Shown here piece by piece: positions 1-64,000 of a stretch of 64,000 nt of DNA. A program made the translations under genes and the position numbers. The notes below the pieces were generated by a model. The model made no database searches. It was not told where the DNA came from and saw only the letters and a program-made list of their open reading frames with translations. Source of the stretch: a virus (lineage: Duplodnaviria; Caudoviricetes); IMG/VR virus record IMGVR_UViG_3300028888_000001; one strand, 5' to 3'. Numbering within the stretch: the stretch's first letter is position 1; every line of letters starts with the position of its first letter.

Positions 1-12
1 GAATTCACGTCT

Positions 13-1254
13 ATGTATAATATCCAAGTTAAAGATAGCAAATCAAATAAAACAGAATTTGTGCTATCAACTAAGGCATATCTCAAAAGTATGGATGTTG
101 GCTATGGCGGTATATACGATAGATTATATATCGAATCTGAAATTGGAAGGGCTTTATTCTTATTCCGTTTAGGTAGATTCATTTTCTCTGGTTATGAACC
201 ATGGGCAAAAATAGACAAATACTGTGATCTATCGTATAATGTATTCTATTACCCCACAGGAGCAGTGAAATTAAATAGCAATATTCGCTGTACTCATTTA
301 AAAGATTATACATTTAAAGAATTAATTTTGGATAAACTTCAAGCTGAAGGAATTTGTGCTGGTGGATTAGAAGATGAGCAAGGTTTATTTATTAAACTAA
401 GAGCATCAGATTATCCAGATTATGAATCGTTAAAGCAAGAACTTCATAAATGGTTTACATTATCTCCAGAAGAAGCGGAGCAATTAAACCTAGATATGTT
501 TGACGTTAGAAATAAATCTGGAATGTTTGAATCTATCGAGCAATATAGAAAAGTTTATCCAGTTGTATCCGATCCATTTACTGTAGTTTATGAATTAACA
601 AATACTGAATATAGAGAATTAGCATTAGAAAATTATACAATCCCGACATTTTTTAACTCTATGCATCTACTAATAAATCCGTTTGAACCTGTGCCGTTTA
701 TAAGATCTACTTTAGGAAATCTTATAGCTATAATCCCAAAAGATAATATTATCAAAACTATGAAAGAGCAGCTTCAGGAAAACAATGAAGAAATTATAGC
801 TAATAATATTATATGGGAATTATTACTAAGCACCGGTGAGTATAGTGGGCATAAAAGAGTTGATTTTACTCCTGACGAATTAGTTGGTGTAGCGCCACTA
901 AATTGGGATACAGCACATGCTATAAAAAGCAGCATATTACAAGAGCTAGAGTCTGGTAATGCTGATAAATATGATGATATTCTTAGGGAGAATAAAATTA
1001 TTAGAAATATATTCGCATGGGCTCTTGAGGGTGATGATCCAATGTATGATATTAATCACCCTACATTTGTAGCTGTAGTTCCAAAAGATAGGAGTAAAAA
1101 TTTACAGTCGGTTGAAACTCAATATCAGCAAACTAAGATAAATAACATGTACACGTATATACGAGCGTCTCATGATATTATAAGCAACTTAACCGTATCG
1201 GCTGCTTATAAGATTAAAGCATCGTATTTTTATAAACACCTTAGAATAAACTAG
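13..1254 (+). CDS. Probable virion structural protein, likely 5'-truncated by the window edge
   Basis: 413-aa ORF whose frame is open back to position 1. Shares the module A.P....IKSSI.Q..ESG.....N.IIRNI with the 1836-aa protein at 33052-38562. Confidence 0.5.
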   Translation: MYNIQVKDSKSNKTEFVLSTKAYLKSMDVGYGGIYDRLYIESEIGRALFLFRLGRFIFSGYEPWAKIDKYCDLSYNVFYYPTGAVKLNSNIRCTHLKDYTFKELILDKLQAEGICAGGLEDEQGLFIKLRASDYPDYESLKQELHKWFTLSPEEAEQLNLDMFDVRNKSGMFESIEQYRKVYPVVSDPFTVVYELTNTEYRELALENYTIPTFFNSMHLLINPFEPVPFIRSTLGNLIAIIPKDNIIKTMKEQLQENNEEIIANNIIWELLLSTGEYSGHKRVDFTPDELVGVAPLNWDTAHAIKSSILQELESGNADKYDDILRENKIIRNIFAWALEGDDPMYDINHPTFVAVVPKDRSKNLQSVETQYQQTKINNMYTYIRASHDIISNLTVSAAYKIKASYFYKHLRIN

Positions 1255-1276
1255 AGTATTGGAGGTGGGTTATTGA

Positions 1277-4200
1277 ATGGCTCAGTTAAAAGATACATAC
1301 GTTCATGGAGATATGAACGTAGATGGCAGCTTAACCATAACCGAGAACAAGAGAAATCTAGCTCTAATAGAAGGTGATAATTTTATCATTGGAGATGAAG
1401 AGCTAAATACTATAATTAGAGGCGTTAATACTACAATAGACTCATCTGGTGATTATGATATAAATGCCGATGGTCAAGTAAATATAAATTCTAATAACGA
1501 TGGCATTAATTTAAATGCCGATAAAGATATAAATTTAAACGCTGGTGAGAATATATCTCAAAAAGCAGAGACTGGATCTTATTCTATAGAAGCAGATAAA
1601 CAGATTTCTGCTAAATCTAATTCAGAAGGCCTTGATATTGAAGTTGAAAAAGATATAGATATTAAATCCAATAATGGTCATCTAAAAACAGAAGTTAAAG
1701 ATGATATAACGTTTGATTCTTCTGATGGTGGATATGAATTAAATGTAAAAAATGATATAAAAGAAAAATCCAGCGCAGGCAGTAAAACGACAAATGTTTA
1801 TGGTAATATTACAGAGACTACAGAATCTGGAGCAAAAACTTCAAATATCCAAGGTGATATTACAGAGATCTCTAAAAATGGTGGAAAAACTACCACAGTA
1901 AAAAATAATATTACTGAAACATCTGAGTCTGGTGGTAAATCTACTACAGTTAAAGGGAATATTTCCGAAACATCTGAGTCTGGTGGTAAATCCACTACAG
2001 TAGAAGATGACATTTCTGAAGTATCAAAAGCTGGAGGAAAAATCACTCATGTAGATGATAATATAGATATTACATCTGATCATGGTGGTTACTCAGTAGG
2101 CGTTCAGAATGATATAAATTTTACTTCATCAAGTGGTGGATGGAATCAGCATGTTGATGATAATATCTCTGAAACGTCTGATAGTGGATCTAAAACCACT
2201 ACAGTAAATGGGGCTATTACAGAAGTCTCCTCTACAGGAGGTAGATCATTTACTGGAGCTGGAGATATTACAGAGTATACTAGCAATGGTGGACGCTCAT
2301 TTAGTGGTACTGGTGATATAGTTGAGGTAACTACAAATGGCGGGCGCTCATTTGAAGGCAAAGGTGATATCACAGAAATTACAAGTGATGGACATAAGCT
2401 TACAAAAACAGGCAAATCTATCACTGAAATTGCTGATGGTAGAGCAATAACTAATGAAAAACTGCAAGAATATATCAATAATGGCGGTAGAACTTTCTAT
2501 GGTAAAGGTCAGATAACAGAAGACGTTACCGATGGTGGTAGATCTTTTAGAGGTAAAGAAGACATAACAGAATATACCTCTAATGGTGGTCGCTCATTTG
2601 AAGGTGATAAAGACATATCTGAGATCAGCCATAATGGTGGAAAATCTACTAGTGTAAAAAATAATATTACACAGTCTTCAAGCTCCGGATATAAATATGA
2701 TAATATTAATAAAGGGATCGTTGAAGTAGCTGACGGTGTATCTGTAACTGAAGAAGATCTTGAAAAATATCAAGCGTCTGGTAGAACTTTCGTTGGTACT
2801 GGAGATATCACAGAAATTTCTAGAGGAGCTAAAACCACTAAAATTAAAAATGATATCACAGAAGAAACCACTGAAGGCGGAAGATTCTTTAGCGGAGCAG
2901 GCGATATAGAAGAGACTACTTCTGGTGGTCATAAGCATACCAATGTAAAACAAGAGATTGAAGAAATATCTTCAGATGGATATAAATATACTCAAGTAGA
3001 TGGATCTATTACAGAGATATCTGGTAAACGTATAGTTGATTTATCCGAAGAAGATATTAAAAATATAATCGAAAATAACGGTAGAACTTTCTATGGTGAT
3101 GGTGACATCGTAGAAGATCTTAAAACTGGTGGAAGACATTTCACTGGCACAGAAGATATCACAGAAAAAACTACAAATGGTGGACGCTCATTTGAAGGTA
3201 AAGGTGATATAGTAGAATCAGTCACAGAAGGTGGAAGATTCTTTACTGGCGCTGGTGATATAGAAGAGCGTACATCTGGTGGACATAAACTGGGTATCTA
3301 TAATAAGTCTGTTACAGAGATTGCGGATGGTGTTAACTTATCAGACGAAGAATTAGAATCTTATATCGATAATGGTGGTAGAACTTTCGTAGGTAAGGGT
3401 GATCTTACAGAGATATCTTCTAATGGTCATAAGCTTGTAAAGACTGGTAAGTCTATCACAGAGATCGCAGATGGTGTAACCATTGAAGATCAAGAGCTAC
3501 AAAATTATATCAATAACGGCGGTAGAACTTTTGTAGGTAAGGGCGATCTTACAGAGATATCTTCTAACGGAAGTAAACTAACACGCGTTAAGGGCGATAT
3601 TTCTGAATATTCTTCCGATGGTAGTAGATACTATGAAGGTAAAGGTGATATTACCGAGATAGGTCACACTGGAAGTAAGTATACAGAACTCGGTGGCTCA
3701 ATAACAGAAATTGCAGACGGTAGGATAGATGGCTTAACTCAAGAAGAGGTAGAGGCTTTAAAAGCTAAAGGTGGTAGAATCTTCTTAGGTAAGGGTGATA
3801 TAGAAGAGCATTCCACTCAAGGCCATAAGCTAACAATTTTAGGTAAATCTATCACAGAGATTGCAGATGGCGTTTCTATCTCAGATGAGCAATTAGAAGA
3901 ATACATCAATAATGGCGGTAGAACTTTCATTGGCAATGGCAATTTAACAGAGGTTTCTATAGATGGTGGTAAAACCACTGAAGTTAAAAATGATATTAAA
4001 GAGACTTCAAGCACTGGATATAAACTTACAAAAACAGGTAAGTCTATTACAGAAGTTGCTGATGGATATAATATTACAGATCAAGAGCTTCAAGAATATA
4101 TTAATGATGGCGGTAGAACTTTCTTAGGTAATGGAGATATTACTGAAGTAAGTGCAAACGGAAATAAGCTTACTGAAATAAATAAAGATATTACTGAAAT

Positions 4201-6340
4201 TTCAAATACTGGAAATAAATCTACCATAATTCATGGTAATATTGAAGAAGAAGCTGAGACTGGATATAAGCATATTAAAACTAATAAAGAAATCACAGAG
4301 GTAATTAAGAACGGCAATAGAGAAACTCATATTACTAAAGGTGATATTCTAGAAACAACAGATGATGGCGGTAGATCTTTTAGAGGTACTGGAAATATCA
4401 TCGAAGTTGGCACTGGTGGATATAAATACACAGAGTTAGGTAAGTCTATTGTTGAAATTGCTAGTAATAGAAGACGTGAAATTCTAGAAGATAGCGATAT
4501 TCAAAGCATGATAGACAATAATGCTAGAACATTTTACGGTACAGGTGATATCATAGAGAATGTCACTAATGGTGGTCGTGCATTCGTTGGTTCTGGCAAT
4601 ATCATTGAAGAAACATCTGGCGGCTATAGAGGATATAACATTGGTAAAAACTATTGTATATTCGCATCTGGTAGGAAACGTGAATTTACAGATGCAGAAG
4701 TGGATGCAATGATTGCCAGGAATGCTTATACTTTCTATGGTACTGGTGATATTATAGAAAATGTAAAGAGTGGTGGTAGAACTTTTAGTGGTACTGGTGA
4801 TATCTTATGGGAGACCACTGGTGGCGGTATTGGATATTCTGTTGCTAATAATATAGTAGAAGAATCGACCGCTGGGTATAAAATTACTAAAACAGCTAAG
4901 TCTATCACTGAAATTGCTAATGGACGCAATCCATCTGAGGCTGATCTTAATAATTATATTGCTGGTGGTGGTAGAACTTTCTTAGGCACTGGTAATATTA
5001 TTGAAGATACAACTAATGGTTATAAAGCTACTTCAGTTAGAGGTGATATAACAGAAACATCTTTAGGTGGTGGTAGAAGATTTACCGGTGTAACTGGCAT
5101 ATATGAAGAAGTTACTAATGGCGGTAGAGAATTCTATGGTACCGGTGATATTATAGAAAATACTACTAATGGTAATAAATCTGTATATGTCGGTAAAAAC
5201 TTCACTGAAGACGTTGTAGGTAATAAGACTCTTAATATCACTGGAAATGTTGCTGAAACTATTGGTGGATATAAAAATGTCCGCGTTGAAGGAGATATTT
5301 ATACATATAATAGATCTGGTAAATATGATCTAGATGTATATGGTAACATATATGAGCGCTCTAGAGTTGGCGCTAGAACAGTAGATGTTGCTGGAGCTAT
5401 AACTGAGACTTCTAGCGGTGGTGGTAGAAGTTTCAGTGGCGCTGGACCAATAAGTGAGATAACAACAAATGGTGGCCGCTACTTTGAAGGTACTGGTAAT
5501 ATTGTAGAAATTACCACTGGTGGTGGAAGATCGTTTAACGGCGCTGGTAATATTGTTGAAGTAACTAGCAACGGTGGTAGATCATTTAGTGGCACTGGTA
5601 ATATTACTGAAACTACAAGTGGCGGTGGAAAAACTACAGACGTTACCGGAAATATTATAGAAATCACTTCAGGTGGTGGCAGAACGTTTAACGGTGCTGG
5701 TAATATCGTTGAAATAACAACCAACGGTGGCAGACGTTTTGAAGGTACTGGTAATATCGTAGAAATCACTGGTGGTGGAAGATCATTTACTGGTGGTGGA
5801 GCTATCACTGAAACTACTACAAGTGGAGGTAGATCATTTACTGGTACTGGAGATATAAAAGAAATCACTTCTGGTGGTAGTAAATCTGTATATGTAAGAG
5901 ACGATATATCATTTACATCTACTAATGGAAAATATACTCTTGGCGTTAGAGGAGACATTGCTGTAGAAAGCACCACTGGACGATTTGGATTGGATGTATA
6001 CGGAGATATAGAAGAATCTAGCTCAAGGGGTGGTAAAACACTTACTATAGTAAATGATCTTAATGTATCCTCTAGTAATGGTGCACTAAATCTTGCCGTA
6101 ACTAATGGAATTAGTGCAACAACTAACACTGGAGCTGTATTAATTAGAGGCGTTTCTTCAGCAACTCTCCAGGCTAATAATGGTCCAGTACATCTTAGAG
6201 GTGCAGAAGAAATCGGATTATTTGGTCAAAGACTCGTATTACAAAACTCAAGATATATCTATGGAACAGCAGACCCTGATGAATTATCCACTTGGACTTC
6301 AATTCAAGAGGGCACTGTATACTTTAAGCTTTTAGATTGA
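1277..6340 (+). CDS. Very long tail fibre/spike with Gp5-like beta-helix repeats
   Basis: 1687 aa of ~17-aa repeats (VxG[DN]I.E.[ST]..GG[RK][ST]). Fibre-like N-terminus MAQLKDTYVHG and C-terminus YGT.DP...EGTVYFK. GGAGG RBS. Confidence 0.7.
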   Translation: MAQLKDTYVHGDMNVDGSLTITENKRNLALIEGDNFIIGDEELNTIIRGVNTTIDSSGDYDINADGQVNINSNNDGINLNADKDINLNAGENISQKAETGSYSIEADKQISAKSNSEGLDIEVEKDIDIKSNNGHLKTEVKDDITFDSSDGGYELNVKNDIKEKSSAGSKTTNVYGNITETTESGAKTSNIQGDITEISKNGGKTTTVKNNITETSESGGKSTTVKGNISETSESGGKSTTVEDDISEVSKAGGKITHVDDNIDITSDHGGYSVGVQNDINFTSSSGGWNQHVDDNISETSDSGSKTTTVNGAITEVSSTGGRSFTGAGDITEYTSNGGRSFSGTGDIVEVTTNGGRSFEGKGDITEITSDGHKLTKTGKSITEIADGRAITNEKLQEYINNGGRTFYGKGQITEDVTDGGRSFRGKEDITEYTSNGGRSFEGDKDISEISHNGGKSTSVKNNITQSSSSGYKYDNINKGIVEVADGVSVTEEDLEKYQASGRTFVGTGDITEISRGAKTTKIKNDITEETTEGGRFFSGAGDIEETTSGGHKHTNVKQEIEEISSDGYKYTQVDGSITEISGKRIVDLSEEDIKNIIENNGRTFYGDGDIVEDLKTGGRHFTGTEDITEKTTNGGRSFEGKGDIVESVTEGGRFFTGAGDIEERTSGGHKLGIYNKSVTEIADGVNLSDEELESYIDNGGRTFVGKGDLTEISSNGHKLVKTGKSITEIADGVTIEDQELQNYINNGGRTFVGKGDLTEISSNGSKLTRVKGDISEYSSDGSRYYEGKGDITEIGHTGSKYTELGGSITEIADGRIDGLTQEEVEALKAKGGRIFLGKGDIEEHSTQGHKLTILGKSITEIADGVSISDEQLEEYINNGGRTFIGNGNLTEVSIDGGKTTEVKNDIKETSSTGYKLTKTGKSITEVADGYNITDQELQEYINDGGRTFLGNGDITEVSANGNKLTEINKDITEISNTGNKSTIIHGNIEEEAETGYKHIKTNKEITEVIKNGNRETHITKGDILETTDDGGRSFRGTGNIIEVGTGGYKYTELGKSIVEIASNRRREILEDSDIQSMIDNNARTFYGTGDIIENVTNGGRAFVGSGNIIEETSGGYRGYNIGKNYCIFASGRKREFTDAEVDAMIARNAYTFYGTGDIIENVKSGGRTFSGTGDILWETTGGGIGYSVANNIVEESTAGYKITKTAKSITEIANGRNPSEADLNNYIAGGGRTFLGTGNIIEDTTNGYKATSVRGDITETSLGGGRRFTGVTGIYEEVTNGGREFYGTGDIIENTTNGNKSVYVGKNFTEDVVGNKTLNITGNVAETIGGYKNVRVEGDIYTYNRSGKYDLDVYGNIYERSRVGARTVDVAGAITETSSGGGRSFSGAGPISEITTNGGRYFEGTGNIVEITTGGGRSFNGAGNIVEVTSNGGRSFSGTGNITETTSGGGKTTDVTGNIIEITSGGGRTFNGAGNIVEITTNGGRRFEGTGNIVEITGGGRSFTGGGAITETTTSGGRSFTGTGDIKEITSGGSKSVYVRDDISFTSTNGKYTLGVRGDIAVESTTGRFGLDVYGDIEESSSRGGKTLTIVNDLNVSSSNGALNLAVTNGISATTNTGAVLIRGVSSATLQANNGPVHLRGAEEIGLFGQRLVLQNSRYIYGTADPDELSTWTSIQEGTVYFKLLD

Positions 6341-6362
6341 TATGTACATTATCTATAAATAT

Positions 6363-6390
6363 TTCAGGCAAGATTAATTTCTTGCCTGAA
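6363..6390 (+). terminator. Stem-loop (terminator or processing hairpin)
   Basis: ttcaggcaaga / tcttgcctgaa 11-bp inverted repeat. Confidence 0.6.
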
Positions 6391-6419
6391 AAATTTTGCT
6401 TTAAGGAGGTAATGTATTA

Positions 6420-9400
6420 ATGGCAAATAAATGGCAGCGAGAGCTAAAAAATGCTCTTATTATACATATCGTGCCAAATTTTAATGTATATGGAACCATA
6501 AACTTTGATACAAGAAAAATGAATATCTATATCAAAGTCACTTCTAATACAGATACTGAATATTCGCATGGCGTTTGGTATGACTACAACATGTTTATTC
6601 TATGGACTAAAAACGACTATGCCTGGCATGGTATGAGTCCTAGTGCTAAAGAAGAATTATTGCATATAATGCCTGCTGGCTACATGGGAGGAGAAGAAAT
6701 ATCTGTTTCTGGTGATGGTTTCACTTCAGGAAGCGGTTATAATCTTCAACATACTTGGCCTTCATCATTTGGTTCATATTCAGCAAGTGATAAATATTAT
6801 TTATGTATGCTATGTCAAGTTCACCCAGATGCTTATGCAAGAGGTGACACTACAGATAAATACTGTGATATAACAACAAGTGAAAATATTAAAGTTGGTT
6901 CTTATACTTATATAAATAATACTGGCTACTTAACAGGATCAAAAAATCCTGGTGGTTCAGCAGTCACAAAGAATGGAAAATGGGACGCTGATAGAATGTG
7001 GGTAAAACCAGGCTCATTTTCATGGATAAATAGTGGCAATGACGATGAATATTATTCAACAGCAAAATTTACAGCCGTTTCATTCCCAATCGCTCCAGAC
7101 ACTGATACTCGTAATGGCGGTAGACTGCTATTGGAAGCTCATGAGAGAAACGCTGCTTATACAAAACTAACAGCAACAGCAACTTACATTCCAGCTGCAA
7201 CCAAACCAGCTATAACATTCTTTGGAGTAGACGATCCAAATGATGCTGGTGTTAATACACGTTGTATAAAAATAGTATTATTCAAATATACAAACGATGC
7301 TCATACAACATGGGAAGTTATAGAAACTAGATACCCAATGGCAACAAAAGATGGAGATAATTTTGTTGCAGCATATAACTTTACTGTAGAAGACACTAGT
7401 GATTATTTTGTAGAGGCATTCATAATAGAAGATTTGGGTTCAGAACTTAATGACTTAGATGCTACAGATTTTTCTGACGGTAAGGAAGAAATTCAATACG
7501 TAGCTGGTAAAATTACAGTAAGTGCTACACGTACAGCTACTACAGTTACAGCTCGTGGTAAATATACTGTAGGAACTGCTACAGGAAAGCAAGGTGCAAC
7601 TAGATATTGGGGAACAAAAACTACAGGTGGTACAACTACTTCTAATAGAAGTAAAGTATTACTAGCATTACTTCGAGGTACAACAGAATTAGAAACTGCA
7701 GTTGTAGCTAATAATACAGACTTTACATTTAATACTGCTGTGGTTAGTGATGTAGAATATACTGTAAAAGCATATGCTGTAGAGCTACTAGATGTCAAAA
7801 AGACAGTAGGACCAGCATCTAAAACAGTTGCAGCTCTAGGATCTATAGGTTCAGTAACAGCTACTATTGTGAATAGAACGGATACTACAATTACTTTAAA
7901 AGCTACATATAGCGGTAGCACCCCATATTATGCAACCCTTAATATGACAGATAAGGGAAAATTATATTATTTCTTACGTTTATATAATGAATCAACTACA
8001 GCTGATTCTGATATAAATGAGCACGATAGACAATATGTAGACAAATACGGTACATACGTTCAACGTAAGAAAATAACAATGGGCGAAGAATGGGTAGTCA
8101 CTGGTATAGATAAATATACAGCTTATGCATTTACTGCGTATGCTTTTTATTTTCCAGATGGCCAATTGTCGTCAATGCAACGAGCGCATGATACTGTAGC
8201 CGATATGGGATCTGAATCTTCTGTTGATCCAACAGATATGAATGCTAAAATAACTGGCACTACTATTACATTAACGCCAGTATTTACATCTGCTGGAGAT
8301 AGAACAGTTGATAGCATAGAATGGACGGCTAAATTAGGTAGAGTTACTCAATCTGGCACGTCAACAAAAAATGCTAGTGGAGAATGGGAAAGCGATCCAG
8401 CTAAATTTGCATTATTAGCAAATGCTACAACGTATACTATTGTTTTTCATGGTCTATTTAGCGGAGCAGCTTCACCAACTCCAGATGCTGGTGATGGAGA
8501 AAGTGATGGTACATTAGATACATCTGCTGGATACATTGATCTTTTAAACTCTGATGTGTACTATGACGCTATGACATATGGTGTTACGGTTCTAGAAGCA
8601 TCAAAAACTAGAACTACGTTCACTGGCATAGCATATCAAACTATAGGAGCTCATGGTGAAACTAATCATGCTATGACAGAGTGCGGTAAGAAAAAATATG
8701 CTGGATTCTGCAGACGAAGAGATGGCTCTAGTGTAGCCTCTACAAATGTTGGCTATGTATCATTTAATAATGGTACAACTACAGTATCTACTGATGTTAT
8801 CGGTCAATCAGCAGGTTCAGCAAATTTCACGGGCTCTGAAGTTACAATAACTGGCTTATTACCTAGCACTGGTTATAGATTATATGTATATCTTAAAGGC
8901 TGTAAAGACTTTGAGGGTCAATACGATGCTGTTGGTTATATAGACTTCACGACAGAAGCAGTCGCTATCCCAGGATTGTTTCAAGCTAGAGTAACTGGAA
9001 CATCAATATCTGTTACGCCTAATATAATTAGATGGAATAACTCATCTGATTTATCTTGCATGATGTATTTTAATACAGTTGCTGGCGTTGATGAAAATGG
9101 TAAAGCAATACCTGGATCAATGGTAGAAATGGGCTATGTGACTATATCTCCAACTAATTTGATGAGGGGTATATGTTATGGTCTAGATACTGGAACTAAA
9201 TATCTTGTTACTTTCTATTGTACTGATGACGAAGATAATGAAATAGAAATAGAGCCAATTGAGGTTGTCACGTATGGACTAACTATAGAAACTGGAGTGC
9301 CTCATACTAGATATTGTTCTGATTGTAAGATAACGTATGTTGAGGGTGAAAGAATGTCTAATACTCCTCAAGATACCACCAGAGGCGCAGCGGTTAGATG

Positions 9401-10823
9401 GTTCATTTTGGACTTCGATGAGAATATGCTCATTTCTCCAACATACGCTAACTGTAGAAGATCTAATCCATATTATTTTGAAACGACTCCACATGTTCTT
9501 ACCCCAGGTGAAACATATGTTCTATGGGCATATATCGAAGGTGTATTATATGAAGGTGAACCAGATACATTAGTTTCAGTTATATTTACTTGCACTGAAC
9601 CAGCATATTGGTTATCTGGTACAACTTCTGCTACTGGAACAACTATATCGTTTACTCCTACATGGATAGACTCCACATCTCAAGATAACATAGTTACAGT
9701 TATTGCTGGAATATATCAATATGGCGTATTCTTAGAGCAAAAACAGACTACATACAAAGATGTACCAATTAAATTTACCGGATTAAATAGAGGCCAAGAA
9801 TATACTATTGTATACACTGCTATAGATAATGAAGGCAACAGTACAAATGATTATATAGCCTATCAGCCAGGTATAAATGGTACTATAGACGAATTAACGT
9901 ATAAGCTTCTATTCAATGATTTTACTACAACAACAAGATCTATATTCTTTGTAGTAAGTTCAAATAGACCAGACTTACCAGAAGGAACACAAGTACAATA
10001 TTACATATCACAAGGTAATGAAGAAAGAATTAATTTCGGCGGCGGTTTAGCAGTAGACCCGGGTTCTCCAATACAATATTATCACTTAAGACATAACTCT
10101 GCTGTTACCGTAGGCGCAAGGTTCTCTACATTATTTGATGAAAATAATGATTATGATACAACAGAGTTTACACAAACTTATACAACAGAATTAACTCTTG
10201 AATTTGATGGATATGATTCTAGCCCACACGCTATAGCCTCTAGATGGAGAGCTTATTCTGATAATAGTTTTATTATAGTAGATAAAATTTGTGGTCAGCC
10301 ATTGTATTTTGTTTATAATAAAATATCAATAGTTCCTGTAGTGCGTGGAGAAGTAGGCGATAGCTATGGCAATTATACAATGCAGCATAATTTCATATGG
10401 GTTGCTTGCTTAACAAGATGGTTTGATAAGCTATCACCTGGCAGGGCTTATAGAATATCAATGACTATATCTGATGGTGTCAATGAAGCTACAGCCACAG
10501 GAATAGCATCTACTTTAGTTCCAACACTAAGAATATATTCAGAAAGAGATCATAAATGGCATAAAGCATTACCATATATAGTACATAACAGTTATTGGTA
10601 TGCTGCCCCTGCGTATATTTATTTCAATAAAGAAAAGCGCAATGCTTTACCATCTTCTCAGATCATCGGTAGTAACGATGAATATGATAAAGGTAAATTC
10701 TATGAAACCAACCCAACCAATTCACCTACACCAGATGATGATATATTAAAATATAACCATGATGGTGTAGACGCTAGAACTGTTCCAGACCTTATTGTTG
10801 ATGACATTACTGATCCATCATGA
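6420..10823 (+). CDS. Large virion adhesin/tail-associated protein with tandem Ig/FN3-like beta-sandwich domains
   Basis: 1467 aa, Thr-rich, recurring FN3-like motifs (ITGLLPSTGYRLYV, FTGLNRGQEYTIVY, KLSPGRAYRISM). C-terminal WHKALPYI..W..APAYIY motif. AAGGAGG RBS. Confidence 0.6.
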   Translation: MANKWQRELKNALIIHIVPNFNVYGTINFDTRKMNIYIKVTSNTDTEYSHGVWYDYNMFILWTKNDYAWHGMSPSAKEELLHIMPAGYMGGEEISVSGDGFTSGSGYNLQHTWPSSFGSYSASDKYYLCMLCQVHPDAYARGDTTDKYCDITTSENIKVGSYTYINNTGYLTGSKNPGGSAVTKNGKWDADRMWVKPGSFSWINSGNDDEYYSTAKFTAVSFPIAPDTDTRNGGRLLLEAHERNAAYTKLTATATYIPAATKPAITFFGVDDPNDAGVNTRCIKIVLFKYTNDAHTTWEVIETRYPMATKDGDNFVAAYNFTVEDTSDYFVEAFIIEDLGSELNDLDATDFSDGKEEIQYVAGKITVSATRTATTVTARGKYTVGTATGKQGATRYWGTKTTGGTTTSNRSKVLLALLRGTTELETAVVANNTDFTFNTAVVSDVEYTVKAYAVELLDVKKTVGPASKTVAALGSIGSVTATIVNRTDTTITLKATYSGSTPYYATLNMTDKGKLYYFLRLYNESTTADSDINEHDRQYVDKYGTYVQRKKITMGEEWVVTGIDKYTAYAFTAYAFYFPDGQLSSMQRAHDTVADMGSESSVDPTDMNAKITGTTITLTPVFTSAGDRTVDSIEWTAKLGRVTQSGTSTKNASGEWESDPAKFALLANATTYTIVFHGLFSGAASPTPDAGDGESDGTLDTSAGYIDLLNSDVYYDAMTYGVTVLEASKTRTTFTGIAYQTIGAHGETNHAMTECGKKKYAGFCRRRDGSSVASTNVGYVSFNNGTTTVSTDVIGQSAGSANFTGSEVTITGLLPSTGYRLYVYLKGCKDFEGQYDAVGYIDFTTEAVAIPGLFQARVTGTSISVTPNIIRWNNSSDLSCMMYFNTVAGVDENGKAIPGSMVEMGYVTISPTNLMRGICYGLDTGTKYLVTFYCTDDEDNEIEIEPIEVVTYGLTIETGVPHTRYCSDCKITYVEGERMSNTPQDTTRGAAVRWFILDFDENMLISPTYANCRRSNPYYFETTPHVLTPGETYVLWAYIEGVLYEGEPDTLVSVIFTCTEPAYWLSGTTSATGTTISFTPTWIDSTSQDNIVTVIAGIYQYGVFLEQKQTTYKDVPIKFTGLNRGQEYTIVYTAIDNEGNSTNDYIAYQPGINGTIDELTYKLLFNDFTTTTRSIFFVVSSNRPDLPEGTQVQYYISQGNEERINFGGGLAVDPGSPIQYYHLRHNSAVTVGARFSTLFDENNDYDTTEFTQTYTTELTLEFDGYDSSPHAIASRWRAYSDNSFIIVDKICGQPLYFVYNKISIVPVVRGEVGDSYGNYTMQHNFIWVACLTRWFDKLSPGRAYRISMTISDGVNEATATGIASTLVPTLRIYSERDHKWHKALPYIVHNSYWYAAPAYIYFNKEKRNALPSSQIIGSNDEYDKGKFYETNPTNSPTPDDDILKYNHDGVDARTVPDLIVDDITDPS

Positions 10824-10831
10824 TATCCTGA

Positions 10832-10845
10832 AACATTCGATTAAT
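10832..10845 (+). promoter_or_regulatory. Putative late promoter AACA-N6-TAAT
   Basis: aaca ttcgat taat upstream of the holin-like gene. Matches a motif recurring ~12 times in this window and the AR9 late-promoter consensus AACA-N6-TA. Confidence 0.55.
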
Positions 10846-10870
10846 AAATATTATAGGAGGGCTCAACCCA

Positions 10871-11656
10871 ATGGATCAGTTATCCGTATCATGCAGTGCG
10901 GTACTACTTATTCTATTGGCTATAGTTTCTATTATAGGATTTTTATATATTAGATATAATAACAAACGTCTAAAAGAAGTTTTAAAAGCTCAAAGTGAAG
11001 ATGAACTAAAAGCCTTTAAAGCTTCAATAGAAGAAATGAATAAAAATCTTATGAATGCCATAGCTGAAACAATAAGTAGAAATAATCGTCAAAATACAAA
11101 TCCAGCTCAAACACATCAGCAAGAGCTATTATCTACATTTGATAAAATAAGACAGATAACAAGAGATGATCTATTTTCTACTCTTAATTCTACTTCAGCA
11201 TGTAGAATAGCATTATACTTATTACACAACGGTACTAAATCTATAAATGGTATAAGCTTTCTTAAAATATCTTGTATCGGTGAACGTACGTTAGCCGGTT
11301 CTGGTATACGGGAGCAAATTATTAATCATACTAATATGCCTATAAATATATTTGATAACATGCTTGAGAAATTAATAGAAAATGGCCGTTATCTTATAAT
11401 TAACGATGAGGAAACAATGCTTACTGCAAGATCACAGTTTATCTCTCATTCTAAAATACAATATTCTCAAGCTGTTGCAATTTATGATAATTCTAATAAT
11501 ATTATAGGATTCATTCTCGGTGAATACGATTCTATATACACTAAAGAAAATTCTGATATAGAGTATAAAGATCTTAAAATGTTAGCTCAAAAGATTTCAC
11601 CAATATTAACGATATCTGATTATAATAAGATAGCATCAAAAGAAAGAAAAATGTAA
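10871..11656 (+). CDS. Holin-like protein (single N-terminal TM, coiled coil, GAF-like domain)
   Basis: Hydrophobic stretch at aa ~8-27. The C-terminal RIALYLLHNG...FLKISC..E ... IYDNSNNIIGFI pattern is GAF-like. The architecture resembles T4 holin T. Confidence 0.5.
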   Translation: MDQLSVSCSAVLLILLAIVSIIGFLYIRYNNKRLKEVLKAQSEDELKAFKASIEEMNKNLMNAIAETISRNNRQNTNPAQTHQQELLSTFDKIRQITRDDLFSTLNSTSACRIALYLLHNGTKSINGISFLKISCIGERTLAGSGIREQIINHTNMPINIFDNMLEKLIENGRYLIINDEETMLTARSQFISHSKIQYSQAVAIYDNSNNIIGFILGEYDSIYTKENSDIEYKDLKMLAQKISPILTISDYNKIASKERKM

Positions 11657-11662
11657 ACTCAT

Positions 11663-11690
11663 AAACAGCGTGAGGAAACTCACGCTGTTT
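11663..11690 (+). terminator. Rho-independent terminator
   Basis: aaacagcgtgag-gaaa-ctcacgctgttt followed by T/A-rich sequence. Confidence 0.8.
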
Positions 11691-11716
11691 TATATATTGA
11701 TAATTATACATTGTTT

Positions 11717-11730
11717 GACATTTGAATAAT
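11717..11730 (+). promoter_or_regulatory. Putative late promoter GACA-N6-TAAT
   Basis: gaca tttgaa taat upstream of the 11759 ORF. Confidence 0.55.
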
Positions 11731-11758
11731 TATAACAATTATTCTGGAGGTTTATAAT

Positions 11759-12997
11759 ATGAGTAATATATACAAAATTACTAATCCAGAAACTGGAGAG
11801 TCTCAACTTGTAGTTTCTAAAGAATACGTAGATATCCGTCTTAATAGATTAGAAAATGCTATCATGCAGCATATTAAAGATTCTGATAAAGCTCATACGT
11901 TAGATGCTAAATTAAATACAGAATCTCCAGCTTTGCTTGATAAAGAGCAATATACGGATATTTATATACCAAAGAGCACTGATCCTATAAAAGCTCAGGA
12001 TATTAAAACAGATGCCGAGCATAAATTTATCTCTCAAACTCAGCTAGAAGTATTTAAAAATAAAGCTTCTATTTCTGAAGCTCAAGCATTGATTAATAAT
12101 TCTATTAATGAGATTAAATCTCAGTTCAACGCTATGTATATAAATCTGCTCAATAAGCCAGATGCAGTGAAAAAATTAAAAGATCTCATTTCTCTTATAG
12201 ATGAATCTGAAACTCTTGATCAGATTATGGCTTCATTTTCTACGAAAGTATCTAAAGAAGAATTAGATGAACACGCAACTAATTCTGTAGTTCATGTAAA
12301 CTCAGTAGATAGAAAAGCTTTAGATATTTTAATTGGACTTATTAAAGATGGCACTTTCGATAAGATTAAAGCCCAATCTTTAGATTTTGTTAAGGCTGCA
12401 GAAAATGCTATTAATCTAGATGGAATGACTTCTGATGAAGTACGCTCTAGAGGAAAATATGTAAAAATATATGGTGTTGATGGTTATGTAGATCCATTTC
12501 GTGTGGATGTACTTTTCCCAGGCCAGCAATATTTAGATAATGAAATAGCAAAACAGAATTTTATAAATACTTCTGGCAAAGTTCTATTTGCTGAATCTTT
12601 TTATAATATAGATACATTTTATCTTAATAGATCTAATAATATGAATGACTTAACTATTGAAGGTTGTGGCTCTGGTACTATAATAAATGTAAAATATCTT
12701 CAAGCAAACAATGTATTATTTAGAGATCTAACTATATCTGGAAATGACACTGAAAATTTAAGGTCTGCTATAATAAGCTCAAATGTTATTTTTGAGAACG
12801 TGACTTTCGATAAAGTAGATATAACTCTTTCCGCAAGTAAATATTGTAGATTTAAAAATTGCATATTTAAGAATTGTAGATTTACAATGACTGGAGTATG
12901 TATTGGAAATATTATAAAAGAATGTATATTTATCAAAACCTCAACTCCAAAATATATTGGTGGTAGCAATATCATATCTGATAACGTTATAGTATAA
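11759..12997 (+). CDS. Virion protein with C-terminal right-handed beta-helix (pectin-lyase-like)
   Basis: 412 aa. Fibre-like DIKTDAEHKFIS motif. C-terminal LTIEGCGSGT...NVLFRDLTI...CRFKNCIFKNC repeats. Confidence 0.5.
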   Translation: MSNIYKITNPETGESQLVVSKEYVDIRLNRLENAIMQHIKDSDKAHTLDAKLNTESPALLDKEQYTDIYIPKSTDPIKAQDIKTDAEHKFISQTQLEVFKNKASISEAQALINNSINEIKSQFNAMYINLLNKPDAVKKLKDLISLIDESETLDQIMASFSTKVSKEELDEHATNSVVHVNSVDRKALDILIGLIKDGTFDKIKAQSLDFVKAAENAINLDGMTSDEVRSRGKYVKIYGVDGYVDPFRVDVLFPGQQYLDNEIAKQNFINTSGKVLFAESFYNIDTFYLNRSNNMNDLTIEGCGSGTIINVKYLQANNVLFRDLTISGNDTENLRSAIISSNVIFENVTFDKVDITLSASKYCRFKNCIFKNCRFTMTGVCIGNIIKECIFIKTSTPKYIGGSNIISDNVIV

Positions 12998-13003
12998 TAT
13001 ATA

Positions 13004-13027
13004 CCCCGTGGGAGAAATCCCACGGGG
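13004..13027. terminator. Bidirectional terminator between convergent genes
   Basis: ccccgtggga-gaaa-tcccacgggg. Confidence 0.8.
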
Positions 13028-13034
13028 ATTATTT

Positions 13035-14423
13035 TTAATTTAAATGACCAATACGGCTAGACGTTCTAAAGTTGTCAGGATTATTCCATCCATCAGCAAA
13101 ATTATGATGTATACGTACATTATTCACATAGCCCATATCGATGTATACGCCAATAATAAATCCTGGAGTGGTACATTTTTCACTTATAGAAACTGTATAA
13201 GTGTCCCAATCAACGTCATAATCTTTATATGACGGATCATTGAAAATAATGAAGTCTATAAATAATGAAGGATTAAGAGCAACAGATTTTGTATACTCTA
13301 TTATAGCCATAAGCTCAGTATTTTCAAACAAAGGCCTAATATCTATATCTAAAGCTTTTCGCTTACCAAGATCTTTCATTTCTACAATGTAATCTGTTTT
13401 TATTACTCTAGACCATCCACTTTCATTAGCTTCAGGAATATCTGCTTTAGTGGCTTTAAATAGTACAATTGCAGTCTCATCTTGTACAGTATCACCAGCA
13501 ATTATTTCTTGAGGCTCTTGAGAATAATAAGTATAACAATATGGAGCTGTCATCTCTATCTCTACAGCAAAATCACAAATAAAAGCCATGTGTTCATGAT
13601 CTATCCTATCGCCACTCTCATCACCTGTTGGAAATTCTGATCTTATATGAACGGTACAATTTTCTATACGCATGAAATACTCAAAATTTCCAGTAGCGTT
13701 AACACGTTTATATAAAAATGGAACCATAGAATGAGAATTTAAATATCGTAACATTTCATCAGGATCTCTAGGCCCAGAAAAATCATCTGTTGCTATACCA
13801 TTATCAAATGCCATTTGAGCAATAATCTTTTTAGGTACATGAATATCAAGCGGTATATATTGTGTTTCAGTTAAACCAGCTCTATGCCTATATTTGATAT
13901 ATTCCATATCATCTAGCATCTGGCCTTTAGTGTCGTTTCTAATTCTATATGTGAAATTCATCATTATAGATTTAAACTGCACTGCAAGATATAGACATTT
14001 TTCTGGACGTTGGTCTCTAAATATAGTTCCCTCAAAACGAGATCTTCTTAAATATCCGCCAAGCTCAAGATTTGTATCTATAAAATTTCTGTTATAGTTC
14101 ATATCTATAGTTGGCACTATAGCCAACACAGGGTTGGTCCTTTTAAGCTGATCTTGAAGTTTTGAAAACATTCTGAACTGGTCAAAAGATTTAGATCCAT
14201 CTACATATATAGAATTAAATTTATCTCTAGGCCATTTATCTAGAAACCAGTCTCTAGCAAATTCTGTACACACAGCATAAGCGTTATACTGTGAAGGAAG
14301 CATAACACTTGATCTTAATATTCTTGGTTTCTTGGTATTATATATTTCATGAGGATCTAATATTCTCATACCTTGGGCTCTAGGATTTATTATTTTACCA
14401 AAGTCTTTAAGCGTTCCTTCCAT
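13035..14423 (-). CDS. Probable virion structural protein (possibly tail completion/terminator-like)
   Basis: 462-aa ORF with GGAGG RBS and a late-promoter motif at 14458-14471. The functional assignment is weak. Confidence 0.4.
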   Translation of the reverse strand: MEGTLKDFGKIINPRAQGMRILDPHEIYNTKKPRILRSSVMLPSQYNAYAVCTEFARDWFLDKWPRDKFNSIYVDGSKSFDQFRMFSKLQDQLKRTNPVLAIVPTIDMNYNRNFIDTNLELGGYLRRSRFEGTIFRDQRPEKCLYLAVQFKSIMMNFTYRIRNDTKGQMLDDMEYIKYRHRAGLTETQYIPLDIHVPKKIIAQMAFDNGIATDDFSGPRDPDEMLRYLNSHSMVPFLYKRVNATGNFEYFMRIENCTVHIRSEFPTGDESGDRIDHEHMAFICDFAVEIEMTAPYCYTYYSQEPQEIIAGDTVQDETAIVLFKATKADIPEANESGWSRVIKTDYIVEMKDLGKRKALDIDIRPLFENTELMAIIEYTKSVALNPSLFIDFIIFNDPSYKDYDVDWDTYTVSISEKCTTPGFIIGVYIDMGYVNNVRIHHNFADGWNNPDNFRTSSRIGHLN

Positions 14424-14457
14424 AAAAAATAAACCTCCATGTATCTAATTTCTATAA

Positions 14458-14471
14458 ATTAATCAAATGTC
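14458..14471 (-). promoter_or_regulatory. Putative late promoter GACA-N6-TAAT
   Basis: Minus strand gaca tttgat taat. Confidence 0.55.
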
Positions 14472-14496
14472 CAGCATATATCAAATAAAAAAATAA

Positions 14497-14523
14497 ATGG
14501 AGGGGCATGAACGGCCCCTCCAT
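14497..14523 (-). terminator. Rho-independent terminator
   Basis: atggaggggc / gcccctccat inverted repeat with a U-run on the minus strand. Confidence 0.75.
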
Positions 14524-14545
14524 AATAAAACCCTATAGCTATCAA

Positions 14546-14803
14546 TCAATCGAGAACCGGATTTGAAATAAATTCTATTCTCGGGTTACAATGCTCCAAA
14601 TAATCAAAGAAATTACCAATAGCTGGATCGTATTTCGTGTTGAGACTATCATCATTCGCTACAAGAAAATAGAAAAACAATGTTTTGTCTTTATCATCTT
14701 GCTCAATTGCTCTTATAGTACATATAGTCTTATACAGCGGATCTATACGATCAATCACGTTAACAATGCTTCCTTTGGAATATACTGGATATTGTGTGTA
14801 CAT
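14546..14803 (-). CDS. Hypothetical protein (85 aa)
   Basis: ORF with a purine-rich RBS, co-oriented with its neighbours. Confidence 0.6.
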   Translation of the reverse strand: MYTQYPVYSKGSIVNVIDRIDPLYKTICTIRAIEQDDKDKTLFFYFLVANDDSLNTKYDPAIGNFFDYLEHCNPRIEFISNPVLD

Positions 14804-14853
14804 TATACTTCCCCCTGAAATTTTTAAAATGTAAATTTAATTGAGTTGGATTT

Positions 14854-15252
14854 TTATTTAATGCCAGTGATGATAGTGCGTATATCGCTGGCTAATTCTA
14901 ACACTTTAATCATCAACTCTACAGAAATATGTGACGGTGCGGCAGTTTTAACATCTATATTACCGTCGCTGTCTTCTTTAAAGTGTTCGCACGTTATAAT
15001 ATATTTACTTAATTCTGACAACTCTGCAGAGTAGATACGTATCCAGATAATATGTCTATATTTCTCATATATTCCACAATCAATAATTTGATTTTTTCTA
15101 AGTATAATATCTATTCCGCTTCTAGTGATATTTAAAGCGTCTGGGTCAATTTCATAATCAAATTTCTTTTTGATGTCTTCAAGTAAAGCACCGCAATTTT
15201 GTTTTAGGCTATCAACAGTAATAACTTTTTCTAGCCATTCTTTAGTTGTCAT
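14854..15252 (-). CDS. Hypothetical protein (132 aa)
   Basis: GGAGGAG RBS and an upstream TATATTATA. Confidence 0.7.
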   Translation of the reverse strand: MTTKEWLEKVITVDSLKQNCGALLEDIKKKFDYEIDPDALNITRSGIDIILRKNQIIDCGIYEKYRHIIWIRIYSAELSELSKYIITCEHFKEDSDGNIDVKTAAPSHISVELMIKVLELASDIRTIITGIK

Positions 15253-15318
15253 TTATTTTCTCCTCCTATAGGGTTTATTTAAAGCCTAGAGGGATCACTC
15301 CCTCTAGGCTTCTATGTT

Positions 15319-15327
15319 TATAATATA
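15319..15327 (-). promoter_or_regulatory. Putative early promoter TATATTATA
   Basis: Exact motif, followed by the hairpin at ~15283-15310. Resembles AR9/phiKZ early-promoter consensus. Confidence 0.5.
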
Positions 15328-15346
15328 TAGTTATTTTGTAATTTAT

Positions 15347-15886
15347 TTAAATACGCTGCTCAATAGAATTAATCTTCTTAGAGAGCTCATCATACATATC
15401 AGCCATAGTTTGGAGAATGACAGTACTAACCTGAGTGTTATATTCAACCATTGTAGCCATCTCTGTTCTTCTAACCTTATCAAGCTCGTCCATCAATAAA
15501 GCATTAGAGGAACGCATTATAGTAGCCATGTCTCTAACATATGGCGTATATGTACTTTCAATCTCCCTCATAGATATTATACGATCAGTAATGAAATCAT
15601 CATAATAATCGTCATATCCAACAGCATAAGGTTTACAATTGCCGTCTTCTTTTATTTCTGCAAGGCATCTATTATTATCAATAAACTCTTCAGGGTTACC
15701 AATCTTTGCTTTGATTGGCATAGATACCACAGTGGTCTGAGGCTGAGAGACACACTGGTAATCACCACAGCAGCCATCGTGTTGACAATTACAACAGATA
15801 CCATCGTAATTGTGGCATTCAGTTGCAGCAGTATTATTAGCGTTAAACATTTTCGCAATCTGTAAAGCGTTATTCTTATTAAACAT
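15347..15886 (-). CDS. Hypothetical protein with Cys-rich N-terminus and C-terminal coiled coil
   Basis: 179 aa, CHNYDGICCNCQHDGCCGDYQC. AGGAGG RBS. Confidence 0.7.
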   Translation of the reverse strand: MFNKNNALQIAKMFNANNTAATECHNYDGICCNCQHDGCCGDYQCVSQPQTTVVSMPIKAKIGNPEEFIDNNRCLAEIKEDGNCKPYAVGYDDYYDDFITDRIISMREIESTYTPYVRDMATIMRSSNALLMDELDKVRRTEMATMVEYNTQVSTVILQTMADMYDELSKKINSIEQRI

Positions 15887-15993
15887 TTTAAATTCCTCCT
15901 AAAAATAAAACTTGGTGATGATATTTATATTAAATATATGATAGATACAGTGTGTGTCTCACTGTATCTATCATATACAGAATATCGAATTAT

Positions 15994-16223
15994 TTATTGC
16001 ACTGCCATACAAGCATTTATTTCATCTGCTTCTGCTTGCGTGTATTTGCACATGGATTTCATGCCGTTTGCATTAATAAGCATATCTCTGGATGGTAACA
16101 TGTCAGAATTACATTGTCCGTCATTCCTAGAGATATACAGCTGTACAGGATTAAATATCTCATTAGTCAAATTAATGAAATCTTTATTATACAAATACAT
16201 GATATTGAGGGTGTCTCCGTCAA
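15994..16223 (-). CDS. RNA polymerase beta' N-terminal subunit, exon 2 (F)DGDTLNIMYLY...AVQ
   Basis: After the terminal G of the intron the sequence reads tt gac gga gac acc ctc aat atc atg, completing ADFDGD in frame with exon 1. Confidence 0.9.
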
Positions 16224-16625
16224 CGTACCCCTATACACTACGAAAGTAATGTAGATTGATTAGATCCTAGGTGGCTTAGACTATATCTAAATCCACTGCT
16301 TAATAAAAGCGTTGGGATAATTAGCGCTTCGATTTAAACGGACTTATTTGCTGCAATGCCGTACTATAGTAATCACTCTATAGCTCTACTCCCATTTAGG
16401 GATAGTCGTTGAACCTTCTATACTGTTACAGTATAGCTTGGCTGCTGATTGCATATTGTTAGCAGGCTTTAGCACCATTATTATACAATGGCTTTTATTT
16501 CAGCATGGCCCAATCTTTAACTTGTTTCTGTCTTTCGACTCCTTATAGGCATAAAGATATTAATACATCCCAGCAATTCACTAATTTTTAACGCTCCTAT
16601 TCCTAGAAACGTGATCCTGATTTTG
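16224..16625 (-). mobile_element. Group I intron (402 nt, no ORF) in the RNAP catalytic motif
   Basis: Minus strand carries P (gaattgctggga), Q (aatcagcagcc), R (gttcaacgacta) and S (agatatagtct) elements. P1 UGAUU/GAUCA has U.G at the splice site, and the intron ends in G. Removal restores AADFDGD. Confidence 0.92.
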
Positions 16626-17952
16626 AATCAGCAGCAAGCGGCTTTAATATCAATAGAGATATACTCATAGTGTAGTTCATGTTAATCCCTATACATCTAC
16701 ACCGGAGAATACCACCATACGATATGGTCGGATTGCGGTTAATTAGAACGGGGAGTCCCCCGCTATCTTTGATTAAGCCGTCTATAATATCATATATTGT
16801 TTTGTCGTATCCATTAATCTGACACTTATACCATCTCTTATATGCTATAGAGTAAGAGATATTTTGTGTCTTAACGAGTATATTTATAATAACTTGCTGT
16901 AATAATTCCATTAAACACTGAAATGGAAGTTTTATCTCATCACAAAATAAATATGGATCTTGTCGTATCACGCTCCTACTAGTAAATGAATATCTACCAC
17001 CTATACTTGCACGAATATCACCTTTCTTTTTGGCCATGATAGATTTCAATTCTTCATATATTGCATTATACTGGAATTGAATATCGTATAAGTATTGGAC
17101 TTTTCCTTTAAGCTTTTGATCCATTCTAAGTTTATCTTGATTAACCTTATAAACTAGAGTGGATAACATCTGATAGTTCTCATTACAAGACTGATATTTC
17201 AAAGATCCATTATCCAGTACAGACGGTCTCAACAATGCAGAGAATACCGGTATACTATGAGTAAATGTGATTTTCTCATTTTCTATAAGATCATCATAGT
17301 AGATTTTCTTAGCTGGATATTTAGCATAATAATAGTCTAGTATCTCTCGATACCGCTCTTTAAATGCTAGTATACCGATACCCTTGAAAGGTTCGTCTTT
17401 CTTATTAGATACTACCTCTATATATTTACCATTGGAGTCTACTGTTATCTCTGGCTCTATAATGCGGTTTAATCTCGCTGCACCGATAAAGCCTTCAAGA
17501 GTTCTATATATATTTGGATGGATAATCCAGTATTTATCTTTTAGTACTAGCCATCCAAATATAGAAACGTCATCGTCATAATACTTGACTACAGTACCAC
17601 ATGCTGGACATATCTCTCCATGCATTATAGATCCTCTAGTCATTCCACATTTACAGCGATATTTACCAGAGAAAGAATCTATATCCGATATAGTAGATCC
17701 AAATCTCTGACTGAATATGCCATTTTGATATTTGATATCATTCTTAATTCCCTTTGGGGCAGAGATGATAAAATTAGGGCCAGATTTAAGATCATCAATT
17801 CTTGTCTGGTCCATATCTAGCCTGACTAACCGTGTGCTATATGTATACTTATCTGAATGGGGATATGTATACGTTGTTTTGACATTAAGCGTTCCTGGAA
17901 CTGCTGTAGTTCCAGCTCTTACATTTGGTGTCGTTTTTATTTTTGTTGCCAT
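16626..17952 (-). CDS. Phage multisubunit RNA polymerase beta' N-terminal subunit (probably non-virion RNAP), exon 1. Spliced product 518 aa.
   Basis: Zn ribbon CKC...CPAC, KKG.IR...GGR..F..RSVI, LINRNPTI, PLAAD. An early-type promoter upstream argues for the non-virion enzyme. Confidence 0.9.
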
Positions 17953-18034
17953 CTTTTCCTCCTTAAAGATTTTTAAAAACTACAGATAATACCAAATTTC
18001 TATCTTGAATCTAATACTACCTGTAGCCTAAATA

Positions 18035-18043
18035 TATAATATA
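18035..18043 (-). promoter_or_regulatory. Putative early promoter TATATTATA of the RNAP gene
   Basis: Exact motif followed by a long G.U-rich hairpin (~17980-18025). Confidence 0.5.
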
Positions 18044-18087
18044 TTATCATTTTTATCTTTAGGATAAAAAAATAATCTATAATAATA

Positions 18088-18693
18088 TTATGACTCTTCT
18101 TTAAGAATCTCAAGATGCCTGAATTTCGATAGCTTCTTAAGAGAACTTATATCTGTTCTTCTAATGACATATTCTGGAGCTTGCACATCTATCAAAAACT
18201 CTTTAACAGAATCATATGCTGTTATCTCACCAGTGGTGTTATTTCTAACTTTAATAGATTTTGTAGAATTTTTGGCATAAACACCATTATCTCTCTGGAA
18301 CTTAATATTATCGTCTTTTGTGAGCTGTAATAGATTATCTATAGAATTGTTCCTGGAGTCTAAATCTAAATGAGCAATGCAACAATTAGTATCTAATGGT
18401 TGATTACCCCATGCTGAATAGACTAGCCTAGAAACTGGATAATGTCTCTTTTGAGCATCAGAAATTCTTACTGCTCCATATTTGTCAATCTCAGGTTTGA
18501 TAATAGAGAATCTATTTGGGCTTCTAGTATTCTCATCAAAAATAATTTTAGCAATCTCTCCATTCTTAGATGAATAATAATCGTCTACAATTGTTTCTCT
18601 AAATTCTCTTCCTGTACCATCTGTGTATGATTTTGTAAAATCATAAATTTCTGTTGGCGTTGGCTCCCCTAAAATGTCGTTAATACAAGACAT
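18088..18693 (-). CDS. Free-standing HNH homing endonuclease with C-terminal NUMOD1/IENR1-like DNA-binding segment
   Basis: VSRLVYSAW...IAHLDLDSRNNSIDNL...N (HNH_3-like) and IKVRNNTTGEITAYDSVKE. Late-promoter motif at 18723-18736. Confidence 0.75.
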   Translation of the reverse strand: MSCINDILGEPTPTEIYDFTKSYTDGTGREFRETIVDDYYSSKNGEIAKIIFDENTRSPNRFSIIKPEIDKYGAVRISDAQKRHYPVSRLVYSAWGNQPLDTNCCIAHLDLDSRNNSIDNLLQLTKDDNIKFQRDNGVYAKNSTKSIKVRNNTTGEITAYDSVKEFLIDVQAPEYVIRRTDISSLKKLSKFRHLEILKEES

Positions 18694-18774
18694 TTTCTGC
18701 TCCTCCTTAAATACATAAGTAATTTATATTTATGTATATGGGTGTGTATTATTTTACCATGAGAGTTATACAAA

Positions 18775-18816
18775 AAATTTAAAGCCATTAAGCGTTAACC
18801 TAATGGCTTTAAATTT
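18775..18816 (-). terminator. Rho-independent terminator
   Basis: aaatttaaagccatta / taatggctttaaattt 16-bp inverted repeat. Confidence 0.7.
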
Positions 18817-19151
18817 CACATGTCGATTACGGTAGGCGATTGAACTTTGGCTTTGTTAGCGTATTGCTCTAGCTCGCACATACACGAGCTGTTAGCTCCA
18901 GTCCACTCGAAATATATTCGTGCCGCATCGCTCTGATTTTTGGCAACCACCGCAAGCGGGTTTTTATAGATCATCTTCCCATATCTCGGTTCTTCTTCGC
19001 ACATCAAATATATGGCTCTCTTCTTAAGCATATACTTGTCCTGCTCATCCATAATACCATACAGAAAGTCGTTGCCGTAATCAACAATCTCGGAGTTAAT
19101 CATTTGCATCATTTGCTCATTAGGCTTATAAATAAACCTAATAGTTTTCAT
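18816..19151 (-). CDS. Hypothetical protein (111 aa)
   Basis: GAGGAGG RBS. Visibly more GC-rich than its neighbours. Confidence 0.7.
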   Translation of the reverse strand: MKTIRFIYKPNEQMMQMINSEIVDYGNDFLYGIMDEQDKYMLKKRAIYLMCEEEPRYGKMIYKNPLAVVAKNQSDAARIYFEWTGANSSCMCELEQYANKAKVQSPTVIDM

Positions 19152-19166
19152 AAACTTTTCCTCCTC

Positions 19167-20246
19167 TTAAAGATTGATAAGATCCAGAGGGTTATCAATA
19201 AAGTACTGATTATTTATATTCTTAACCGTCTCTGGATCTCTCAAATCTATTTTCCATGTGAAATCTTTATGTTCAACTTGATTCTGATATATCAGGCTTT
19301 GATATACTAGATCAAGTGTATAGAATCTATACCTAAACGAATGTCTATCTATAATCGTATGAAGATTAAGCAGACTATCGTATATCATATTATTATACGT
19401 CATGTACCTATTCAAAATCTGATTCTGATTTATAGCATCTGATATCATCTTGGCTGCTCTATTGAGATTCACTAGCTGATGCATATGTTTCTCCGGCAGT
19501 CCATTAAGAGCCCATAATAAAGAAATAAGCTGCGGGCTTATCCCAGTCAAATCAGTTTTGTTTTTCATGTAGCACATGCATAACGCATTCTGTCTAGTTA
19601 CAAGATATGACGTATCCATTACGGTGTTGGTATTCATATCAAACGACTTTTTAGGTCGTATTAAAACTGCATTTTCAGTAAATGGTGGTATTTGAAAAGC
19701 ATATTTGCTTTTTGTGATTATTATAGACAGCCTGTTTTTATTTGCACAAATACTGTCATAAGTAAACGAGCTAAAATCACATCGCTTATGAACGAAATAA
19801 AGTTCATTTATATAAGCGCATAATATCTTTACCAGCTCAAGCTGGCTTGAGATAAACTTATCAGTCTCTGTGTGTTTTACATTATTTATATCTGGTTGTT
19901 CATCGCCAAAATTGTTATAAAACTGTCGATGGTTAAGGCTAGAATCTTCTCCATATACTAGAAATATTCTAGCCCATGTTTTATGTCTGCTTCTATAATA
20001 TCCCCTAATATGCGCTGCAAGATTGATAATTGCAGCGCAAATAGAGAATCTCTTGTTACTGAAAACATCTGCTTCATATAGCTTCTTCAGCATATTTTTC
20101 AAATCTATGTAAACATCCACCTCAGTATTGTTAACTAGGTTAGATGGTAATAAGGAATTGATTTCTAAGAGTTTATCGTATCTGACATAATATGCTCCTA
20201 GAACTTGAGACACATCAAGTTGTTGTTGTTTTCCTTGAAGGCTCAT
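19167..20246 (-). CDS. Divergent PIN/FEN-fold 5'-3' exonuclease/RNase H-like protein (tentative)
   Basis: 359 aa. VDVYIDLKN and RIFLVYG strands, plus a C-terminal LLWALNGLP helix region, resemble the FEN/T4 RNase H fold. The catalytic acidic residues are not clearly complete. Confidence 0.35.
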   Translation of the reverse strand: MSLQGKQQQLDVSQVLGAYYVRYDKLLEINSLLPSNLVNNTEVDVYIDLKNMLKKLYEADVFSNKRFSICAAIINLAAHIRGYYRSRHKTWARIFLVYGEDSSLNHRQFYNNFGDEQPDINNVKHTETDKFISSQLELVKILCAYINELYFVHKRCDFSSFTYDSICANKNRLSIIITKSKYAFQIPPFTENAVLIRPKKSFDMNTNTVMDTSYLVTRQNALCMCYMKNKTDLTGISPQLISLLWALNGLPEKHMHQLVNLNRAAKMISDAINQNQILNRYMTYNNMIYDSLLNLHTIIDRHSFRYRFYTLDLVYQSLIYQNQVEHKDFTWKIDLRDPETVKNINNQYFIDNPLDLINL

Positions 20247-20400
20247 GGTAATATTCTCCTTTATCTTTGGTATTGTTATATCGCTGCGCTATTTCGGTCA
20301 TATATCTAGATTCTCCAACCGGATCTAGATGTAAGCCTAGTTTAGTATCTAAATAACTATATTGCTCCATAATCTTTTTCTTAATCATATCGTTGCGCAT
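20215..20400 (-). CDS. Small hypothetical protein (61 aa)
   Basis: GGGAGG RBS. Overlaps the start of the downstream gene. Confidence 0.5.
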   Translation of the reverse strand: MRNDMIKKKIMEQYSYLDTKLGLHLDPVGESRYMTEIAQRYNNTKDKGEYYHEPSRKTTTT

Positions 20401-20435
20401 GGCGTGCCTCCCATATTTCCCCCTAAGACGTATAA

Positions 20436-20831
20436 TTATTCGTCTAAACTTAATAGCTGTTTAGGATCGTAATAGTCTTCACTACCATCGTCCTCTTCAT
20501 AATCATCCTCTAGCATCTCTTGCTTGAAATTGTCTCTATGTCGCAAAGCGTTGACAATTCTTTTGGTATCTCCGTAGCCCTGTTCTACAAGAACTCCGGT
20601 TAATTCATCTGCGCCTTTATCAGAGATGGTACAGCCTTTCATCATATGCTCTTCTCCGTCGCTATAACTATACTTGCGAAGATCTAACTTATAAGGCTTA
20701 CCATCTCCCTCAACTGAATTCCAAGCTATTTTCCTCAGATTCAAGGAATTGCTACCAGATTCTTCGATGACAAAATCGAAATCAGGCATTGTCCTATAGT
20801 TAAAGGTTTTTCTTTCTTTTTGCTGTTGCAT
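20436..20831 (-). CDS. PC4/YdbC-like ssDNA-binding protein
   Basis: LNLRKIAWN...KLDLRKY...MMKGCTIS pattern with an acidic tail. Confidence 0.7.
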   Translation of the reverse strand: MQQQKERKTFNYRTMPDFDFVIEESGSNSLNLRKIAWNSVEGDGKPYKLDLRKYSYSDGEEHMMKGCTISDKGADELTGVLVEQGYGDTKRIVNALRHRDNFKQEMLEDDYEEDDGSEDYYDPKQLLSLDE

Positions 20832-20889
20832 TACATAAGTCCTCCTTAAACATATTTACTATATCGTACATAAATATGTAATAGTTTAC

Positions 20890-21537
20890 TTATGCTACCC
20901 GGGCAAATCTCCCGGGCTCAAATCTTTCAGGGATAGTGAAATTCTCATAGTATATCAGAAGCTGACCGTCCTCTACATTAAATGCTCTGACCTGCCTAAT
21001 TTTGTTTAAGCGTGTATCATAGACATCAATTCTGCCTTTATAATATCTCTTGGCTGCATAATCAACAAGATCTTGCGGGTTTTTAAAGTACTGTCTTCTG
21101 TCTTTCATAGAGATCACCTTATCTGAATATTTTGGATCTAATATTGAATAGTTTCTTTTATTTCTTTCTGCAGCTAGACTTTTTTCTGCTTCTGCAAGAA
21201 TATTGTCTATCTCTTCATCAGTCATATCATCGAAATCATCTTCTGCATCTTTTATAGATAATAATCCGTCTTCATCTTCATCAAAGTCATAAATGTCTTC
21301 TCCGATAAATAGATTACTAGCTAACTTTTTAAGAATTCCTTCTTTGTTTTTCTTTTTAGCTACTTTGGATTTCTCAATGTTTTTTCTTGGTTTCTTTTTA
21401 TTCTTTGTAGTAGCATCTTCGTGTTCCTGGATTTTCTTGTTCACCATATAACTACAATATGAAATTGTTGCTATGGTGAAAGAAACGTTGAATATCACCG
21501 CAATAAAAGCTACAATTATGAGATCTGCTGCTACCAT
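20890..21537 (-). CDS. Membrane-anchored hypothetical protein
   Basis: N-terminal TM helix, Lys-rich then Asp/Glu-rich segments. GGAGG RBS. Confidence 0.7.
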   Translation of the reverse strand: MVAADLIIVAFIAVIFNVSFTIATISYCSYMVNKKIQEHEDATTKNKKKPRKNIEKSKVAKKKNKEGILKKLASNLFIGEDIYDFDEDEDGLLSIKDAEDDFDDMTDEEIDNILAEAEKSLAAERNKRNYSILDPKYSDKVISMKDRRQYFKNPQDLVDYAAKRYYKGRIDVYDTRLNKIRQVRAFNVEDGQLLIYYENFTIPERFEPGRFARVA

Positions 21538-21568
21538 AATTAAACCTCCAATTAAAAATTAAAAACAA

Positions 21569-21594
21569 AGACGGAGGCTTGATAGCCTCCGTCT
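21569..21594 (-). terminator. Rho-independent terminator
   Basis: agacggaggct / agcctccgtct with a U-run on the minus strand. Confidence 0.75.
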
Positions 21595-21617
21595 CTTTTA
21601 ACAGCGTCTTATAATCT

Positions 21618-22466
21618 TTAATAATAGATAAACCCGTTCGCAAGCTGCATCTGCGGATTATCAGCAATCGCAAATTCAGCAACAGCTTTGGAATCAAACT
21701 GCTCGATATTCATCACAAATACATTGGAGTTAACCCACTTGACAAAGCGGGCCTCATACATGCATGCTGCTGTAAAATTCTCAGCATCATATCCGTCTGA
21801 AGTCTTGATTGTCTTGGTATACGTGATCATGTTCTCATCGAAGATCTTCTTCAAGATCAGACGAATATCGAAACAGCCATATACTCTGATCCAGAGTTCC
21901 CCAGCGCCAGGACGATACTGAGAATCACGTGCCGGAATCCATCTGCTCATGCAGCACTGCTTCCACTTGTTACTGTGCGGGTTATTGGACTTCTCGCCCT
22001 TCCCACCATACATGATTTCACTAAGCAGAACTTTAGTGTCATCATTAATTGTATAGATATTTCCAGACATCTTGTTCTGGAGCGCTTTGTTTTTCTGATA
22101 AATATTGGCTTCTTTGCCTACCTTGGTAAGATCATCGATATTTGTGATCTTTCCTTCTGGGCATTCAGCCATATTCTTTGTGAAATAGAAGTCCACGTTG
22201 AATGGGCTCTTCATTCCGGGCTGATACGCAATATACACGCCCCTAAGGTCGTGGAAAATCTTTTGGTAATACTCTCTGATGATAATGCTGAGCTGCTGGT
22301 TTGTCAGCCTCATGATATTACCAAACGATCTAAACGTATACGGGCTAAACTTTGCTGTTGCCTTGTTACTCAAGCGATCATAGATCACAAGGTCCTTGAG
22401 TGGGTTTCCATTACTGTCAACCCTAACGTCTACTACATTGTTAACTTTTGCTGCTACATCTGCCAT
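21618..22466 (-). CDS. Hypothetical protein (282 aa), probably highly expressed early
   Basis: AGGAGG RBS, TATATTATA at 22535-22543, its own terminator, and C-ending codon bias. Confidence 0.75.
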   Translation of the reverse strand: MADVAAKVNNVVDVRVDSNGNPLKDLVIYDRLSNKATAKFSPYTFRSFGNIMRLTNQQLSIIIREYYQKIFHDLRGVYIAYQPGMKSPFNVDFYFTKNMAECPEGKITNIDDLTKVGKEANIYQKNKALQNKMSGNIYTINDDTKVLLSEIMYGGKGEKSNNPHSNKWKQCCMSRWIPARDSQYRPGAGELWIRVYGCFDIRLILKKIFDENMITYTKTIKTSDGYDAENFTAACMYEARFVKWVNSNVFVMNIEQFDSKAVAEFAIADNPQMQLANGFIYY

Positions 22467-22591
22467 ATCGCAGTCCTCCTAAAAGTATATATTATATAAA
22501 GAGAAGCCATAAATGACTTCTCCTCATACACGTTTATAATATATAACCAAATTAGATTTTGGTTTATTATTTTGTACAGTTATTTTTATTT

Positions 22592-23089
22592 TTATACATT
22601 TTTATATTTAGACCAGAACTCAAGCGTATCATAGCTGTTATCTGTACCACTAGTTCTATTTTTGATTTTTTGTTCATCCCACTTTGCATCGTATTTTCTA
22701 GCAACTGCAGGATATAAGTGTGGTGATGGGAATGCTTCAGGAAACGCTTCAGCAAAATCAGTCGGTTTAATAATATATCCGACTGGAATCTTGCCATCGT
22801 TGTTGTTTAAAACAACATCCAGAATGTCAACCATAAACATCTGAATCTGTGCCGGTGTTTCTGCACACGATGCAAGCAAAACCAGCATATAATCTGGCAA
22901 TACTACATTTACGCCGCCCCATTCGAGTTTCTTTGTTAATACCTTAATAAGAAAATCATCATTAATTTCTTTGAAGTTATCATCTTTTGGATTGTATCCG
23001 GCTTTAGAAGATGCAATACTCCATCTGACAAATAATTTGGTTAAACTCTGCTCAAATTCAAGATCGTCTTCGCTCATCATTGTTTTCAT
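22592..23089 (-). CDS. Hypothetical protein (165 aa)
   Basis: AAGGAG RBS. Confidence 0.7.
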   Translation of the reverse strand: MKTMMSEDDLEFEQSLTKLFVRWSIASSKAGYNPKDDNFKEINDDFLIKVLTKKLEWGGVNVVLPDYMLVLLASCAETPAQIQMFMVDILDVVLNNNDGKIPVGYIIKPTDFAEAFPEAFPSPHLYPAVARKYDAKWDEQKIKNRTSGTDNSYDTLEFWSKYKNV

Positions 23090-23110
23090 TCTCCTTTAAT
23101 TATAGATATA

Positions 23111-24061
23111 TTAATTAGATACTTTCATTGCCCTAGCGATATCATCATCTACTGGGTAGTCTGCAGTTACGTTATATGTAATGAGATAGATCTTCTCATT
23201 CATATCTGAAACCATAATGTGTGAGTACGATACTATACTCCTAATATCGAGATCGTAATCATACTCAATAATCTTGATATTGTCGATATGCTTTCTTAAG
23301 ATATCTTCTAATCTAGCTTTCTGTTTGCTATTAAGAATGATATCATCATTAGCATCAAAAGATTCTTTACCTAGCACTATAGGAAAGTCTATTGGTACAA
23401 TACCAAATATGCTTCTATATGCATCCATAAAGCTATTCTCTTTAAGGAATTGCTCAAGAGACTCGCAATAGCCGTGTACGACATTAGAATTTTTCGACGA
23501 TAAGCCTTTAAAAACATCATCGAAAATTTTTGTCATATTGCCAACTAGCTTCATGATGTCATTTAATGTGTCATCACAATATAGATAAATGAGCATATCC
23601 GCTTCAACGTGATCAAACTCATATAGATCAGTCAAGCTCATATCAGGATCTATTAATGTATCTTTGGTTAAGCACTCACCCACAAAGACAACATTAAAAA
23701 ATCTATCTCCTACAAACATATTTTTAGCCTGAGATAGAGTATCTTGTCTCATAATTATAGCAAGTGAATCATCTAACTTCTCTGGATTTAAGCTATCTGT
23801 CCTGAATACTCTCACATACATATCATCATCGCCATTTTCATATTTAGTCCACATGATATGCAGTAAAGCATCGGGCTGAATCTCTACCATTGACTCGTTA
23901 ATTTCTTGCATTGTTTTTGTAAATATTTCTGTAGTGCCACATTTACAAAACGAAGCTGAATTTTCATTCTTAGCTCTCATCAATCTATATAGCGTTTTAT
24001 CATTATCGCTAAACTGCTCATAGATTTGATACTTACAACCGATTTTAAATTTACTTTTCAT
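23111..24061 (-). CDS. Hypothetical protein (316 aa)
   Basis: GGAGG RBS. Confidence 0.75.
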   Translation of the reverse strand: MKSKFKIGCKYQIYEQFSDNDKTLYRLMRAKNENSASFCKCGTTEIFTKTMQEINESMVEIQPDALLHIMWTKYENGDDDMYVRVFRTDSLNPEKLDDSLAIIMRQDTLSQAKNMFVGDRFFNVVFVGECLTKDTLIDPDMSLTDLYEFDHVEADMLIYLYCDDTLNDIMKLVGNMTKIFDDVFKGLSSKNSNVVHGYCESLEQFLKENSFMDAYRSIFGIVPIDFPIVLGKESFDANDDIILNSKQKARLEDILRKHIDNIKIIEYDYDLDIRSIVSYSHIMVSDMNEKIYLITYNVTADYPVDDDIARAMKVSN

Positions 24062-24140
24062 GATTATCCTCCATAAATTTTATTTATTATAATATTAAAT
24101 TAGATTTAATATTTAATAAACTTTTAAGATGACTAAAAAT

Positions 24141-24166
24141 CCACACTGGGGCTGATCCCAGTGTGG
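24141..24166 (-). terminator. Rho-independent terminator
   Basis: ccacactggg / cccagtgtgg with a U-run on the minus strand. Confidence 0.75.
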
Positions 24167-24172
24167 TGATTT

Positions 24173-25291
24173 TCACTCTATTAATATAGCTGCTTTAAAA
24201 TAAATATCATTAGTATCTATATCAGCTTCAGACAGATACGGATTATTAGCCATGTGTCTACAATAGTTATTTATGATACTACTATCTAGCTGCTGTTCTT
24301 GAGATTTAATCTTATAAATTATAGCTCTATTATGCAACTGATAGGTTTCATATATTGCAGAAACAACCTGAAACACTTTATAGTTAGCTGGGAATGTGAA
24401 AATGCCATCTTCATAAAGTGAAGTGAAATAGCCGTTCTCATTCTCTAGCATTAGAATATGGTTTCTAAGATTTCCAGTAACAAATATAGCGTAAATATTT
24501 GAATTGGCGTCCTCATCTAGTATTTTTGAATTGAGCTTAGTACCGTTTTCACTAACGCAAATATATAACGGAAAATATTCTGAATCTATATGAGCTTCAT
24601 TTAACGCATGTGGCGTATTTTTATATTGCTCAAATGTCTTAAAGTCATCATATTTATTTATTATGTCGCAGAAAGAATTCATCTCTTGTGTATAAATTCT
24701 TTCTATTCTATTTTTCGCTTTTTCTATATTGGACTCAGTCATTTCAACCTCTGGATTCCAACCTAAAGAAATAAGCTGAGTCTTAATATCATTTATCTCA
24801 TCTGGGTCTTCAGTGTCTCTTAATTTCAATTCAAGTTCTTTAATTTCTGTTCCATAATTAAAAGAATCTGCTTTGCATGAATCTGAGTGGTCGATACCAG
24901 TAGTATAATGCTCATTATAAATTAGAGCTGCTGGCATTTCTGTTATGGTAAAGTACGGGCAGTAGATATATTCCCATTTAAACGTGTTTTCTAATTTACG
25001 TCTTTCAGATAATTCTCTATTGATTTCATTTATAGCATATTTAGTATCTCTATATTCAGCAGCCGATTCTATCTCTGAAGAATAGTACCGCTCTAATACA
25101 GTTCTATTAAATACTAAATTAGATTCTGATAGTTGTGTAATTCGTTCCTTTGCTTGATAAATCTTGCCTGGGAATCTATTGAACCCTTCAAGCATAGTTG
25201 ATTCAGCAAATTGTTGTATTTTTTCTTCTAATTTTTTATCCATCAATTGCCTCCAATCTTTAAAATTATGAGAGGTATTGCTACCTCTCAT
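24173..25291 (-). CDS. Probable internal head protein; true start is probably the Met of MDKKLEE
   Basis: A GGAGG RBS precedes the internal ATG. Several x-x-E-[S/A/G] motifs. Confidence 0.45.
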   Translation of the reverse strand: MRGSNTSHNFKDWRQLMDKKLEEKIQQFAESTMLEGFNRFPGKIYQAKERITQLSESNLVFNRTVLERYYSSEIESAAEYRDTKYAINEINRELSERRKLENTFKWEYIYCPYFTITEMPAALIYNEHYTTGIDHSDSCKADSFNYGTEIKELELKLRDTEDPDEINDIKTQLISLGWNPEVEMTESNIEKAKNRIERIYTQEMNSFCDIINKYDDFKTFEQYKNTPHALNEAHIDSEYFPLYICVSENGTKLNSKILDEDANSNIYAIFVTGNLRNHILMLENENGYFTSLYEDGIFTFPANYKVFQVVSAIYETYQLHNRAIIYKIKSQEQQLDSSIINNYCRHMANNPYLSEADIDTNDIYFKAAILIE

Positions 25292-25310
25292 AATTATTAT
25301 ATATAATCAA

Positions 25311-28300
25311 TTAAATTATTGCTCTTATCATGTCTTCAGTTAGCATACTAGAAGAAGAAACAGATATAGATCTCTTACCGGTTAGATTATTATAGAAATA
25401 ATTACCGTCAAAGTCTTCTTTAATAGAAATAATTTCTTCTCCATTTAGTCTATATTTATTAACAAACTTAGGCTTTTTAGTTATAGCACTTTCAATAAAA
25501 GCAGCTCTAAAAGTTTTATATCCAAGACAATCTATAATGCTGTCTCTTAACGTTACCATCTCAGACATCACTTTCTGCTCAATCAAATTAAATTCAATCT
25601 TCCTGAAGTTTGGATCAAACTCAATCTGGTCTTCTGTAAGCATAAGCTTATCTGTTAATGCTGTGTATATATTAAATACTTTTGAGCCTTCTTTATAGTA
25701 TCTGTTGAGTCTATCTATATAAGCATAGTTACCTATAAACTCATAAGCCTCTATGATATTAAGATCTTTGGTTGGCTCTGTTTTAAGAGCACCATCGTCA
25801 TCTACAACCAAGCATCTATCTAAATTCATATCATTAGTATATACATAATGATCGCTAAGTAATTTTTCAGGATGTCTTGGATCACCAACTTTAATTAAAA
25901 ATGGTTTATGAATTCCTATAACTGGATTTATTGAAGCAAGAGAATTTTCTTTTAATTTTATAGAAGAATATAAAATATTATTCTCAAGCTTTAATGGATA
26001 TTGAACTGCCCATTCATATGCTCCAGATTCAGTAACATTAATTACACCAACCGGAACAAGCTTAGGCGGTGTCTTAGGTTCTGTAAATGCTCTAGCGTTA
26101 GTAAACACATACTCTGTGATTTCTAACGTATCATCATTAAACATAGTTCTTTCAATCATGCATCTAATACAATCATCTATGGATTTATAATATAGCTCTT
26201 CGTCCACTTCATTCGGATATTTCTTTTCAGAGATATACCACCATGTGATAGCACTTATAGGAACAGATTTAAATCCCTCATCATTTACAGCAATGAGAAT
26301 ATTATCATCAGCATTTTCAGGTATGCTTATTTGATTACCAAATATAATATTTGGAGTCTCTTCTTTATCGAACCTATAAGCATTTAAACCTACAGAAATT
26401 GCAGCTTCTACATTTTCTTGTTTATCATCAAAGAATATTGCTCTTGATGGATCAATCTCATATTTATTTAAAAATATAGTATACATTTCTCTATTTGGTT
26501 TTTGAATTTCTCCAAGCTCAAATGAGAAAACTCCTCCATCAAATTTATCAAGTAAAGGTCTAAAGAATGGCTCCTCAACCTCAAATGAGAACTTAGTCCA
26601 ATTTGATAGATAATATAGCTTATAACCTTTAGATCTAAGCATGTCAAGCATATCATATACGTAAGGATATACATACATAGCTTCTCTAAATGTGGCTAAG
26701 ATACTGTCTACATATGGTTTAATATGGTCAGGAGCAACATCATTTAATTTTACTCTAATTTGTTGTAAATTAAGCTGTTGCGTTTCTGAGCTATTGGCGC
26801 TATAGAAGCATTCTTTATCTATAAGGTCTTTAATCTCTTCACATAATTCATTTGGTATATCTGGATTATCGATTAAGGCTTTTAAACTATGCGCATCCAC
26901 AAGCACATTGCCCATATCGAATATTATAGTATCAACAGAATCTGGAATGATACTAATAATAGCGCCCTCAGATAAATACTTATAACACTGAGTTGTTTCT
27001 GGTATTTTAATATCATATTTCTTGGCTGCCGCTTTGATTCTCTTAGCTAAGCGTTTCTTCTTATCTTCTTGAGCATGACCAAAAAGATGTATAGCTGATT
27101 TAACATGCTTAGCTGAATCTAATGGAAATTTTCTATCTTCCGGAATTCCAAAAGCTGAATCTGGCAACTCTGAACGCTTAGTTTCTAATATGGCAGATTC
27201 TTCTTTAAGCATTAAATCAACAAAGTATTTTCTAAATTTCTTTAATTTAGATTCTCCCTTAAACCACATTCCTGGATCAAGAAATTCTGGTTGCTTATCT
27301 CTCTTGCAAGCTCTATAAAGAGAAACGACCATAGAAGTTCCCTTAATATATACAGCATAATTTTTAAGATCTTCAGGTTTAAGGAATAAATAAATCCAAA
27401 TTCCTTCAAGAACAAATTTAGTGTTTTTATGCTTCTTAGCATACTCTATAGTATAATTAACAAAATCATTTATTAACGATTCTTCATAATTAATAGTCTT
27501 AAATTCTTTTGAATCATTTAATTCGTCTGCAGTGAGATAGTATTTCTTATATTTTGGTTCTGTAAAGAAATTAGACACAAGTGGGCCAAATTCATTTTTA
27601 AAATCTTCTATAGTATGATATTCTTTATTCCAGATGATATCATCAAGTTCAACCACTACAGCTTTATTATTATATTTTCTACCCATAGTAGATTTACCAG
27701 AACCAGATTGTCCTGTAATAAAGCATATATTAGTCAAACCTTTATCGAATTTTTCTTTATTATAATAAATATCATCTTTATTAAAGATATAACCTTCAGA
27801 TACATTATTAGAAGCTTCCAAATATAACGCTGCTTCATCAGATTGTGTTTTTTCTTGAATTATATCATTTACTTGCTCAAGCTTAATAGTTTTATTATCC
27901 TCGACATTTTTAAGAATATAATTCGATGAGCCCATACCGAGCCATTTCATATACTCGATCTGATGTGTGCCACCAAGCTTAGAAATTTGCTCCATTAAAT
28001 CTTTATTTCCAGGAGCATTTCTAATAAAATCTAATGACGCTTGTTCTATGGCAAGAATATCCGTAGATACTAAAACGCCTATATTGGGAATAGTACTTTT
28101 AGGAGCATCTTTATCACAGTCGCACATTGTAGATAGATTTTGTAATACGTTTACATAAACTATTCTATTGTCAAACATCGATTCTATAGCAGAAGCAGAT
28201 TCTACTAAACGCTCTAAGAATAATGGGCCTCGAATCCAATCTTCACCATGAATTTGAATTTTTCCTTTAGCGCCTGTAGGAATACCCATTCCGATATTCT

Positions 28301-30623
28301 TTACAGCGCCACCATATCCAGCAACGCCGTGACCTTTAAAATGAGTATAGACGATCATACTATCATAATTCTTTATATGAGCACCCACATTAATTTCTGA
28401 TAAATGTCTTCCTGGGGTGACGCATGATTCGTAACCAGGTTTTCCATTAGCTAGAGCTCTAAGTTCTTGATCTATTAGATATTTTTTAGGAACGCTAATA
28501 TCTATACCACCATCAGCATCCAGTATATCGATATATCCAAAATCAAAGCCATGTTCTCTAGCAGTATTTATATGATCTTGAGTTGTTCCTCTAGTAGAGC
28601 CCTCATAAGCAGTATTAGAATCAACTAAAGCACCGTTAGTGTATTTAACTAAGTCTTTAAGAAGATTAGGATTTAAGAAATTCTTATTGCCAGATTCGCC
28701 AAAATGTAATTTTATGGCAATTCTGTCTCCAAGATAATCTTGGAATAATGAAACCATATATGCTATAGTTTTAGAATCAATACTTGAAGAATAATACACT
28801 ATAGGCTTTTCTTTAGGATTATATGCTTCTTTAAGAAGTTTAATCCTATCTAGTATAGCAGATTCTCCATAACCAGTGTTAAAATTCCACTCGTTATCTT
28901 TAACAAGCTCCTCTTTATGATCTATCAGATATTTTAACGTTACTGGCTTATTGTTATAAAACATCGGATATACGTTTATATTTCTTTTTCCATCTGTGGT
29001 GTTATATTTTCTGATATTATGTATATGCCCATGAATATTCCACCAATCTTCTGGATACGTATCCATATTTACCGGTCTATGAGTAAACAGATAATTCCTC
29101 CAAGTAAAGTCTTCTAATACATAATCAAATCCACACTTTGTAAAGTAATCTTGTCCTAGCATCTTATCATGATTACCAAGAACAAAAATCTTATGACCAG
29201 CAATAGAAGCCATAAACTCTTGAGACTTTTTCTGATCTTCTTGGTTAGCATATCTAAAACTCAAATCACCAAGATATATAAACACATCTTCAGGCTTTAT
29301 ATTTTGCTTGCACCACTTAAGAATTTCTTGCGTGTTTACATAATTAGCCTCGTGCTTATAATGATTTTTGAAGAAATGCCAATCTGACGTTAGGAATATA
29401 CGATCTAACGGAGTGTTATCTAATAATGAAGTGATATCCGGTTTATATGATTCCATATCCGGCAATTCAAATTCTATTTCAGAAGATGACTTTTTAGTAT
29501 TCTTCAATGGATCATAAATATTGCCAGCATAAAGCTCGTCGTCTTCTATATCTAAACCAACATCAAAGGCTTCTAAATTAATAGATGCCTTATTTTTTTC
29601 TCCGTGCAACTTTAAGTCATCTCCTTTACTGTAAAATGCTCGCTCTAATGATTCATAATCTTTATTCATTAAATCATATACGATATTTTGAGTAAATAGT
29701 ACACTCCTCATCCCAATAAGGTTAGCCATTTCTATGCTAGGCTCTTGGTCATCTATAAGAATAGTATTATTTATACTGAGATTGTATCTATTCAATAGTC
29801 TATTTAAAAATTTATAATTTGGTTTGCTCATATTTTCTTTGAAAGAGAATAATCCTCCATCAAAATATTTATCTAAGAATTTAAATAAACCATTCATTCT
29901 ACAAATTTCATATGAGCTTCGAGTCCAGTTTGATAAATAATATAGTTTATAACCTTTAGACTTAAGGTTTTCCAGTAATGGTATAGTATAATCGAATAAT
30001 GTTTTGCTTCCAGAAGCAAAATCAAATAAGCTCTTTATAAACTCATAACTAAAACCATAAGAGTCCATAGCTTTAATATAGTTTCTAAGTGCTATATCAT
30101 ATGGTATACTATCATTATTATATACTATCTTATAATATATACTAAGATATTCTCTAAGCTGTTCTTCTGTAATTTTTAATTTTCTTAATAGAGACTCTGG
30201 ATTAGCTCTATTCTTGATTAAAACTCCACCTAGATCGAATATGATATTATAAATTCTATTATCATACTCATCCATAAAAGATTCATCGATTACATTTCTA
30301 TATTCCCATTCAAAGCCAGTTGTTCCATTATCAACAAATTTTATTTTCCCAAATTTCTTGACTCTTATAGTATCTATAAATTTAACTTTACCTTCGGTCA
30401 TACTATTTGGAAAGATTTTATTTTTGTCTATATCATAAAGAATATAAACAAATAATTCATCACCAACATAAATATTTCTGTATTCTTTTATAGCAAGCTC
30501 GACTGAAGTAAATAAATAATTATTACAATCTGTTGGCGATAATGTTAGATTTACACTATCTTTTGAAGATAGATAATAATATCTAAAAGTATCTACCCTA
30601 GATTCATGTGTGTTGGATAACAT
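25311..30623 (-). CDS. Multi-enzyme polyvalent protein: HAD phosphatase, calcineurin-like phosphoesterase, DUF362, P-loop kinase-like, DUF6582-like, second HAD phosphatase
   Basis: IIFDLGGVL..YYLSN..KP..LIDD; TSDWHF/LGDLS/LGNHD/THRP/IHGHIH; AIKLHFGE/THFKGH..AGYGGAVKNIGMG/CDC; ITGQSGSGKST; KRSELPDSAFGIP..RKFPL...HVKSAI; IIFDMGNVL..YYLSN..KP..FFDD. Confidence 0.85.
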   Translation of the reverse strand: MLSNTHESRVDTFRYYYLSSKDSVNLTLSPTDCNNYLFTSVELAIKEYRNIYVGDELFVYILYDIDKNKIFPNSMTEGKVKFIDTIRVKKFGKIKFVDNGTTGFEWEYRNVIDESFMDEYDNRIYNIIFDLGGVLIKNRANPESLLRKLKITEEQLREYLSIYYKIVYNNDSIPYDIALRNYIKAMDSYGFSYEFIKSLFDFASGSKTLFDYTIPLLENLKSKGYKLYYLSNWTRSSYEICRMNGLFKFLDKYFDGGLFSFKENMSKPNYKFLNRLLNRYNLSINNTILIDDQEPSIEMANLIGMRSVLFTQNIVYDLMNKDYESLERAFYSKGDDLKLHGEKNKASINLEAFDVGLDIEDDELYAGNIYDPLKNTKKSSSEIEFELPDMESYKPDITSLLDNTPLDRIFLTSDWHFFKNHYKHEANYVNTQEILKWCKQNIKPEDVFIYLGDLSFRYANQEDQKKSQEFMASIAGHKIFVLGNHDKMLGQDYFTKCGFDYVLEDFTWRNYLFTHRPVNMDTYPEDWWNIHGHIHNIRKYNTTDGKRNINVYPMFYNNKPVTLKYLIDHKEELVKDNEWNFNTGYGESAILDRIKLLKEAYNPKEKPIVYYSSSIDSKTIAYMVSLFQDYLGDRIAIKLHFGESGNKNFLNPNLLKDLVKYTNGALVDSNTAYEGSTRGTTQDHINTAREHGFDFGYIDILDADGGIDISVPKKYLIDQELRALANGKPGYESCVTPGRHLSEINVGAHIKNYDSMIVYTHFKGHGVAGYGGAVKNIGMGIPTGAKGKIQIHGEDWIRGPLFLERLVESASAIESMFDNRIVYVNVLQNLSTMCDCDKDAPKSTIPNIGVLVSTDILAIEQASLDFIRNAPGNKDLMEQISKLGGTHQIEYMKWLGMGSSNYILKNVEDNKTIKLEQVNDIIQEKTQSDEAALYLEASNNVSEGYIFNKDDIYYNKEKFDKGLTNICFITGQSGSGKSTMGRKYNNKAVVVELDDIIWNKEYHTIEDFKNEFGPLVSNFFTEPKYKKYYLTADELNDSKEFKTINYEESLINDFVNYTIEYAKKHKNTKFVLEGIWIYLFLKPEDLKNYAVYIKGTSMVVSLYRACKRDKQPEFLDPGMWFKGESKLKKFRKYFVDLMLKEESAILETKRSELPDSAFGIPEDRKFPLDSAKHVKSAIHLFGHAQEDKKKRLAKRIKAAAKKYDIKIPETTQCYKYLSEGAIISIIPDSVDTIIFDMGNVLVDAHSLKALIDNPDIPNELCEEIKDLIDKECFYSANSSETQQLNLQQIRVKLNDVAPDHIKPYVDSILATFREAMYVYPYVYDMLDMLRSKGYKLYYLSNWTKFSFEVEEPFFRPLLDKFDGGVFSFELGEIQKPNREMYTIFLNKYEIDPSRAIFFDDKQENVEAAISVGLNAYRFDKEETPNIIFGNQISIPENADDNILIAVNDEGFKSVPISAITWWYISEKKYPNEVDEELYYKSIDDCIRCMIERTMFNDDTLEITEYVFTNARAFTEPKTPPKLVPVGVINVTESGAYEWAVQYPLKLENNILYSSIKLKENSLASINPVIGIHKPFLIKVGDPRHPEKLLSDHYVYTNDMNLDRCLVVDDDGALKTEPTKDLNIIEAYEFIGNYAYIDRLNRYYKEGSKVFNIYTALTDKLMLTEDQIEFDPNFRKIEFNLIEQKVMSEMVTLRDSIIDCLGYKTFRAAFIESAITKKPKFVNKYRLNGEEIISIKEDFDGNYFYNNLTGKRSISVSSSSMLTEDMIRAII

Positions 30624-30656
30624 AATAGTCTCCTTATCTACAGTTATAGTTTAAAA

Positions 30657-30670
30657 TTTATTTTAATGTC
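30657..30670 (-). promoter_or_regulatory. Putative late promoter GACA-N6-TAAA
   Basis: Minus strand gaca ttaaaa taaa upstream of the 1770-aa gene. Confidence 0.5.
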
Positions 30671-30719
30671 GAGCAGACAATAATTTAGAGGAGGCTATTA
30701 AAGCCTCCCCATTTTATTT

Positions 30720-31379
30720 TTAACTCATACCGTCATCGCCATCTACAACACCATCATCTTGAATGGCTTCATCCGTCTCTGCATTTTCTATATTATAATC
30801 TGGCATTGCGTCAGCAATAAGCTCTTTGTCTTCTTCGCTCATCTCAGCTTCAGGAAGATCTTTCTTCTCAGTTGCTGATGCGTCTGGATTCACACCTTCA
30901 TAACCTTCATTTTCAAGTTTAGCTCTAGCTTCTTCATCGCTATAAGCGTCTACATCAAAATCAGGGTCTGGTTCATAATCCCATGGTTCTGTTTTCATTC
31001 TTACTTCTTCAACAGCATCACTGAGTTTGGTATAATAAACATCTACAAATCTCATGATCTGCTCATGAGTAATATCTGTATAGTTTAATCTACCATAGAA
31101 TAAATCTAATAGAAATTGTTTAATATCAAGATAATCTCTGTTGTCCCTAAAATCAGCCATTATATTTGTGATGAAATTTTCATATGACTGAACGAAATAA
31201 GTCTGATCACTTGTGCGCATTTCATTACTAAATATAGTTCTAGTAATAGAAATACAATGTCTAAGTAATCTTGCTCCTTTAGCTCTTAGCACTGTAGCGT
31301 TCTCTAGACAAATTCTTAGAAAATCGGACCCCCATGGAATTTCATCTTCAGGAATATTTCTATTAATAATATGAGCCAT
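30720..31379 (-). CDS. Acidic hypothetical protein (219 aa)
   Basis: GGAGG RBS. Late-promoter motif at 31406-31419. Confidence 0.75.
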   Translation of the reverse strand: MAHIINRNIPEDEIPWGSDFLRICLENATVLRAKGARLLRHCISITRTIFSNEMRTSDQTYFVQSYENFITNIMADFRDNRDYLDIKQFLLDLFYGRLNYTDITHEQIMRFVDVYYTKLSDAVEEVRMKTEPWDYEPDPDFDVDAYSDEEARAKLENEGYEGVNPDASATEKKDLPEAEMSEEDKELIADAMPDYNIENAETDEAIQDDGVVDGDDGMS

Positions 31380-31482
31380 AATACAGTACCTCCAAAAAAT
31401 ATTCTTTTAATATTTTGTAGAAAAAATAATAAATTAATATTAAACAGAGAGGAGTAGTAAAACACCCCTCTCTTTATGCTTA

Positions 31483-31800
31483 TCATTGTAAATCTTTTAA
31501 CCATATTGGCGAGCAATCATTCTTCATGCTATATTTAGCGATCTTCCCCATGATTTCTTCATCCACTATAGGAGCAGCTTCGTTTTCTGCTATATAAAAC
31601 TCATACCATCTATTCCTACATAAGTAGTATGGTAAATCATCAGGCTGAACTTTGTCTTCTCCAAGCTCATCTTCTTTTAATTCAGTTATCACCTCAGTGA
31701 CGATAAGAAGCAAGCCTTTGAGATTTTCTTTTGGATCAGTGCCTGAAGGATTTTTAGATAAGATAATTATATCGCCTACATCGAATAATGGAGTACTCAT
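31483..31800 (-). CDS. Hypothetical protein (105 aa, SH3/KOW-like start FDVGDII)
   Basis: AAGGAG RBS. Confidence 0.7.
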   Translation of the reverse strand: MSTPLFDVGDIIILSKNPSGTDPKENLKGLLLIVTEVITELKEDELGEDKVQPDDLPYYLCRNRWYEFYIAENEAAPIVDEEIMGKIAKYSMKNDCSPIWLKDLQ

Positions 31801-31815
31801 TTATTTACTTTCTCC

Positions 31816-32463
31816 TTAATTACTAATTGCGTAATAGTCTTTATTTTTATAAACTCTAGATTTTCTGCCTAAGTATGGCGTTCTAGTATAAGAGCTCTTA
31901 GTGAACTCATACCAAACCAAATTAGTTTGATATTTCTTAGCTAGATCTAAGCTATGCTGAGTACCAGTGCCATGACTTGCAGAATCTTTGAAACAAATAA
32001 CCATTCTGTTTGGTTTTTGAGAGATAAATTTATGCATTTGCTCATTGCGTTTTAAGCCTGCTGTAGAGCCATATATAGTCCACGCTGCTGGAAAACCTTT
32101 AAGATTGTAGCCTCTATCAGCAGCATAGTTTTTAGCTATAGTATCTACACCAGCTTCTTCACCCTCAACAATGACAATCTTCTTATATTGCTCTTTAATC
32201 TCTTTAAGCTCTTCATCTAGTAAGCTATAGATTATATCTATGCGCTCTTGATCTAGAATTGTTTTACTTCCAGCAACGAGCAGATAGAAATATTCATTGT
32301 CTTCAAGAGCTTCTAATTTCTTAGCCTCAATCTCTTCCATAGAAAGTATAGCTTTCTTAGGAGCTAATTCTGGAGGGCCGTTATATAATTCAGGATCGTT
32401 AAGTACTTCTTCAGGCATTTCTTGCTCTGGCTCTTGTACCGATGTAATATTTTCTTCGTTCAT
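31816..32463 (-). CDS. SLOG-family (DUF2493/YspA-like) protein
   Basis: LLVAGSK...IVEGEEAGVDTIA...FPAAW..YG..AG..RNEQM...SHGTGT.HSL. Confidence 0.8.
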   Translation of the reverse strand: MNEENITSVQEPEQEMPEEVLNDPELYNGPPELAPKKAILSMEEIEAKKLEALEDNEYFYLLVAGSKTILDQERIDIIYSLLDEELKEIKEQYKKIVIVEGEEAGVDTIAKNYAADRGYNLKGFPAAWTIYGSTAGLKRNEQMHKFISQKPNRMVICFKDSASHGTGTQHSLDLAKKYQTNLVWYEFTKSSYTRTPYLGRKSRVYKNKDYYAISN

Positions 32464-32947
32464 TTTTATATTTGCCTCCTTTAATTATATTAGATTCTTC
32501 AATATTATGATCTAAGAATGCTTTATATTCTTCGTATGTAATTTCATTATTACAAAAGTCTAAATACGTAGCCTCATGAGCTATAGTAATACTATCCCAT
32601 ATATCCGGGCTCAATAAGTTAGCTTTGATTAATTCATTAAATATATGTACTAGCTTACGGCTATTCTTAAAAGCATCTGGATATATGATAGCCTCATAGT
32701 ACCATATTGAGCAAATCTTATATTTCTCTATAAGAAAGTGTACTGGAGAAATATATGTCGGTATGCTATTAGAAAGCTCTGAAAATGAAATACCTTTTAG
32801 ATCACATACATAGTCAGCTATAGCACGTTCATGCGACGGCACAGCCTCAATTATGGTTTTATTTGGCAGTATAATGGATTCATTATAACCTATCCAGCTT
32901 TTATCACCACCAGCGCCATGAAGTTTGATGAATTCTTGTATTTTCAT
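32411..32947 (-). CDS. Hypothetical protein (178 aa)
   Basis: AAGGAG RBS. IILP...I.EAVPSHE motif. Confidence 0.65.
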   Translation of the reverse strand: MKIQEFIKLHGAGGDKSWIGYNESIILPNKTIIEAVPSHERAIADYVCDLKGISFSELSNSIPTYISPVHFLIEKYKICSIWYYEAIIYPDAFKNSRKLVHIFNELIKANLLSPDIWDSITIAHEATYLDFCNNEITYEEYKAFLDHNIEESNIIKGGKYKNERRKYYIGTRARARNA

Positions 32948-33010
32948 TTTGTCTCCTTTAGAATAGTTATCGTTTTATAGATGCAATTATATTATATATA
33001 ATCATTAAAT

Positions 33011-33042
33011 AAATTGCTAGAGGGATATCCCTCTAGCAATTT
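33011..33042 (-). terminator. Rho-independent terminator
   Basis: aaattgctagaggg-atat-ccctctagcaattt. Confidence 0.75.
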
Positions 33043-33051
33043 AAATTATAG

Positions 33052-36000
33052 TTAGATTAAATAGATGCCTTGATCAAGAAGCTCTTTGATCTTCTTATCA
33101 CTAAGGCCATTATTAGAACTAGTTACATTATCTATAAGCTCAACGCCGATATCCTTCTCTGCGTTATTTATAGCTTCATTAATAATATCTGTTCTATTTA
33201 CATTATTATTGGTTTCAGCCATATTATCATCTTCCCCTTCAGAAGTAGTTGTTTTAGGCATTGGTATATTAAGACTTAGAGATTTTCTCTTTGGAATAAT
33301 AGCGCTAGAAATAGCATTATTTTCAGTATAGTTAATAACACTAGTTGAAGTTTTATTATCTACATTGAAATTGACCTTGGAGAGATCTCCGATTTTAATA
33401 TGGATATCAAATCCATAAGTCTCGAATAGTCTAGTGAAGAATCCGTTGGTTTTCCACATAACAAATGTAGTCGTATATCCATATTCATTTTTATATGGAA
33501 ATTCTCCCATGAATTCCATATGCATTTCTTTAATCTCTTTAAGGAGTTTAGTTTCTTTTATAAAATGGCCATTAGTATACACAGGAGTTGTCTTATCATC
33601 TCTACAATTACTTAGAATTTCTTCAGATTGTAGATCTGGGAATGAAAATTCTGCATATAACGGCACATGATTCTCATATAATAATTCTTTGGCGCACGCA
33701 AATACGAAATATTTATTATTTCCAATAATATAATCATTGAGTTGTATGTCTGCGGTTCTGATTAGATGCTTATCAAGATGATGCATAAGCTGGTGTAGAT
33801 CAGATTGATCATAATATTCACGTATGCGATTCATCTCACGTTTAAGCATTGTATCATCAACCACATGCCATGTATCAAATGGTTCTTTACTATATAACTC
33901 AGGATTATCTATAGTATGATTGACTAGCTGATAGGTCAAAGATCTCCATTTAGTTTTATCTTCTTCATTTTCAGCATCATCCAATACTGCAATGAAATTA
34001 TCACTATATACGTTTACAATATTTATATTGGTAGAATCTATAGCTCTATGATAGATTATTTGGCCAAATATATCATGGAAAATACGTCCTGAAGAAGTAT
34101 CCCCTTCAAATTTAGGAATTGTAACAGCAAAGATTTCTTCTCCATTATATACATCTATATATGGTAGATAATCTATAATTTTACGACCTTGGGAGTCGTA
34201 TAATTCCTCAGCATCTAGAGTTAAATATTGTCGTACTAAAGTTTGTGGATCTATCAATACAATATCATAGATAACTTTACCGGTATCATCTACTCTAGCG
34301 TGTACGCTCTCTATATAATTGCCAAGACGATGAATATTTGCTATATCTAATGGACTTCCAGATATAACATTACTTTCGTCATACCATATATTTCTAATGA
34401 TATTGTTTTGATCTATAATCTGAGCTTGATATGTAATCTCTCCAGATTCTTTATATTGATCTATAGAGCTTTTTATAGTATACCCATCTTTAGGTACTAT
34501 GGCAACTATCTCGTTAAGATAAACAAGATTATGCTTTATATTGTAATATTGTAAACTATCTTCGTCTATGGTGCCCCAGTATACACCATTAACGAAATCA
34601 AGCTTAGTGTCTTCTACAAGAATTCTAAATCCTGTATCAGCAACAAATCTAAAGTTTCTAGGCTCTTCTATAGTTTCTATCCATTCATATTCTCTATCTT
34701 CAAGAGGTATCTCAACTCCGTTAATAGATTGTGATATAAGATCTAATTCTTGATTTATACGCTGAGAATAATCCCAATAGAATTTAAACGATTCTGCTAC
34801 AGAGCCCTTTTCAAATAAAAGATTTCTAGGTTCAGTATAAAAATATAATAATGACGTAATATTCTTTTCTATATTTATAACTGGGGTGGCATCCAAAGCT
34901 GGAAGAATAAGAGTTCCAGTGTCTTTATCTTCTTCGTATAACTCATCTGTCTCATAATCATATATGAAAGTCTGATCTTGATAGTTGTAGCCAGAAGTAA
35001 CCCAGAAATCTCTAACTATTTCATTTAATATAGCAATATGAGCTACATTAGCCCATACTTTATCTTCTTCTGTGTCTGTCATTTTGGCATAATAACCAAA
35101 TACATTATCTAATTCTTCATACCCAATTGCAGAGTGGGTTCTAATAAAATTAACTAAAGAATCATATTTAGATATTTTATTCTCGTCCCTAAGATTATCA
35201 GAAACCTGTTTTATGTTTCCTACATTTATTGGTGTTACAGCTGGGTATTTTAATGTATTTATGTCTGTAGTAAATCTGACAGTATGTGAATCTATGTCAG
35301 CTATATCATTGTAAGGAATCTTCTTTCCGTTTACAAAGAATAAATATAAGTCTTTAGAAAGTGGAACATCTAGATCTGTTTTAAGATAATCTAAATAACC
35401 ACTAGGTTTAACTTCACATCTAGGTTTATTATCTATATTAATATCCGTCATTTCATATGGCACATAGAATAGCTCTACCCTATCATTAGCATCAACAAAC
35501 CGTGCTGTATATAAGTATAAACCATAGAACGGTCTAGTGTGTTTAGGAATAGTAACAAGATAAGAGTCTTGTTTCATCCTACGACCATTGATAAATAGAA
35601 TGTATTGTCTTTGATTATCGCAATATCTAAATCTCTTGTCTAGAGCTATACGATAAGATTTTTTATCTACATAAAGCCGTTGATATACAAACTTATATTT
35701 AGACGTTGCTACAAAAGTATTCTCAAGCTGTTCTGTTGTATAGATTGCAGATAAATCTTCTCCAGTGAGCACATCTATTACATTAATATCATCTGTGGTT
35801 AACGTTATAGGCATATCAGTTCCACCTATTTGAATATCATGATATGTAGTGGAGTAATCTGACATATCTAGAGCATTTAATGGTTCATATCCATCTGTGA
35901 TGTGATAGATAGCACTATTCTTGATAGCTAACGTATTATCTGTTTCATGACTAGAAATATTAAATGCTATATTTTCAGATGCTTCAGGAATTAAAGTTGG

Positions 36001-38562
36001 ATATTGAATTAAATATTTAGGATAATGACAGAATATTTGTAACTCTTCTGGTCTTATGAAATTACTAAAAATATCTATATTGTAATAATTAGAATTCTCC
36101 TTGGATTGTGATAATAATGTATTATAAATCCATTCGGTAAATGAGAATCTAATCTCATTATTATTTACATTCTTAAAGTATAATACTTCTATTCTGTCTG
36201 ATTCTTTGAAAGAAAAATCATCATCTACAGGAATAAAGAAAAAGTTTGCATATGCTATAGTCTTATAGTAATTCTCAAATAACTCGCCATTTAAGAATAC
36301 CATCATGTATGTCTCATGGTTTTTATATTTCTTCCTAGGAATTTTTAAACCACGTTTAGACTGATACATGAACGTATAGACTAAGTTATCATTCGCTTGA
36401 GAACCAGTAAATTCTCTTGAATCTATGTATGTGGTATACGCACCATTTAAAAGCGATGGATTGTAATCTAATATAACATCTATAGCTTTCTTATTTGACT
36501 CCTCTATAGTAAGCTTTTTGTCTATAGTAAAATCAAATGGATCTAATGCTTTATGTACAAAATTGACTAGATCTGTATTTTGATCATTTAAATATACAAT
36601 ATAATCTGTTAATTTCGGAACAAATGCAAATTCTTTATCTAAGAAATAAGCATCTATATTTTTATATGCTAAGTTATCTGTCGTTATAGCATCTAGTGCA
36701 GTCTCAGTTTCATAATTATGATAGTATAAAACTTCAAGATATTTCTTAGCCTTATCATTCATATAAGACTTTAAGAAATTATCAGTATTACGAATAACAT
36801 GAGCAGAGTGCTTATCATACACTCCGATAATAGACATTTTATGTTTATCAGGATTATCCATCATAATAATATTATTTATTGAAGTCATTATCTTGGCTTC
36901 AGATTTGAAATATCCGTTATCAAATACAAGATAATTTTCTCTAAATAATACATTGTTAATATCTGACAGGTCACAATAGATCAAATCATCCGATGAATCA
37001 TGTATATGAACTTGAGTAGACTCATTGGTTATATAAACAGAATATTCTCCATTTTCTGTATCGTATAACCCGTCATTTGTAAAGCTTAGTTTTGTAAATT
37101 TATTATAGTGCTCAAGCTCCATATAATTTAAATAAGCGTATAAATCTTCAGATGTATAACTATCTCTATCTAAAGCATTAAACCTAGTTTGCTTTGTACT
37201 TAAAATAGATCCACCAGAATCACGCAAATATTTAAATACTGGTATATATCTTAGTTTCTTTATACGATCTTCAGAGAGTAGTCCTAAATGATATCTTTTT
37301 ATTTGATAATACATCCAACCACCAACGTTTACAGGATACTGATTATACTTATATACAGTCTCCATCGTTGGTATATTTAAATACAATTCGTTATTTGAAT
37401 CTATGTAACAATTATCTTGAAGATAATTTGTTAATGCTTCATAGTTAGCGTTAAATGAATAATCTGTTTCTTCTCCAATATACTCACACTTAAATGGCAT
37501 GATGACAATATTAATCTCTTTATCGATTATATATTCTTTAGCGTACTTTTCACCATGGAGTACTATCCAAGATTCATCTGAATCATACACTATATCTATA
37601 TCATCCCATTTAACAAATTTATGGTCAACGAATACCATCAATGGTTTCATTAAGCCTTGATAAACTAGCCTATCAAGTCTACCATAAAAACATTTTTTAT
37701 TTATTCTATTGCTAAAAGAGTTATATGGTAAATTATCAACCTGAAGAATTCCAATTGCAGAGTCAGGATCATTTACACTGTATCTATGAGCATAATACTT
37801 TCCATCATATCTAAATTTATCTACAACGTTAATATTTGCTCTTCTATTAATTTGAAGCTTTAAAGACGTATCAGATTCTAGAAATTGAATATTAAACTTA
37901 GCTTCGTCAATACGACGTAAGAACTTAATGTAATTAAGATTAAGAACGTCATAGATTATTCTATCGTCATCTGTAATTGCATTAAGCCCCTCACCAAATT
38001 CTATATTAAATTTTGTGTGGGTCATAAGTTCATTGAATTTGACATTTTCTAGATTAAAGATATTATAGAAAACACGGCCATCTTCAGCAATAGCGTCTAT
38101 CTGGTCTTCTCCAATCTCAACGTCAAATCCCTCATGCTCAATTCCTTCATGTGTGAACTTGTAATATTTGAGATTACCAAATACGTCTCTTATTATAGTT
38201 CCATCTTCAAGAATAGCAAATACTTCTCCATCACCGATTATATCAGCATAGCGTGTCTTAATTTGGTCTTTCTTAGACATATAATACACTTTAGCGTCGA
38301 TAACGTCATTGTTTTTATATGTCGATGCTATATCTTCATTAATATAAATGGCTTTAATATTTTTAAAAACTTTTTTACCATCTAAAGTTATAGCATCTAT
38401 ACCATCTCGCTCGTCATACGTAGATAAATAGACTTGATTTATAGTATTAGTAATCACATATGGTACATGCCATTTCTGTGATTTTCTCAAACTAGATGCA
38501 GTATATGTATGCAACTGACTTAGATATCTAGCAATTGATTCGTTGCTCACATATTCAGCCAA
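33052..38562 (-). CDS. Large virion structural protein (baseplate-like)
   Basis: 1836 aa, TTG start. Repeated (L/V)F(V/I/L)NG beta-modules and DAI..DG....I inserts. Lies in a late operon. Confidence 0.55.
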   Translation of the reverse strand: MAEYVSNESIARYLSQLHTYTASSLRKSQKWHVPYVITNTINQVYLSTYDERDGIDAITLDGKKVFKNIKAIYINEDIASTYKNNDVIDAKVYYMSKKDQIKTRYADIIGDGEVFAILEDGTIIRDVFGNLKYYKFTHEGIEHEGFDVEIGEDQIDAIAEDGRVFYNIFNLENVKFNELMTHTKFNIEFGEGLNAITDDDRIIYDVLNLNYIKFLRRIDEAKFNIQFLESDTSLKLQINRRANINVVDKFRYDGKYYAHRYSVNDPDSAIGILQVDNLPYNSFSNRINKKCFYGRLDRLVYQGLMKPLMVFVDHKFVKWDDIDIVYDSDESWIVLHGEKYAKEYIIDKEINIVIMPFKCEYIGEETDYSFNANYEALTNYLQDNCYIDSNNELYLNIPTMETVYKYNQYPVNVGGWMYYQIKRYHLGLLSEDRIKKLRYIPVFKYLRDSGGSILSTKQTRFNALDRDSYTSEDLYAYLNYMELEHYNKFTKLSFTNDGLYDTENGEYSVYITNESTQVHIHDSSDDLIYCDLSDINNVLFRENYLVFDNGYFKSEAKIMTSINNIIMMDNPDKHKMSIIGVYDKHSAHVIRNTDNFLKSYMNDKAKKYLEVLYYHNYETETALDAITTDNLAYKNIDAYFLDKEFAFVPKLTDYIVYLNDQNTDLVNFVHKALDPFDFTIDKKLTIEESNKKAIDVILDYNPSLLNGAYTTYIDSREFTGSQANDNLVYTFMYQSKRGLKIPRKKYKNHETYMMVFLNGELFENYYKTIAYANFFFIPVDDDFSFKESDRIEVLYFKNVNNNEIRFSFTEWIYNTLLSQSKENSNYYNIDIFSNFIRPEELQIFCHYPKYLIQYPTLIPEASENIAFNISSHETDNTLAIKNSAIYHITDGYEPLNALDMSDYSTTYHDIQIGGTDMPITLTTDDINVIDVLTGEDLSAIYTTEQLENTFVATSKYKFVYQRLYVDKKSYRIALDKRFRYCDNQRQYILFINGRRMKQDSYLVTIPKHTRPFYGLYLYTARFVDANDRVELFYVPYEMTDINIDNKPRCEVKPSGYLDYLKTDLDVPLSKDLYLFFVNGKKIPYNDIADIDSHTVRFTTDINTLKYPAVTPINVGNIKQVSDNLRDENKISKYDSLVNFIRTHSAIGYEELDNVFGYYAKMTDTEEDKVWANVAHIAILNEIVRDFWVTSGYNYQDQTFIYDYETDELYEEDKDTGTLILPALDATPVINIEKNITSLLYFYTEPRNLLFEKGSVAESFKFYWDYSQRINQELDLISQSINGVEIPLEDREYEWIETIEEPRNFRFVADTGFRILVEDTKLDFVNGVYWGTIDEDSLQYYNIKHNLVYLNEIVAIVPKDGYTIKSSIDQYKESGEITYQAQIIDQNNIIRNIWYDESNVISGSPLDIANIHRLGNYIESVHARVDDTGKVIYDIVLIDPQTLVRQYLTLDAEELYDSQGRKIIDYLPYIDVYNGEEIFAVTIPKFEGDTSSGRIFHDIFGQIIYHRAIDSTNINIVNVYSDNFIAVLDDAENEEDKTKWRSLTYQLVNHTIDNPELYSKEPFDTWHVVDDTMLKREMNRIREYYDQSDLHQLMHHLDKHLIRTADIQLNDYIIGNNKYFVFACAKELLYENHVPLYAEFSFPDLQSEEILSNCRDDKTTPVYTNGHFIKETKLLKEIKEMHMEFMGEFPYKNEYGYTTTFVMWKTNGFFTRLFETYGFDIHIKIGDLSKVNFNVDNKTSTSVINYTENNAISSAIIPKRKSLSLNIPMPKTTTSEGEDDNMAETNNNVNRTDIINEAINNAEKDIGVELIDNVTSSNNGLSDKKIKELLDQGIYLI

Positions 38563-38564
38563 TT

Positions 38565-39509
38565 TTATACAACCTCCTCTGCAATCTCAAGAATACTCTT
38601 ACAGAATTTCGATAAGCTTCTAGCACAGATCTTCTCTATAGTAATCTGGTTATCAATATATCCACCGATATAAGTATTAGTCATAACCATAGCAAATGCT
38701 GGGAAGTATTCCAATGCGAATATGGTTCCGGTACCAAATGACTTAATCCAAGTGCTTACTACAGCATCAATTTTAATATCCTTGAGATTAAACATGCGGC
38801 CAAGAGCTTTAATAAACGTATCGATATCCTGAAAATCTTCTTGCTTAAGCATAATATCTACAATCTTAGATTCAGAATCTTCTATATCAACTATACGCAT
38901 TGCATAGTTTTTAATAGTTTTAAATTGAGACTCAGTATAGCTGTCTTTGCAAAGAAGATTTATTTGATAATACAATGCACAAGCATAATCAATTCTCTTC
39001 TTAATTTGCTGAACTGATGTTATCTTATAAATCCTATCAATGGCATAAGAAAGCATAGATACAAAACAACTACCGCCGTCTAGTATGATAGACGAATCCA
39101 TCGTTAGTTTAGCTTCCCTAAGTTTAAATACAAAGTTCGTTATACCAGCAATGGTATAACTAATCAACCAATTTAATTCTTGACATTGATAAGCTCCCTT
39201 ATCGTATTTTATATAATCAGTGGCATCTATAAAAACTTTATATTTTTTATCAGTTTTTACATCTTGTGCTACGAATACTCTAAACGCTTTAGGAAGCGAT
39301 CTATCTCCAATACCAATAACCACATTATCTGATGTGATTACTTTAGCGAGTTTATCAGAAATTTTACGTCTTTTAACATCAAAAAGTATATCATCAAATT
39401 CAGATGACTTAGTATCTATACGATTAGCAGCCATGATAAACTTATACATGTCACGCCCATAATCTATAGACTTTTTATAAAGAAAGCTATCAGCATAGGT
39501 TTTTGCCAT
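38565..39509 (-). CDS. Probable virion structural protein (314 aa)
   Basis: AGGAGG RBS, late promoter at 39538-39551, co-transcribed with the 1836-aa gene. Confidence 0.55.
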   Translation of the reverse strand: MAKTYADSFLYKKSIDYGRDMYKFIMAANRIDTKSSEFDDILFDVKRRKISDKLAKVITSDNVVIGIGDRSLPKAFRVFVAQDVKTDKKYKVFIDATDYIKYDKGAYQCQELNWLISYTIAGITNFVFKLREAKLTMDSSIILDGGSCFVSMLSYAIDRIYKITSVQQIKKRIDYACALYYQINLLCKDSYTESQFKTIKNYAMRIVDIEDSESKIVDIMLKQEDFQDIDTFIKALGRMFNLKDIKIDAVVSTWIKSFGTGTIFALEYFPAFAMVMTNTYIGGYIDNQITIEKICARSLSKFCKSILEIAEEVV

Positions 39510-39537
39510 TGTATTTTTACCTCCTAAGCTCTTATAA

Positions 39538-39551
39538 ATTATTCAAATGTT
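39538..39551 (-). promoter_or_regulatory. Putative late promoter AACA-N6-TAAT
   Basis: Minus strand aaca tttgaa taat. Confidence 0.6.
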
Positions 39552-39630
39552 TCAGGGGTCTATTAATTATTAGATTTATAATAAATCGTTTACATCTAAA
39601 ATAATAATATATAAAAGGAGAAATCAAGAC

Positions 39631-40236
39631 ATGGAAGAGCAGAAAAAAGAAAATATTCTAGAAGATATTTTTGAGCCGGTAAAGAATGATCCAAACTATG
39701 ATGAGTTTATGAAAAACTTTAGACTCAATGCACCAGTGAAAAAAATCAATTTAGATGTAAATCAGCCTAATACTATCGTAGGGCTTTGGTTACTAGCAGA
39801 TGAAAACTCTTTAAAAATTCTTAAAGAGAAAGCTGATATGAAAGACATAAATGATGATACAATCATAGCATTTACAAATCAGCATATCTTGGAGCTGTCT
39901 AATATTATATATGGAATGAGCTTGCTATTCGTTGAAAATAATATTTTACCAGCTGAAGATCTCATGAGATTTATATGTGGTTATCTTAATCTATTTAATA
40001 AAATTTCATCATACTCTATTTATAAAGAGTCTATAAAGCTTACAGATTATACAGAAAGAGAAAGAAATATTTTCTTTGCTGGGGCTAAACCCGGTAGCAG
40101 AACAGCAATAAATAAATTTTTAGAAATATTAAAGTATATAATATTTGTTCCTTACAATGAAATTGATGCTATAGGAAAAATGGCTATAGAGGAGTTTAAA
40201 AATTCACAAAAGGGTAATAACGAAAATGAAGGATGA
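39631..40236 (+). CDS. Hypothetical protein (201 aa)
   Basis: AAGGAG RBS. Confidence 0.75.
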   Translation: MEEQKKENILEDIFEPVKNDPNYDEFMKNFRLNAPVKKINLDVNQPNTIVGLWLLADENSLKILKEKADMKDINDDTIIAFTNQHILELSNIIYGMSLLFVENNILPAEDLMRFICGYLNLFNKISSYSIYKESIKLTDYTERERNIFFAGAKPGSRTAINKFLEILKYIIFVPYNEIDAIGKMAIEEFKNSQKGNNENEG

Positions 40237-40945
40237 GTTAATAGTTCTACTAGATGATGTTTTTAAAATAGATGATAGCATAAATTCAGATTACTTTTAT
40301 AATGGTATAAGAGTACCAAGAGTAACGAAAATAATTTCAAGATGCATCCATAATGATAAATTGATGTATTGGGCTAATAATCTTGGCTTTAAACATCAAT
40401 CTTATAATAAAGTATTATCACAAGCAGCAAATATCGGTACTGAATGCCATACATCTATAGACGCATTTTTAGATACTAACACCGACGTATCCCCAACTTT
40501 AGAAGAAAGCAAAAATGCTTACTGGTCATTTAGAAAATGGTTTGATGATATTTCTAGATTTTCTCAAGTACAAATAATATTCCATGAAAAAACTATAGTG
40601 TGTAAATATTTCGGTGGAACTTTAGATGGGTTATATAATATTGGAGGTAAGATATATTTAATAGATTACAAAACCAGTAATCATATAACGTTTAACTATT
40701 GTCTTCAATTAGCGGCATATATCTATATGCTAAGAACTGAGTGTAATATTTACCCTGACGGATGCGTTATATTACAGTTATCAAAAAACGACATAGGATA
40801 CAATGAATATAGTCTAGATTTGCATAATCCATCAGATAAGCAATTTATGGATAATTGTGAAACTACATTCTTATCAATGGTTTACTATTTTTACAATTTA
40901 TGTAATATAGAAAACCAGTTTAATGCATTAAACTGGAGGTCATAA
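40226..40945 (+). CDS. PD-(D/E)xK exonuclease (phage exonuclease/Cas4-like fold)
   Basis: VPRVTKII, GTECH, HEK...GGTLDG, LIDYKTS, LQLAAY. Confidence 0.85.
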   Translation: MKDELIVLLDDVFKIDDSINSDYFYNGIRVPRVTKIISRCIHNDKLMYWANNLGFKHQSYNKVLSQAANIGTECHTSIDAFLDTNTDVSPTLEESKNAYWSFRKWFDDISRFSQVQIIFHEKTIVCKYFGGTLDGLYNIGGKIYLIDYKTSNHITFNYCLQLAAYIYMLRTECNIYPDGCVILQLSKNDIGYNEYSLDLHNPSDKQFMDNCETTFLSMVYYFYNLCNIENQFNALNWRS

Positions 40946-41463
40946 TGGAGCCTGTAAATATAATCCATAGTCTATGTATTAAGATAGGCGACTATCAAAA
41001 TTTATATACCGGTAATTTCATCGGCAAATTTATATTAAAAAGAAAAATAAATAGGCTTATTAAAGAATTTCTTTCTAATGATATTTTTAGACAATCATCA
41101 GCTTTAGCTGGTGTATTGATAAGCTTGAACAGTAGTAATTCAAATATTTTACAAGAACGGTTAGATGGTAAAATTAGAATTTCTAAAGTATCTATAGAAA
41201 TGAAAGTAAATGATGCTTTTGTAAGCTATATACCAAAAGAAGAATTATTTGAAGTGGATACCGCATATAATAGCGTAGGCGGAATAAAATTTAATTATAA
41301 TAGATTTGGTTCTGGGTCTTCTAAAATAGATTCTATATGGCAATCTATGGTATTTGATATAGAAAGCACGTATTTAAATACGATATATATTATAGCAGAC
41401 GTTCTTAATAACCCAGCGATAAAAAATGTACAAGATGATGGCATTGATCCATTCGTTAATTAA
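40945..41463 (+). CDS. Hypothetical protein (172 aa)
   Basis: GGAGG RBS, translationally coupled. Confidence 0.7.
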   Translation: MEPVNIIHSLCIKIGDYQNLYTGNFIGKFILKRKINRLIKEFLSNDIFRQSSALAGVLISLNSSNSNILQERLDGKIRISKVSIEMKVNDAFVSYIPKEELFEVDTAYNSVGGIKFNYNRFGSGSSKIDSIWQSMVFDIESTYLNTIYIIADVLNNPAIKNVQDDGIDPFVN

Positions 41464-41473
41464 AAACACGAGA

Positions 41474-41505
41474 TATACCGGATGAGGAGAACCTCATCCG
41501 GTATA
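41474..41505. terminator. Strong hairpin; U-tract lies on the minus strand
   Basis: tataccggatgagg-agaa-cctcatccggtata. Confidence 0.7.
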
Positions 41506-41536
41506 CGCGCACTTATATACTTAAAGGAGAAACAAA

Positions 41537-41593
41537 ATGAATAAAAAACAGGATGCGAAGAATATAGTTATCGTTAAAGGCCCTGCAGCATAA
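41537..41593 (+). CDS. Possible 18-aa micropeptide MNKKQDAKNIVIVKGPAA (or the sense face of an antisense RNA)
   Basis: AAAGGAG RBS 7 nt before the ATG. Confidence 0.3.
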   Translation: MNKKQDAKNIVIVKGPAA

Positions 41594-41646
41594 GCCTTTA
41601 CTTATAATGTTGATATAATTTATTTCACTTTGGGAGGCTTTAAAAT

Positions 41647-42000
41647 ATGCCAGATGAAGCCCATGATCGCAAGCAATTACATATATTTATAGATAATCCA
41701 AATAAATACGTAGCATTTTTACCTAACAACGGAAAGATTAATATATTATGCACTTATGATGCATTTGCTGATTGTATTACTAATAACGTTAAAATAATCT
41801 ATACTACACAGCTGGCAGCGTTATCACATATATTTATCCGTATAGGATATGATATAACTCTTTATGATAATGATTTTGTAATAAACTTTGGAGAAGATTA
41901 TTTAAATTCAATAAAAATTGGAGCGCCATCAGAATTTCATAATTTTTATTATATGCAAGATATGTATAGGATAGGTGAATTATATCAAATTGATGAATAG
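41647..42000 (+). CDS. Hypothetical protein (117 aa)
   Basis: GGGAGG RBS. Confidence 0.7.
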   Translation: MPDEAHDRKQLHIFIDNPNKYVAFLPNNGKINILCTYDAFADCITNNVKIIYTTQLAALSHIFIRIGYDITLYDNDFVINFGEDYLNSIKIGAPSEFHNFYYMQDMYRIGELYQIDE

Positions 42001-42003
42001 TTG

Positions 42004-42012
42004 TATATTATA
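42004..42012 (+). promoter_or_regulatory. Putative early promoter TATATTATA
   Basis: Exact motif 28 nt upstream of the tmk ATG. Confidence 0.5.
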
Positions 42013-42039
42013 ACATTGGCTTACGAAAGGACGATTAAA

Positions 42040-42831
42040 ATGACGAAAGTAGAAAACGGTTATTTTATTATCATTGAAGGTTGTGATGGTAGTGGAAAAA
42101 CTACAGCAGCAAAAGCATTAGTTGAAAGGCTAAACAATAATGGCTACGATGCTATTTATGTTAGGGAGCCTGGAGGAATTCCAGAAGCTGAAAAAATAAG
42201 AGAGGTGGTTTTAAATAGCACACTAGACGCTAGACAATATACGTTATTATTTATGGCGTCTATGAGCTTAAATATACAGAGAATAGTTAAACCAGCGATT
42301 GCTAATAAAAAGATAGTTATTTGTGATAGGTTCATACGTAGTACATATATTTATCAGGATTTTTGTAATTATGATCCAGAAGATGAACACGATGAAGATT
42401 TCTGTGATCTTCATAAAGTATTTAAAGATCTTGTTGAATTTGCTACATTTGGCACAATGCCAGATCTAGAATTTGTTCTAGACACCAGTGCTGAAGTTGC
42501 ATGGGATAGAATACAAGCAAGAAATAAAAACACAGATGTTTTTGAAATGCTAGGATACAATCATCATAGAGATATATGTGAAAAATATATGTCTATTAAA
42601 GATAGTAATATTTACCCGTCAAATTATATCACAGACGTTGAGCATGTGCTCACGGATTATCTGAATATAGAAGCTGTATCAGAATTATTATACAAAAAGC
42701 TAGTACATTACTTAGATATCTATGAGGGTAATACTAGTGATATAGAAGCGGAACAATTTTATGATAAAAAATATAAAGTACCAGATTTAAAAATTATGAC
42801 AGATGATATTCAAAAGGAGAAAAATATTTAG
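42040..42831 (+). CDS. tmk: Thymidylate (dNMP) kinase
   Basis: IEGCDGSGKTT P-loop, REPGG, DRF..ST..YQ, PDL. ATG at 42040 follows AAAGGA. Confidence 0.9.
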   Translation: MTKVENGYFIIIEGCDGSGKTTAAKALVERLNNNGYDAIYVREPGGIPEAEKIREVVLNSTLDARQYTLLFMASMSLNIQRIVKPAIANKKIVICDRFIRSTYIYQDFCNYDPEDEHDEDFCDLHKVFKDLVEFATFGTMPDLEFVLDTSAEVAWDRIQARNKNTDVFEMLGYNHHRDICEKYMSIKDSNIYPSNYITDVEHVLTDYLNIEAVSELLYKKLVHYLDIYEGNTSDIEAEQFYDKKYKVPDLKIMTDDIQKEKNI

Positions 42832-42833
42832 CC

Positions 42834-43043
42834 ATGAAAGTGACAGATTTTATATTAGTAGCGGTTAAAATACTACTCTTTTTCGTTAGTATGTCATCTA
42901 TTGCTTCATCATTAATCTTCTTACATTTATTAGTTAAAGATAGTGAGGAGTTAGGTAAAGAATGCAAACTCTATATAAAATTATCAGCATTTCTGATATT
43001 CATTTTGGGGCTACTGATGCTCTTTATATGTATAACAATTTAA
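42834..43043 (+). CDS. Small two-TM membrane protein
   Basis: 69 aa, two hydrophobic helices, AAGGAG RBS. Confidence 0.55.
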   Translation: MKVTDFILVAVKILLFFVSMSSIASSLIFLHLLVKDSEELGKECKLYIKLSAFLIFILGLLMLFICITI

Positions 43044-44077
43044 TTTCACAATTTATTGAAAAAATAAAATATTTAGATTTTGATATTGTAGCTATATGTG
43101 GAGATTTGTTTGATTCAAAATTTATGGCTAACAATCCAATCATTGGCTATGTATTATCTTTTATGGATAACCTAATAAATTTGTGTAGAATAAAAAATGC
43201 TAGCTTAATTATTATAGATGGGACTCAAAGTCATGATAATGGGCAATTAAGTTTATTTTATCATTATTTATCAGATCCAACTATAGATCTCCGGATCGTA
43301 GAGAAAATGCAATTTGAATATGTTAAAGGCCTAAGAATTTTATGTATCCCAGAGAGATATGGAATACCAGAAGAAGAGTATAATAAGTTCTTATTCGACT
43401 CTGGTAATTATGATTTATGTCTTCTGCATGGTACTTATAAAGGCTCTTTTAAAGGTTCAGAAATAGCAACCTTAAAAAGTAATCATGCTCCAATATTTTC
43501 TATGAATATGTTTAGCAATTGTGCTGGACCAATACTAATGGGGCATTATCATAAAAACATGTGTTATGATACATATGCTTATTATAATGGATCAGCATTT
43601 AGATTTGCTTTTGGAGAAGAAAACGAAAAGGGCTTTTTGATAACTCTATATAATAATTACACGAGATATCATTATACAGAGTTGATACCAATAAAAAGTC
43701 ACACATATGTTACTATTAATATTAACGACTTATTAAACGATGATCCAAGAAAAATAATCGATTTCATTAAGTCGTATAAAGAATCTCATAATATTGATTA
43801 CATCAGAGTACAGTTTAACAATGCTAATGAAAATATGAATATAGTCAGATCATATTTTCGCAATAACTCAACAGTTGTTTTACAAGAGCTAGATAAGAAA
43901 ACTAGACAGCTAGAACAAATAGATCAAACTGTGCTTGAGCAAAATGCTCAGTATTCTTATATACTAGATAACTCTATAGGAGATTATGATAAGTTTGTTA
44001 TGTATATGAATCAATGCGAGGGCTCTGATTTTATCTCCGTAGAAGAGCTTATAAATTTATTAGAAGGGTGCACATAA
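42962..44077 (+). CDS. sbcD: SbcD/Mre11-like DNA repair nuclease
   Basis: ISDIHFG, GDLFD, GTQSHD, LHG, MGHYH, YNGS..RF.FGE. Confidence 0.85.
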   Translation: MQTLYKIISISDIHFGATDALYMYNNLISQFIEKIKYLDFDIVAICGDLFDSKFMANNPIIGYVLSFMDNLINLCRIKNASLIIIDGTQSHDNGQLSLFYHYLSDPTIDLRIVEKMQFEYVKGLRILCIPERYGIPEEEYNKFLFDSGNYDLCLLHGTYKGSFKGSEIATLKSNHAPIFSMNMFSNCAGPILMGHYHKNMCYDTYAYYNGSAFRFAFGEENEKGFLITLYNNYTRYHYTELIPIKSHTYVTININDLLNDDPRKIIDFIKSYKESHNIDYIRVQFNNANENMNIVRSYFRNNSTVVLQELDKKTRQLEQIDQTVLEQNAQYSYILDNSIGDYDKFVMYMNQCEGSDFISVEELINLLEGCT

Positions 44078-44493
44078 TGGAAGAAGAGAAAAAATATACA
44101 CGAATTGAAGATATTCAAGAAGTGACTTACGAAGACACAAGGCTACTAAACTTAGTATATTTAAATATATTTAACGAGATTGATGTCATATATAGTCTAA
44201 TAATGTCATTTGCAATATTATTAAGTATATATTTAATTCCGTTCCTGTTGTTATATATGTTTTTAGGCGTAAAATTTTTAAGTTACTCGATCATTGTGCT
44301 GGCATTTATACCAATAATAATTATAACAGCAAGATCATGGAGAAGTTATATATTGAATTTGAAATCTAAAGAGCTCGCTAGAGATAAGCATGATCTAGCT
44401 GTTAGTTATTTTATGCTTACTAAAGAATATGAGCAAGATGAATGGATACGAAATAAGATATTTGAAACTAAAATAAAGCCATTTATAGCTTAA
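44068..44493 (+). CDS. Membrane protein (two TM helices)
   Basis: 141 aa with a central hydrophobic hairpin. Confidence 0.65.
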   Translation: MHIMEEEKKYTRIEDIQEVTYEDTRLLNLVYLNIFNEIDVIYSLIMSFAILLSIYLIPFLLLYMFLGVKFLSYSIIVLAFIPIIIITARSWRSYILNLKSKELARDKHDLAVSYFMLTKEYEQDEWIRNKIFETKIKPFIA

Positions 44494-44575
44494 TATGATA
44501 TAAATTAGTAGTTAATCTTGGTTAATTTATCCCAAGACATTTAAGTACTAAAAGTCTTAAGGGAGAAAAATATAA

Positions 44576-46330
44576 ATGGAAGATCGAAGAGATAAATATC
44601 GAATCAAAACACAACAGCACAACGATGACAATGTAAAAATAGATATAAAATTTGACATAACTGAATTGGATCTATTATGTGCATATATTGTCAGTGACAA
44701 TAGATCCATTAAACGTGGCAATGTTGTAAATCTAAAAAGAGTTCTTGATATTATGAATATGGCAGTGTATGGTAATGATCAAGAATCTCTATCTAGATTA
44801 GCATTTATCAATAAAGGCATAGATGCAAGATTAAACCATAACTTAAATGACAGCTTTATGATTCTAAAAGAAATCACTGGTGGTATGGGTAACACATCAG
44901 ATGTTACTTTTAGAGAATTAAATAATACAGAAATAGATTGGGTAAACCAATCTATGAGTGAGATAATTAAGTATTCTCACATTGAAGCTCAAGCAGATAC
45001 AGGATTACAGCTATTAACTAAATTAAAATCAACTGATTATACTAACAGAGCTGGTATAGTAAACGATATAGAAAATTGGTTATCAGAAACTCAAAATCTA
45101 TTTCGTAAAGCTAAAGTTGATAATTCAGAAAATCTGTCATTTTCATTAGCTGGAGATGACTATATACAATCTATAGTAGAAACTTATAGGCATATTACAT
45201 CACCATCTAATAATTTAGTATTTGGTACTCAAGCATTAAATTTACTCACCGGCGGTGGATTACAAAATACAAGAGTATATGTATTATTTGGTCTTCCTGG
45301 TGAGGGTAAATCATCGACAATGCTAGATATGGCAATACAGATAAAAAAATATAACGCCAATTATAAATGTAAAGATCCAACTAAGAGACCATGCGTGGTT
45401 GTATTAGTGATGGAAAATGACGTTAGAGAAACAGTGCAGCGCATATTCAGCATGACAACTGGACATGATATGTCAGAGTTTTCTGAAGATGAAGCTTTGA
45501 ATATAATGATGAAAGACGGTCTTCATCTTTCAGAACAAGATCCTATAGATTTGATTATAAGATATAAGCCGAATATGTCTGTAGATACATCTTATCTATA
45601 TACACTGGTTGATGACTTGGAAGATGAGGGCTATGAAGTAATATGTCTATTTCAAGATTATCTTAAGAGAATTAAATCTATAGAGCCAGCTTATAATTCT
45701 GATTTAAGGTTACAGCTTGGTTCTGTTGTAAATGAATTTAAAACGTTTGCTACATTAAAGAATATTCCTGTAGTAACAGCGTCTCAGTTAAATAGAAATG
45801 CAACTAGTTCTATTGATAGTGCACGAATAAAAAATAAATCTGAGCTAGTTCGTCTTATTGGCAGAGCTAATGTTGGTGATTCAAATCTTATATTGGAGAA
45901 TGCAGATTGGATAGCACTTATAGCTCCAGAAGATGATAAAGTATCTGGAGCAAGATATCTCGGAATACAGCGTGTAAAATCAAGATATTATATCCAATCT
46001 GGCACTCATTTTGCATATATACCTTACATAGGAAATTCCATTAAATTTCAAGAGGATTTCTATGATCCGGTGCCATGTCATAAAACTTCTATGATAGATG
46101 AAAGAATGCCAAATGGTATGAGTACTAATATGATAGGAGCTCCAAATGAGATTAAGAATATAACAGAAATGGATGACGTTAAGCTAGAAAATGCAATGGA
46201 TAATATATTTGCTGGGTCTATAATGGCAGCTAGAAATTTCGGCATATATAATCAATACTATGTAAATCCATGCACTGGAACCATGTATAAGAAACTACAT
46301 AAAAAAGAAACAATGATCGAATTAGTTTAA
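44576..46330 (+). CDS. dnaB: DnaB-like replicative helicase
   Basis: Walker A GLPGEGKS, VMEN, QDYL, ASQLNR, ENADW, KSRY. Confidence 0.9.
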   Translation: MEDRRDKYRIKTQQHNDDNVKIDIKFDITELDLLCAYIVSDNRSIKRGNVVNLKRVLDIMNMAVYGNDQESLSRLAFINKGIDARLNHNLNDSFMILKEITGGMGNTSDVTFRELNNTEIDWVNQSMSEIIKYSHIEAQADTGLQLLTKLKSTDYTNRAGIVNDIENWLSETQNLFRKAKVDNSENLSFSLAGDDYIQSIVETYRHITSPSNNLVFGTQALNLLTGGGLQNTRVYVLFGLPGEGKSSTMLDMAIQIKKYNANYKCKDPTKRPCVVVLVMENDVRETVQRIFSMTTGHDMSEFSEDEALNIMMKDGLHLSEQDPIDLIIRYKPNMSVDTSYLYTLVDDLEDEGYEVICLFQDYLKRIKSIEPAYNSDLRLQLGSVVNEFKTFATLKNIPVVTASQLNRNATSSIDSARIKNKSELVRLIGRANVGDSNLILENADWIALIAPEDDKVSGARYLGIQRVKSRYYIQSGTHFAYIPYIGNSIKFQEDFYDPVPCHKTSMIDERMPNGMSTNMIGAPNEIKNITEMDDVKLENAMDNIFAGSIMAARNFGIYNQYYVNPCTGTMYKKLHKKETMIELV

Positions 46331-46334
46331 ATAC

Positions 46335-46360
46335 TCCGGTGGGCATAAAAGCCCACCGGA
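46335..46360. terminator. Bidirectional terminator between convergent genes
   Basis: tccggtgggc / gcccaccgga. Confidence 0.8.
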
Positions 46361-46366
46361 AATATT

Positions 46367-46828
46367 TTACATTACGGTTAAATTTTTGTTGTATCTTTGT
46401 ATAGCCACATGATTAGCATTATAAATATAATTACACAGTTGTTGCATTTGCTGTCTTCTTGGTAATAGTATAACTGATTTATTGAATTGCTTGACAGAAT
46501 ACATATCGTTTATGATTAGAATTATATAATAAAGCTCTCCATTATTATATAGCGTATCACATAAAAGCTTAGGTCTATACATATACATGTACATATCTTT
46601 ATCAGTCAAAGAAACTGTAACACAGAATTCATTTCTGATCTCATCTATATAATCAGATACTACATTATATGCGGAATAATGAAACTCTCTACTTAATTCC
46701 GGATATTGAATCTTATCTACAAAAGACAGATTTTTATAGTTCATTATATCATCAGACTGACAGGCTATGAATTGTTCTATAGTGTAAGTCTCTTGAGAAT
46801 CTTGATATACATAATCTAGTGCAGCCAT
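46367..46828 (-). CDS. Baseplate wedge subunit, T4 gp53/LysM-like
   Basis: YRPKLLCDTLYNNGELYYIILIIND motif, directly downstream of the spike-like gene. Confidence 0.65.
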   Translation of the reverse strand: MAALDYVYQDSQETYTIEQFIACQSDDIMNYKNLSFVDKIQYPELSREFHYSAYNVVSDYIDEIRNEFCVTVSLTDKDMYMYMYRPKLLCDTLYNNGELYYIILIINDMYSVKQFNKSVILLPRRQQMQQLCNYIYNANHVAIQRYNKNLTVM

Positions 46829-46858
46829 ATATAAATATCACCTCCAATATATAAAAAT

Positions 46859-49800
46859 TTAATTATTTATATTAGGATATGCTGACATATAGCTCATATT
46901 ATTTTGAATAGCAACGTTTAACAAATCTACAATAGTATGCATCATGGCGTTATACATTGGAACTCTCGGATGACCAGATACAAGATTATCTAACCACCAA
47001 GAAGATTCTTTATAAGAAACGTTTCTCCAATCAATTAATAAACAACCATATTTCTCAGCAATATTCACTACAGCATCCTGATATGGAGTATATCTATCGC
47101 TAATCCTCATAGGTGTTATATAACATATAGCAGCATTCGGGCTCTTGCTTATAATAGCATCCCTTATACGCTTCATATTACCATAGAACGTGTCAGGAGG
47201 ATCAGAAGAATCTAGATCAGCTATATCACCAACTGCAACGTTTCTATCATCTGGATTGCTATCGTTAATTCCAAGAGCTACGAAATATAAATTACAAGCA
47301 ACGCCGCTCTGTAAGGCTGATAATCCAGCACTGTTACTAAGCCATGTACGTGTAGTTAATCCGCCTCTAGAAAAATTATAACCAGTGCAGCCATATTCTC
47401 TAGCCATCATTTGAAGCCATGAGTATTCATAAGCGGCACCTTCTTCACCGCTTATACCACTTGCAAAGCTATCTCCAACAACGGCTATTTTAGAAAACAT
47501 AGAGGGAGTAATTTTTATATCTCCAGATGCCGCTTGTTGTTGAGATAAACCATCTAATTTACTTTTAACAGTTTTCAAATCTATTGGTAACTGAAGAGAG
47601 CCATCATCGTTAAGAGGGTTGCCAGTTATCGAAGCTAACTTTGCTCTTGTACTTGTATCTTCTTTTTTAAGATTCTCTATCTGTGCTTGAGTATCAGCGT
47701 TACCTTCAACAAGAGCATTAGTAGTATTAGCAATCTCTGACCTTACTCCTGTAATACGAGTATTGATTTCAGATTTTAATATCTCAAGTCTATTAAGAGT
47801 TGATTCTCTTAATGTGCTAATATTTTCATTTAATCTTTCAACCATATCAGAATTATTATTTTCCATATTTAAACGTATGGAATCTATCTGACCTTGAAGA
47901 TTGGCTGACAAAGCATCAATACCATTATTAAGATTATCATCAAGAGAGTTTAATTCGTTTTCAAGAGTGTTTAATACTCTATCATCGCCCTCAAGAATTT
48001 GTGATTCTACATTTTTTATTCTAGCTTCTATATTCTCATTTATTGCTTTTACTTCATCTTCAATGCGCTCTTTAAATTTATTCTCTAAATTTAAAAATTT
48101 AGAATTAGCTTCAAGACGATTGTTCGTTATTGTTGTATTTAAAGTTTCTACTTCAGAGTCTATTCTGCCATTTATTGTAGTAGATAAATTGCTTATAGAG
48201 TTTGACAATGCTGAAGACTCTTGTGATATTCTCTGAGTTAGCTGATTAGTTTGTTGAGTTTGTGAAGCATTAAAATCTAATACTACTGTATTAATTTTAG
48301 CATCTAATTCACTTCTATGCTTCTGTACTAGCGCTGTTAACGATTCCATTTCTTCATTTACTTTTTGCACCATCAGATTATAATTATTTCTAATAGCATT
48401 ATTTAAAGAAAGTTCTTTGGAATCTATTGTAGCATTAACAGTTTGTATTTTTGAATCTATACTAGAATTAACTTGAGCTATCTTATTATCTACTTGAGTG
48501 CTTAATGTATTTATATTACTATTTATAGTCTGTATTAATTGATTCTTTTGTGCTGAAAGATCTGATTTTAATTGAGTTTCTTTAGTATTAATTGTACTAT
48601 TTAATGCTGCTGTGGTTTGCTCTATAGTAGTATTAACCTGAGCTATAGAAGTGTTTATATAATTATTAATAGTATTTACTTCTGTAGTGATTCTATTATT
48701 TATTGTAGATCCTTGAGTATCAATTCTGCCATTTACAGTCTCTATAGCAGAAGTCATAGTGTCACTTAGGTCTTCTACTTTTTCATCGATGTAGTCTCTA
48801 ACAACATCGTCTCTTGTATTTAATTGACTTTGTATAGTGTCTATACTATCTGATAATGAATTAACTTCTGTATCTATTCTGGTATTAATAGAGCTTACAG
48901 ACTGTGCTAAATCTGACTTTACATTTTCTAAAGCTGCGTCGTTAGATTCTATGTAATTATCTAGATTAGTACTTATAGTTTCCGTAGTCTGATCTAGAGC
49001 ATCTAATCTCCCTATAGTAGAATTATAATGTGCTAGTTCTACATCAGACAAATCAGATATAGATACTGTGAGCGTAGTAGTATTATCATCTATTTTCTTA
49101 TCCAATTCAGTATCTTTTTTGTTTAACTTTTCAATTTCTGTATCGACTTTAGCATCTAGAGTATCTATCTTAGTATCTAAAGTACTATAATTTTCATCTA
49201 CCTTAAGAGATAAAGCATATGCAGATTGTATAATGCTATTATCATTCTCAAACATTAAATCTCTAAGACCATCTACGGTCTCATTTATATATTTATCATT
49301 ATCTATTACTTTTTTATTTACTTTAGAGATTAAATCAGCGACGAACACAAATCGCTGTTCAGATTCTGTTTTATTGCTTTCTATCTCATTATCTAACGAT
49401 TCAACGCTATCGTCTAATCTATTTATTTCCGTATCAAATTTAGAAACTACTTTATCAACCTCAGTATCTAGCTTAGAGTTTACTTCACTTATAGACGTAT
49501 CTAGTCTATCCAATCCAGCATCGACTTTACCGTCTAATCTGCTTACTTCTGTATCTATCTTAGTATCTAATCTAGATATTTCAGCTCCAACTTTAGAATC
49601 CAACATACCGATAGATTCTAAATTTGCTTTAATTTTCTCTGTAGCTTCTTCTATACTAGATTCCAATTGATCTTTTATCTCTTGATGCTTGCCATCTGTA
49701 TATTGCTTACTAGATGATAGAGTCTGTTCTGCTGTTGATACTATAGTTTGATTTAGAGTCTCTACAGATTCATCTACCTTATCAGATAGATTTGATATAG

Positions 49801-50683
49801 ATTCTTCTATATCACTAACCTTACCATCTGTATATTCTCTAAGCTTTTCTATTTTTCTAGCATTCTCAGCTATCTCATCAGAAAAATCATATTCTTCTTC
49901 TATTTTATCTATTTTTGTTGATAAAGTATCTATTCTGATTCCAAGAGCAGCATCTTTATTATCAGTATAAGTTTTTAAATCAGATATAGATTCATCTATA
50001 CCTAACTTTATAGTATTCATTTCATCTGATAATTCTGATGCTGTAGATTGTATTTTATCATCTAGAGATTTTACTTCTGTTGTAATTCTTCTATTTACAG
50101 TATCATCTAAGCTATCTATTTTTCGTTGAACAGAAAGCGATAGTGCGTTTATAGCACTATCTAATGTACTGTAATTATCACCTAAAACTTGCTGTAAAGA
50201 TGTATACTTTGCATTGTAATCGCCTCTAATTTTAGCGTCTTCTTCATCTGAATAATTGATTATTTTTTGCTCTCGTTCATCGAGATTTATTATCTTAATA
50301 ACCCATTTTGAAATTATACTGGTGACATTTTTCGTAGATCCATCATATCGACCAATTATATGACCATCGTTAACATTAGCCCCCACAAAAGCAACTAAGA
50401 ATTTAGTGCCTTTAGGGATAGTTTCTGACCCATAATCGAATGTATATTCTAGTGGAATAAACAGCTCTATATAATTATCGATATTAACAGTTGAAGATCC
50501 TAAATTACCATTACGTCTGTTAATGATATTAGAGTTAGAGGAATTAACCCTAGCAACGACATCTTGAGTCATTATTATGGGGATTTTAAATTTTCCATTA
50601 CCTGGCTCAAATGCATTAACAGCTTCTTGTAATATAGCAACCTCAATCCGCATATTATCTACGTCTAGGTAAGTCGAATTCAT
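46859..50683 (-). CDS. Baseplate spike-like protein: N-terminal Gp5/VgrG OB-like domain, ~900-aa coiled coil, C-terminal SGNH/GDSL esterase
   Basis: IPKGTKFLVAFVGANVNDGHIIG; 11-residue-period helical repeats (LDTKIDTEVSR); VVGDSFASG, SRGG, ALGINDS, SGHP. Confidence 0.7.
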   Translation of the reverse strand: MNSTYLDVDNMRIEVAILQEAVNAFEPGNGKFKIPIIMTQDVVARVNSSNSNIINRRNGNLGSSTVNIDNYIELFIPLEYTFDYGSETIPKGTKFLVAFVGANVNDGHIIGRYDGSTKNVTSIISKWVIKIINLDEREQKIINYSDEEDAKIRGDYNAKYTSLQQVLGDNYSTLDSAINALSLSVQRKIDSLDDTVNRRITTEVKSLDDKIQSTASELSDEMNTIKLGIDESISDLKTYTDNKDAALGIRIDTLSTKIDKIEEEYDFSDEIAENARKIEKLREYTDGKVSDIEESISNLSDKVDESVETLNQTIVSTAEQTLSSSKQYTDGKHQEIKDQLESSIEEATEKIKANLESIGMLDSKVGAEISRLDTKIDTEVSRLDGKVDAGLDRLDTSISEVNSKLDTEVDKVVSKFDTEINRLDDSVESLDNEIESNKTESEQRFVFVADLISKVNKKVIDNDKYINETVDGLRDLMFENDNSIIQSAYALSLKVDENYSTLDTKIDTLDAKVDTEIEKLNKKDTELDKKIDDNTTTLTVSISDLSDVELAHYNSTIGRLDALDQTTETISTNLDNYIESNDAALENVKSDLAQSVSSINTRIDTEVNSLSDSIDTIQSQLNTRDDVVRDYIDEKVEDLSDTMTSAIETVNGRIDTQGSTINNRITTEVNTINNYINTSIAQVNTTIEQTTAALNSTINTKETQLKSDLSAQKNQLIQTINSNINTLSTQVDNKIAQVNSSIDSKIQTVNATIDSKELSLNNAIRNNYNLMVQKVNEEMESLTALVQKHRSELDAKINTVVLDFNASQTQQTNQLTQRISQESSALSNSISNLSTTINGRIDSEVETLNTTITNNRLEANSKFLNLENKFKERIEDEVKAINENIEARIKNVESQILEGDDRVLNTLENELNSLDDNLNNGIDALSANLQGQIDSIRLNMENNNSDMVERLNENISTLRESTLNRLEILKSEINTRITGVRSEIANTTNALVEGNADTQAQIENLKKEDTSTRAKLASITGNPLNDDGSLQLPIDLKTVKSKLDGLSQQQAASGDIKITPSMFSKIAVVGDSFASGISGEEGAAYEYSWLQMMAREYGCTGYNFSRGGLTTRTWLSNSAGLSALQSGVACNLYFVALGINDSNPDDRNVAVGDIADLDSSDPPDTFYGNMKRIRDAIISKSPNAAICYITPMRISDRYTPYQDAVVNIAEKYGCLLIDWRNVSYKESSWWLDNLVSGHPRVPMYNAMMHTIVDLLNVAIQNNMSYMSAYPNINN

Positions 50684-50716
50684 AATTTAATAACCCCCTA
50701 AACTTTAAAATAAACG

Positions 50717-50733
50717 TATATTATAATTATGTG
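50717..50733. promoter_or_regulatory. Overlapping divergent promoters: early TATATTATA (+) and late CACA-N6-TAAT (-)
   Basis: tatattataattatgtg between divergent genes. Confidence 0.5.
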
Positions 50734-50780
50734 CGCAGGTGAAAAACTAGCACTAAATTTTTAAGGGAGGATAAATTCAA

Positions 50781-51374
50781 ATGCAAAATTTTTATCATGA
50801 CGAATTCGAGCGTAGACGAATGGAAATTATACGACAAAATATGTATTATGGGGCTCCATTTGTATTTAGAAAACTTACTAAAGAAGAAATGTTTCACCAA
50901 GCTAAATTAGACTTTAACGATATCACGTTAAGGGAATTTAAATTGGGCTTGGATGACAACGATCACGTGTATGATAAAGAAACAGACACGTTGTATCAAA
51001 TATCAGAAAGATTTATAAAATATTCTGAAGAAGAAATTCCGCTTTTACATGCTAACGAGATTGATTTAAACGTAATAGAGAATCCTAGATTAATGGAGAT
51101 TCTATTTGGAATGTGGGCAACTAAGTGGGAAAAGAGAAATAATGCAAAGGTAACAGCTTATTATCAATCTGCAATACGTGGATCTAAGCGAGGTTTCTTT
51201 GTTATGACATATCTATCCGATGGGATTAACAAAGAATTCTCATCCAATGTATTTGTAAATGAGTCTTTAAGAATTTTTAATCTAGTATGTAAGCTTAATC
51301 ATACAGAGCATCTTTATGATGAAGATACTTTAAAAAGACTAGATATAGAAATCATTCGTAAAGGACAAAAGTAA
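50781..51374 (+). CDS. Hypothetical protein (197 aa)
   Basis: GGGAGG RBS. Confidence 0.75.
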   Translation: MQNFYHDEFERRRMEIIRQNMYYGAPFVFRKLTKEEMFHQAKLDFNDITLREFKLGLDDNDHVYDKETDTLYQISERFIKYSEEEIPLLHANEIDLNVIENPRLMEILFGMWATKWEKRNNAKVTAYYQSAIRGSKRGFFVMTYLSDGINKEFSSNVFVNESLRIFNLVCKLNHTEHLYDEDTLKRLDIEIIRKGQK

Positions 51375-51375
51375 T

Positions 51376-52713
51376 ATGATATTAAATCAGGGACAAACCT
51401 ATATAGTATCAGAAGCAGTTAACTGGTTTAAATATTCAGATTCTATGCTATTTCAATACGATGGTCCTCCAGGTAGTGGAAAGTCTATCGTATTAAATGC
51501 TATAGTTAGAGAATTAGGTTTAGATATCTATACTGAAATAGCGCCTATGAGTTTTATAGGAGCAGCAAGTCTAGTAATGAGGACTAAAGGATTATATACA
51601 GCTCGAACAGCTCATTCATGGTGTTATGATATAGTAGAACAGCCAAGAAAAGACGAAAACGGAGAAGTTTGTAGAGATTCATATGGAAATATTATTATGT
51701 ATTCTACATTCTATCCTAAAAAGAAATTACCTGATTCTATTAAGCTAATAATCATCGATGAGGCATATTGTATGCCTCTAAGTATGAGACCTACAATAGA
51801 AAAATTTGGTATCAAAGTATTGGCTTGCGGTGACCAAAATCAGTTACCGCCAGTTAAAGATAAACCAGCTTATCTTGTAGATGGGTATATTTATCATCTT
51901 ACAGAAATTATGAGACAAACTGGAGTAGAAGATATATCTTTTATAGCCAACAGAGCGATGAGAGGATTGCCGTTATTAAACGGATACTATGGTCATTCTA
52001 TGGTTATAGATAGAGAAGATCTGACTGATAGTATGCTTATGTGGGCAGATGTAGTTATCTGTTGTACTAACCAAACAAGAGATAAGATAAACAACCACAT
52101 TCGTTTTATCAAGGGATATTCTGGTGTATTGCCAAATTATGGAGAACGGTTAGTCTGTAGAAACAATCAATGGACAGATGGAGTTCCAGATAATTTTGGT
52201 AATGAGATATTTTTGGTTAATGGTTTAATTGGTACTGTAGAAAATCAACCTGGAGTAGAATCATTTGACGGTAAAAAGAAAACATTCATTGTTTCATTTA
52301 GACCAGACTTAGCTCCAGAATGTTTATTTACAGTAGATGCCAATTATGACTATATAACAGCAGACAACAAGATGAGACAGCTAATCAAAAAAGACAAATA
52401 TGAAATGGGAACAATGTTTGAATTTGCATATGCTATAACATGTCATATATCACAGGGTTCTCAATTTCATAAAGTAATTTACATAGAAGAAAGCATGGGA
52501 GGGAATATTCAATCATGCTTAAATCTTGTTGGTCCTACAAGAGCGGATCAACAACTAATCTATGTGAAAAATAACTATAAGCCATGGAAAGATTATAATG
52601 ACCCAGTTCAGTATAATCTCTCTAATTATGAGCGTATTAACAAAGTCAAGGAAAGAAGTAATAAATGGTTTAAGGAGGAAAACACAAATGGCAGAAGAAA
52701 AAACTACTACTGA
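51376..52713 (+). CDS. Dda/RecD-like SF1B helicase
   Basis: GPPGSGKS, IIIDEA, GDQNQLPPV, LTEIMRQ, FAYAITCHISQGSQF. Confidence 0.9.
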   Translation: MILNQGQTYIVSEAVNWFKYSDSMLFQYDGPPGSGKSIVLNAIVRELGLDIYTEIAPMSFIGAASLVMRTKGLYTARTAHSWCYDIVEQPRKDENGEVCRDSYGNIIMYSTFYPKKKLPDSIKLIIIDEAYCMPLSMRPTIEKFGIKVLACGDQNQLPPVKDKPAYLVDGYIYHLTEIMRQTGVEDISFIANRAMRGLPLLNGYYGHSMVIDREDLTDSMLMWADVVICCTNQTRDKINNHIRFIKGYSGVLPNYGERLVCRNNQWTDGVPDNFGNEIFLVNGLIGTVENQPGVESFDGKKKTFIVSFRPDLAPECLFTVDANYDYITADNKMRQLIKKDKYEMGTMFEFAYAITCHISQGSQFHKVIYIEESMGGNIQSCLNLVGPTRADQQLIYVKNNYKPWKDYNDPVQYNLSNYERINKVKERSNKWFKEENTNGRRKNYY

Positions 52714-52993
52714 TGCGAAGGAATTTAACAATGATAGCACTCAGTCGCAATATAAATTTAAGAGTGAGTATATTGCAAAGCTATTCGACTATGCTATGAA
52801 TACCATGGAAGGCTATAATAATACGATAGATGGCTGGGTCAAACGTATTGAATCTGGAGAGATGAGCATTAAAGATACTCTATTACTTGCTATCAAGGTC
52901 GGATGGGGTTCTGCATTATGTGCAATGGACTGGTCTCTAGCAGAGGTTAAAAAGAAGGCCGCTAATAAAGAGGAGGAAACGTCAAATGAATGA
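52688..52993 (+). CDS. Hypothetical protein (101 aa), paralog of the next gene
   Basis: AAGGAGG RBS before ATG at 52688. Confidence 0.7.
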   Translation: MAEEKTTTDAKEFNNDSTQSQYKFKSEYIAKLFDYAMNTMEGYNNTIDGWVKRIESGEMSIKDTLLLAIKVGWGSALCAMDWSLAEVKKKAANKEEETSNE

Positions 52994-53231
52994 GTATAAA
53001 TTCAACAATCTGTTTCTTAAAAAGCTATACGATGATGCACCGGATTTAATAGCTAAGAGTGATGTTTTAAAGTCATTTATTTCTGAGGCTGAAGAGGATT
53101 TATCCAAGGGCGCTAACCTTAAAGACACATTGATGTCTGTTCTTATAGCTGGATACTGTGCAGCGTTTGTTAAATTGGATGCTGCATACGGTAATATTAC
53201 TAAAAATGACAAAGATCAAAGTGATAAATAA
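52986..53231 (+). CDS. Hypothetical protein (81 aa)
   Basis: GAGGAGG RBS. Confidence 0.7.
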   Translation: MNEYKFNNLFLKKLYDDAPDLIAKSDVLKSFISEAEEDLSKGANLKDTLMSVLIAGYCAAFVKLDAAYGNITKNDKDQSDK

Positions 53232-53299
53232 TTATATATAATATTATTGTAGCACTTAACTACCGCTACAATAATTTATTCAAAAGGAGAAACAAACAA

Positions 53300-53650
53300 A
53301 TGAAGAAAGAAATGTTTATTCTGGTAGACACTTTAAATGAATTTAGCAAAGAATTTGAAGGGTCTGACTACAAAACAGAAAAAGAAAACACTGTTGGAGA
53401 TTTTCCTGACGTAGATGAATACGATTTAGGATATGCTAACGGCTACACTAAAGCAGTCTATAAGACCGCTAAGATGATTGCGTTTGATGAGGTTGCAGAG
53501 TTTACAGAACTTATCTCTAATGAAGCTAGCCCGTTAGATGTAGTTACTGTAAATAGCAGCTTCAGCAGCAGCACAGATGAAACAGATGCGGAAGTGGATG
53601 ATGACGAAGAATATGAAGGAGAGCTTGATATCATAGAGGAGGACGATTAA
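53300..53650 (+). CDS. Acidic hypothetical protein (116 aa)
   Basis: AAGGAG RBS, upstream TATATAATA and a 5' hairpin. Confidence 0.7.
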   Translation: MKKEMFILVDTLNEFSKEFEGSDYKTEKENTVGDFPDVDEYDLGYANGYTKAVYKTAKMIAFDEVAEFTELISNEASPLDVVTVNSSFSSSTDETDAEVDDDEEYEGELDIIEEDD

Positions 53651-53651
53651 T

Positions 53652-54095
53652 ATGGCAGCGAAAGTAAAAATGTATGATGTCGTCAATCCAGATGCTGATA
53701 TCGAGTACGATAAAAAAGTTCAAGAGAAGAGTCCTGAACTGAAATATTATCTTATCTGTATCGCAGCAAAATTTGGTTATGGCGACGATATGTGGAATAT
53801 TGTCCAAGGTAGATCAGAAGCTTACAACTATATCATCGAGAATATCGAGATGATTAATCTTGATGATAGCTTTATTTTGGTTGAGGGCTTAGGTTTAGAG
53901 CACCGTAAATCAATATACGCATTCTGTAAGTATGCACAGCAGTTCTTCGAGAATGCGTTTGATATCGATGACTATATTAAAGGCGACTGGGATGAAAGGG
54001 ATTACCAGCTTAGGAATAATATAGATCCCACGTTTAATAGCACACAAAAAGTATCAATGCAAGATATTATGAATGGAACCACTTCATTTGATTAA
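53652..54095 (+). CDS. Hypothetical protein (147 aa)
   Basis: GGAGG RBS. Confidence 0.75.
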   Translation: MAAKVKMYDVVNPDADIEYDKKVQEKSPELKYYLICIAAKFGYGDDMWNIVQGRSEAYNYIIENIEMINLDDSFILVEGLGLEHRKSIYAFCKYAQQFFENAFDIDDYIKGDWDERDYQLRNNIDPTFNSTQKVSMQDIMNGTTSFD

Positions 54096-54111
54096 TAGGG
54101 GGGTGATTTAG

Positions 54112-54597
54112 TTGGCTCAGAAACAACGAATGTCGTATTTCGGAGAAATACGACAGCGTTATAATGATCCAGGATTCTTCAATAACAACGGAAATAGACC
54201 TGACGTTATTGATGACATCAGAAGAAACGTCCGTAGAATTATTAAAGACGTAGCCAATGGTAACATAGTACAAGAAGATTATATGTATTTTCAATCAGCT
54301 ATATTGCTGAATATATGTATGGAAGTATGCAATGAAAACATTAGCATGCTTAATACAGAAACAACAGCGCTGACTTATTATATCAATTCTGTACTCATGA
54401 GAAACTTCCAGCCAAATTATGTAAATGGCCAATCAGAGCATACAAATGCAGCAAAATTGTATGCAGAGGCATCTACTAAACTTGGAATTTGGGTGGCAGC
54501 TAAAAATTGTTTTGAGGGAATCATGAGAGGTTATGATGCATTTCAGTCTCTTGCTCCTCTGATTCAATTGAAGCCACAGATAAATTCAAATCTTTAA
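54112..54597 (+). CDS. Hypothetical protein (161 aa)
   Basis: TTG start with GGGGG RBS. Confidence 0.7.
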   Translation: MAQKQRMSYFGEIRQRYNDPGFFNNNGNRPDVIDDIRRNVRRIIKDVANGNIVQEDYMYFQSAILLNICMEVCNENISMLNTETTALTYYINSVLMRNFQPNYVNGQSEHTNAAKLYAEASTKLGIWVAAKNCFEGIMRGYDAFQSLAPLIQLKPQINSNL

Positions 54598-54680
54598 TGC
54601 TCTTGACATGATAGTAATTTCTAGCTCTGGGAATACAATGTTCCCAGAGCAGCTTTACTAACATATGAAAGGAGCATATT

Positions 54681-55313
54681 ATGGATAGCATAGAACGAAT
54701 CATACAGATGAGAACAGCACTTAAGGGTGATAAAAATATCCCACTGCTGGCTCATTGTGAAACCGGTAACGTTGTCATTTCAGAGATGAATGCTCTGTCA
54801 TTCACAAAATGGGATGACACAAACGGAATACTATATTCTTTTAGACTAAAAAATTTAACAAATACAGTTTCTCCATCTAATCTTTCTAATGAAATTGAAG
54901 TAATTGGAGTACCATATGATCATTTAAGTACTCTAGAAACAATTCATATGACATTAGATGATCTAGATGGCGTATTCACATCGATGGAATCTACAGGTAT
55001 TGAATTTAAATCTGGATTTAAAGACTCCATCAAGTACGTATTCAAAGAAGCTCTACATCCAGATCGCTGGTCGTTAAATCAGTCTGATATTAACGCTATG
55101 CATGGTGTAGAAATTCTTAATACTAAGAACGATTATTATAGAGGCAGATTCGCCGAGCCGTTTAAAGAGACTAGGGAGAAAGCCGAATATAATAAAGCGA
55201 TCGAGAATAAGAGGGCTGCTGGAGAAGATCCGACTAAAGATAAAGTTCCATTATCAGAAAGAGTCAAGTCTCCAGTCAATCATCCAAATGGAGATGGATC
55301 AGCAAATGGTTAA
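54681..55313 (+). CDS. Hypothetical protein (210 aa)
   Basis: AAAGGAG RBS. Late-promoter motif at 54605-54618. Confidence 0.75.
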   Translation: MDSIERIIQMRTALKGDKNIPLLAHCETGNVVISEMNALSFTKWDDTNGILYSFRLKNLTNTVSPSNLSNEIEVIGVPYDHLSTLETIHMTLDDLDGVFTSMESTGIEFKSGFKDSIKYVFKEALHPDRWSLNQSDINAMHGVEILNTKNDYYRGRFAEPFKETREKAEYNKAIENKRAAGEDPTKDKVPLSERVKSPVNHPNGDGSANG

Positions 55314-55353
55314 AAATTATATTTTTACAGCTGATCAAACAAAAATATAATCG

Positions 55354-55362
55354 TATATTATA
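55354..55362 (+). promoter_or_regulatory. Putative early promoter TATATTATA
   Basis: Exact motif, followed by the GCAA-loop hairpin tattagagtaggc / gcctattctaata. Confidence 0.5.
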
Positions 55363-55433
55363 TATTAGAGTAGGCGCAAGCCTATTCTAATATATATTAT
55401 CCATATTCATATATATTTAAGGAGGAGAAAATA

Positions 55434-56450
55434 ATGGATATGAATCAACAGGCTTATTATGGAAACCCCTATCAGCAGCAGCCGTTTGGATTTGGCGGTT
55501 ATTATTATGATCCGTCTAATCCATATTTAAATGGAGGTTTTCAGTCACAGCCAATGTATTTTAACAATCAGCAGATGCCTCAGATGAGCTCTTCTCTTAC
55601 GGATGAAGAGATCCAGAGGCTTAGACAAGAACGTCCTGGAAGCAACGTGCTCAATCTTAGCATTGATCCGAATACTGTGTTGAGGTCTATGTGCAATCAC
55701 CGCGATAAGGGACAGGATGTTGTTCAAATCAAATCAGACGGCTCCGGTGAAGTGTATTGCCCGATCTGTGGTAATTCCTGGAGCATGGAAGAGATGACCA
55801 AAGAAGAACTGCAAGAACTTGTACAGAAATTGATAGCTCAGATGCAGATTGCAAAATGGGCTGGAAATATTCCCAATAATGTATTAAGGGATTATTTCAC
55901 AATTATGCCGCTTCTAGAAAAATTCCCGGATCTCTGGGAGTATTCTATGAAGAACTTTAACAAGATGATGAGTGCGAACGGCATGTATTATGCTACAGAT
56001 GCTATGCCATATGCACAGTATAACGCCATGTTCCCGGGCGGATCAATGGCATACAATGTGACTGCAAATCCGTATCAGCAGGCTTATTATAATCAGCCCA
56101 TGCAGCAGCAGACGGTGCAGTTTAATACTCCTTATCAGCCCAATATGAATATGGGTCAGATGCCAGTAAATGGACAGGCAGCTAATCCGGCTGTAAATCC
56201 GATGCAGGCTCAGGGATTCAATCAACCATTCAATCCTCAGTTCGCAAATCAACAGAACATGATGATGTATAATCAGCAGATGATGCAGCCAAACATGTAT
56301 CAGCAGCCGTATATGAATCAACCCAATGCTGGCCAGACCTATCAGCCGAATTTTGGAGTAGCTCAGCCTCAGCAGCAGGCAGCGCAACAGCAGCCCACTC
56401 AGCAGCAACAGGCAGCTCCGGTAACGACTGAAACAAAGGTAGAGCTTTAA
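55434..56450 (+). CDS. Q/N/Y/M/P-rich low-complexity protein with a central Zn ribbon
   Basis: CNH...YCPICG flanked by prion-like N- and C-terminal tails. AAGGAGG RBS. Confidence 0.8.
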   Translation: MDMNQQAYYGNPYQQQPFGFGGYYYDPSNPYLNGGFQSQPMYFNNQQMPQMSSSLTDEEIQRLRQERPGSNVLNLSIDPNTVLRSMCNHRDKGQDVVQIKSDGSGEVYCPICGNSWSMEEMTKEELQELVQKLIAQMQIAKWAGNIPNNVLRDYFTIMPLLEKFPDLWEYSMKNFNKMMSANGMYYATDAMPYAQYNAMFPGGSMAYNVTANPYQQAYYNQPMQQQTVQFNTPYQPNMNMGQMPVNGQAANPAVNPMQAQGFNQPFNPQFANQQNMMMYNQQMMQPNMYQQPYMNQPNAGQTYQPNFGVAQPQQQAAQQQPTQQQQAAPVTTETKVEL

Positions 56451-56485
56451 AGAAAATAAGATAACTATATAACAACTAATTAGGG

Positions 56486-56509
56486 GCCCATGGGAGAAGT
56501 CCCATGGGC
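56486..56509 (+). terminator. Rho-independent terminator
   Basis: gcccatggga-gaag-tcccatgggc-ttt. Confidence 0.75.
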
Positions 56510-56585
56510 TTTAAAGTTGTTTTAATTAATTTTTAAACTCATATTTAACCATAGGAGTAAATCTTATTTAGGAGGTTTAAAATGA

Positions 56586-57869
56586 ATGGCTAAAGATGAA
56601 AAAATAAATAAACAAGCAGAAATTAAAGTTATTCAAGATCCAGTAGAAGCTGTTAGAAAACTTCCGGATGTCTACTTGGGGTCCCTGGGTGGACCCGGAT
56701 TCCTTAACATGTACCGAGAAATTGTACAAAACTCATTGGATGAAATTGTCAAAGGCAATACTCTTGACAAAAACATTATCATTAGTTACGATGCTAGAAA
56801 TCATACTGTAATTGTAGAAGATAATGGTCAAGGTATAGATTTAAATATGCTTATACCAGTATTTTCTATATTACATTCTTCAAGCAATTATGACAAAAAA
56901 GAAGGTAGCGGTAACTACAGTAGCGGTAAAAACGGTATGGGTGCTACAATTACAAACTTCTTATCGAAGTTCTTTGTAGTCGAATCATATCGTATGGATG
57001 GCACTGCTGCTAAAGTAGAATTTGAAGAAGGTCGTATAAATTCCAAAGGTTTACAGAAAATAAAGAAACCACCAGTTGGAAAACACGGTCTTATAACTAG
57101 CTTTGCTCCATCTGAAATGATGGGAGATATTGATGTCACAGATATTCAGATAGAAGAACTTACTTGGAAACTGTGTCATTTGTCTTCTATAGGAACAAAA
57201 ATAACTCTAAATATGATTACTCCTACAGGAATGAAGAGAAAATCTATTATAGAGAATAAGCATGGTATCTTTGATATGCTTCCTGGAATATGCGAGAAGC
57301 CATTATTCGATCCTATTTATTACGCGATTGATAATGGCACTATGGCTGTAGAGTGTTTACTTACATACGATCTTAAGAATATGGATGACCCAGAAATTTT
57401 ATCATTTGCTAATATGTGCCCTACCATTTCAGGTACACATGTAGATGGTTTCTTAGACGGATTAATTAAATATTTTAGAGATTATATGAACAAAATCTAT
57501 CTAGCAAATAATAATAAACTTCAAGTCAATGCCCAAGATATACGTACAGGTCTTAGAGCTATAGTTAATATAAAACATCTGTATCCGCTGTTCACAGGTC
57601 AATCGAAAGGTATCTTCTCAAAGGAGGATATCAAACCTTTCATTAATGCTGAGACTACAGAAGCATTAAATGAATGGACTAAGAAAGCTCCTGGAGATTT
57701 ACAGAAAGTAAGCAAATATTTTAAAGATGTTTGTGAAATCAGGATGAAGCAAGATGGCCAAAAGATCAAAATGCAGGGTTCATATATTCAATCAGCTATA
57801 TCTGATTTACCTGCAAAATATAAGAAACCAAATGGTCATAAAGATATAGAGGTAATAATTTGCGAGGGT
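56586..57869 (+). CDS. gyrB: DNA gyrase/topoisomerase II subunit B, exon 1 (GHKL ATPase and transducer). Spliced product 770 aa from 5 exons.
   Basis: EAVRK.P..Y.G, EIVQNSLDE, VEDNG.GI, SGKNGMG, GTHVDGF, FTGQSK; ends IICEG. Confidence 0.93.
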
Positions 57870-59510
57870 TAAGCGATAGCCCATTCACTATAGTGATATA
57901 GTGTCTAAATCTTTTTGAATTGCTGGAAAAGGCTAAAGCTTTCATGCCTATTATATAGGAGATGAAAATCAGAAACAAGTTGAGAGATGGCTCATGGTGA
58001 AATAAAAGCTCGAAAGAGTCCTAAAAGCTATAAACAATGTCTAATCAGCAGCTAAGTAATTTTATATGCCATTATCTCTTTTAAAGAAATGGAGATAAGT
58101 ATGAATTTAAAGCATGATGTGCAAGTAGGCGATACTTTTAGTACTAATGCATATGGCGAAATTAAAATTTTAGAAGATCTTGGCTTTGAATCTTTTGAAG
58201 ATAGAAGGCATAGATACAAAATACAATTTTTAAAAACTAGCCATATCAGAATTGCTAGAAGGGATGCAATCATAGCCGGAGAGGTAAAAGATCTTGTACC
58301 AGATATTAATTTTGAATTAATTAGAGACTCTTATAAATGCGGAAAGTATCAAATCATAGAATACATGGGGTTAATAAATGCAAGGCAGTATGTAAAAATA
58401 GTATTTTTAGATTCCACTGCAGAATCTATAGTATTACTTTCTACAGCCGAATCAGGAAAAGTGCACGATCCCATGTTTGGGTTTAATCCAAACAAAATAT
58501 TTCAATCAAATAAATCAGGCCCATTTAAGATGATTGATTATTTGGGTAAGGTTAAAGGGCATGCATTTGTAACTATATTATTCTTGAACACAGGAACGAT
58601 TAGAGATGTACAAATGTATAACGCTCTAGATGGAAAAGTATCAGATCCAGCATTAAATAGAAAAATTAGTGACGATTTTTCTATTGACAGATTTGATAAT
58701 TATGAACTTTACTTAAATAAGAAACTTAAAAGCGTACATGATAAAATGATTAAAAGATGTTATAATACTAATATCCCAGAATATCAGTATTATGGCTTGC
58801 TTTGAATTAAAGTATGTGATAGATGGTTAGAGAGTTTTGACAACTTTTTAGAAGATGCAAAACGACTACCTGGTTATGATAAATACTATAATAGACCCTA
58901 TTTATATGAACTTGATAAGGATTACTTGCAATTTAATATTCCTAAAAAGTTAAGAGTTTATTCTCCTACGACTTGTATGTTTTTATATAAACAGGATAAT
59001 ATTAACTTAAAGAGTATTGAATATAAGAGAGAACATAATCCAGGAGCATTATTTGGAGTTTCTATTAATTCAGCTGGAAATTATCAAGCTAGTATAGTAG
59101 TACAAGGAAACTATGTATATCTTGGAGTCTATGATAATATCATAGCAGCTGCAAATATGTTTAATATGGCATTTGATTGGTATCACGACTATGAATTAGT
59201 CGCTTTACATAACGATGTTCCAGTCATGGATTTAAATGAAATAAATAGCCATAGAATAAATGCCAAATAATTATATCATATTACAGAAAAGAATAATGGC
59301 ATATAAAATTAAAAGTTCAACGACTATCCCCTATATGGGACGTGAAATTCGTCTACAGGAGTACGGCTCAAGCGAGTGGGTGAGAATCCCTTAAATGGAA
59401 GTTGAAAGACACCCTAGAAATAGGGTGATGATATAGTCTAAACTTCTAGAGAAATACTAGAGAAGTTCATAAGAGAACTGCAGAGCGTAGCGAACTCTGT
59501 GAATAAACTG
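57870..59510 (+). mobile_element. Group I intron 1 of gyrB (1641 nt) carrying a disrupted HNH-AP2 endonuclease
   Basis: P1 GGGU|UA...UAGCCC, gaattgctgg, aatcagcagc, gttcaacgacta, gatatagtc, terminal G. Splicing joins EG|DSA. Confidence 0.92.
58101..59270 (+). pseudogene. Intron-encoded HNH-type homing endonuclease with C-terminal AP2 domain, interrupted by an in-frame TGA at 58803-58805
   Basis: MIKRCYN..YYGLL*IKVCDRW..FDNF..ELDKD..YSPTTC continues in the same frame into FGVS...YQASI...YLG.Y...AA (AP2-like). Confidence 0.8.
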
Positions 59511-59744
59511 GATTCAGCCGCAGCAGGATTCGAAAATAATAGAGATAAAATGCATCAGGGCATTATGCCCCTCAGAGGTAAAATTCTTAATGCAATTATG
59601 ACACCGCCAAAGAAATTCTTTGAGAATGAAGAGATTAGCGGTCTATTCTCTATATTTGGATATAAAAATTTCTCAAGCAAATTTGATCCAGAAAAGTTCA
59701 AACCATCTAAAATCATCATAGCAACGGACGCTGATGCAGACGGT
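59511..59744 (+). CDS. gyrB: gyrB exon 2 (DSAAAG...PLRGKILN...IIIATDADADG)
   Basis: Toprim motifs; 234 nt, phase 0. Confidence 0.93.
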
Positions 59745-60968
59745 TACCTGAGAGTTACAGTAGCCGCATCATTGTGGTGACACAGTGTTGAATAATTCTT
59801 TCTAATTGCTGGGAAGTGCTAAAGCCTTCTTGCCTATAGGGAGCTGAAAAGCAGAAATAAGTAGAAGGATGATCTATGGTGAAATAAAAGCTAATATACT
59901 TTACTGAACTTTTGTATATTGGTCCTAAGGATCGTTAACAATGTACAATCAGCAGCTAAGTAAAATTTTATAATATTTATTTCATGAGGAGTATAATACA
60001 TGCCAACTAATTGGGTAGGCTATACATTCATGAATATAGAAAATCAACCAGTTACAGTAATAGAAGATTTAGGCTATTCAAGTGCTTCTGGAGAGCATAA
60101 AGTTATAGTCAGATTTGATATTACTGGAAATACTAAAGAAGTATTTGTAAACAACGTAAGAACTGGCAAAGTTAAAGATCCAATGCGCGGTATTAGGCTA
60201 TTTGAATGGCGCCATAGCAATGGATTTGGAGATTTCATGATCATTGAAGATATGGGGATGATACAACAGAATAATCGTCCGATACATATGGTTAAATGCC
60301 AATGGAAGGATACTGGTTCTGTGTCTATATATCGATTTGATCATGCAGTAGAAGGAAGCATTAAAGATTGGTATAAACCGATACTATTTGGCATAGCTTA
60401 TCATGGAGAAGTGGATTGTTTTGAAGAGCCGTGGGCTTATCAAGAATGGAAACATATGCTTCAACGATGCTATGATAAAAATGATACTCATTATTCATCA
60501 TATGGTGGTAAGAACGTTTATGTTGATAATAGATGGTTAAACTATGCTAATTTTGTGAAAGATATAAAGTATTTAGAAAATTATGATAAGAAATTAGCAT
60601 TTCCATCTGAGTTTGAAATTGACAAAGATTTCTTGCAACGTCATGTTCCAGATAATGTACCTAAGGTTTATTCTCCAGAAACTTGTATGTTTATACACAG
60701 AAGTTTAAATAACTATCTTAGGTATAATAGCTCGTCGACACCAATCGATAGACAATATTTAGTACCAATGATTAATTTAGTATAAAAAATAAATATTATA
60801 AAATTTTAAAAGTTCAACGACTATCTCAAAAGAGAGTAGAGCTCAAGCGAGCTCAAAATGGAGAACGCTCCTATAATATAGGGCGGTGATATAGTCTCGG
60901 CTTCTAGGCAACACCTAGAGAAGTTCATAAGAGAACTGCATAGCGTAGCGAACTATGTGAAGGCATCG
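59745..60968 (+). mobile_element. Group I intron 2 of gyrB (1224 nt) with intact endonuclease ORF
   Basis: P1 CGGU|UAC...GUAGCCG, conserved P/Q/R/S elements, terminal G. Splicing joins DADG|KHI. Confidence 0.92.
60000..60785 (+). CDS. Intron-encoded HNH-type homing endonuclease
   Basis: WKHMLQRCY..YGG..V.V..RW..Y.NF..EIDKD..YSPETC..N. GAGGAG RBS. Confidence 0.8.
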   Translation: MPTNWVGYTFMNIENQPVTVIEDLGYSSASGEHKVIVRFDITGNTKEVFVNNVRTGKVKDPMRGIRLFEWRHSNGFGDFMIIEDMGMIQQNNRPIHMVKCQWKDTGSVSIYRFDHAVEGSIKDWYKPILFGIAYHGEVDCFEEPWAYQEWKHMLQRCYDKNDTHYSSYGGKNVYVDNRWLNYANFVKDIKYLENYDKKLAFPSEFEIDKDFLQRHVPDNVPKVYSPETCMFIHRSLNNYLRYNSSSTPIDRQYLVPMINLV

Positions 60969-61034
60969 AAGCACATTCAAAGTCTGTTGCTAATCATGTT
61001 TTTAAAATATCTACCGTTCGTCGTAGAGCAAGGT
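60969..61034 (+). CDS. gyrB: gyrB exon 3, 66-nt micro-exon KHIQSLLLIMFLKYLPFVVEQG
   Basis: Matches the GyrB segment xHI.xLLL.FF.xY...L.E.G. Not in the ORF track. Confidence 0.9.
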
Positions 61035-61400
61035 TAATTAAAATAGCCTATTCATTATGGTAACATAGTGTCTATTACTCTTTTTAATTGCTGGGAAACG
61101 CTAAGAGCCTCTATGCCTATAAGGAGCGAAAGCAGAAACAAGTTAGAGGATGATCTATGCTGAAATAAAAGCCAATTTAATTGGTGCTAAGGATCGTTAA
61201 CAATGTATAATCAGCATCCAAGCTATACATTAGTATAGAAGGTTCAACGACTATCTCAAAAGAGAGTAGGGCTCAAGCGAGTTCAAAATGGAAGAGCATC
61301 CTATGTAGTATAGGATGAAGATATAGTCTCGACTTCTAGGTAGCACCTAGAGAAGTTCATAAGAGAACTGCATAGCATAGCGAACTATGTGAAGATTTCG
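61035..61400 (+). mobile_element. Group I intron 3 of gyrB (366 nt, no ORF)
   Basis: P1 AGGU|UA...UAGCCU, conserved P/Q/R/S elements, terminal G. Splicing joins EQG|KLFIANPPLY. Confidence 0.92.
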
Positions 61401-61955
61401 AAATTATTTATTGCTAATCCGCCCTTATATGGGCTTAAAATTGGTAAGGATAAATATAAATTCTTTGCCGATAATATAGACTATGTAGATTATGTGAGAA
61501 ATATTTTCTGTAAAGATAATGTCATAGCAAATGATAAGAAAAAAGTATTAAGCAAATCTGAGATTGTAAAAATACTATATAGCAATATTGATTATCTTAA
61601 ATACATGCGTCACGTTTCTGGTATATTTGCTATAGACATAGAATTTCTAGAGTTTTTGCTATACAATAAAGATCTTGCATATAATAAATTTAAAACGACC
61701 GTAGAGAAAGTATATCCATTCGTTAAGGTTACTAAAGAGAATGGCATTACTATGCTTCATGGGTTGGTTGGATCTTTATATCAAACAGTTTTCTTTAACG
61801 ATAGATTGCTGTTTGAGTGTAAACCTATTATAGACTTGATTGAAAGATCTTGTAAATATTATTACATAAACGGAAAACGAACTACATTATATGGCTTAAT
61901 GAACGCATTTAATCAATGTGAGCCTTCAGGAATTAGTAGATATAAAGGACTGGGT
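61401..61955 (+). CDS. gyrB: gyrB exon 4 (KLFIANPPLY...SRYKGLG)
   Basis: PPLY and RYKGLG motifs; 555 nt, phase 0. Confidence 0.92.
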
Positions 61956-62373
61956 AAATTTTGCCCATTCATCGTGGTAACACGGTGTCTAAATCTCTTT
62001 TGAATTGCTGGGAAGTGCTAAAGCTCTCATGCCTATAAGGAATCGAAAGATAGAAACAAGTTGAGAGATAGTCTATGGTGAAATAAAAGCTAATACTTTA
62101 GGCAGAAGTATTAGTCCTAAGGATTGCTAGCAATGTACAATCAGCATCCAAGCTATACATTAGTATAGAAGGTTCAACGACTATCCCCTATATGGTGCGT
62201 GAAAATCGTATACAGGAGTACGGCTCAAGCGAGTGGGTGAGAATCCCTTAAATGGAAGTGGAAGAGCAACCTTTACTATCAAAAGGTTGATGATATAGTC
62301 TCGACTTCTAGGTGACACTTAGAGAAGTTCATAAGAGAACTACATAGCGTAGCGAACTATGTGAAGATAATCG
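61956..62373 (+). mobile_element. Group I intron 4 of gyrB (418 nt, no ORF)
   Basis: P1 UGGGU|AA...UUGCCCA, conserved P/Q/R/S elements, terminal G. Splicing joins YKGLG|EM. Confidence 0.92.
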
Positions 62374-62547
62374 GAAATGCCGCCTAAGTTATTAGGAGAA
62401 TCTACTATATTACCTGGGATTGGAAGGACGCTAAAGCAATATAATATAGAAGACGTAAAGAAAGAACTTAAATATATTACATCTCTTCAATCTGATAAAG
62501 GTGCTTTTATCCAAGGTATAAAAGTTAGAAGAGAAGACATAGTATAA
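62374..62547 (+). CDS. gyrB: gyrB exon 5 (EMPPKLLGESTILPGIGRTLKQY...REDIV*)
   Basis: Completes KGLGEM and the ST...RTL C-terminal motif. Not in the ORF track. Confidence 0.9.
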   Translation, partial: EMPPKLLGESTILPGIGRTLKQYNIEDVKKELKYITSLQSDKGAFIQGIKVRREDIV

Positions 62548-62559
62548 TATAACAAAAAA

Positions 62560-62587
62560 TGCCAGTAGGGATTTCTCCCTACTGGCA
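62560..62587. terminator. Bidirectional terminator between convergent genes
   Basis: tgccagtaggga / tccctactggca. Confidence 0.8.
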
Positions 62588-62604
62588 CTTACCGATTTTA
62601 TTTT

Positions 62605-63120
62605 TTATTCACTGGTATCATTGCCATGTATATCTTGAGTGCCCTGTTTATCGATATCATAATCTATAATTAACCCATCAGTAGAAGCACTAGAGTTATT
62701 TTCTAGAGTTTGAACTTTAGATTGTAGAGTGGTCACAGATTCTTTTAGAGTAGTATTCTCTTCAATTAAATTAGCAACTTGCTGTTGAAGAGTTTGAATT
62801 AAGCCTTTAAGTTCTGTATCATCATACTCTTCTACAGGCTGAGATTGATTATTTTCTAAAGTTTGTACTTTAGATTCTAGAGTAGAAATACTTGCTTTAA
62901 TTTCTGTATCATCATATGCAGTTATAGTACCATCAGCACCACTACCAAGCTTATTACCATTAGCATCTACAATCTCGGTAATTTTATGAGTATGGTGCAG
63001 CATGTCTGCCCATTCTTCGGCAGTAATTTTCTTAATAATACCAGCAGCACTAGGATAATTAGTTGTGTTGTCCATATTAATTTCAGGGAATTTATACGAA
63101 TAAAATCCTCCAGATGCCAT
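62605..63120 (-). CDS. Coiled-coil virion-associated protein with two YDDTE[IL]K repeats
   Basis: HTHKITEI and YDDTEIK fibre-type motifs; duplicated LxSKVQTLENN. Late promoter at 63153-63166. Confidence 0.6.
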   Translation of the reverse strand: MASGGFYSYKFPEINMDNTTNYPSAAGIIKKITAEEWADMLHHTHKITEIVDANGNKLGSGADGTITAYDDTEIKASISTLESKVQTLENNQSQPVEEYDDTELKGLIQTLQQQVANLIEENTTLKESVTTLQSKVQTLENNSSASTDGLIIDYDIDKQGTQDIHGNDTSE

Positions 63121-63270
63121 TTTTTATTTTCCTCCATATTTCGTTTTAGTGTATTATTAAAATGTAAAAAAATACCATGTGTTTGTACATATAAGTACTG
63201 CGTTATAAAATAATGGCGCAAGCGCGATATTAATTAATTATAATCTTTTTAATCAATGGAGGAATACCAA

Positions 63271-63720
63271 ATGTCTAGGAATTTTCAGCCAAACCGTAAC
63301 AATTCTAAAAAGCAGCCAGTTAAACCCCAGAATCTTAAACTTGCCCTGGCTTTGCCTGAAGGGACTTCAGAGTCTGTAGTTAATGAGATTCTTGACGTGC
63401 TTGCAAACATGAGATTTGACAAGATCTCTGTGCCAGTTGGAACTTATCGTGCTCTGCTTGATCCGTCTGTTGCTGCAGATGATACCCGTGTTCTCACAGT
63501 TGGCTATATTAAGAGCTATGATCCTGAAAAGGAAGAGTTTTCAGTGGTAATCTACTCAGCTAACCGTGATGCTATTTATGCATTTAAAGATCCGGGTCTT
63601 GAGATTGTATTCAATCAGTACAATGATTCTCTTGGTATCATTACCAAGTTTAATGTCATTCCCCTTAGTGCTGATAATACAGAAGAATCTGCTACCGTGG
63701 AAACAGAGCCTGTAGAATAA
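63271..63720 (+). CDS. Hypothetical protein (149 aa)
   Basis: GGAGG RBS precedes the ATG at 63271. Confidence 0.75.
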   Translation: MSRNFQPNRNNSKKQPVKPQNLKLALALPEGTSESVVNEILDVLANMRFDKISVPVGTYRALLDPSVAADDTRVLTVGYIKSYDPEKEEFSVVIYSANRDAIYAFKDPGLEIVFNQYNDSLGIITKFNVIPLSADNTEESATVETEPVE

Positions 63721-63786
63721 AATATATAGCTTGGTATTATATCTTTAAATAGATTTTGCCATTATGTTTTTCTCCATTTCTTTTTT

Positions 63787-63819
63787 CTTATACCGGGTAG
63801 GCGTTCTACCCGGTATAAG
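63787..63819 (+). terminator. Rho-independent terminator
   Basis: cttataccgggtag / ctacccggtataag followed by ttttgttt. Confidence 0.8.
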
Positions 63820-63905
63820 TTTTGTTTAAATAAGATTATAATTATATACTATAAAAATAAGAACCTGTGAATAAGAAACTTAAAAATTTGGAGGTTATAT
63901 GATTA

Positions 63906-64000
63906 ATGAAAGATAATATAATTCCAGTAGATGTACGAAAACAATATATGTCAGATATGGCACGATATTCGCTTTATGTGCTATTTGATCGTTATATTTG
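63906..64000 (+). CDS. gyrA: DNA gyrase/topoisomerase II subunit A, 5' end (runs off the window)
   Basis: MKDNIIPVDVRKQYMSDMARYSLYVLFDRYI resembles the GyrA N-terminus. GGAGG RBS; near gyrB. Confidence 0.6.
   Translation, partial: MKDNIIPVDVRKQYMSDMARYSLYVLFDRYI

Follow-up and report, generated by a model that had tools for sequence, protein, structure and literature searches.

A single open reading frame that strings together phosphatases, a kinase and several unrelated domains raises the question of whether its product acts as one protein or is made to be taken apart and, in the latter case, by which protease and for use in which cell. The gene concerned (P0001, 1770 aa; 25311-30623, minus strand) is in a window of 64,000 nucleotides, the whole stretch of DNA analysed here (IMG/VR record IMGVR_UViG_3300028888_000001), from the 313 kb genome of an uncultured gut jumbo phage. 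It is single-copy, with no paralogue found in its own genome, and the ribosome-binding site AAGGAG is 7 nt ahead of its ATG. The interpretation to which we lean is that the polyprotein is a late-expressed cargo, packed in the prohead, and we infer that the head protease cuts it there and that the products accompany the DNA into the cell.

Modules of the chain

All of the domains that the initial annotation had read in series, i.e. a HAD phosphatase, a calcineurin-like phosphoesterase, DUF362, a P-loop kinase-like domain, a DUF6582-like domain and a second HAD, were recovered at the same nucleotide ranges by Pfam, PHROG and structure model, and modules A at the N-terminus and H1 and H2 at the C-terminus are additions to its list. 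Coordinates below are those of the window, all on the minus strand, and an arrow within a peptide motif marks a predicted cut. The chain opens with a 7-residue leader, MLSNTHE↓S (30603-30623), followed by module A (aa 8-114, 30282-30602), which is beta-rich, has a model pLDDT of about 70-83 and ends ...EWEYRNVIDE↓S. HAD phosphatase 1 (aa 115-351, 29571-30281, ending INLE↓A) has NCBIfam matches and a Pfam HAD match at aa 124-312, and its sequence shows the same four HAD motifs as HAD phosphatase 2. The metallophosphoesterase (MPE; aa 352-587, 28863-29570, ending GYGE↓S) is matched by PHROG phosphoesterase phrog_547 at aa 406-582 (E 5e-23), its motifs SDWH, LGD, GNHD, THRP and HGHIH are at least 90% conserved among 50 sequences, and Foldseek matches its model to 1xm7 (E 1.8e-8) and to the P. 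putida nuclease MPE 6nvo.

A 12-residue spacer between two sites, SAILDRIKLLKE↓A (28827-28862), leads to the DUF362 module (aa 600-916, 27876-28826, ending IKLE↓Q), with a match at aa 635-865 (E 1.5e-33; PF04015, 117 bits against a cut-off of 24). Its Foldseek matches are lactate and malate racemases (E about 3e-4 over 260-312 columns), and the model indicates a LarA-type fold. Two further short spacers (aa 917-936 and 937-943, 27795-27875), ending YLE↓A and VSE↓G, precede the P-loop kinase module (aa 944-1147, 27183-27794; Walker A GQSGSGKST), which ends LKEE↓SAILE↓T. By sequence this module is weakly matched (AAA and uridine-kinase matches, the P-loop match covering aa 954-1005), with a kinase fold in a confident model. 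Next is the DUF6582 module (aa 1148-1219, 26967-27182), TKRSELPDSAFGIPEDRKFPL... ending YLSE↓G, matched by PF20223 at aa 1152-1209 (E 2.5e-9; 37.8 bits against a cut-off of 27.3). In a control search DUF6582 was seen in cellular genomes too, a point against the cargo interpretation.

HAD phosphatase 2 (aa 1220-1436, 26316-26966) is of YihX type, with DMGNV as motif I, a HAD match at aa 1230-1414 (E 8e-25) and a TIGR01509 score of 69.5 bits against a cut-off of 29.4; it aligns to YihX 8pno across FDMGNV, LSN, KP and FFDD, the four HAD motifs of subfamily IA. Module H1 (aa 1437-1559, 25947-26315, ending LKE↓N) is A-like, the comparison with A giving an hhalign probability of 78% (E 1.8e-5) and no significant match by plain BLASTP. 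The chain closes with H2 (aa 1560-1770, 25314-25946), a conserved domain that takes the C-terminal place throughout 87 representative clusters. Searching the PDB by sequence and by profile gave HAD and MPE matches only, an Atlas search gave no match, and no fold for these three was found among the fold-search matches listed for models of the multidomain halves, where HAD, MPE and LarA filled the lists; they are therefore without a structural link to capsid interiors.

Glutamate at the joints

Each of the glutamate motifs that had initially been listed at the domain boundaries is present: VIDE↓S (E114), YGE↓S (E587), LKE↓A (E599), YLE↓A (E936), VSE↓G (E943), LKEE↓S (E1142), ILE↓T (E1147), YLSE↓G (E1219), LKE↓N (E1559) and FIE↓S (E1711). 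The last is internal to module H2 and shows partial conservation only. To these are added THE↓S (E7), INLE↓A (E351) and IKLE↓Q (E916). The segments modelled with pLDDT below 50 (the linker 293-391, 583-603 and 926-941) coincide with joints, and seven of 24 loose-motif matches in the chain fall in the 12% of its residues with low pLDDT (binomial p = 0.02). That motifs should be more frequent at linkers than elsewhere was thus borne out in direction, the enrichment within this one protein being modest. Alignments of the family are the stronger evidence on the joints.

One way of accounting for glutamate at joints without proteolysis is an uncleaved cytoplasmic multi-enzyme protein, a single chain co-localising phosphatases, kinase and DUF362 late in infection, in which the residue would reflect a linker or fold-capping preference or shared linker ancestry. 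The looseness of the motif, with a hydrophobic residue at P3 of 49 of the 130 glutamates in the chain, speaks for such a protein, which we nevertheless consider unlikely given several features that it leaves unexplained. Unrelated folds (A, MPE, DUF362, GNAT, kinase) end or start at hydrophobic-x-Glu whatever their neighbour. At every swapped joint the last conserved residue is a glutamate after hydrophobic-x, in 80-100% of distinct sequences against a background of 7%. Among distinct sequences, glutamate occupies the boundary column in about 90% at the ends of A (22 sequences), MPE (47) and DUF362 (29) and at the start of the kinase (83), and in 80-90% ahead of the HADs. The glutamate ahead of the MPE module is kept whatever module is upstream, and internal DUF6582 modules have one at most 4 residues upstream of their start in 40 of 40 distinct sequences. 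Relatives that have module A start xxxE↓[ST]R[IV]D[ST][FY]RYYHLS irrespective of the preceding sequence, and GNAT modules, absent from this polyprotein and found in relatives only, show the same boundary glutamate at their joints.

Also unexplained without cleavage is that the only joint which is never swapped, HAD2-H1 (IPE↓N, E1436), lacks the conserved residue: its column reads IPK, IPD, IPS or IPP in relatives, with glutamate in about 20%. This joint is an internal negative control. The same holds for the tandem sites at joints, which flank spacers of 5-20 residues and are in this respect like T4 and SPN3US propeptides, and for stand-alone H2 proteins, whose genes start at the site (MA..NPVIGI, 1-4 residues from the predicted LKE↓N cut). 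Between aa 936 and 1770 there are six nearly invariant glutamates, half of which are those of the predicted joints E1147, E1219 and E1559.

The counts above are from module-anchored alignments, used in place of the ends of BLAST high-scoring segment pairs (HSPs). With all-against-all HSP ends as the breakpoint detector glutamate is only weakly enriched (9-20% against 7%) because such ends are fuzzy. Since all swapped joints carry a glutamate motif of the head-protease type, the chain is probably packed, cut and delivered with the DNA.

A mosaic family

The gene belongs to a large mosaic family of distantly AR9-like jumbo phages, in which it is single-copy and syntenic. In close relatives only a core of MPE, DUF6582 and the C-terminal domain is present (525-1058 aa), H2 belonging to this minimal core and the kinase and HADs being absent, and other homologues reach 2800 aa through extra modules. 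Cassette-like swapping at the motifs, which had been suggested as a check on the processing idea, was looked for in 120 homologues and found, with swaps exactly at the motifs; homology to the 81%-identical P0002 and P0003, for instance, breaks at the end of DUF362, IKLE↓Q. The domain combination is thus not unique but one state of the mosaic, in which modules have been accreted, across relatives, onto a conserved single-copy MPE-DUF6582-H core. Searches of cultured phages gave single-domain matches only and no near DNA match, no cultured relative in the phage collection carries the gene, nor was one with a virion proteome found there, and a related-locus search by the H module alone gave no match.

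DUF6582 is the most widespread module (117 of 121 family sequences). Its use as a repeated cargo tag was considered and is ruled out by its occurrence as one copy per genome in six of six genomes, always in the polyprotein gene. A bolder proposal, which we regard as tentative and on the doubtful side, is that in this gut and rumen jumbo phage clade head-protease sites are universal couplers. Any enzyme placed in frame between two hydrophobic-x-Glu sites of the late MPE-DUF6582-H core gene would then automatically be packaged, freed in the capsid and injected, in a plug-and-play ‘cargo train’ growing from about 500 to 2800 residues, for which the nearly universal, partly disordered DUF6582 might be the encapsidation handle. 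If the head protease does cut the chain, large phages would have a simple evolutionary means of enlarging their injected material with ready-made enzymes, namely in-frame fusion between two protease sites of an existing cargo gene. The commonness of very long mosaic proteins in uncultured jumbo phages would then be accounted for, injected proteins could be predicted from metagenomes by a rule based on sequence, and capsids could be loaded with foreign proteins on a natural model.

Promoter and gene neighbourhood

The ‘late-type promoter’ that the initial annotation assigned to the gene turned out to be a real motif of this phage. ACATT-N4-TAA, here gACATTAAAATAA at 30658-30669 (minus strand), 46 nt ahead of the ATG, has 39 genomic copies on the two strands together, of which 32 are within 100 nt upstream of a same-strand gene start (1.8 expected). 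It also stands ahead of the prohead protease gene, genes with ‘virion structural protein’ PHROG assignments and RNAP-subunit genes. The motif resembles the AR9 late promoter, AACA-N6-TA/G (PMC5312081), and by this analogy we infer late timing for the genes that carry it; nothing informative came of simple k-mer searches or of those for a TATAAGTA-type promoter. A terminator-like hairpin (ggggaggc...gcctcctc; 30688-30710, minus strand), read from the sequence 3′ of the upstream gene, would isolate the polyprotein transcription unit.

Genome position is a point on the side of an uncleaved multi-enzyme protein. The gene is outside the head gene cluster, about 110 kb from the head module, and its conserved downstream neighbour is homologous to AR9 g220, a gene that has no virion-protein annotation and is surrounded by genes of nucleotide metabolism. 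Also on that side, no N-terminal capsid-targeting leader common to the late-promoter genes was found, in which respect the polyprotein may be unlike T4 IPs and Alt; N-terminal hydrophobic-x-E leaders show no excess there (9 of 47 late-promoter genes, 41 of 238 others).

Head protease and predicted processing

For the packaged-cargo reading a suitable protease is at hand. A prohead protease of the T4 type, as invoked in the initial annotation, is encoded in this genome, at genome positions 94786-95232, as a gp21-type Peptidase_S77 (PF03420, 43.8 bits against a cut-off of 27), with further matches to the ‘head maturation protease’ families phrog_3014 and phrog_207. Two invariant sites, ILRE↓S (E37) and AVRE↓N (E100), lie in the N-terminal 100 residues of the capsid protein, ahead of its conserved core (10 relatives). 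In the proposed mechanism the chain would be made late, alongside head proteins, and taken into the prohead, where the serine protease would cut it after glutamate at joints of hydrophobic-x-Glu followed by a small residue. Predicted products are the short leader, several spacers of 7-20 residues and about eight autonomous pieces: module A, HAD1, the metallophosphoesterase, DUF362, the P-loop kinase, DUF6582, HAD2-H1 and H2. The pieces would be retained in the head and pass into the cell along with the DNA.

Cutting and delivery are separable. The evidence from the joints would serve equally for a polyprotein that is cut but not ejected, its head-protease fragments being lost or degraded like scaffold, or another, cytoplasmic Glu-specific protease releasing enzymes that act in the producing cell (late nucleotide salvage, progeny modification). 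This we hold to be rather improbable, given that T4-type prohead proteases are active inside proheads only (T4 assembly knowledge, summarised in PMC5694885) and that folded enzymes of 23-39 kDa would be unlikely to exit a closed shell as small scaffold peptides do.

The packaged-cargo reading has its nearest parallels in T4. IPI-III and Alt (gp21, MEROPS S77) are made late by a phage that has an S77-type protease, as the polyprotein would be, and are, like its predicted pieces, enzymes believed to accompany the DNA. Alt has a 6-residue leader cut at ITE-6 and is also trimmed at LTE-619 (PMC5694885), so that it shares with the polyprotein a short N-terminal leader ending in glutamate, and sites that combine a hydrophobic P3 with a P1 glutamate, the sites here being predicted ones. 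T4 cargo proteins are, however, single-domain and trimmed at their ends only, whereas about eleven predicted sites would resolve the 1770-aa chain into its about eight different modules. The head proteases of T4, phiKZ, 201phi2-1 and SPN3US all cut after glutamate (PMC5694885). The latter three are, as here, jumbo phages with multisubunit RNAPs, and their head and ejection proteins are cut by gp175/gp245 (MEROPS S80) at S/A/G-x-E or A-x-E, many internal head proteins of giant phages being cut after glutamate and multi-site propeptides yielding small fragments (PMC5694885, PMC10052503). The published giant-phage substrates lose N-terminal propeptides, an enzyme chain with such sites not being described there, and P3 in the polyprotein is hydrophobic and T4-like in contrast to the Ala, Ser or Gly of the S80 sites.

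Polyvalent proteins (Iyer, Burroughs, Anand, de Souza and Aravind 2017; PMC5512222) are also very long, with many unrelated enzymatic domains in variable architectures, GNAT among the variable modules, and delivery with the DNA proposed; the polyprotein, too, falls within their range of two to 15 unrelated effector domains with architectures varying among relatives. Their processing is proposed to be via embedded zincin-like MPTase domains. None of the polyvalent anchor and processing domains (MuF, zincin-like MPTase, ART, DdrB-ParB) was found in the polyprotein by Pfam, PHROG or NCBIfam, and its family, without MPTase, MuF or ART, has joints that match the head protease instead. A text search of PMC5512222 found no HAD or calcineurin-type domains. 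Viral polyproteins (for example those processed by picornavirus 3C or potyvirus NIa) are likewise encoded by a single ORF in which a short conserved cleavage motif separates the functional units, and 3C proteases also prefer Gln or Glu at P1. The difference is that here a dsDNA phage encodes the protease elsewhere in its genome, with cutting predicted inside the prohead and not in the cytoplasm.

Possible roles of the enzymes

The set as a whole, two YihX-type HADs, an intact binuclear MPE, a P-loop protein of nucleoside/nucleotide- or polynucleotide-kinase-like character and a DUF362 of LarA-like fold, points to phospho-ester chemistry early in infection, the substrates of which would be nucleotides, phosphorylated metabolites or the ends of nucleic acids. 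If the cargo interpretation is correct, these, together with DUF6582 and the H domains, would act in the first minutes of infection, and one may speculate that nucleotide pools or signalling defences are among the targets. A uracil-DNA scheme of PBS1 or AR9 style, in which a HAD would serve as dTMPase and the kinase would phosphorylate dUMP, was unsupported, the genome having a ThyA-family gene and lacking ThyX.

A more specific suggestion as to function, compatible with packaging, is an end-healing toolkit in which kinase, HAD and MPE act on cleaved tRNA or RNA ends and so counter host anticodon nucleases. In end-healing of the Pnkp type, a polynucleotide-kinase P-loop is paired with either an MPE or a phosphatase of the DxDxT type, and a ligase is usually present as well. 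The chain has no ligase, its HADs are by sequence of the YihX or small-molecule type (DxGNV) and not the DxDxT of T4 Pnkp, and the core version of the gene that close relatives carry lacks the kinase and HADs, features which make this role a distinctly unlikely one. What recommends it is the resemblance of the MPE to the P. putida nuclease MPE, and the many polynucleotide kinase/phosphatase proteins among Foldseek matches to viral models (BFVD), which arise because kinase and HAD are in series. For the kinase module, the top BFVD match is a 219-aa P-loop protein (E 5.7e-11).

Domain organization

The ORF, on the minus strand at 25311-30623 of the window, has a good ribosome-binding site and encodes the 1770-aa polyprotein P0001; its source record, of 313,331 bp, carries direct terminal repeats (IMG/VR). 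Profile searches found every domain named in the initial annotation in its proposed place, namely a HAD (HAD1, aa 124-312), a calcineurin-type metallophosphoesterase (MPE, aa 406-582; phrog_547, E 5e-23), DUF362 (aa 635-865; E 1.5e-33), a P-loop (aa 954-1005), DUF6582 (aa 1152-1209) and a second HAD (HAD2, aa 1230-1414; E 8e-25). To these can be added module A (aa 8-114), H1 (aa 1437-1559) and H2 (aa 1560-1770), of which A and H1 probably share ancestry (hhalign probability 78%, E 1.8e-5). The catalytic motifs are intact: MPE motifs SDWH, GD, GNHD, THRP and GHIH show at least 90% conservation in 50 family members, the kinase Walker A is GQSGSGKST, and HAD2 can be aligned to E. coli YihX via FDMGNV, LSN, KP and FFDD. 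In predicted structures DUF362 adopts the fold of LarA (lactate/malate racemase), and the nearest relatives of the phosphoesterase are Aquifex AQ665 and the P. putida nuclease MPE.

Module joints

A search of 5.8 billion proteins yielded 164 homologues, which are about 1000-2800 aa long and come from contigs of up to 325 kb. They are mosaics in which common modules vary in number and order, accompanied by GNAT and other modules absent from P0001. When family members were anchored on one module and the flanking sequence inspected, similarity broke off at a Glu regardless of the module following, so that the exchange of modules at Glu-containing motifs, suggested earlier as a comparison to make, is indeed seen among relatives. 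With E|x denoting Glu before a predicted cut, module A ends at [LIV]x[ND]E|[STNAG], the phosphoesterase at GYGE|[SATQ] (LSE|T if DUF6582 is directly next) and DUF362 at [IL]KLE|[SNTQ]; the kinase follows [IVF]xE|[GNAS], the HADs follow YLNE|S, and DUF362 begins about 10 residues past hydrophobic-x-E|[AQ], while IxLE| or VNE| precedes the phosphoesterase. About 90% of the distinct sequences aligned with MAFFT (n=22 to 83) have Glu at the boundary column, the background frequency of Glu being 7%. At each of the 40 distinct internal DUF6582 starts, a Glu lies at most 4 residues upstream, in most cases within [ILVF]xE|T, and the GNAT modules of relatives follow the same rule. Three of the six nearly invariant Glu in the alignment of aa 936-1770 are predicted joints (E1147, E1219 and E1559). 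One joint serves as an internal negative control: that between HAD2 and H1, which reads IPE|N in P0001, is never swapped, and relatives have IPK, IPD, IPS or IPP there.

At several joints there are double sites around a short spacer (YGE|S...LKE|A, YLE|A...VSE|G, LKEE|S..ILE|T), and paired sites of this kind are the pattern of T4 and SPN3US propeptides (PMC5694885). The two halves were modelled with AlphaFold (mean pLDDT 74.5 and 81.7), and the domains are confident, with pLDDT below 50 at 1-9, 111-142, 293-391, 583-603, 926-941, 1144-1164, 1430-1437 and 1556-1564. Save for E1219 and the borderline E943, all predicted sites are inside these segments. The claimed concentration of motifs in linkers holds modestly within P0001, 7 of 24 matches to a loose motif being in low-pLDDT segments (p = 0.02), and the case for the joints thus rests on the comparative data.

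Prohead protease and capsid protein

Prohead proteases such as those of T4 and phiKZ had been invoked for the cutting, and the genome encodes a Peptidase_S77 (T4 gp21-type) prohead protease, whose gene adjoins those for the capsid protein (phrog_20655) and a hyper-acidic scaffold-like protein; the protease is thus shown, as are the architecture, the Glu joints and the promoter, and the initial interpretation is supported in part. The head proteases of T4, phiKZ, 201phi2-1 and SPN3US all cleave after Glu (PMC5694885). In the variable N-terminal 100 residues of the capsid protein, the only Glu invariant in ten clade members are those of ILRE|S (E37) and AVRE|N (E100), the latter ten residues before the conserved core, and both sites match the polyprotein joints in type. 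The major capsid protein gene is outside the window (genome 88052-90091, L002:8052-10091, minus strand), and its product has a tail of about 45 residues of (GGGTT)n, unusual in capsid proteins. The 392-aa capsid neighbour is extremely acidic, with a long Asp/Glu/Thr/Ala-rich region and a helical, scaffold-like C-terminal 110 residues.

T4 Alt is trimmed by removal of a 6-residue leader at ITE-6 and of a C-terminal piece at LTE-619 (PMC5694885). The 7-residue leader of P0001, MLSNTHE|S, is comparable to the former, and its Glu is retained in relatives, before the conserved module A start SRIDxxRYYHLS. A 199-aa ORF outside the window (genome 139663-140262, minus strand), with the late promoter motif, has a start, ...NTEWEYRKDEYIVND, that resembles the conserved module A end GFEWEYRNVIDE|S.

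Promoter

The motif gACATTAAAATAA (window about 30658-30669, minus strand) is 46 nt before the P0001 ATG, past a terminator-like hairpin and ahead of the ribosome-binding site. Its general form, ACATT-N4-TAA, often with G/A just before, has 39 copies in the genome, 32 of them at most 100 nt upstream of a same-strand gene where 1.8 would be expected. The genes that bear it include those for the prohead protease and, in the window, a phrog_21032 virion protein; copies in the window stand before P0001 and before the minus-strand gene at 38565-39509. Ten more such genes, when scanned, included four from 'virion structural protein' families, two for RNA-polymerase subunits and one for an endonuclease. 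The phage is distantly AR9-like, and the motif resembles the AR9 late promoter, AACA-N6-TA/G (PMC5312081). Given its recurrence near gene starts, its tie to virion genes and the AR9 likeness, the promoter called late-type in the initial annotation is real, and by that likeness its timing would be late.

Is the polyprotein packaged?

We consider it slightly better than an even bet that P0001 is packaged and cut; its separated enzymes might then be injected, with targets perhaps in the nucleotide or signal pools proposed initially. Against packaging, about 110 kb separate the polyprotein gene from the head genes, and its conserved neighbour on the downstream side (window 19167-20246) has a homologue in AR9, g220, which is without virion-protein annotation and adjoins dCMP deaminase and ribonucleotide reductase. 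A shared N-terminal targeting leader, sought among late genes, was not found, which also counts against it. The neighbour has further homologues in PBS1 gene 111 and Staphylococcus jumbo phage genes. Two more points speak against packaging: DUF6582 as a repeated cargo tag was rejected, there being one copy per genome in six genomes, and modules A, DUF6582 and H were absent from the cultured phages searched.

Among known systems, P0001 comes nearest to the internal proteins and Alt of T4, to the head proteins that giant phages process by protease, and to polyvalent proteins (Iyer et al. 2017; PMC5512222). However, T4 internal proteins and Alt, like the giant-phage head proteins, are merely end-trimmed, whereas a single P0001 chain would be cut up to give about eight unrelated enzymes. 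Two features set P0001 apart from polyvalent proteins: it has none of their hallmark domains (MPTase, MuF and ART), and its joints fit the head protease. A literature search found no paper on a protease-jointed enzyme chain or on DUF6582.

Family and locus

Of 121 family sequences, 117 contain DUF6582. Five genomes with a capsid protein 59-73% identical to that of the phage carry the gene in a short form of 525-1058 aa, made up of MPE, DUF6582 and H, with HAD2 in some. Each of the six genomes (the phage and these relatives) has a single copy of the gene, and in 5/5 relatives it heads the same downstream block, six minus-strand genes directly 3′ of it here (window 18816-25291), one of them the g220 homologue; this points to one conserved locus enlarged by module uptake. 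The H domain is rare, with 87 clusters among 1.84 billion representatives, and is C-terminal in every case. Stand-alone H2 proteins from other phages (P0129, P0150, P0155 and P0167; metagenomic, 198-213 aa) start with MA..NP[VI]IGI, 1-4 residues from the predicted LKE|N cut.

Possible roles of the enzymes

The enzyme set is dominated by phospho-ester chemistry, with HADs of the YihX small-molecule type. The kinase-then-HAD order, together with MPE, recalls polynucleotide kinase-phosphatases, but P0001 is without a ligase and its HAD motif I is not DxDxT. Since close relatives do without A, HAD1, DUF362, the kinase and, in many cases, HAD2, these modules look like optional additions and not essential metabolism. 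Given the presence of a ThyA-family gene (genome 261514-262296, minus strand), there is no support for a uracil-DNA role (dTMPase plus dUMP kinase, as for PBS-type phages); ThyX was not found in the phage genome. The genome also has two dCMP-deaminase-like genes (307728-308114, plus strand; 287216-287572, minus strand). SLOG domains have a link to nucleotide-derived signalling, and a 215-aa YAcAr/SLOG-family protein (PF10686, E 2e-9; phrog_289 'GTP-binding domain') is encoded on the minus strand at window 31816-32463, 1.2 kb upstream of the polyprotein.

Follow-up and report, generated by a model that had tools for sequence, protein, structure and literature searches.

The group IA2 introns of the T4 td, nrdB and nrdD genes carry homing endonucleases that are looped out of peripheral helices, and introns of this type interrupt conserved motifs of DNA-metabolism genes, possess the extra helices P7.1/P7.2 and have ORF-less or decayed variants in relatives. 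Several group I introns can also occupy a single phage gene, as in orf142 of Staphylococcus phage Twort, which contains three. For genes encoding type IIA topoisomerases, gyrB introns have been published for Staphylococcus jumbo phages, and two introns have been reported in gyrA of AR9 (Korn et al. preprint); apart from this preprint, a literature search for group I introns in gyrB, gyrase or topoisomerase genes returned no direct report. In the gut 'Jug' jumbo phages, an average of 18.5 group I introns per genome has been described, with terL and nrdD among the split genes, and metatranscriptome reads confirmed the splicing of 37 of the 76 predicted introns (Sci Adv 2026, PMC12880540).

Here we characterize gyrB of a 313-kb uncultured jumbo phage (record length 313,331 bp), which lies within the 64,000-nt stretch of DNA that was analysed (the window) and consists of five exons and four group I introns, the latter measuring 366-418 nt where they lack an ORF and 1.2-1.6 kb where they contain one. 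Introns in phage gyrB are already known, and the present gene is an unusually crowded example. Like Twort orf142 and AR9 gyrA, it holds several self-splicing-type group I introns within one phage gene, whereas the introns number three and two in those genes and four here, where they are clearly paralogous and all lie at GGU sites. The initial annotation of this DNA had called four introns in such a gene unusual; this stands in that the published accounts consulted give fewer for one phage gene, but gyrB introns as such are known and the related phage L016 also has four. The architecture is T4-like in its insertion into conserved motifs of a DNA-metabolism gene, its peripheral-loop ORFs and its ORF-less or decayed variants, and may be so in its extra hairpins. 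In T4, however, a split gene has a single intron and the enzymes are GIY-YIG or HNH proteins of other families, whereas here one gene holds four siblings and the intron ORFs fall within PHROG 2081/374/953, with tandem SH3-like barrels. The phage resembles the 'Jug' phages in being huge, in having many group I introns and in the splitting of essential genes, but those phages form a different clade and their terL is in 2-3 fragments, as against five gyrB exons here; in the sections drawn on, the accounts of split genes do not include gyrB or ParE, and topoisomerase IV is among the conserved single-copy core genes (PMC12880540). Another parallel is Machias, an AR9-related, Firmicutes-type jumbo phage, in which gyrB is likewise intron-interrupted, with an insertion in the same Toprim DxDxDG motif. 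Its CDS is annotated as a join of two pieces rather than five exons, and its site, DAD^xDG (^ marks an insertion), is 2-3 codons upstream of site 2 here, as placed by tblastn of the spliced protein, an alignment that ran through the small intron and so locates the motif and not the exact boundaries.

The reading that we favour, with a probability of roughly 0.9, is that this gyrB would be transcribed as a single precursor of ~6 kb and that its four paralogous group I introns would remove themselves from it to yield a 770-aa subunit. In each excision, guanosine would attack after the exon-terminal U, held in P1 by a GCC-N guide, and the freed exon would then attack after the terminal G of the intron. 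The ligated mRNA would encode a type IIA topoisomerase B subunit, predicted to act with the GyrA-like subunit whose gene is found ~1.4 kb downstream of gyrB, just beyond the window end, as an uninterrupted 785-aa frame (G000:168229-169551; PF00521, 1.5e-81).

The five exons, all on the + strand and all in phase 0, sum to 2313 nt and encode 770 aa plus a stop. Exon 1 (56586..57869, 428 aa), whose ATG is preceded by a GGAGG ribosome-binding site 10 nt upstream, covers the GHKL ATPase and transducer domains as far as the catalytic Glu-Gly of Toprim (ICEG^), with matches to Pfam DNA_gyraseB (6e-23) and HATPase_c and to NCBIfam GyrB (8e-45). Exon 2 (59511..59744, 78 aa) continues Toprim from DSA to DADADG (Pfam Toprim, 5.6e-5), and exon 3 (60969..61034) encodes 22 aa, KHIQSLLLIMFLKYLPFVVEQG, of which 19 are identical in the related phage L013 when counted by eye; both are gap-free against orthologues. 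Exon 4 (61401..61955, 185 aa), which contains the PPLY motif and an insertion domain and extends to RYKGLG, is alignable with orthologues and matches the NCBIfam long-form GyrB profile at positions 531-626 (E 3e-4). Exon 5 (62374..62547, 57 aa plus TAA) aligns without gaps and encodes the C-terminal tail (EMPPKLLGEST...), a region covered in orthologues by Pfam DNA_gyraseB_C. Splicing and translation in silico thus bear out the five exons and 770-aa product proposed in the initial annotation; its totals of 3649 nt of intron against 2313 nt of coding sequence were reproduced, and its four junctions, EG^DSA, DADG^KHI, EQG^KLF and KGLG^EM, were identical on re-reading. Its statement that two exons are invisible to ORF calling is correct for the 66-nt exon but not for the 174-nt exon, which ORF calling with a minimum of 40 aa does recover (56 aa). 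Gene callers give the essential gyrB as disconnected fragments and overlook the 22-aa exon entirely, so that the topoisomerase content of jumbo phages is under-called.

Joining the exons regains the motifs EGDSA, DADADGKH, GKLFIANPPLY and RYKGLGEM, and the product is colinear over residues 3-770 with the uninterrupted gyrB of L001-L003 and L006-L011 (40-65% identity), in which the full Pfam architecture is present. When it was aligned residue by residue with six uninterrupted orthologues of related jumbo phages, no gap fell at any of the four junctions, so that the gapped alignment named in the initial annotation as a refutation was not seen. The features of a type IIA topoisomerase B subunit were all found (GHKL ATPase, transducer, Toprim with EGDSA and DxDxDG, and a tail with PPLY and YKGLGEM); the name gyrB, as against that of a relaxation- or decatenation-only enzyme, is assigned by homology only. 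Comparison of the spliced coding sequence with that of L013 gave a pN of 0.12 and a pS of 0.72 (dN/dS about 0.06, with dS saturated). Because pN is far below pS, the spliced frame is under purifying selection and gyrB is therefore functional in intron-bearing lineages.

The introns, also on the + strand, were called with Infernal cmscan and Rfam RF00028, for which the gathering score is 50 bits. Intron 3 (61035..61400, 366 nt, at EQG^KLF) and intron 4 (61956..62373, 418 nt, at KGLG^EM), neither of which contains an ORF, exceed this score with 52.4 and 55.1 bits, whereas intron 1 (57870..59510, 1641 nt, at EG^DSA) reaches 37.2 bits (E 5e-7) in its 3' part and intron 2 (59745..60968, 1224 nt, at DADADG^KHI) 16.3 bits (E about 1). 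The scores of introns 1 and 2 are low because ORFs of ~0.8-1.2 kb in the P6 loop split the core, the loop being closed by a perfect stem of 19 bp in intron 1 and 22 bp in intron 2. All four introns contain the core segments AAUUGCUGG, AAUCAGCA, GUUCAACGACUA and GAUAUAGUCU, and the GAUAUAGUCU segment, like P4 and P7, agrees with the RF00028 family consensus. Genome-wide, RF00028 gave seven matches, to which BLAST adds sibling copies, making at least nine places in all. An intein reading of the interruptions was also considered and rejected: read-through past each 5' splice site meets a stop within 0-15 codons (in intron 3 the first codon is TAA), followed by an RNA core, so that no ribosome can read through the introns, which rules out protein splicing.

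All four 5' exons end in GGT, and each intron has a P1 with a U.G pair and a guide that matches its exon: GGGU/GCCC in intron 1, CGGU/GCCG in intron 2, AGGU/GCCU in intron 3 and UGGGU/GCCCA in intron 4. The exon part of P1 measures 4-5 bp in these introns and in seven further relatives, the guide base that faces position -4 or -5 of the exon covaries with it at seven different sites, and further guide pairings in the family include GUGGU/GCCGC and CAGGU/GCCUG. At the 3' ends the introns read ..CTG, ..TCG, ..TCG and ..TCG in order, with the terminal G (omega-G) in all four, which agrees with the initial annotation in its claim of a U.G-bearing P1, a group I core and a terminal G for every intron. 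Helices were set by hand, since RNAalifold is unable to represent the P3/P7 pseudoknot and paired P7 wrongly. Among eight family members, compensatory changes were found in P2, P3, P5c, P8, P9 and P9.2, with 2-4 pair types per position; P4 and P7 do not vary in this set and hence give no information on covariation, and P5a, P5b and P9.1 were excluded from it. The stretch from P7 to P3' contains two hairpins whose pairing is conserved, candidates for the P7.1/P7.2 helices of subgroup IA2. The thermodynamic fold of intron 3 was not clearly better than that of shuffled sequences (z = -1.94) and is uninformative alone.

P10 is weak, with only 3 bp, in introns 1 and 2; intron 3 has a 5-bp candidate, and intron 4 has GAAAU/AUUUU adjoining the guide sequence. 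The weak P10 helices might be taken to mean that gyrB is decaying, with at least one intron no longer spliced, no full-length GyrB made and the host gyrase used instead, and the endonuclease-like ORF of intron 1 has indeed acquired a nonsense codon, a decay within the elements. We consider a decaying gyrB very unlikely, because no stop or frameshift interrupts any of the five exons, every catalytic motif is kept, pN is much lower than pS in the comparison with L013, itself intron-bearing, and the core helices and guide sequences are all intact and covarying.

The likeness of the introns to one another raises a different question, that of whether, besides full splicing, the siblings cross-splice to give in-frame exon-skipped isoforms, or whether splicing efficiency times or limits topoisomerase synthesis. 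All four junctions are in phase 0 after GGU, the guides differ only at the fourth or fifth base, the 3' ends are near-identical, the P9-P9.2 3' domains are 75-88% identical, and P10, which contributes to 3'-site choice, is weak in two of them. Any exon skip, however, would cost the protein essential motifs of Toprim or of the tail, selection for skipped products is not evident, and a regulatory role is not conserved, since relatives do well with 0-2 introns. We therefore regard cross-splicing or splicing-based control as improbable, and complete self-excision of the four introns, as set out above, is the reading that we retain.

The ORF of intron 1 (58089..59270, +, with a likely start at ATG 58101) matches PHROG 2081, 953 and 99, and that of intron 2 (60000..60785, +, 261 aa) matches PHROG 2081 (1.9e-33); overall, the intron ORFs fall into PHROG 2081, 374 and 953, and all of these families are named 'HNH endonuclease'. 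The intron ORFs lack canonical H-N-H residues, sequence searches of Pfam, NCBIfam and the PDB gave no match to them, and a Foldseek search of the PDB was empty at E <= 0.001. An AP2-like look of the C-terminus of the intron 1 ORF, noticed by eye, was unconfirmed by Pfam. The intron 2 ORF has orthologues of 261-265 aa at 66-71% identity, and in its AlphaFold model (pLDDT 88) a C-terminal domain comes after two SH3/Tudor-like barrels. The invariant residues, D208, K209, D210 and N237, lie in this C-terminal domain, in which the model has strand, strand and helix over residues 205-242, and are not H-N-H. A wider structure search matched only SH3/Tudor-like barrels, with Z scores of 5-6.7, and, weakly, PacI over residues 137-261 (Z 4.8, rmsd 4.3 over 96 residues), the one structural hint of a nuclease. 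Judged from such sequence and model evidence, the endonuclease activity of the gyrB intron ORFs is uncertain. The intron 1 ORF is divided by an in-frame TGA (58803-58805) into 238 + 154 codons, whereas its orthologue in L016 is intact (6147-7307, 386 aa). The TGA is read as a GGA-to-TGA nonsense change and not as an alternative code, because L016 has Gly at this position and the other long ORFs of the window, gyrB included, are open under table 11.

The sites proved polymorphic in occupancy among L001-L011, L013 and L016, the kind of survey of related phages that the initial annotation had suggested. In relatives whose protein is ~80% identical, this intron family also occupies other gyrB sites: the introns of L013 lie at site A and site 2, and L016 has four, at A', B, 1 and 2, so that its sites are partly different from those described here. 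The site of intron 1 is occupied in L016 by an orthologous intron, and that of intron 2 in both L013 and L016. L004 and L005 each have at site 4 one gyrB intron, which is homologous to intron 4 and retains a 46-codon ORF remnant, and the remaining relatives (L001-L003 and L006-L011) have an uninterrupted gyrB. Since the genome belongs to an uncultured virus and was recovered from a metagenome, the interruptions could in principle be assembly artefacts or chimeric joins, but this is extremely improbable: the intron 2 ORF is found on two contigs, the second and longest being of 313,345 bp, homologous introns at sites 1, 2 and 4 are present in independent samples (ENA, JGI and NCBI), and misassembly would not restore the frame to the nucleotide four times.

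We infer that the gyrB introns are selfish mobile elements of one family that have spread through the genome. Introns 1 and 2 may be mobile by homing now, or may have been so recently, the ORF of intron 1 having since been broken by its premature stop, whereas introns 3 and 4 probably derive from sibling copies and may be passively kept or disseminated, with co-conversion alongside neighbours and reverse splicing as examples of possible routes. Of the leads, the restriction of sites to GGT is the most interesting. Each of the seven distinct gyrB sites found among three related phages is in phase 0 and immediately follows a GGT glycine codon, the guide always begins with GCC, with its next base matched to each gyrB site, and four of the seven sites hold ORF-less introns only. 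Introns 2 and 3, which are 66 nt apart, are 82% identical in the 5' half and 88% in the 3' half, and are more alike than same-site orthologues. From these observations it may be suggested, tentatively and as a rather doubtful possibility, that the family reaches new sites by RNA-guided reverse splicing rather than by endonuclease homing, or at least under a P1-pairing constraint; if so, the clade would preserve a naturally occurring record of how group I introns transpose ectopically in a virus.

With its intact ORFs, one broken ORF, one remnant, several introns from which the ORF is absent and seven alternative sites after GGT, the clade offers a compact natural series that serves the question of how sites are gained (by homing, co-conversion or reverse splicing) and how endonucleases decay. 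The conserved motifs of type IIA topoisomerases (EGDSA, DxDxDG, PPLY, YKGLGEM and the ATP-lid region) are seen here to serve repeatedly as places where selfish elements land.

Among GenBank phages, a megablast search with the region found no match other than 87 nt of intron in Listeria phage LPJP1. As a separate observation, gyrA of L016 carries an intein, and a gyrA intein is likewise present in the Machias/AR9-related group.

The window comes from the minus strand of an IMG/VR virus record of 313,331 bp that has direct terminal repeats. In the ORF listing, unrelated ORFs separate GyrB-like fragments at 56586-57872, 59499-59780, 61389-62003 and 62377-62547. When the five exons at 56586-57869, 59511-59744, 60969-61034, 61401-61955 and 62374-62547 (+) are joined, every exon is in phase 0 and the 2313 nt encode a protein of 770 aa in which EGDSA, DADADGKH, GKLFIANPPLY and RYKGLGEM are restored exactly over the four joins, in agreement with the initial annotation of a five-exon gyrB. 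Every 5' exon ends in GGT and every intervening sequence in G. Exon 1 matches GyrB models on its own, and a scan of IMG/VR with this exon yielded 11 loci on jumbo-phage contigs of 44-259 kb. At nine of these, the spliced protein aligned as a single tblastn HSP (residues 3-770, 40-65% identity), and at L004 and L005 the sole interruption was at KGLG/EM. Alignment to GyrB/ParE orthologues had been proposed as a check; when the spliced protein was aligned to six uninterrupted orthologues in MAFFT, none of the four junctions coincided with a gap, and the full Pfam architecture of these six (HATPase_c, DNA_gyraseB, Toprim and DNA_gyraseB_C) was recovered. Because the spliced coding sequences of this phage and of its closer relative L013 differ with a pN of 0.12 and a pS of 0.72, strong purifying selection acts on the joined frame in lineages that bear introns. 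One uninterrupted orthologue (L009, 4863-7238) carries EGKSA in place of the catalytic Toprim motif EGDSA. Directly upstream of gyrB lies a 338-aa ORF (55434-56450, +) with Q/N/M/P-rich low-complexity ends and a central CPICGN motif, for which no Pfam or PHROG match was found.

Introns 1-4 (57870-59510, 59745-60968, 61035-61400 and 61956-62373) all match the Rfam model RF00028, introns 4 (55.1 bits) and 3 (52.4 bits) above its gathering score of 50 and introns 1 (37.2 bits, E 5e-7) and 2 (16.3 bits) below it. The latter scores are weak because ORFs in the P6 loop (~1.2 kb in intron 1 and ~0.8 kb in intron 2), each closed by a perfect stem (19 and 22 bp, respectively), stop the model from aligning across the whole core. 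As paralogues, the four introns share 71-82% identity in their 5' domains and 75-88% in their 3' domains. Among eight family members, P2, P3, P5c, P8, P9 and P9.2 are kept paired with two to four pair types per position, and P4 and P7 show no variation. At every site, the exon portion of P1 includes a U.G pair, and the guide base facing exon position -4 or -5 tracks the exon at all sites; P10 is convincing in introns 3 and 4 (5 bp) and weak in introns 1 and 2. The group I signature first recognized by reading, with its P1 U.G pair, core and terminal G, is thus borne out in all four introns, and a gyrB of five exons and four group I introns is supported, with splicing inferred from the sequence. 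An intein reading was ruled out, as translation past every 5' splice site meets a stop within 0-15 codons.

The intron 2 ORF (261 aa) matches PHROG 'HNH endonuclease' families (2081: 1.9e-33) and has orthologues of equal length at 66-71% identity. Its structural model (pLDDT 88) comprises two tandem SH3/Tudor-like barrels (residues 1-122; 60000-60400) and a C-terminal domain, for which the sole structural hint is the beta-beta-alpha-Me enzyme PacI (Z 4.8). Because the invariant residues are D-K-D...N instead of H-N-H, the ORF is a plausible but unproven nuclease. The barrels, of which the site 1 ORF has three at its N terminus by sequence repeats, are presumably DNA-binding modules; they resemble the N-terminal barrel of Hpy99I, a beta-beta-alpha-Me restriction enzyme (Z 5.0). 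The ORF of intron 1, from the same family, has an in-frame TGA at 58803-58805 (YYGLL*IKVCDRW), where the intact 386-aa orthologue in the closer relative L016 has Gly (YYGAMGISVCDRW). As this ORF is otherwise undamaged, either it was inactivated recently or ribosomes read through the stop. Introns 3 and 4 contain no ORF, and in L004 and L005 the intron at site 4 retains a 46-codon remnant. These intact, TGA-bearing, remnant and absent states resemble the stages that such endonucleases usually pass through: invasion, decay and loss.

The proposed survey of related phages revealed variable occupancy. This phage is occupied at sites 1 (EG/DSA), 2 (DADG/KHI), 3 (EQG/KLF) and 4 (KGLG/EM). Contigs with intron 2 ORF orthologues are closer relatives (GyrB identity ~80%); among them, L013 (a 314-kb contig) is occupied at sites A (KNG/MGA) and 2, and L016 at A' (SSG/KNG), B (TG/QSK), 1 and 2; the small introns at A, A' and B were confirmed by Rfam. 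L004 and L005 are occupied at site 4 and the other IMG/VR loci at none. All seven gyrB sites in the clade are phase 0 positions directly after a GGT codon, with guide sequences that always begin with GCC. As GGT accounts for only 29 of 771 gyrB codons, this pattern is not due to chance, and the family may have spread by reverse splicing or by a route constrained by P1. Introns 2 and 3, 66 nt apart, are 82% (5' half) and 88% (3' half) identical. Intron 2 is less similar to its same-site orthologues (60-71%) than to intron 3, which suggests local duplication or gene conversion.

Interrupted gyrase genes are known from other jumbo phages. Introns in gyrB have been published for Staphylococcus jumbo phages, whose gyrA contains an intein, and the gyrA of AR9 has two introns (Korn et al. 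preprint). In L016, gyrA (11161-14061, 966 aa) has a Pfam Intein_splicing match inside DNA_topoisoIV and thus carries an intein, whereas the GyrA-like gene of the present phage, directly past the window end, is an uninterrupted 785-aa frame. As in the present phage, gyrB of Machias is interrupted, being annotated as a joined CDS; the insertion is likewise in DxDxDG, a few codons before the position of site 2. Therefore, gyrB is not a new target for phage introns, and the claim that four introns in a topoisomerase B gene are unusual holds for their number but not for the host gene. What stands out is the presence of four sibling introns in one gene, a number above that given for any one phage gene in the accounts considered and equalled in L016, together with the restriction of all seven sites to GGT.

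The family extends beyond gyrB. RF00028 matches occur at seven places genome-wide, and the genome has at least nine group I introns, including the four in gyrB. By sequence similarity, copies lie on the viral contig at 79998-80328 (-), 113644-114034 (+) and 114508-114901 (+); others are at 216961-217159 (window 16382-16578, +), 301627-301912 and 303436-303498. In the terminase intron at ~113630, PRQ/QGKT seems, by eye, to be restored only if the 5' exon ends in C, not U; the intron would end in ..ATAACG and would have a non-canonical 5' splice site. In Listeria phage LPJP1, gyrB is uninterrupted. A segment of this phage (MZ422438, 159059-159145; L018 2501-2587) is 86% identical to the 3' domain of the family. 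No feature is annotated there; an rpoB fragment lies on one side and a small 'hypothetical protein' on the other. The segment probably marks an intron, missing from the annotation, of an RNA polymerase gene in this cultured phage.
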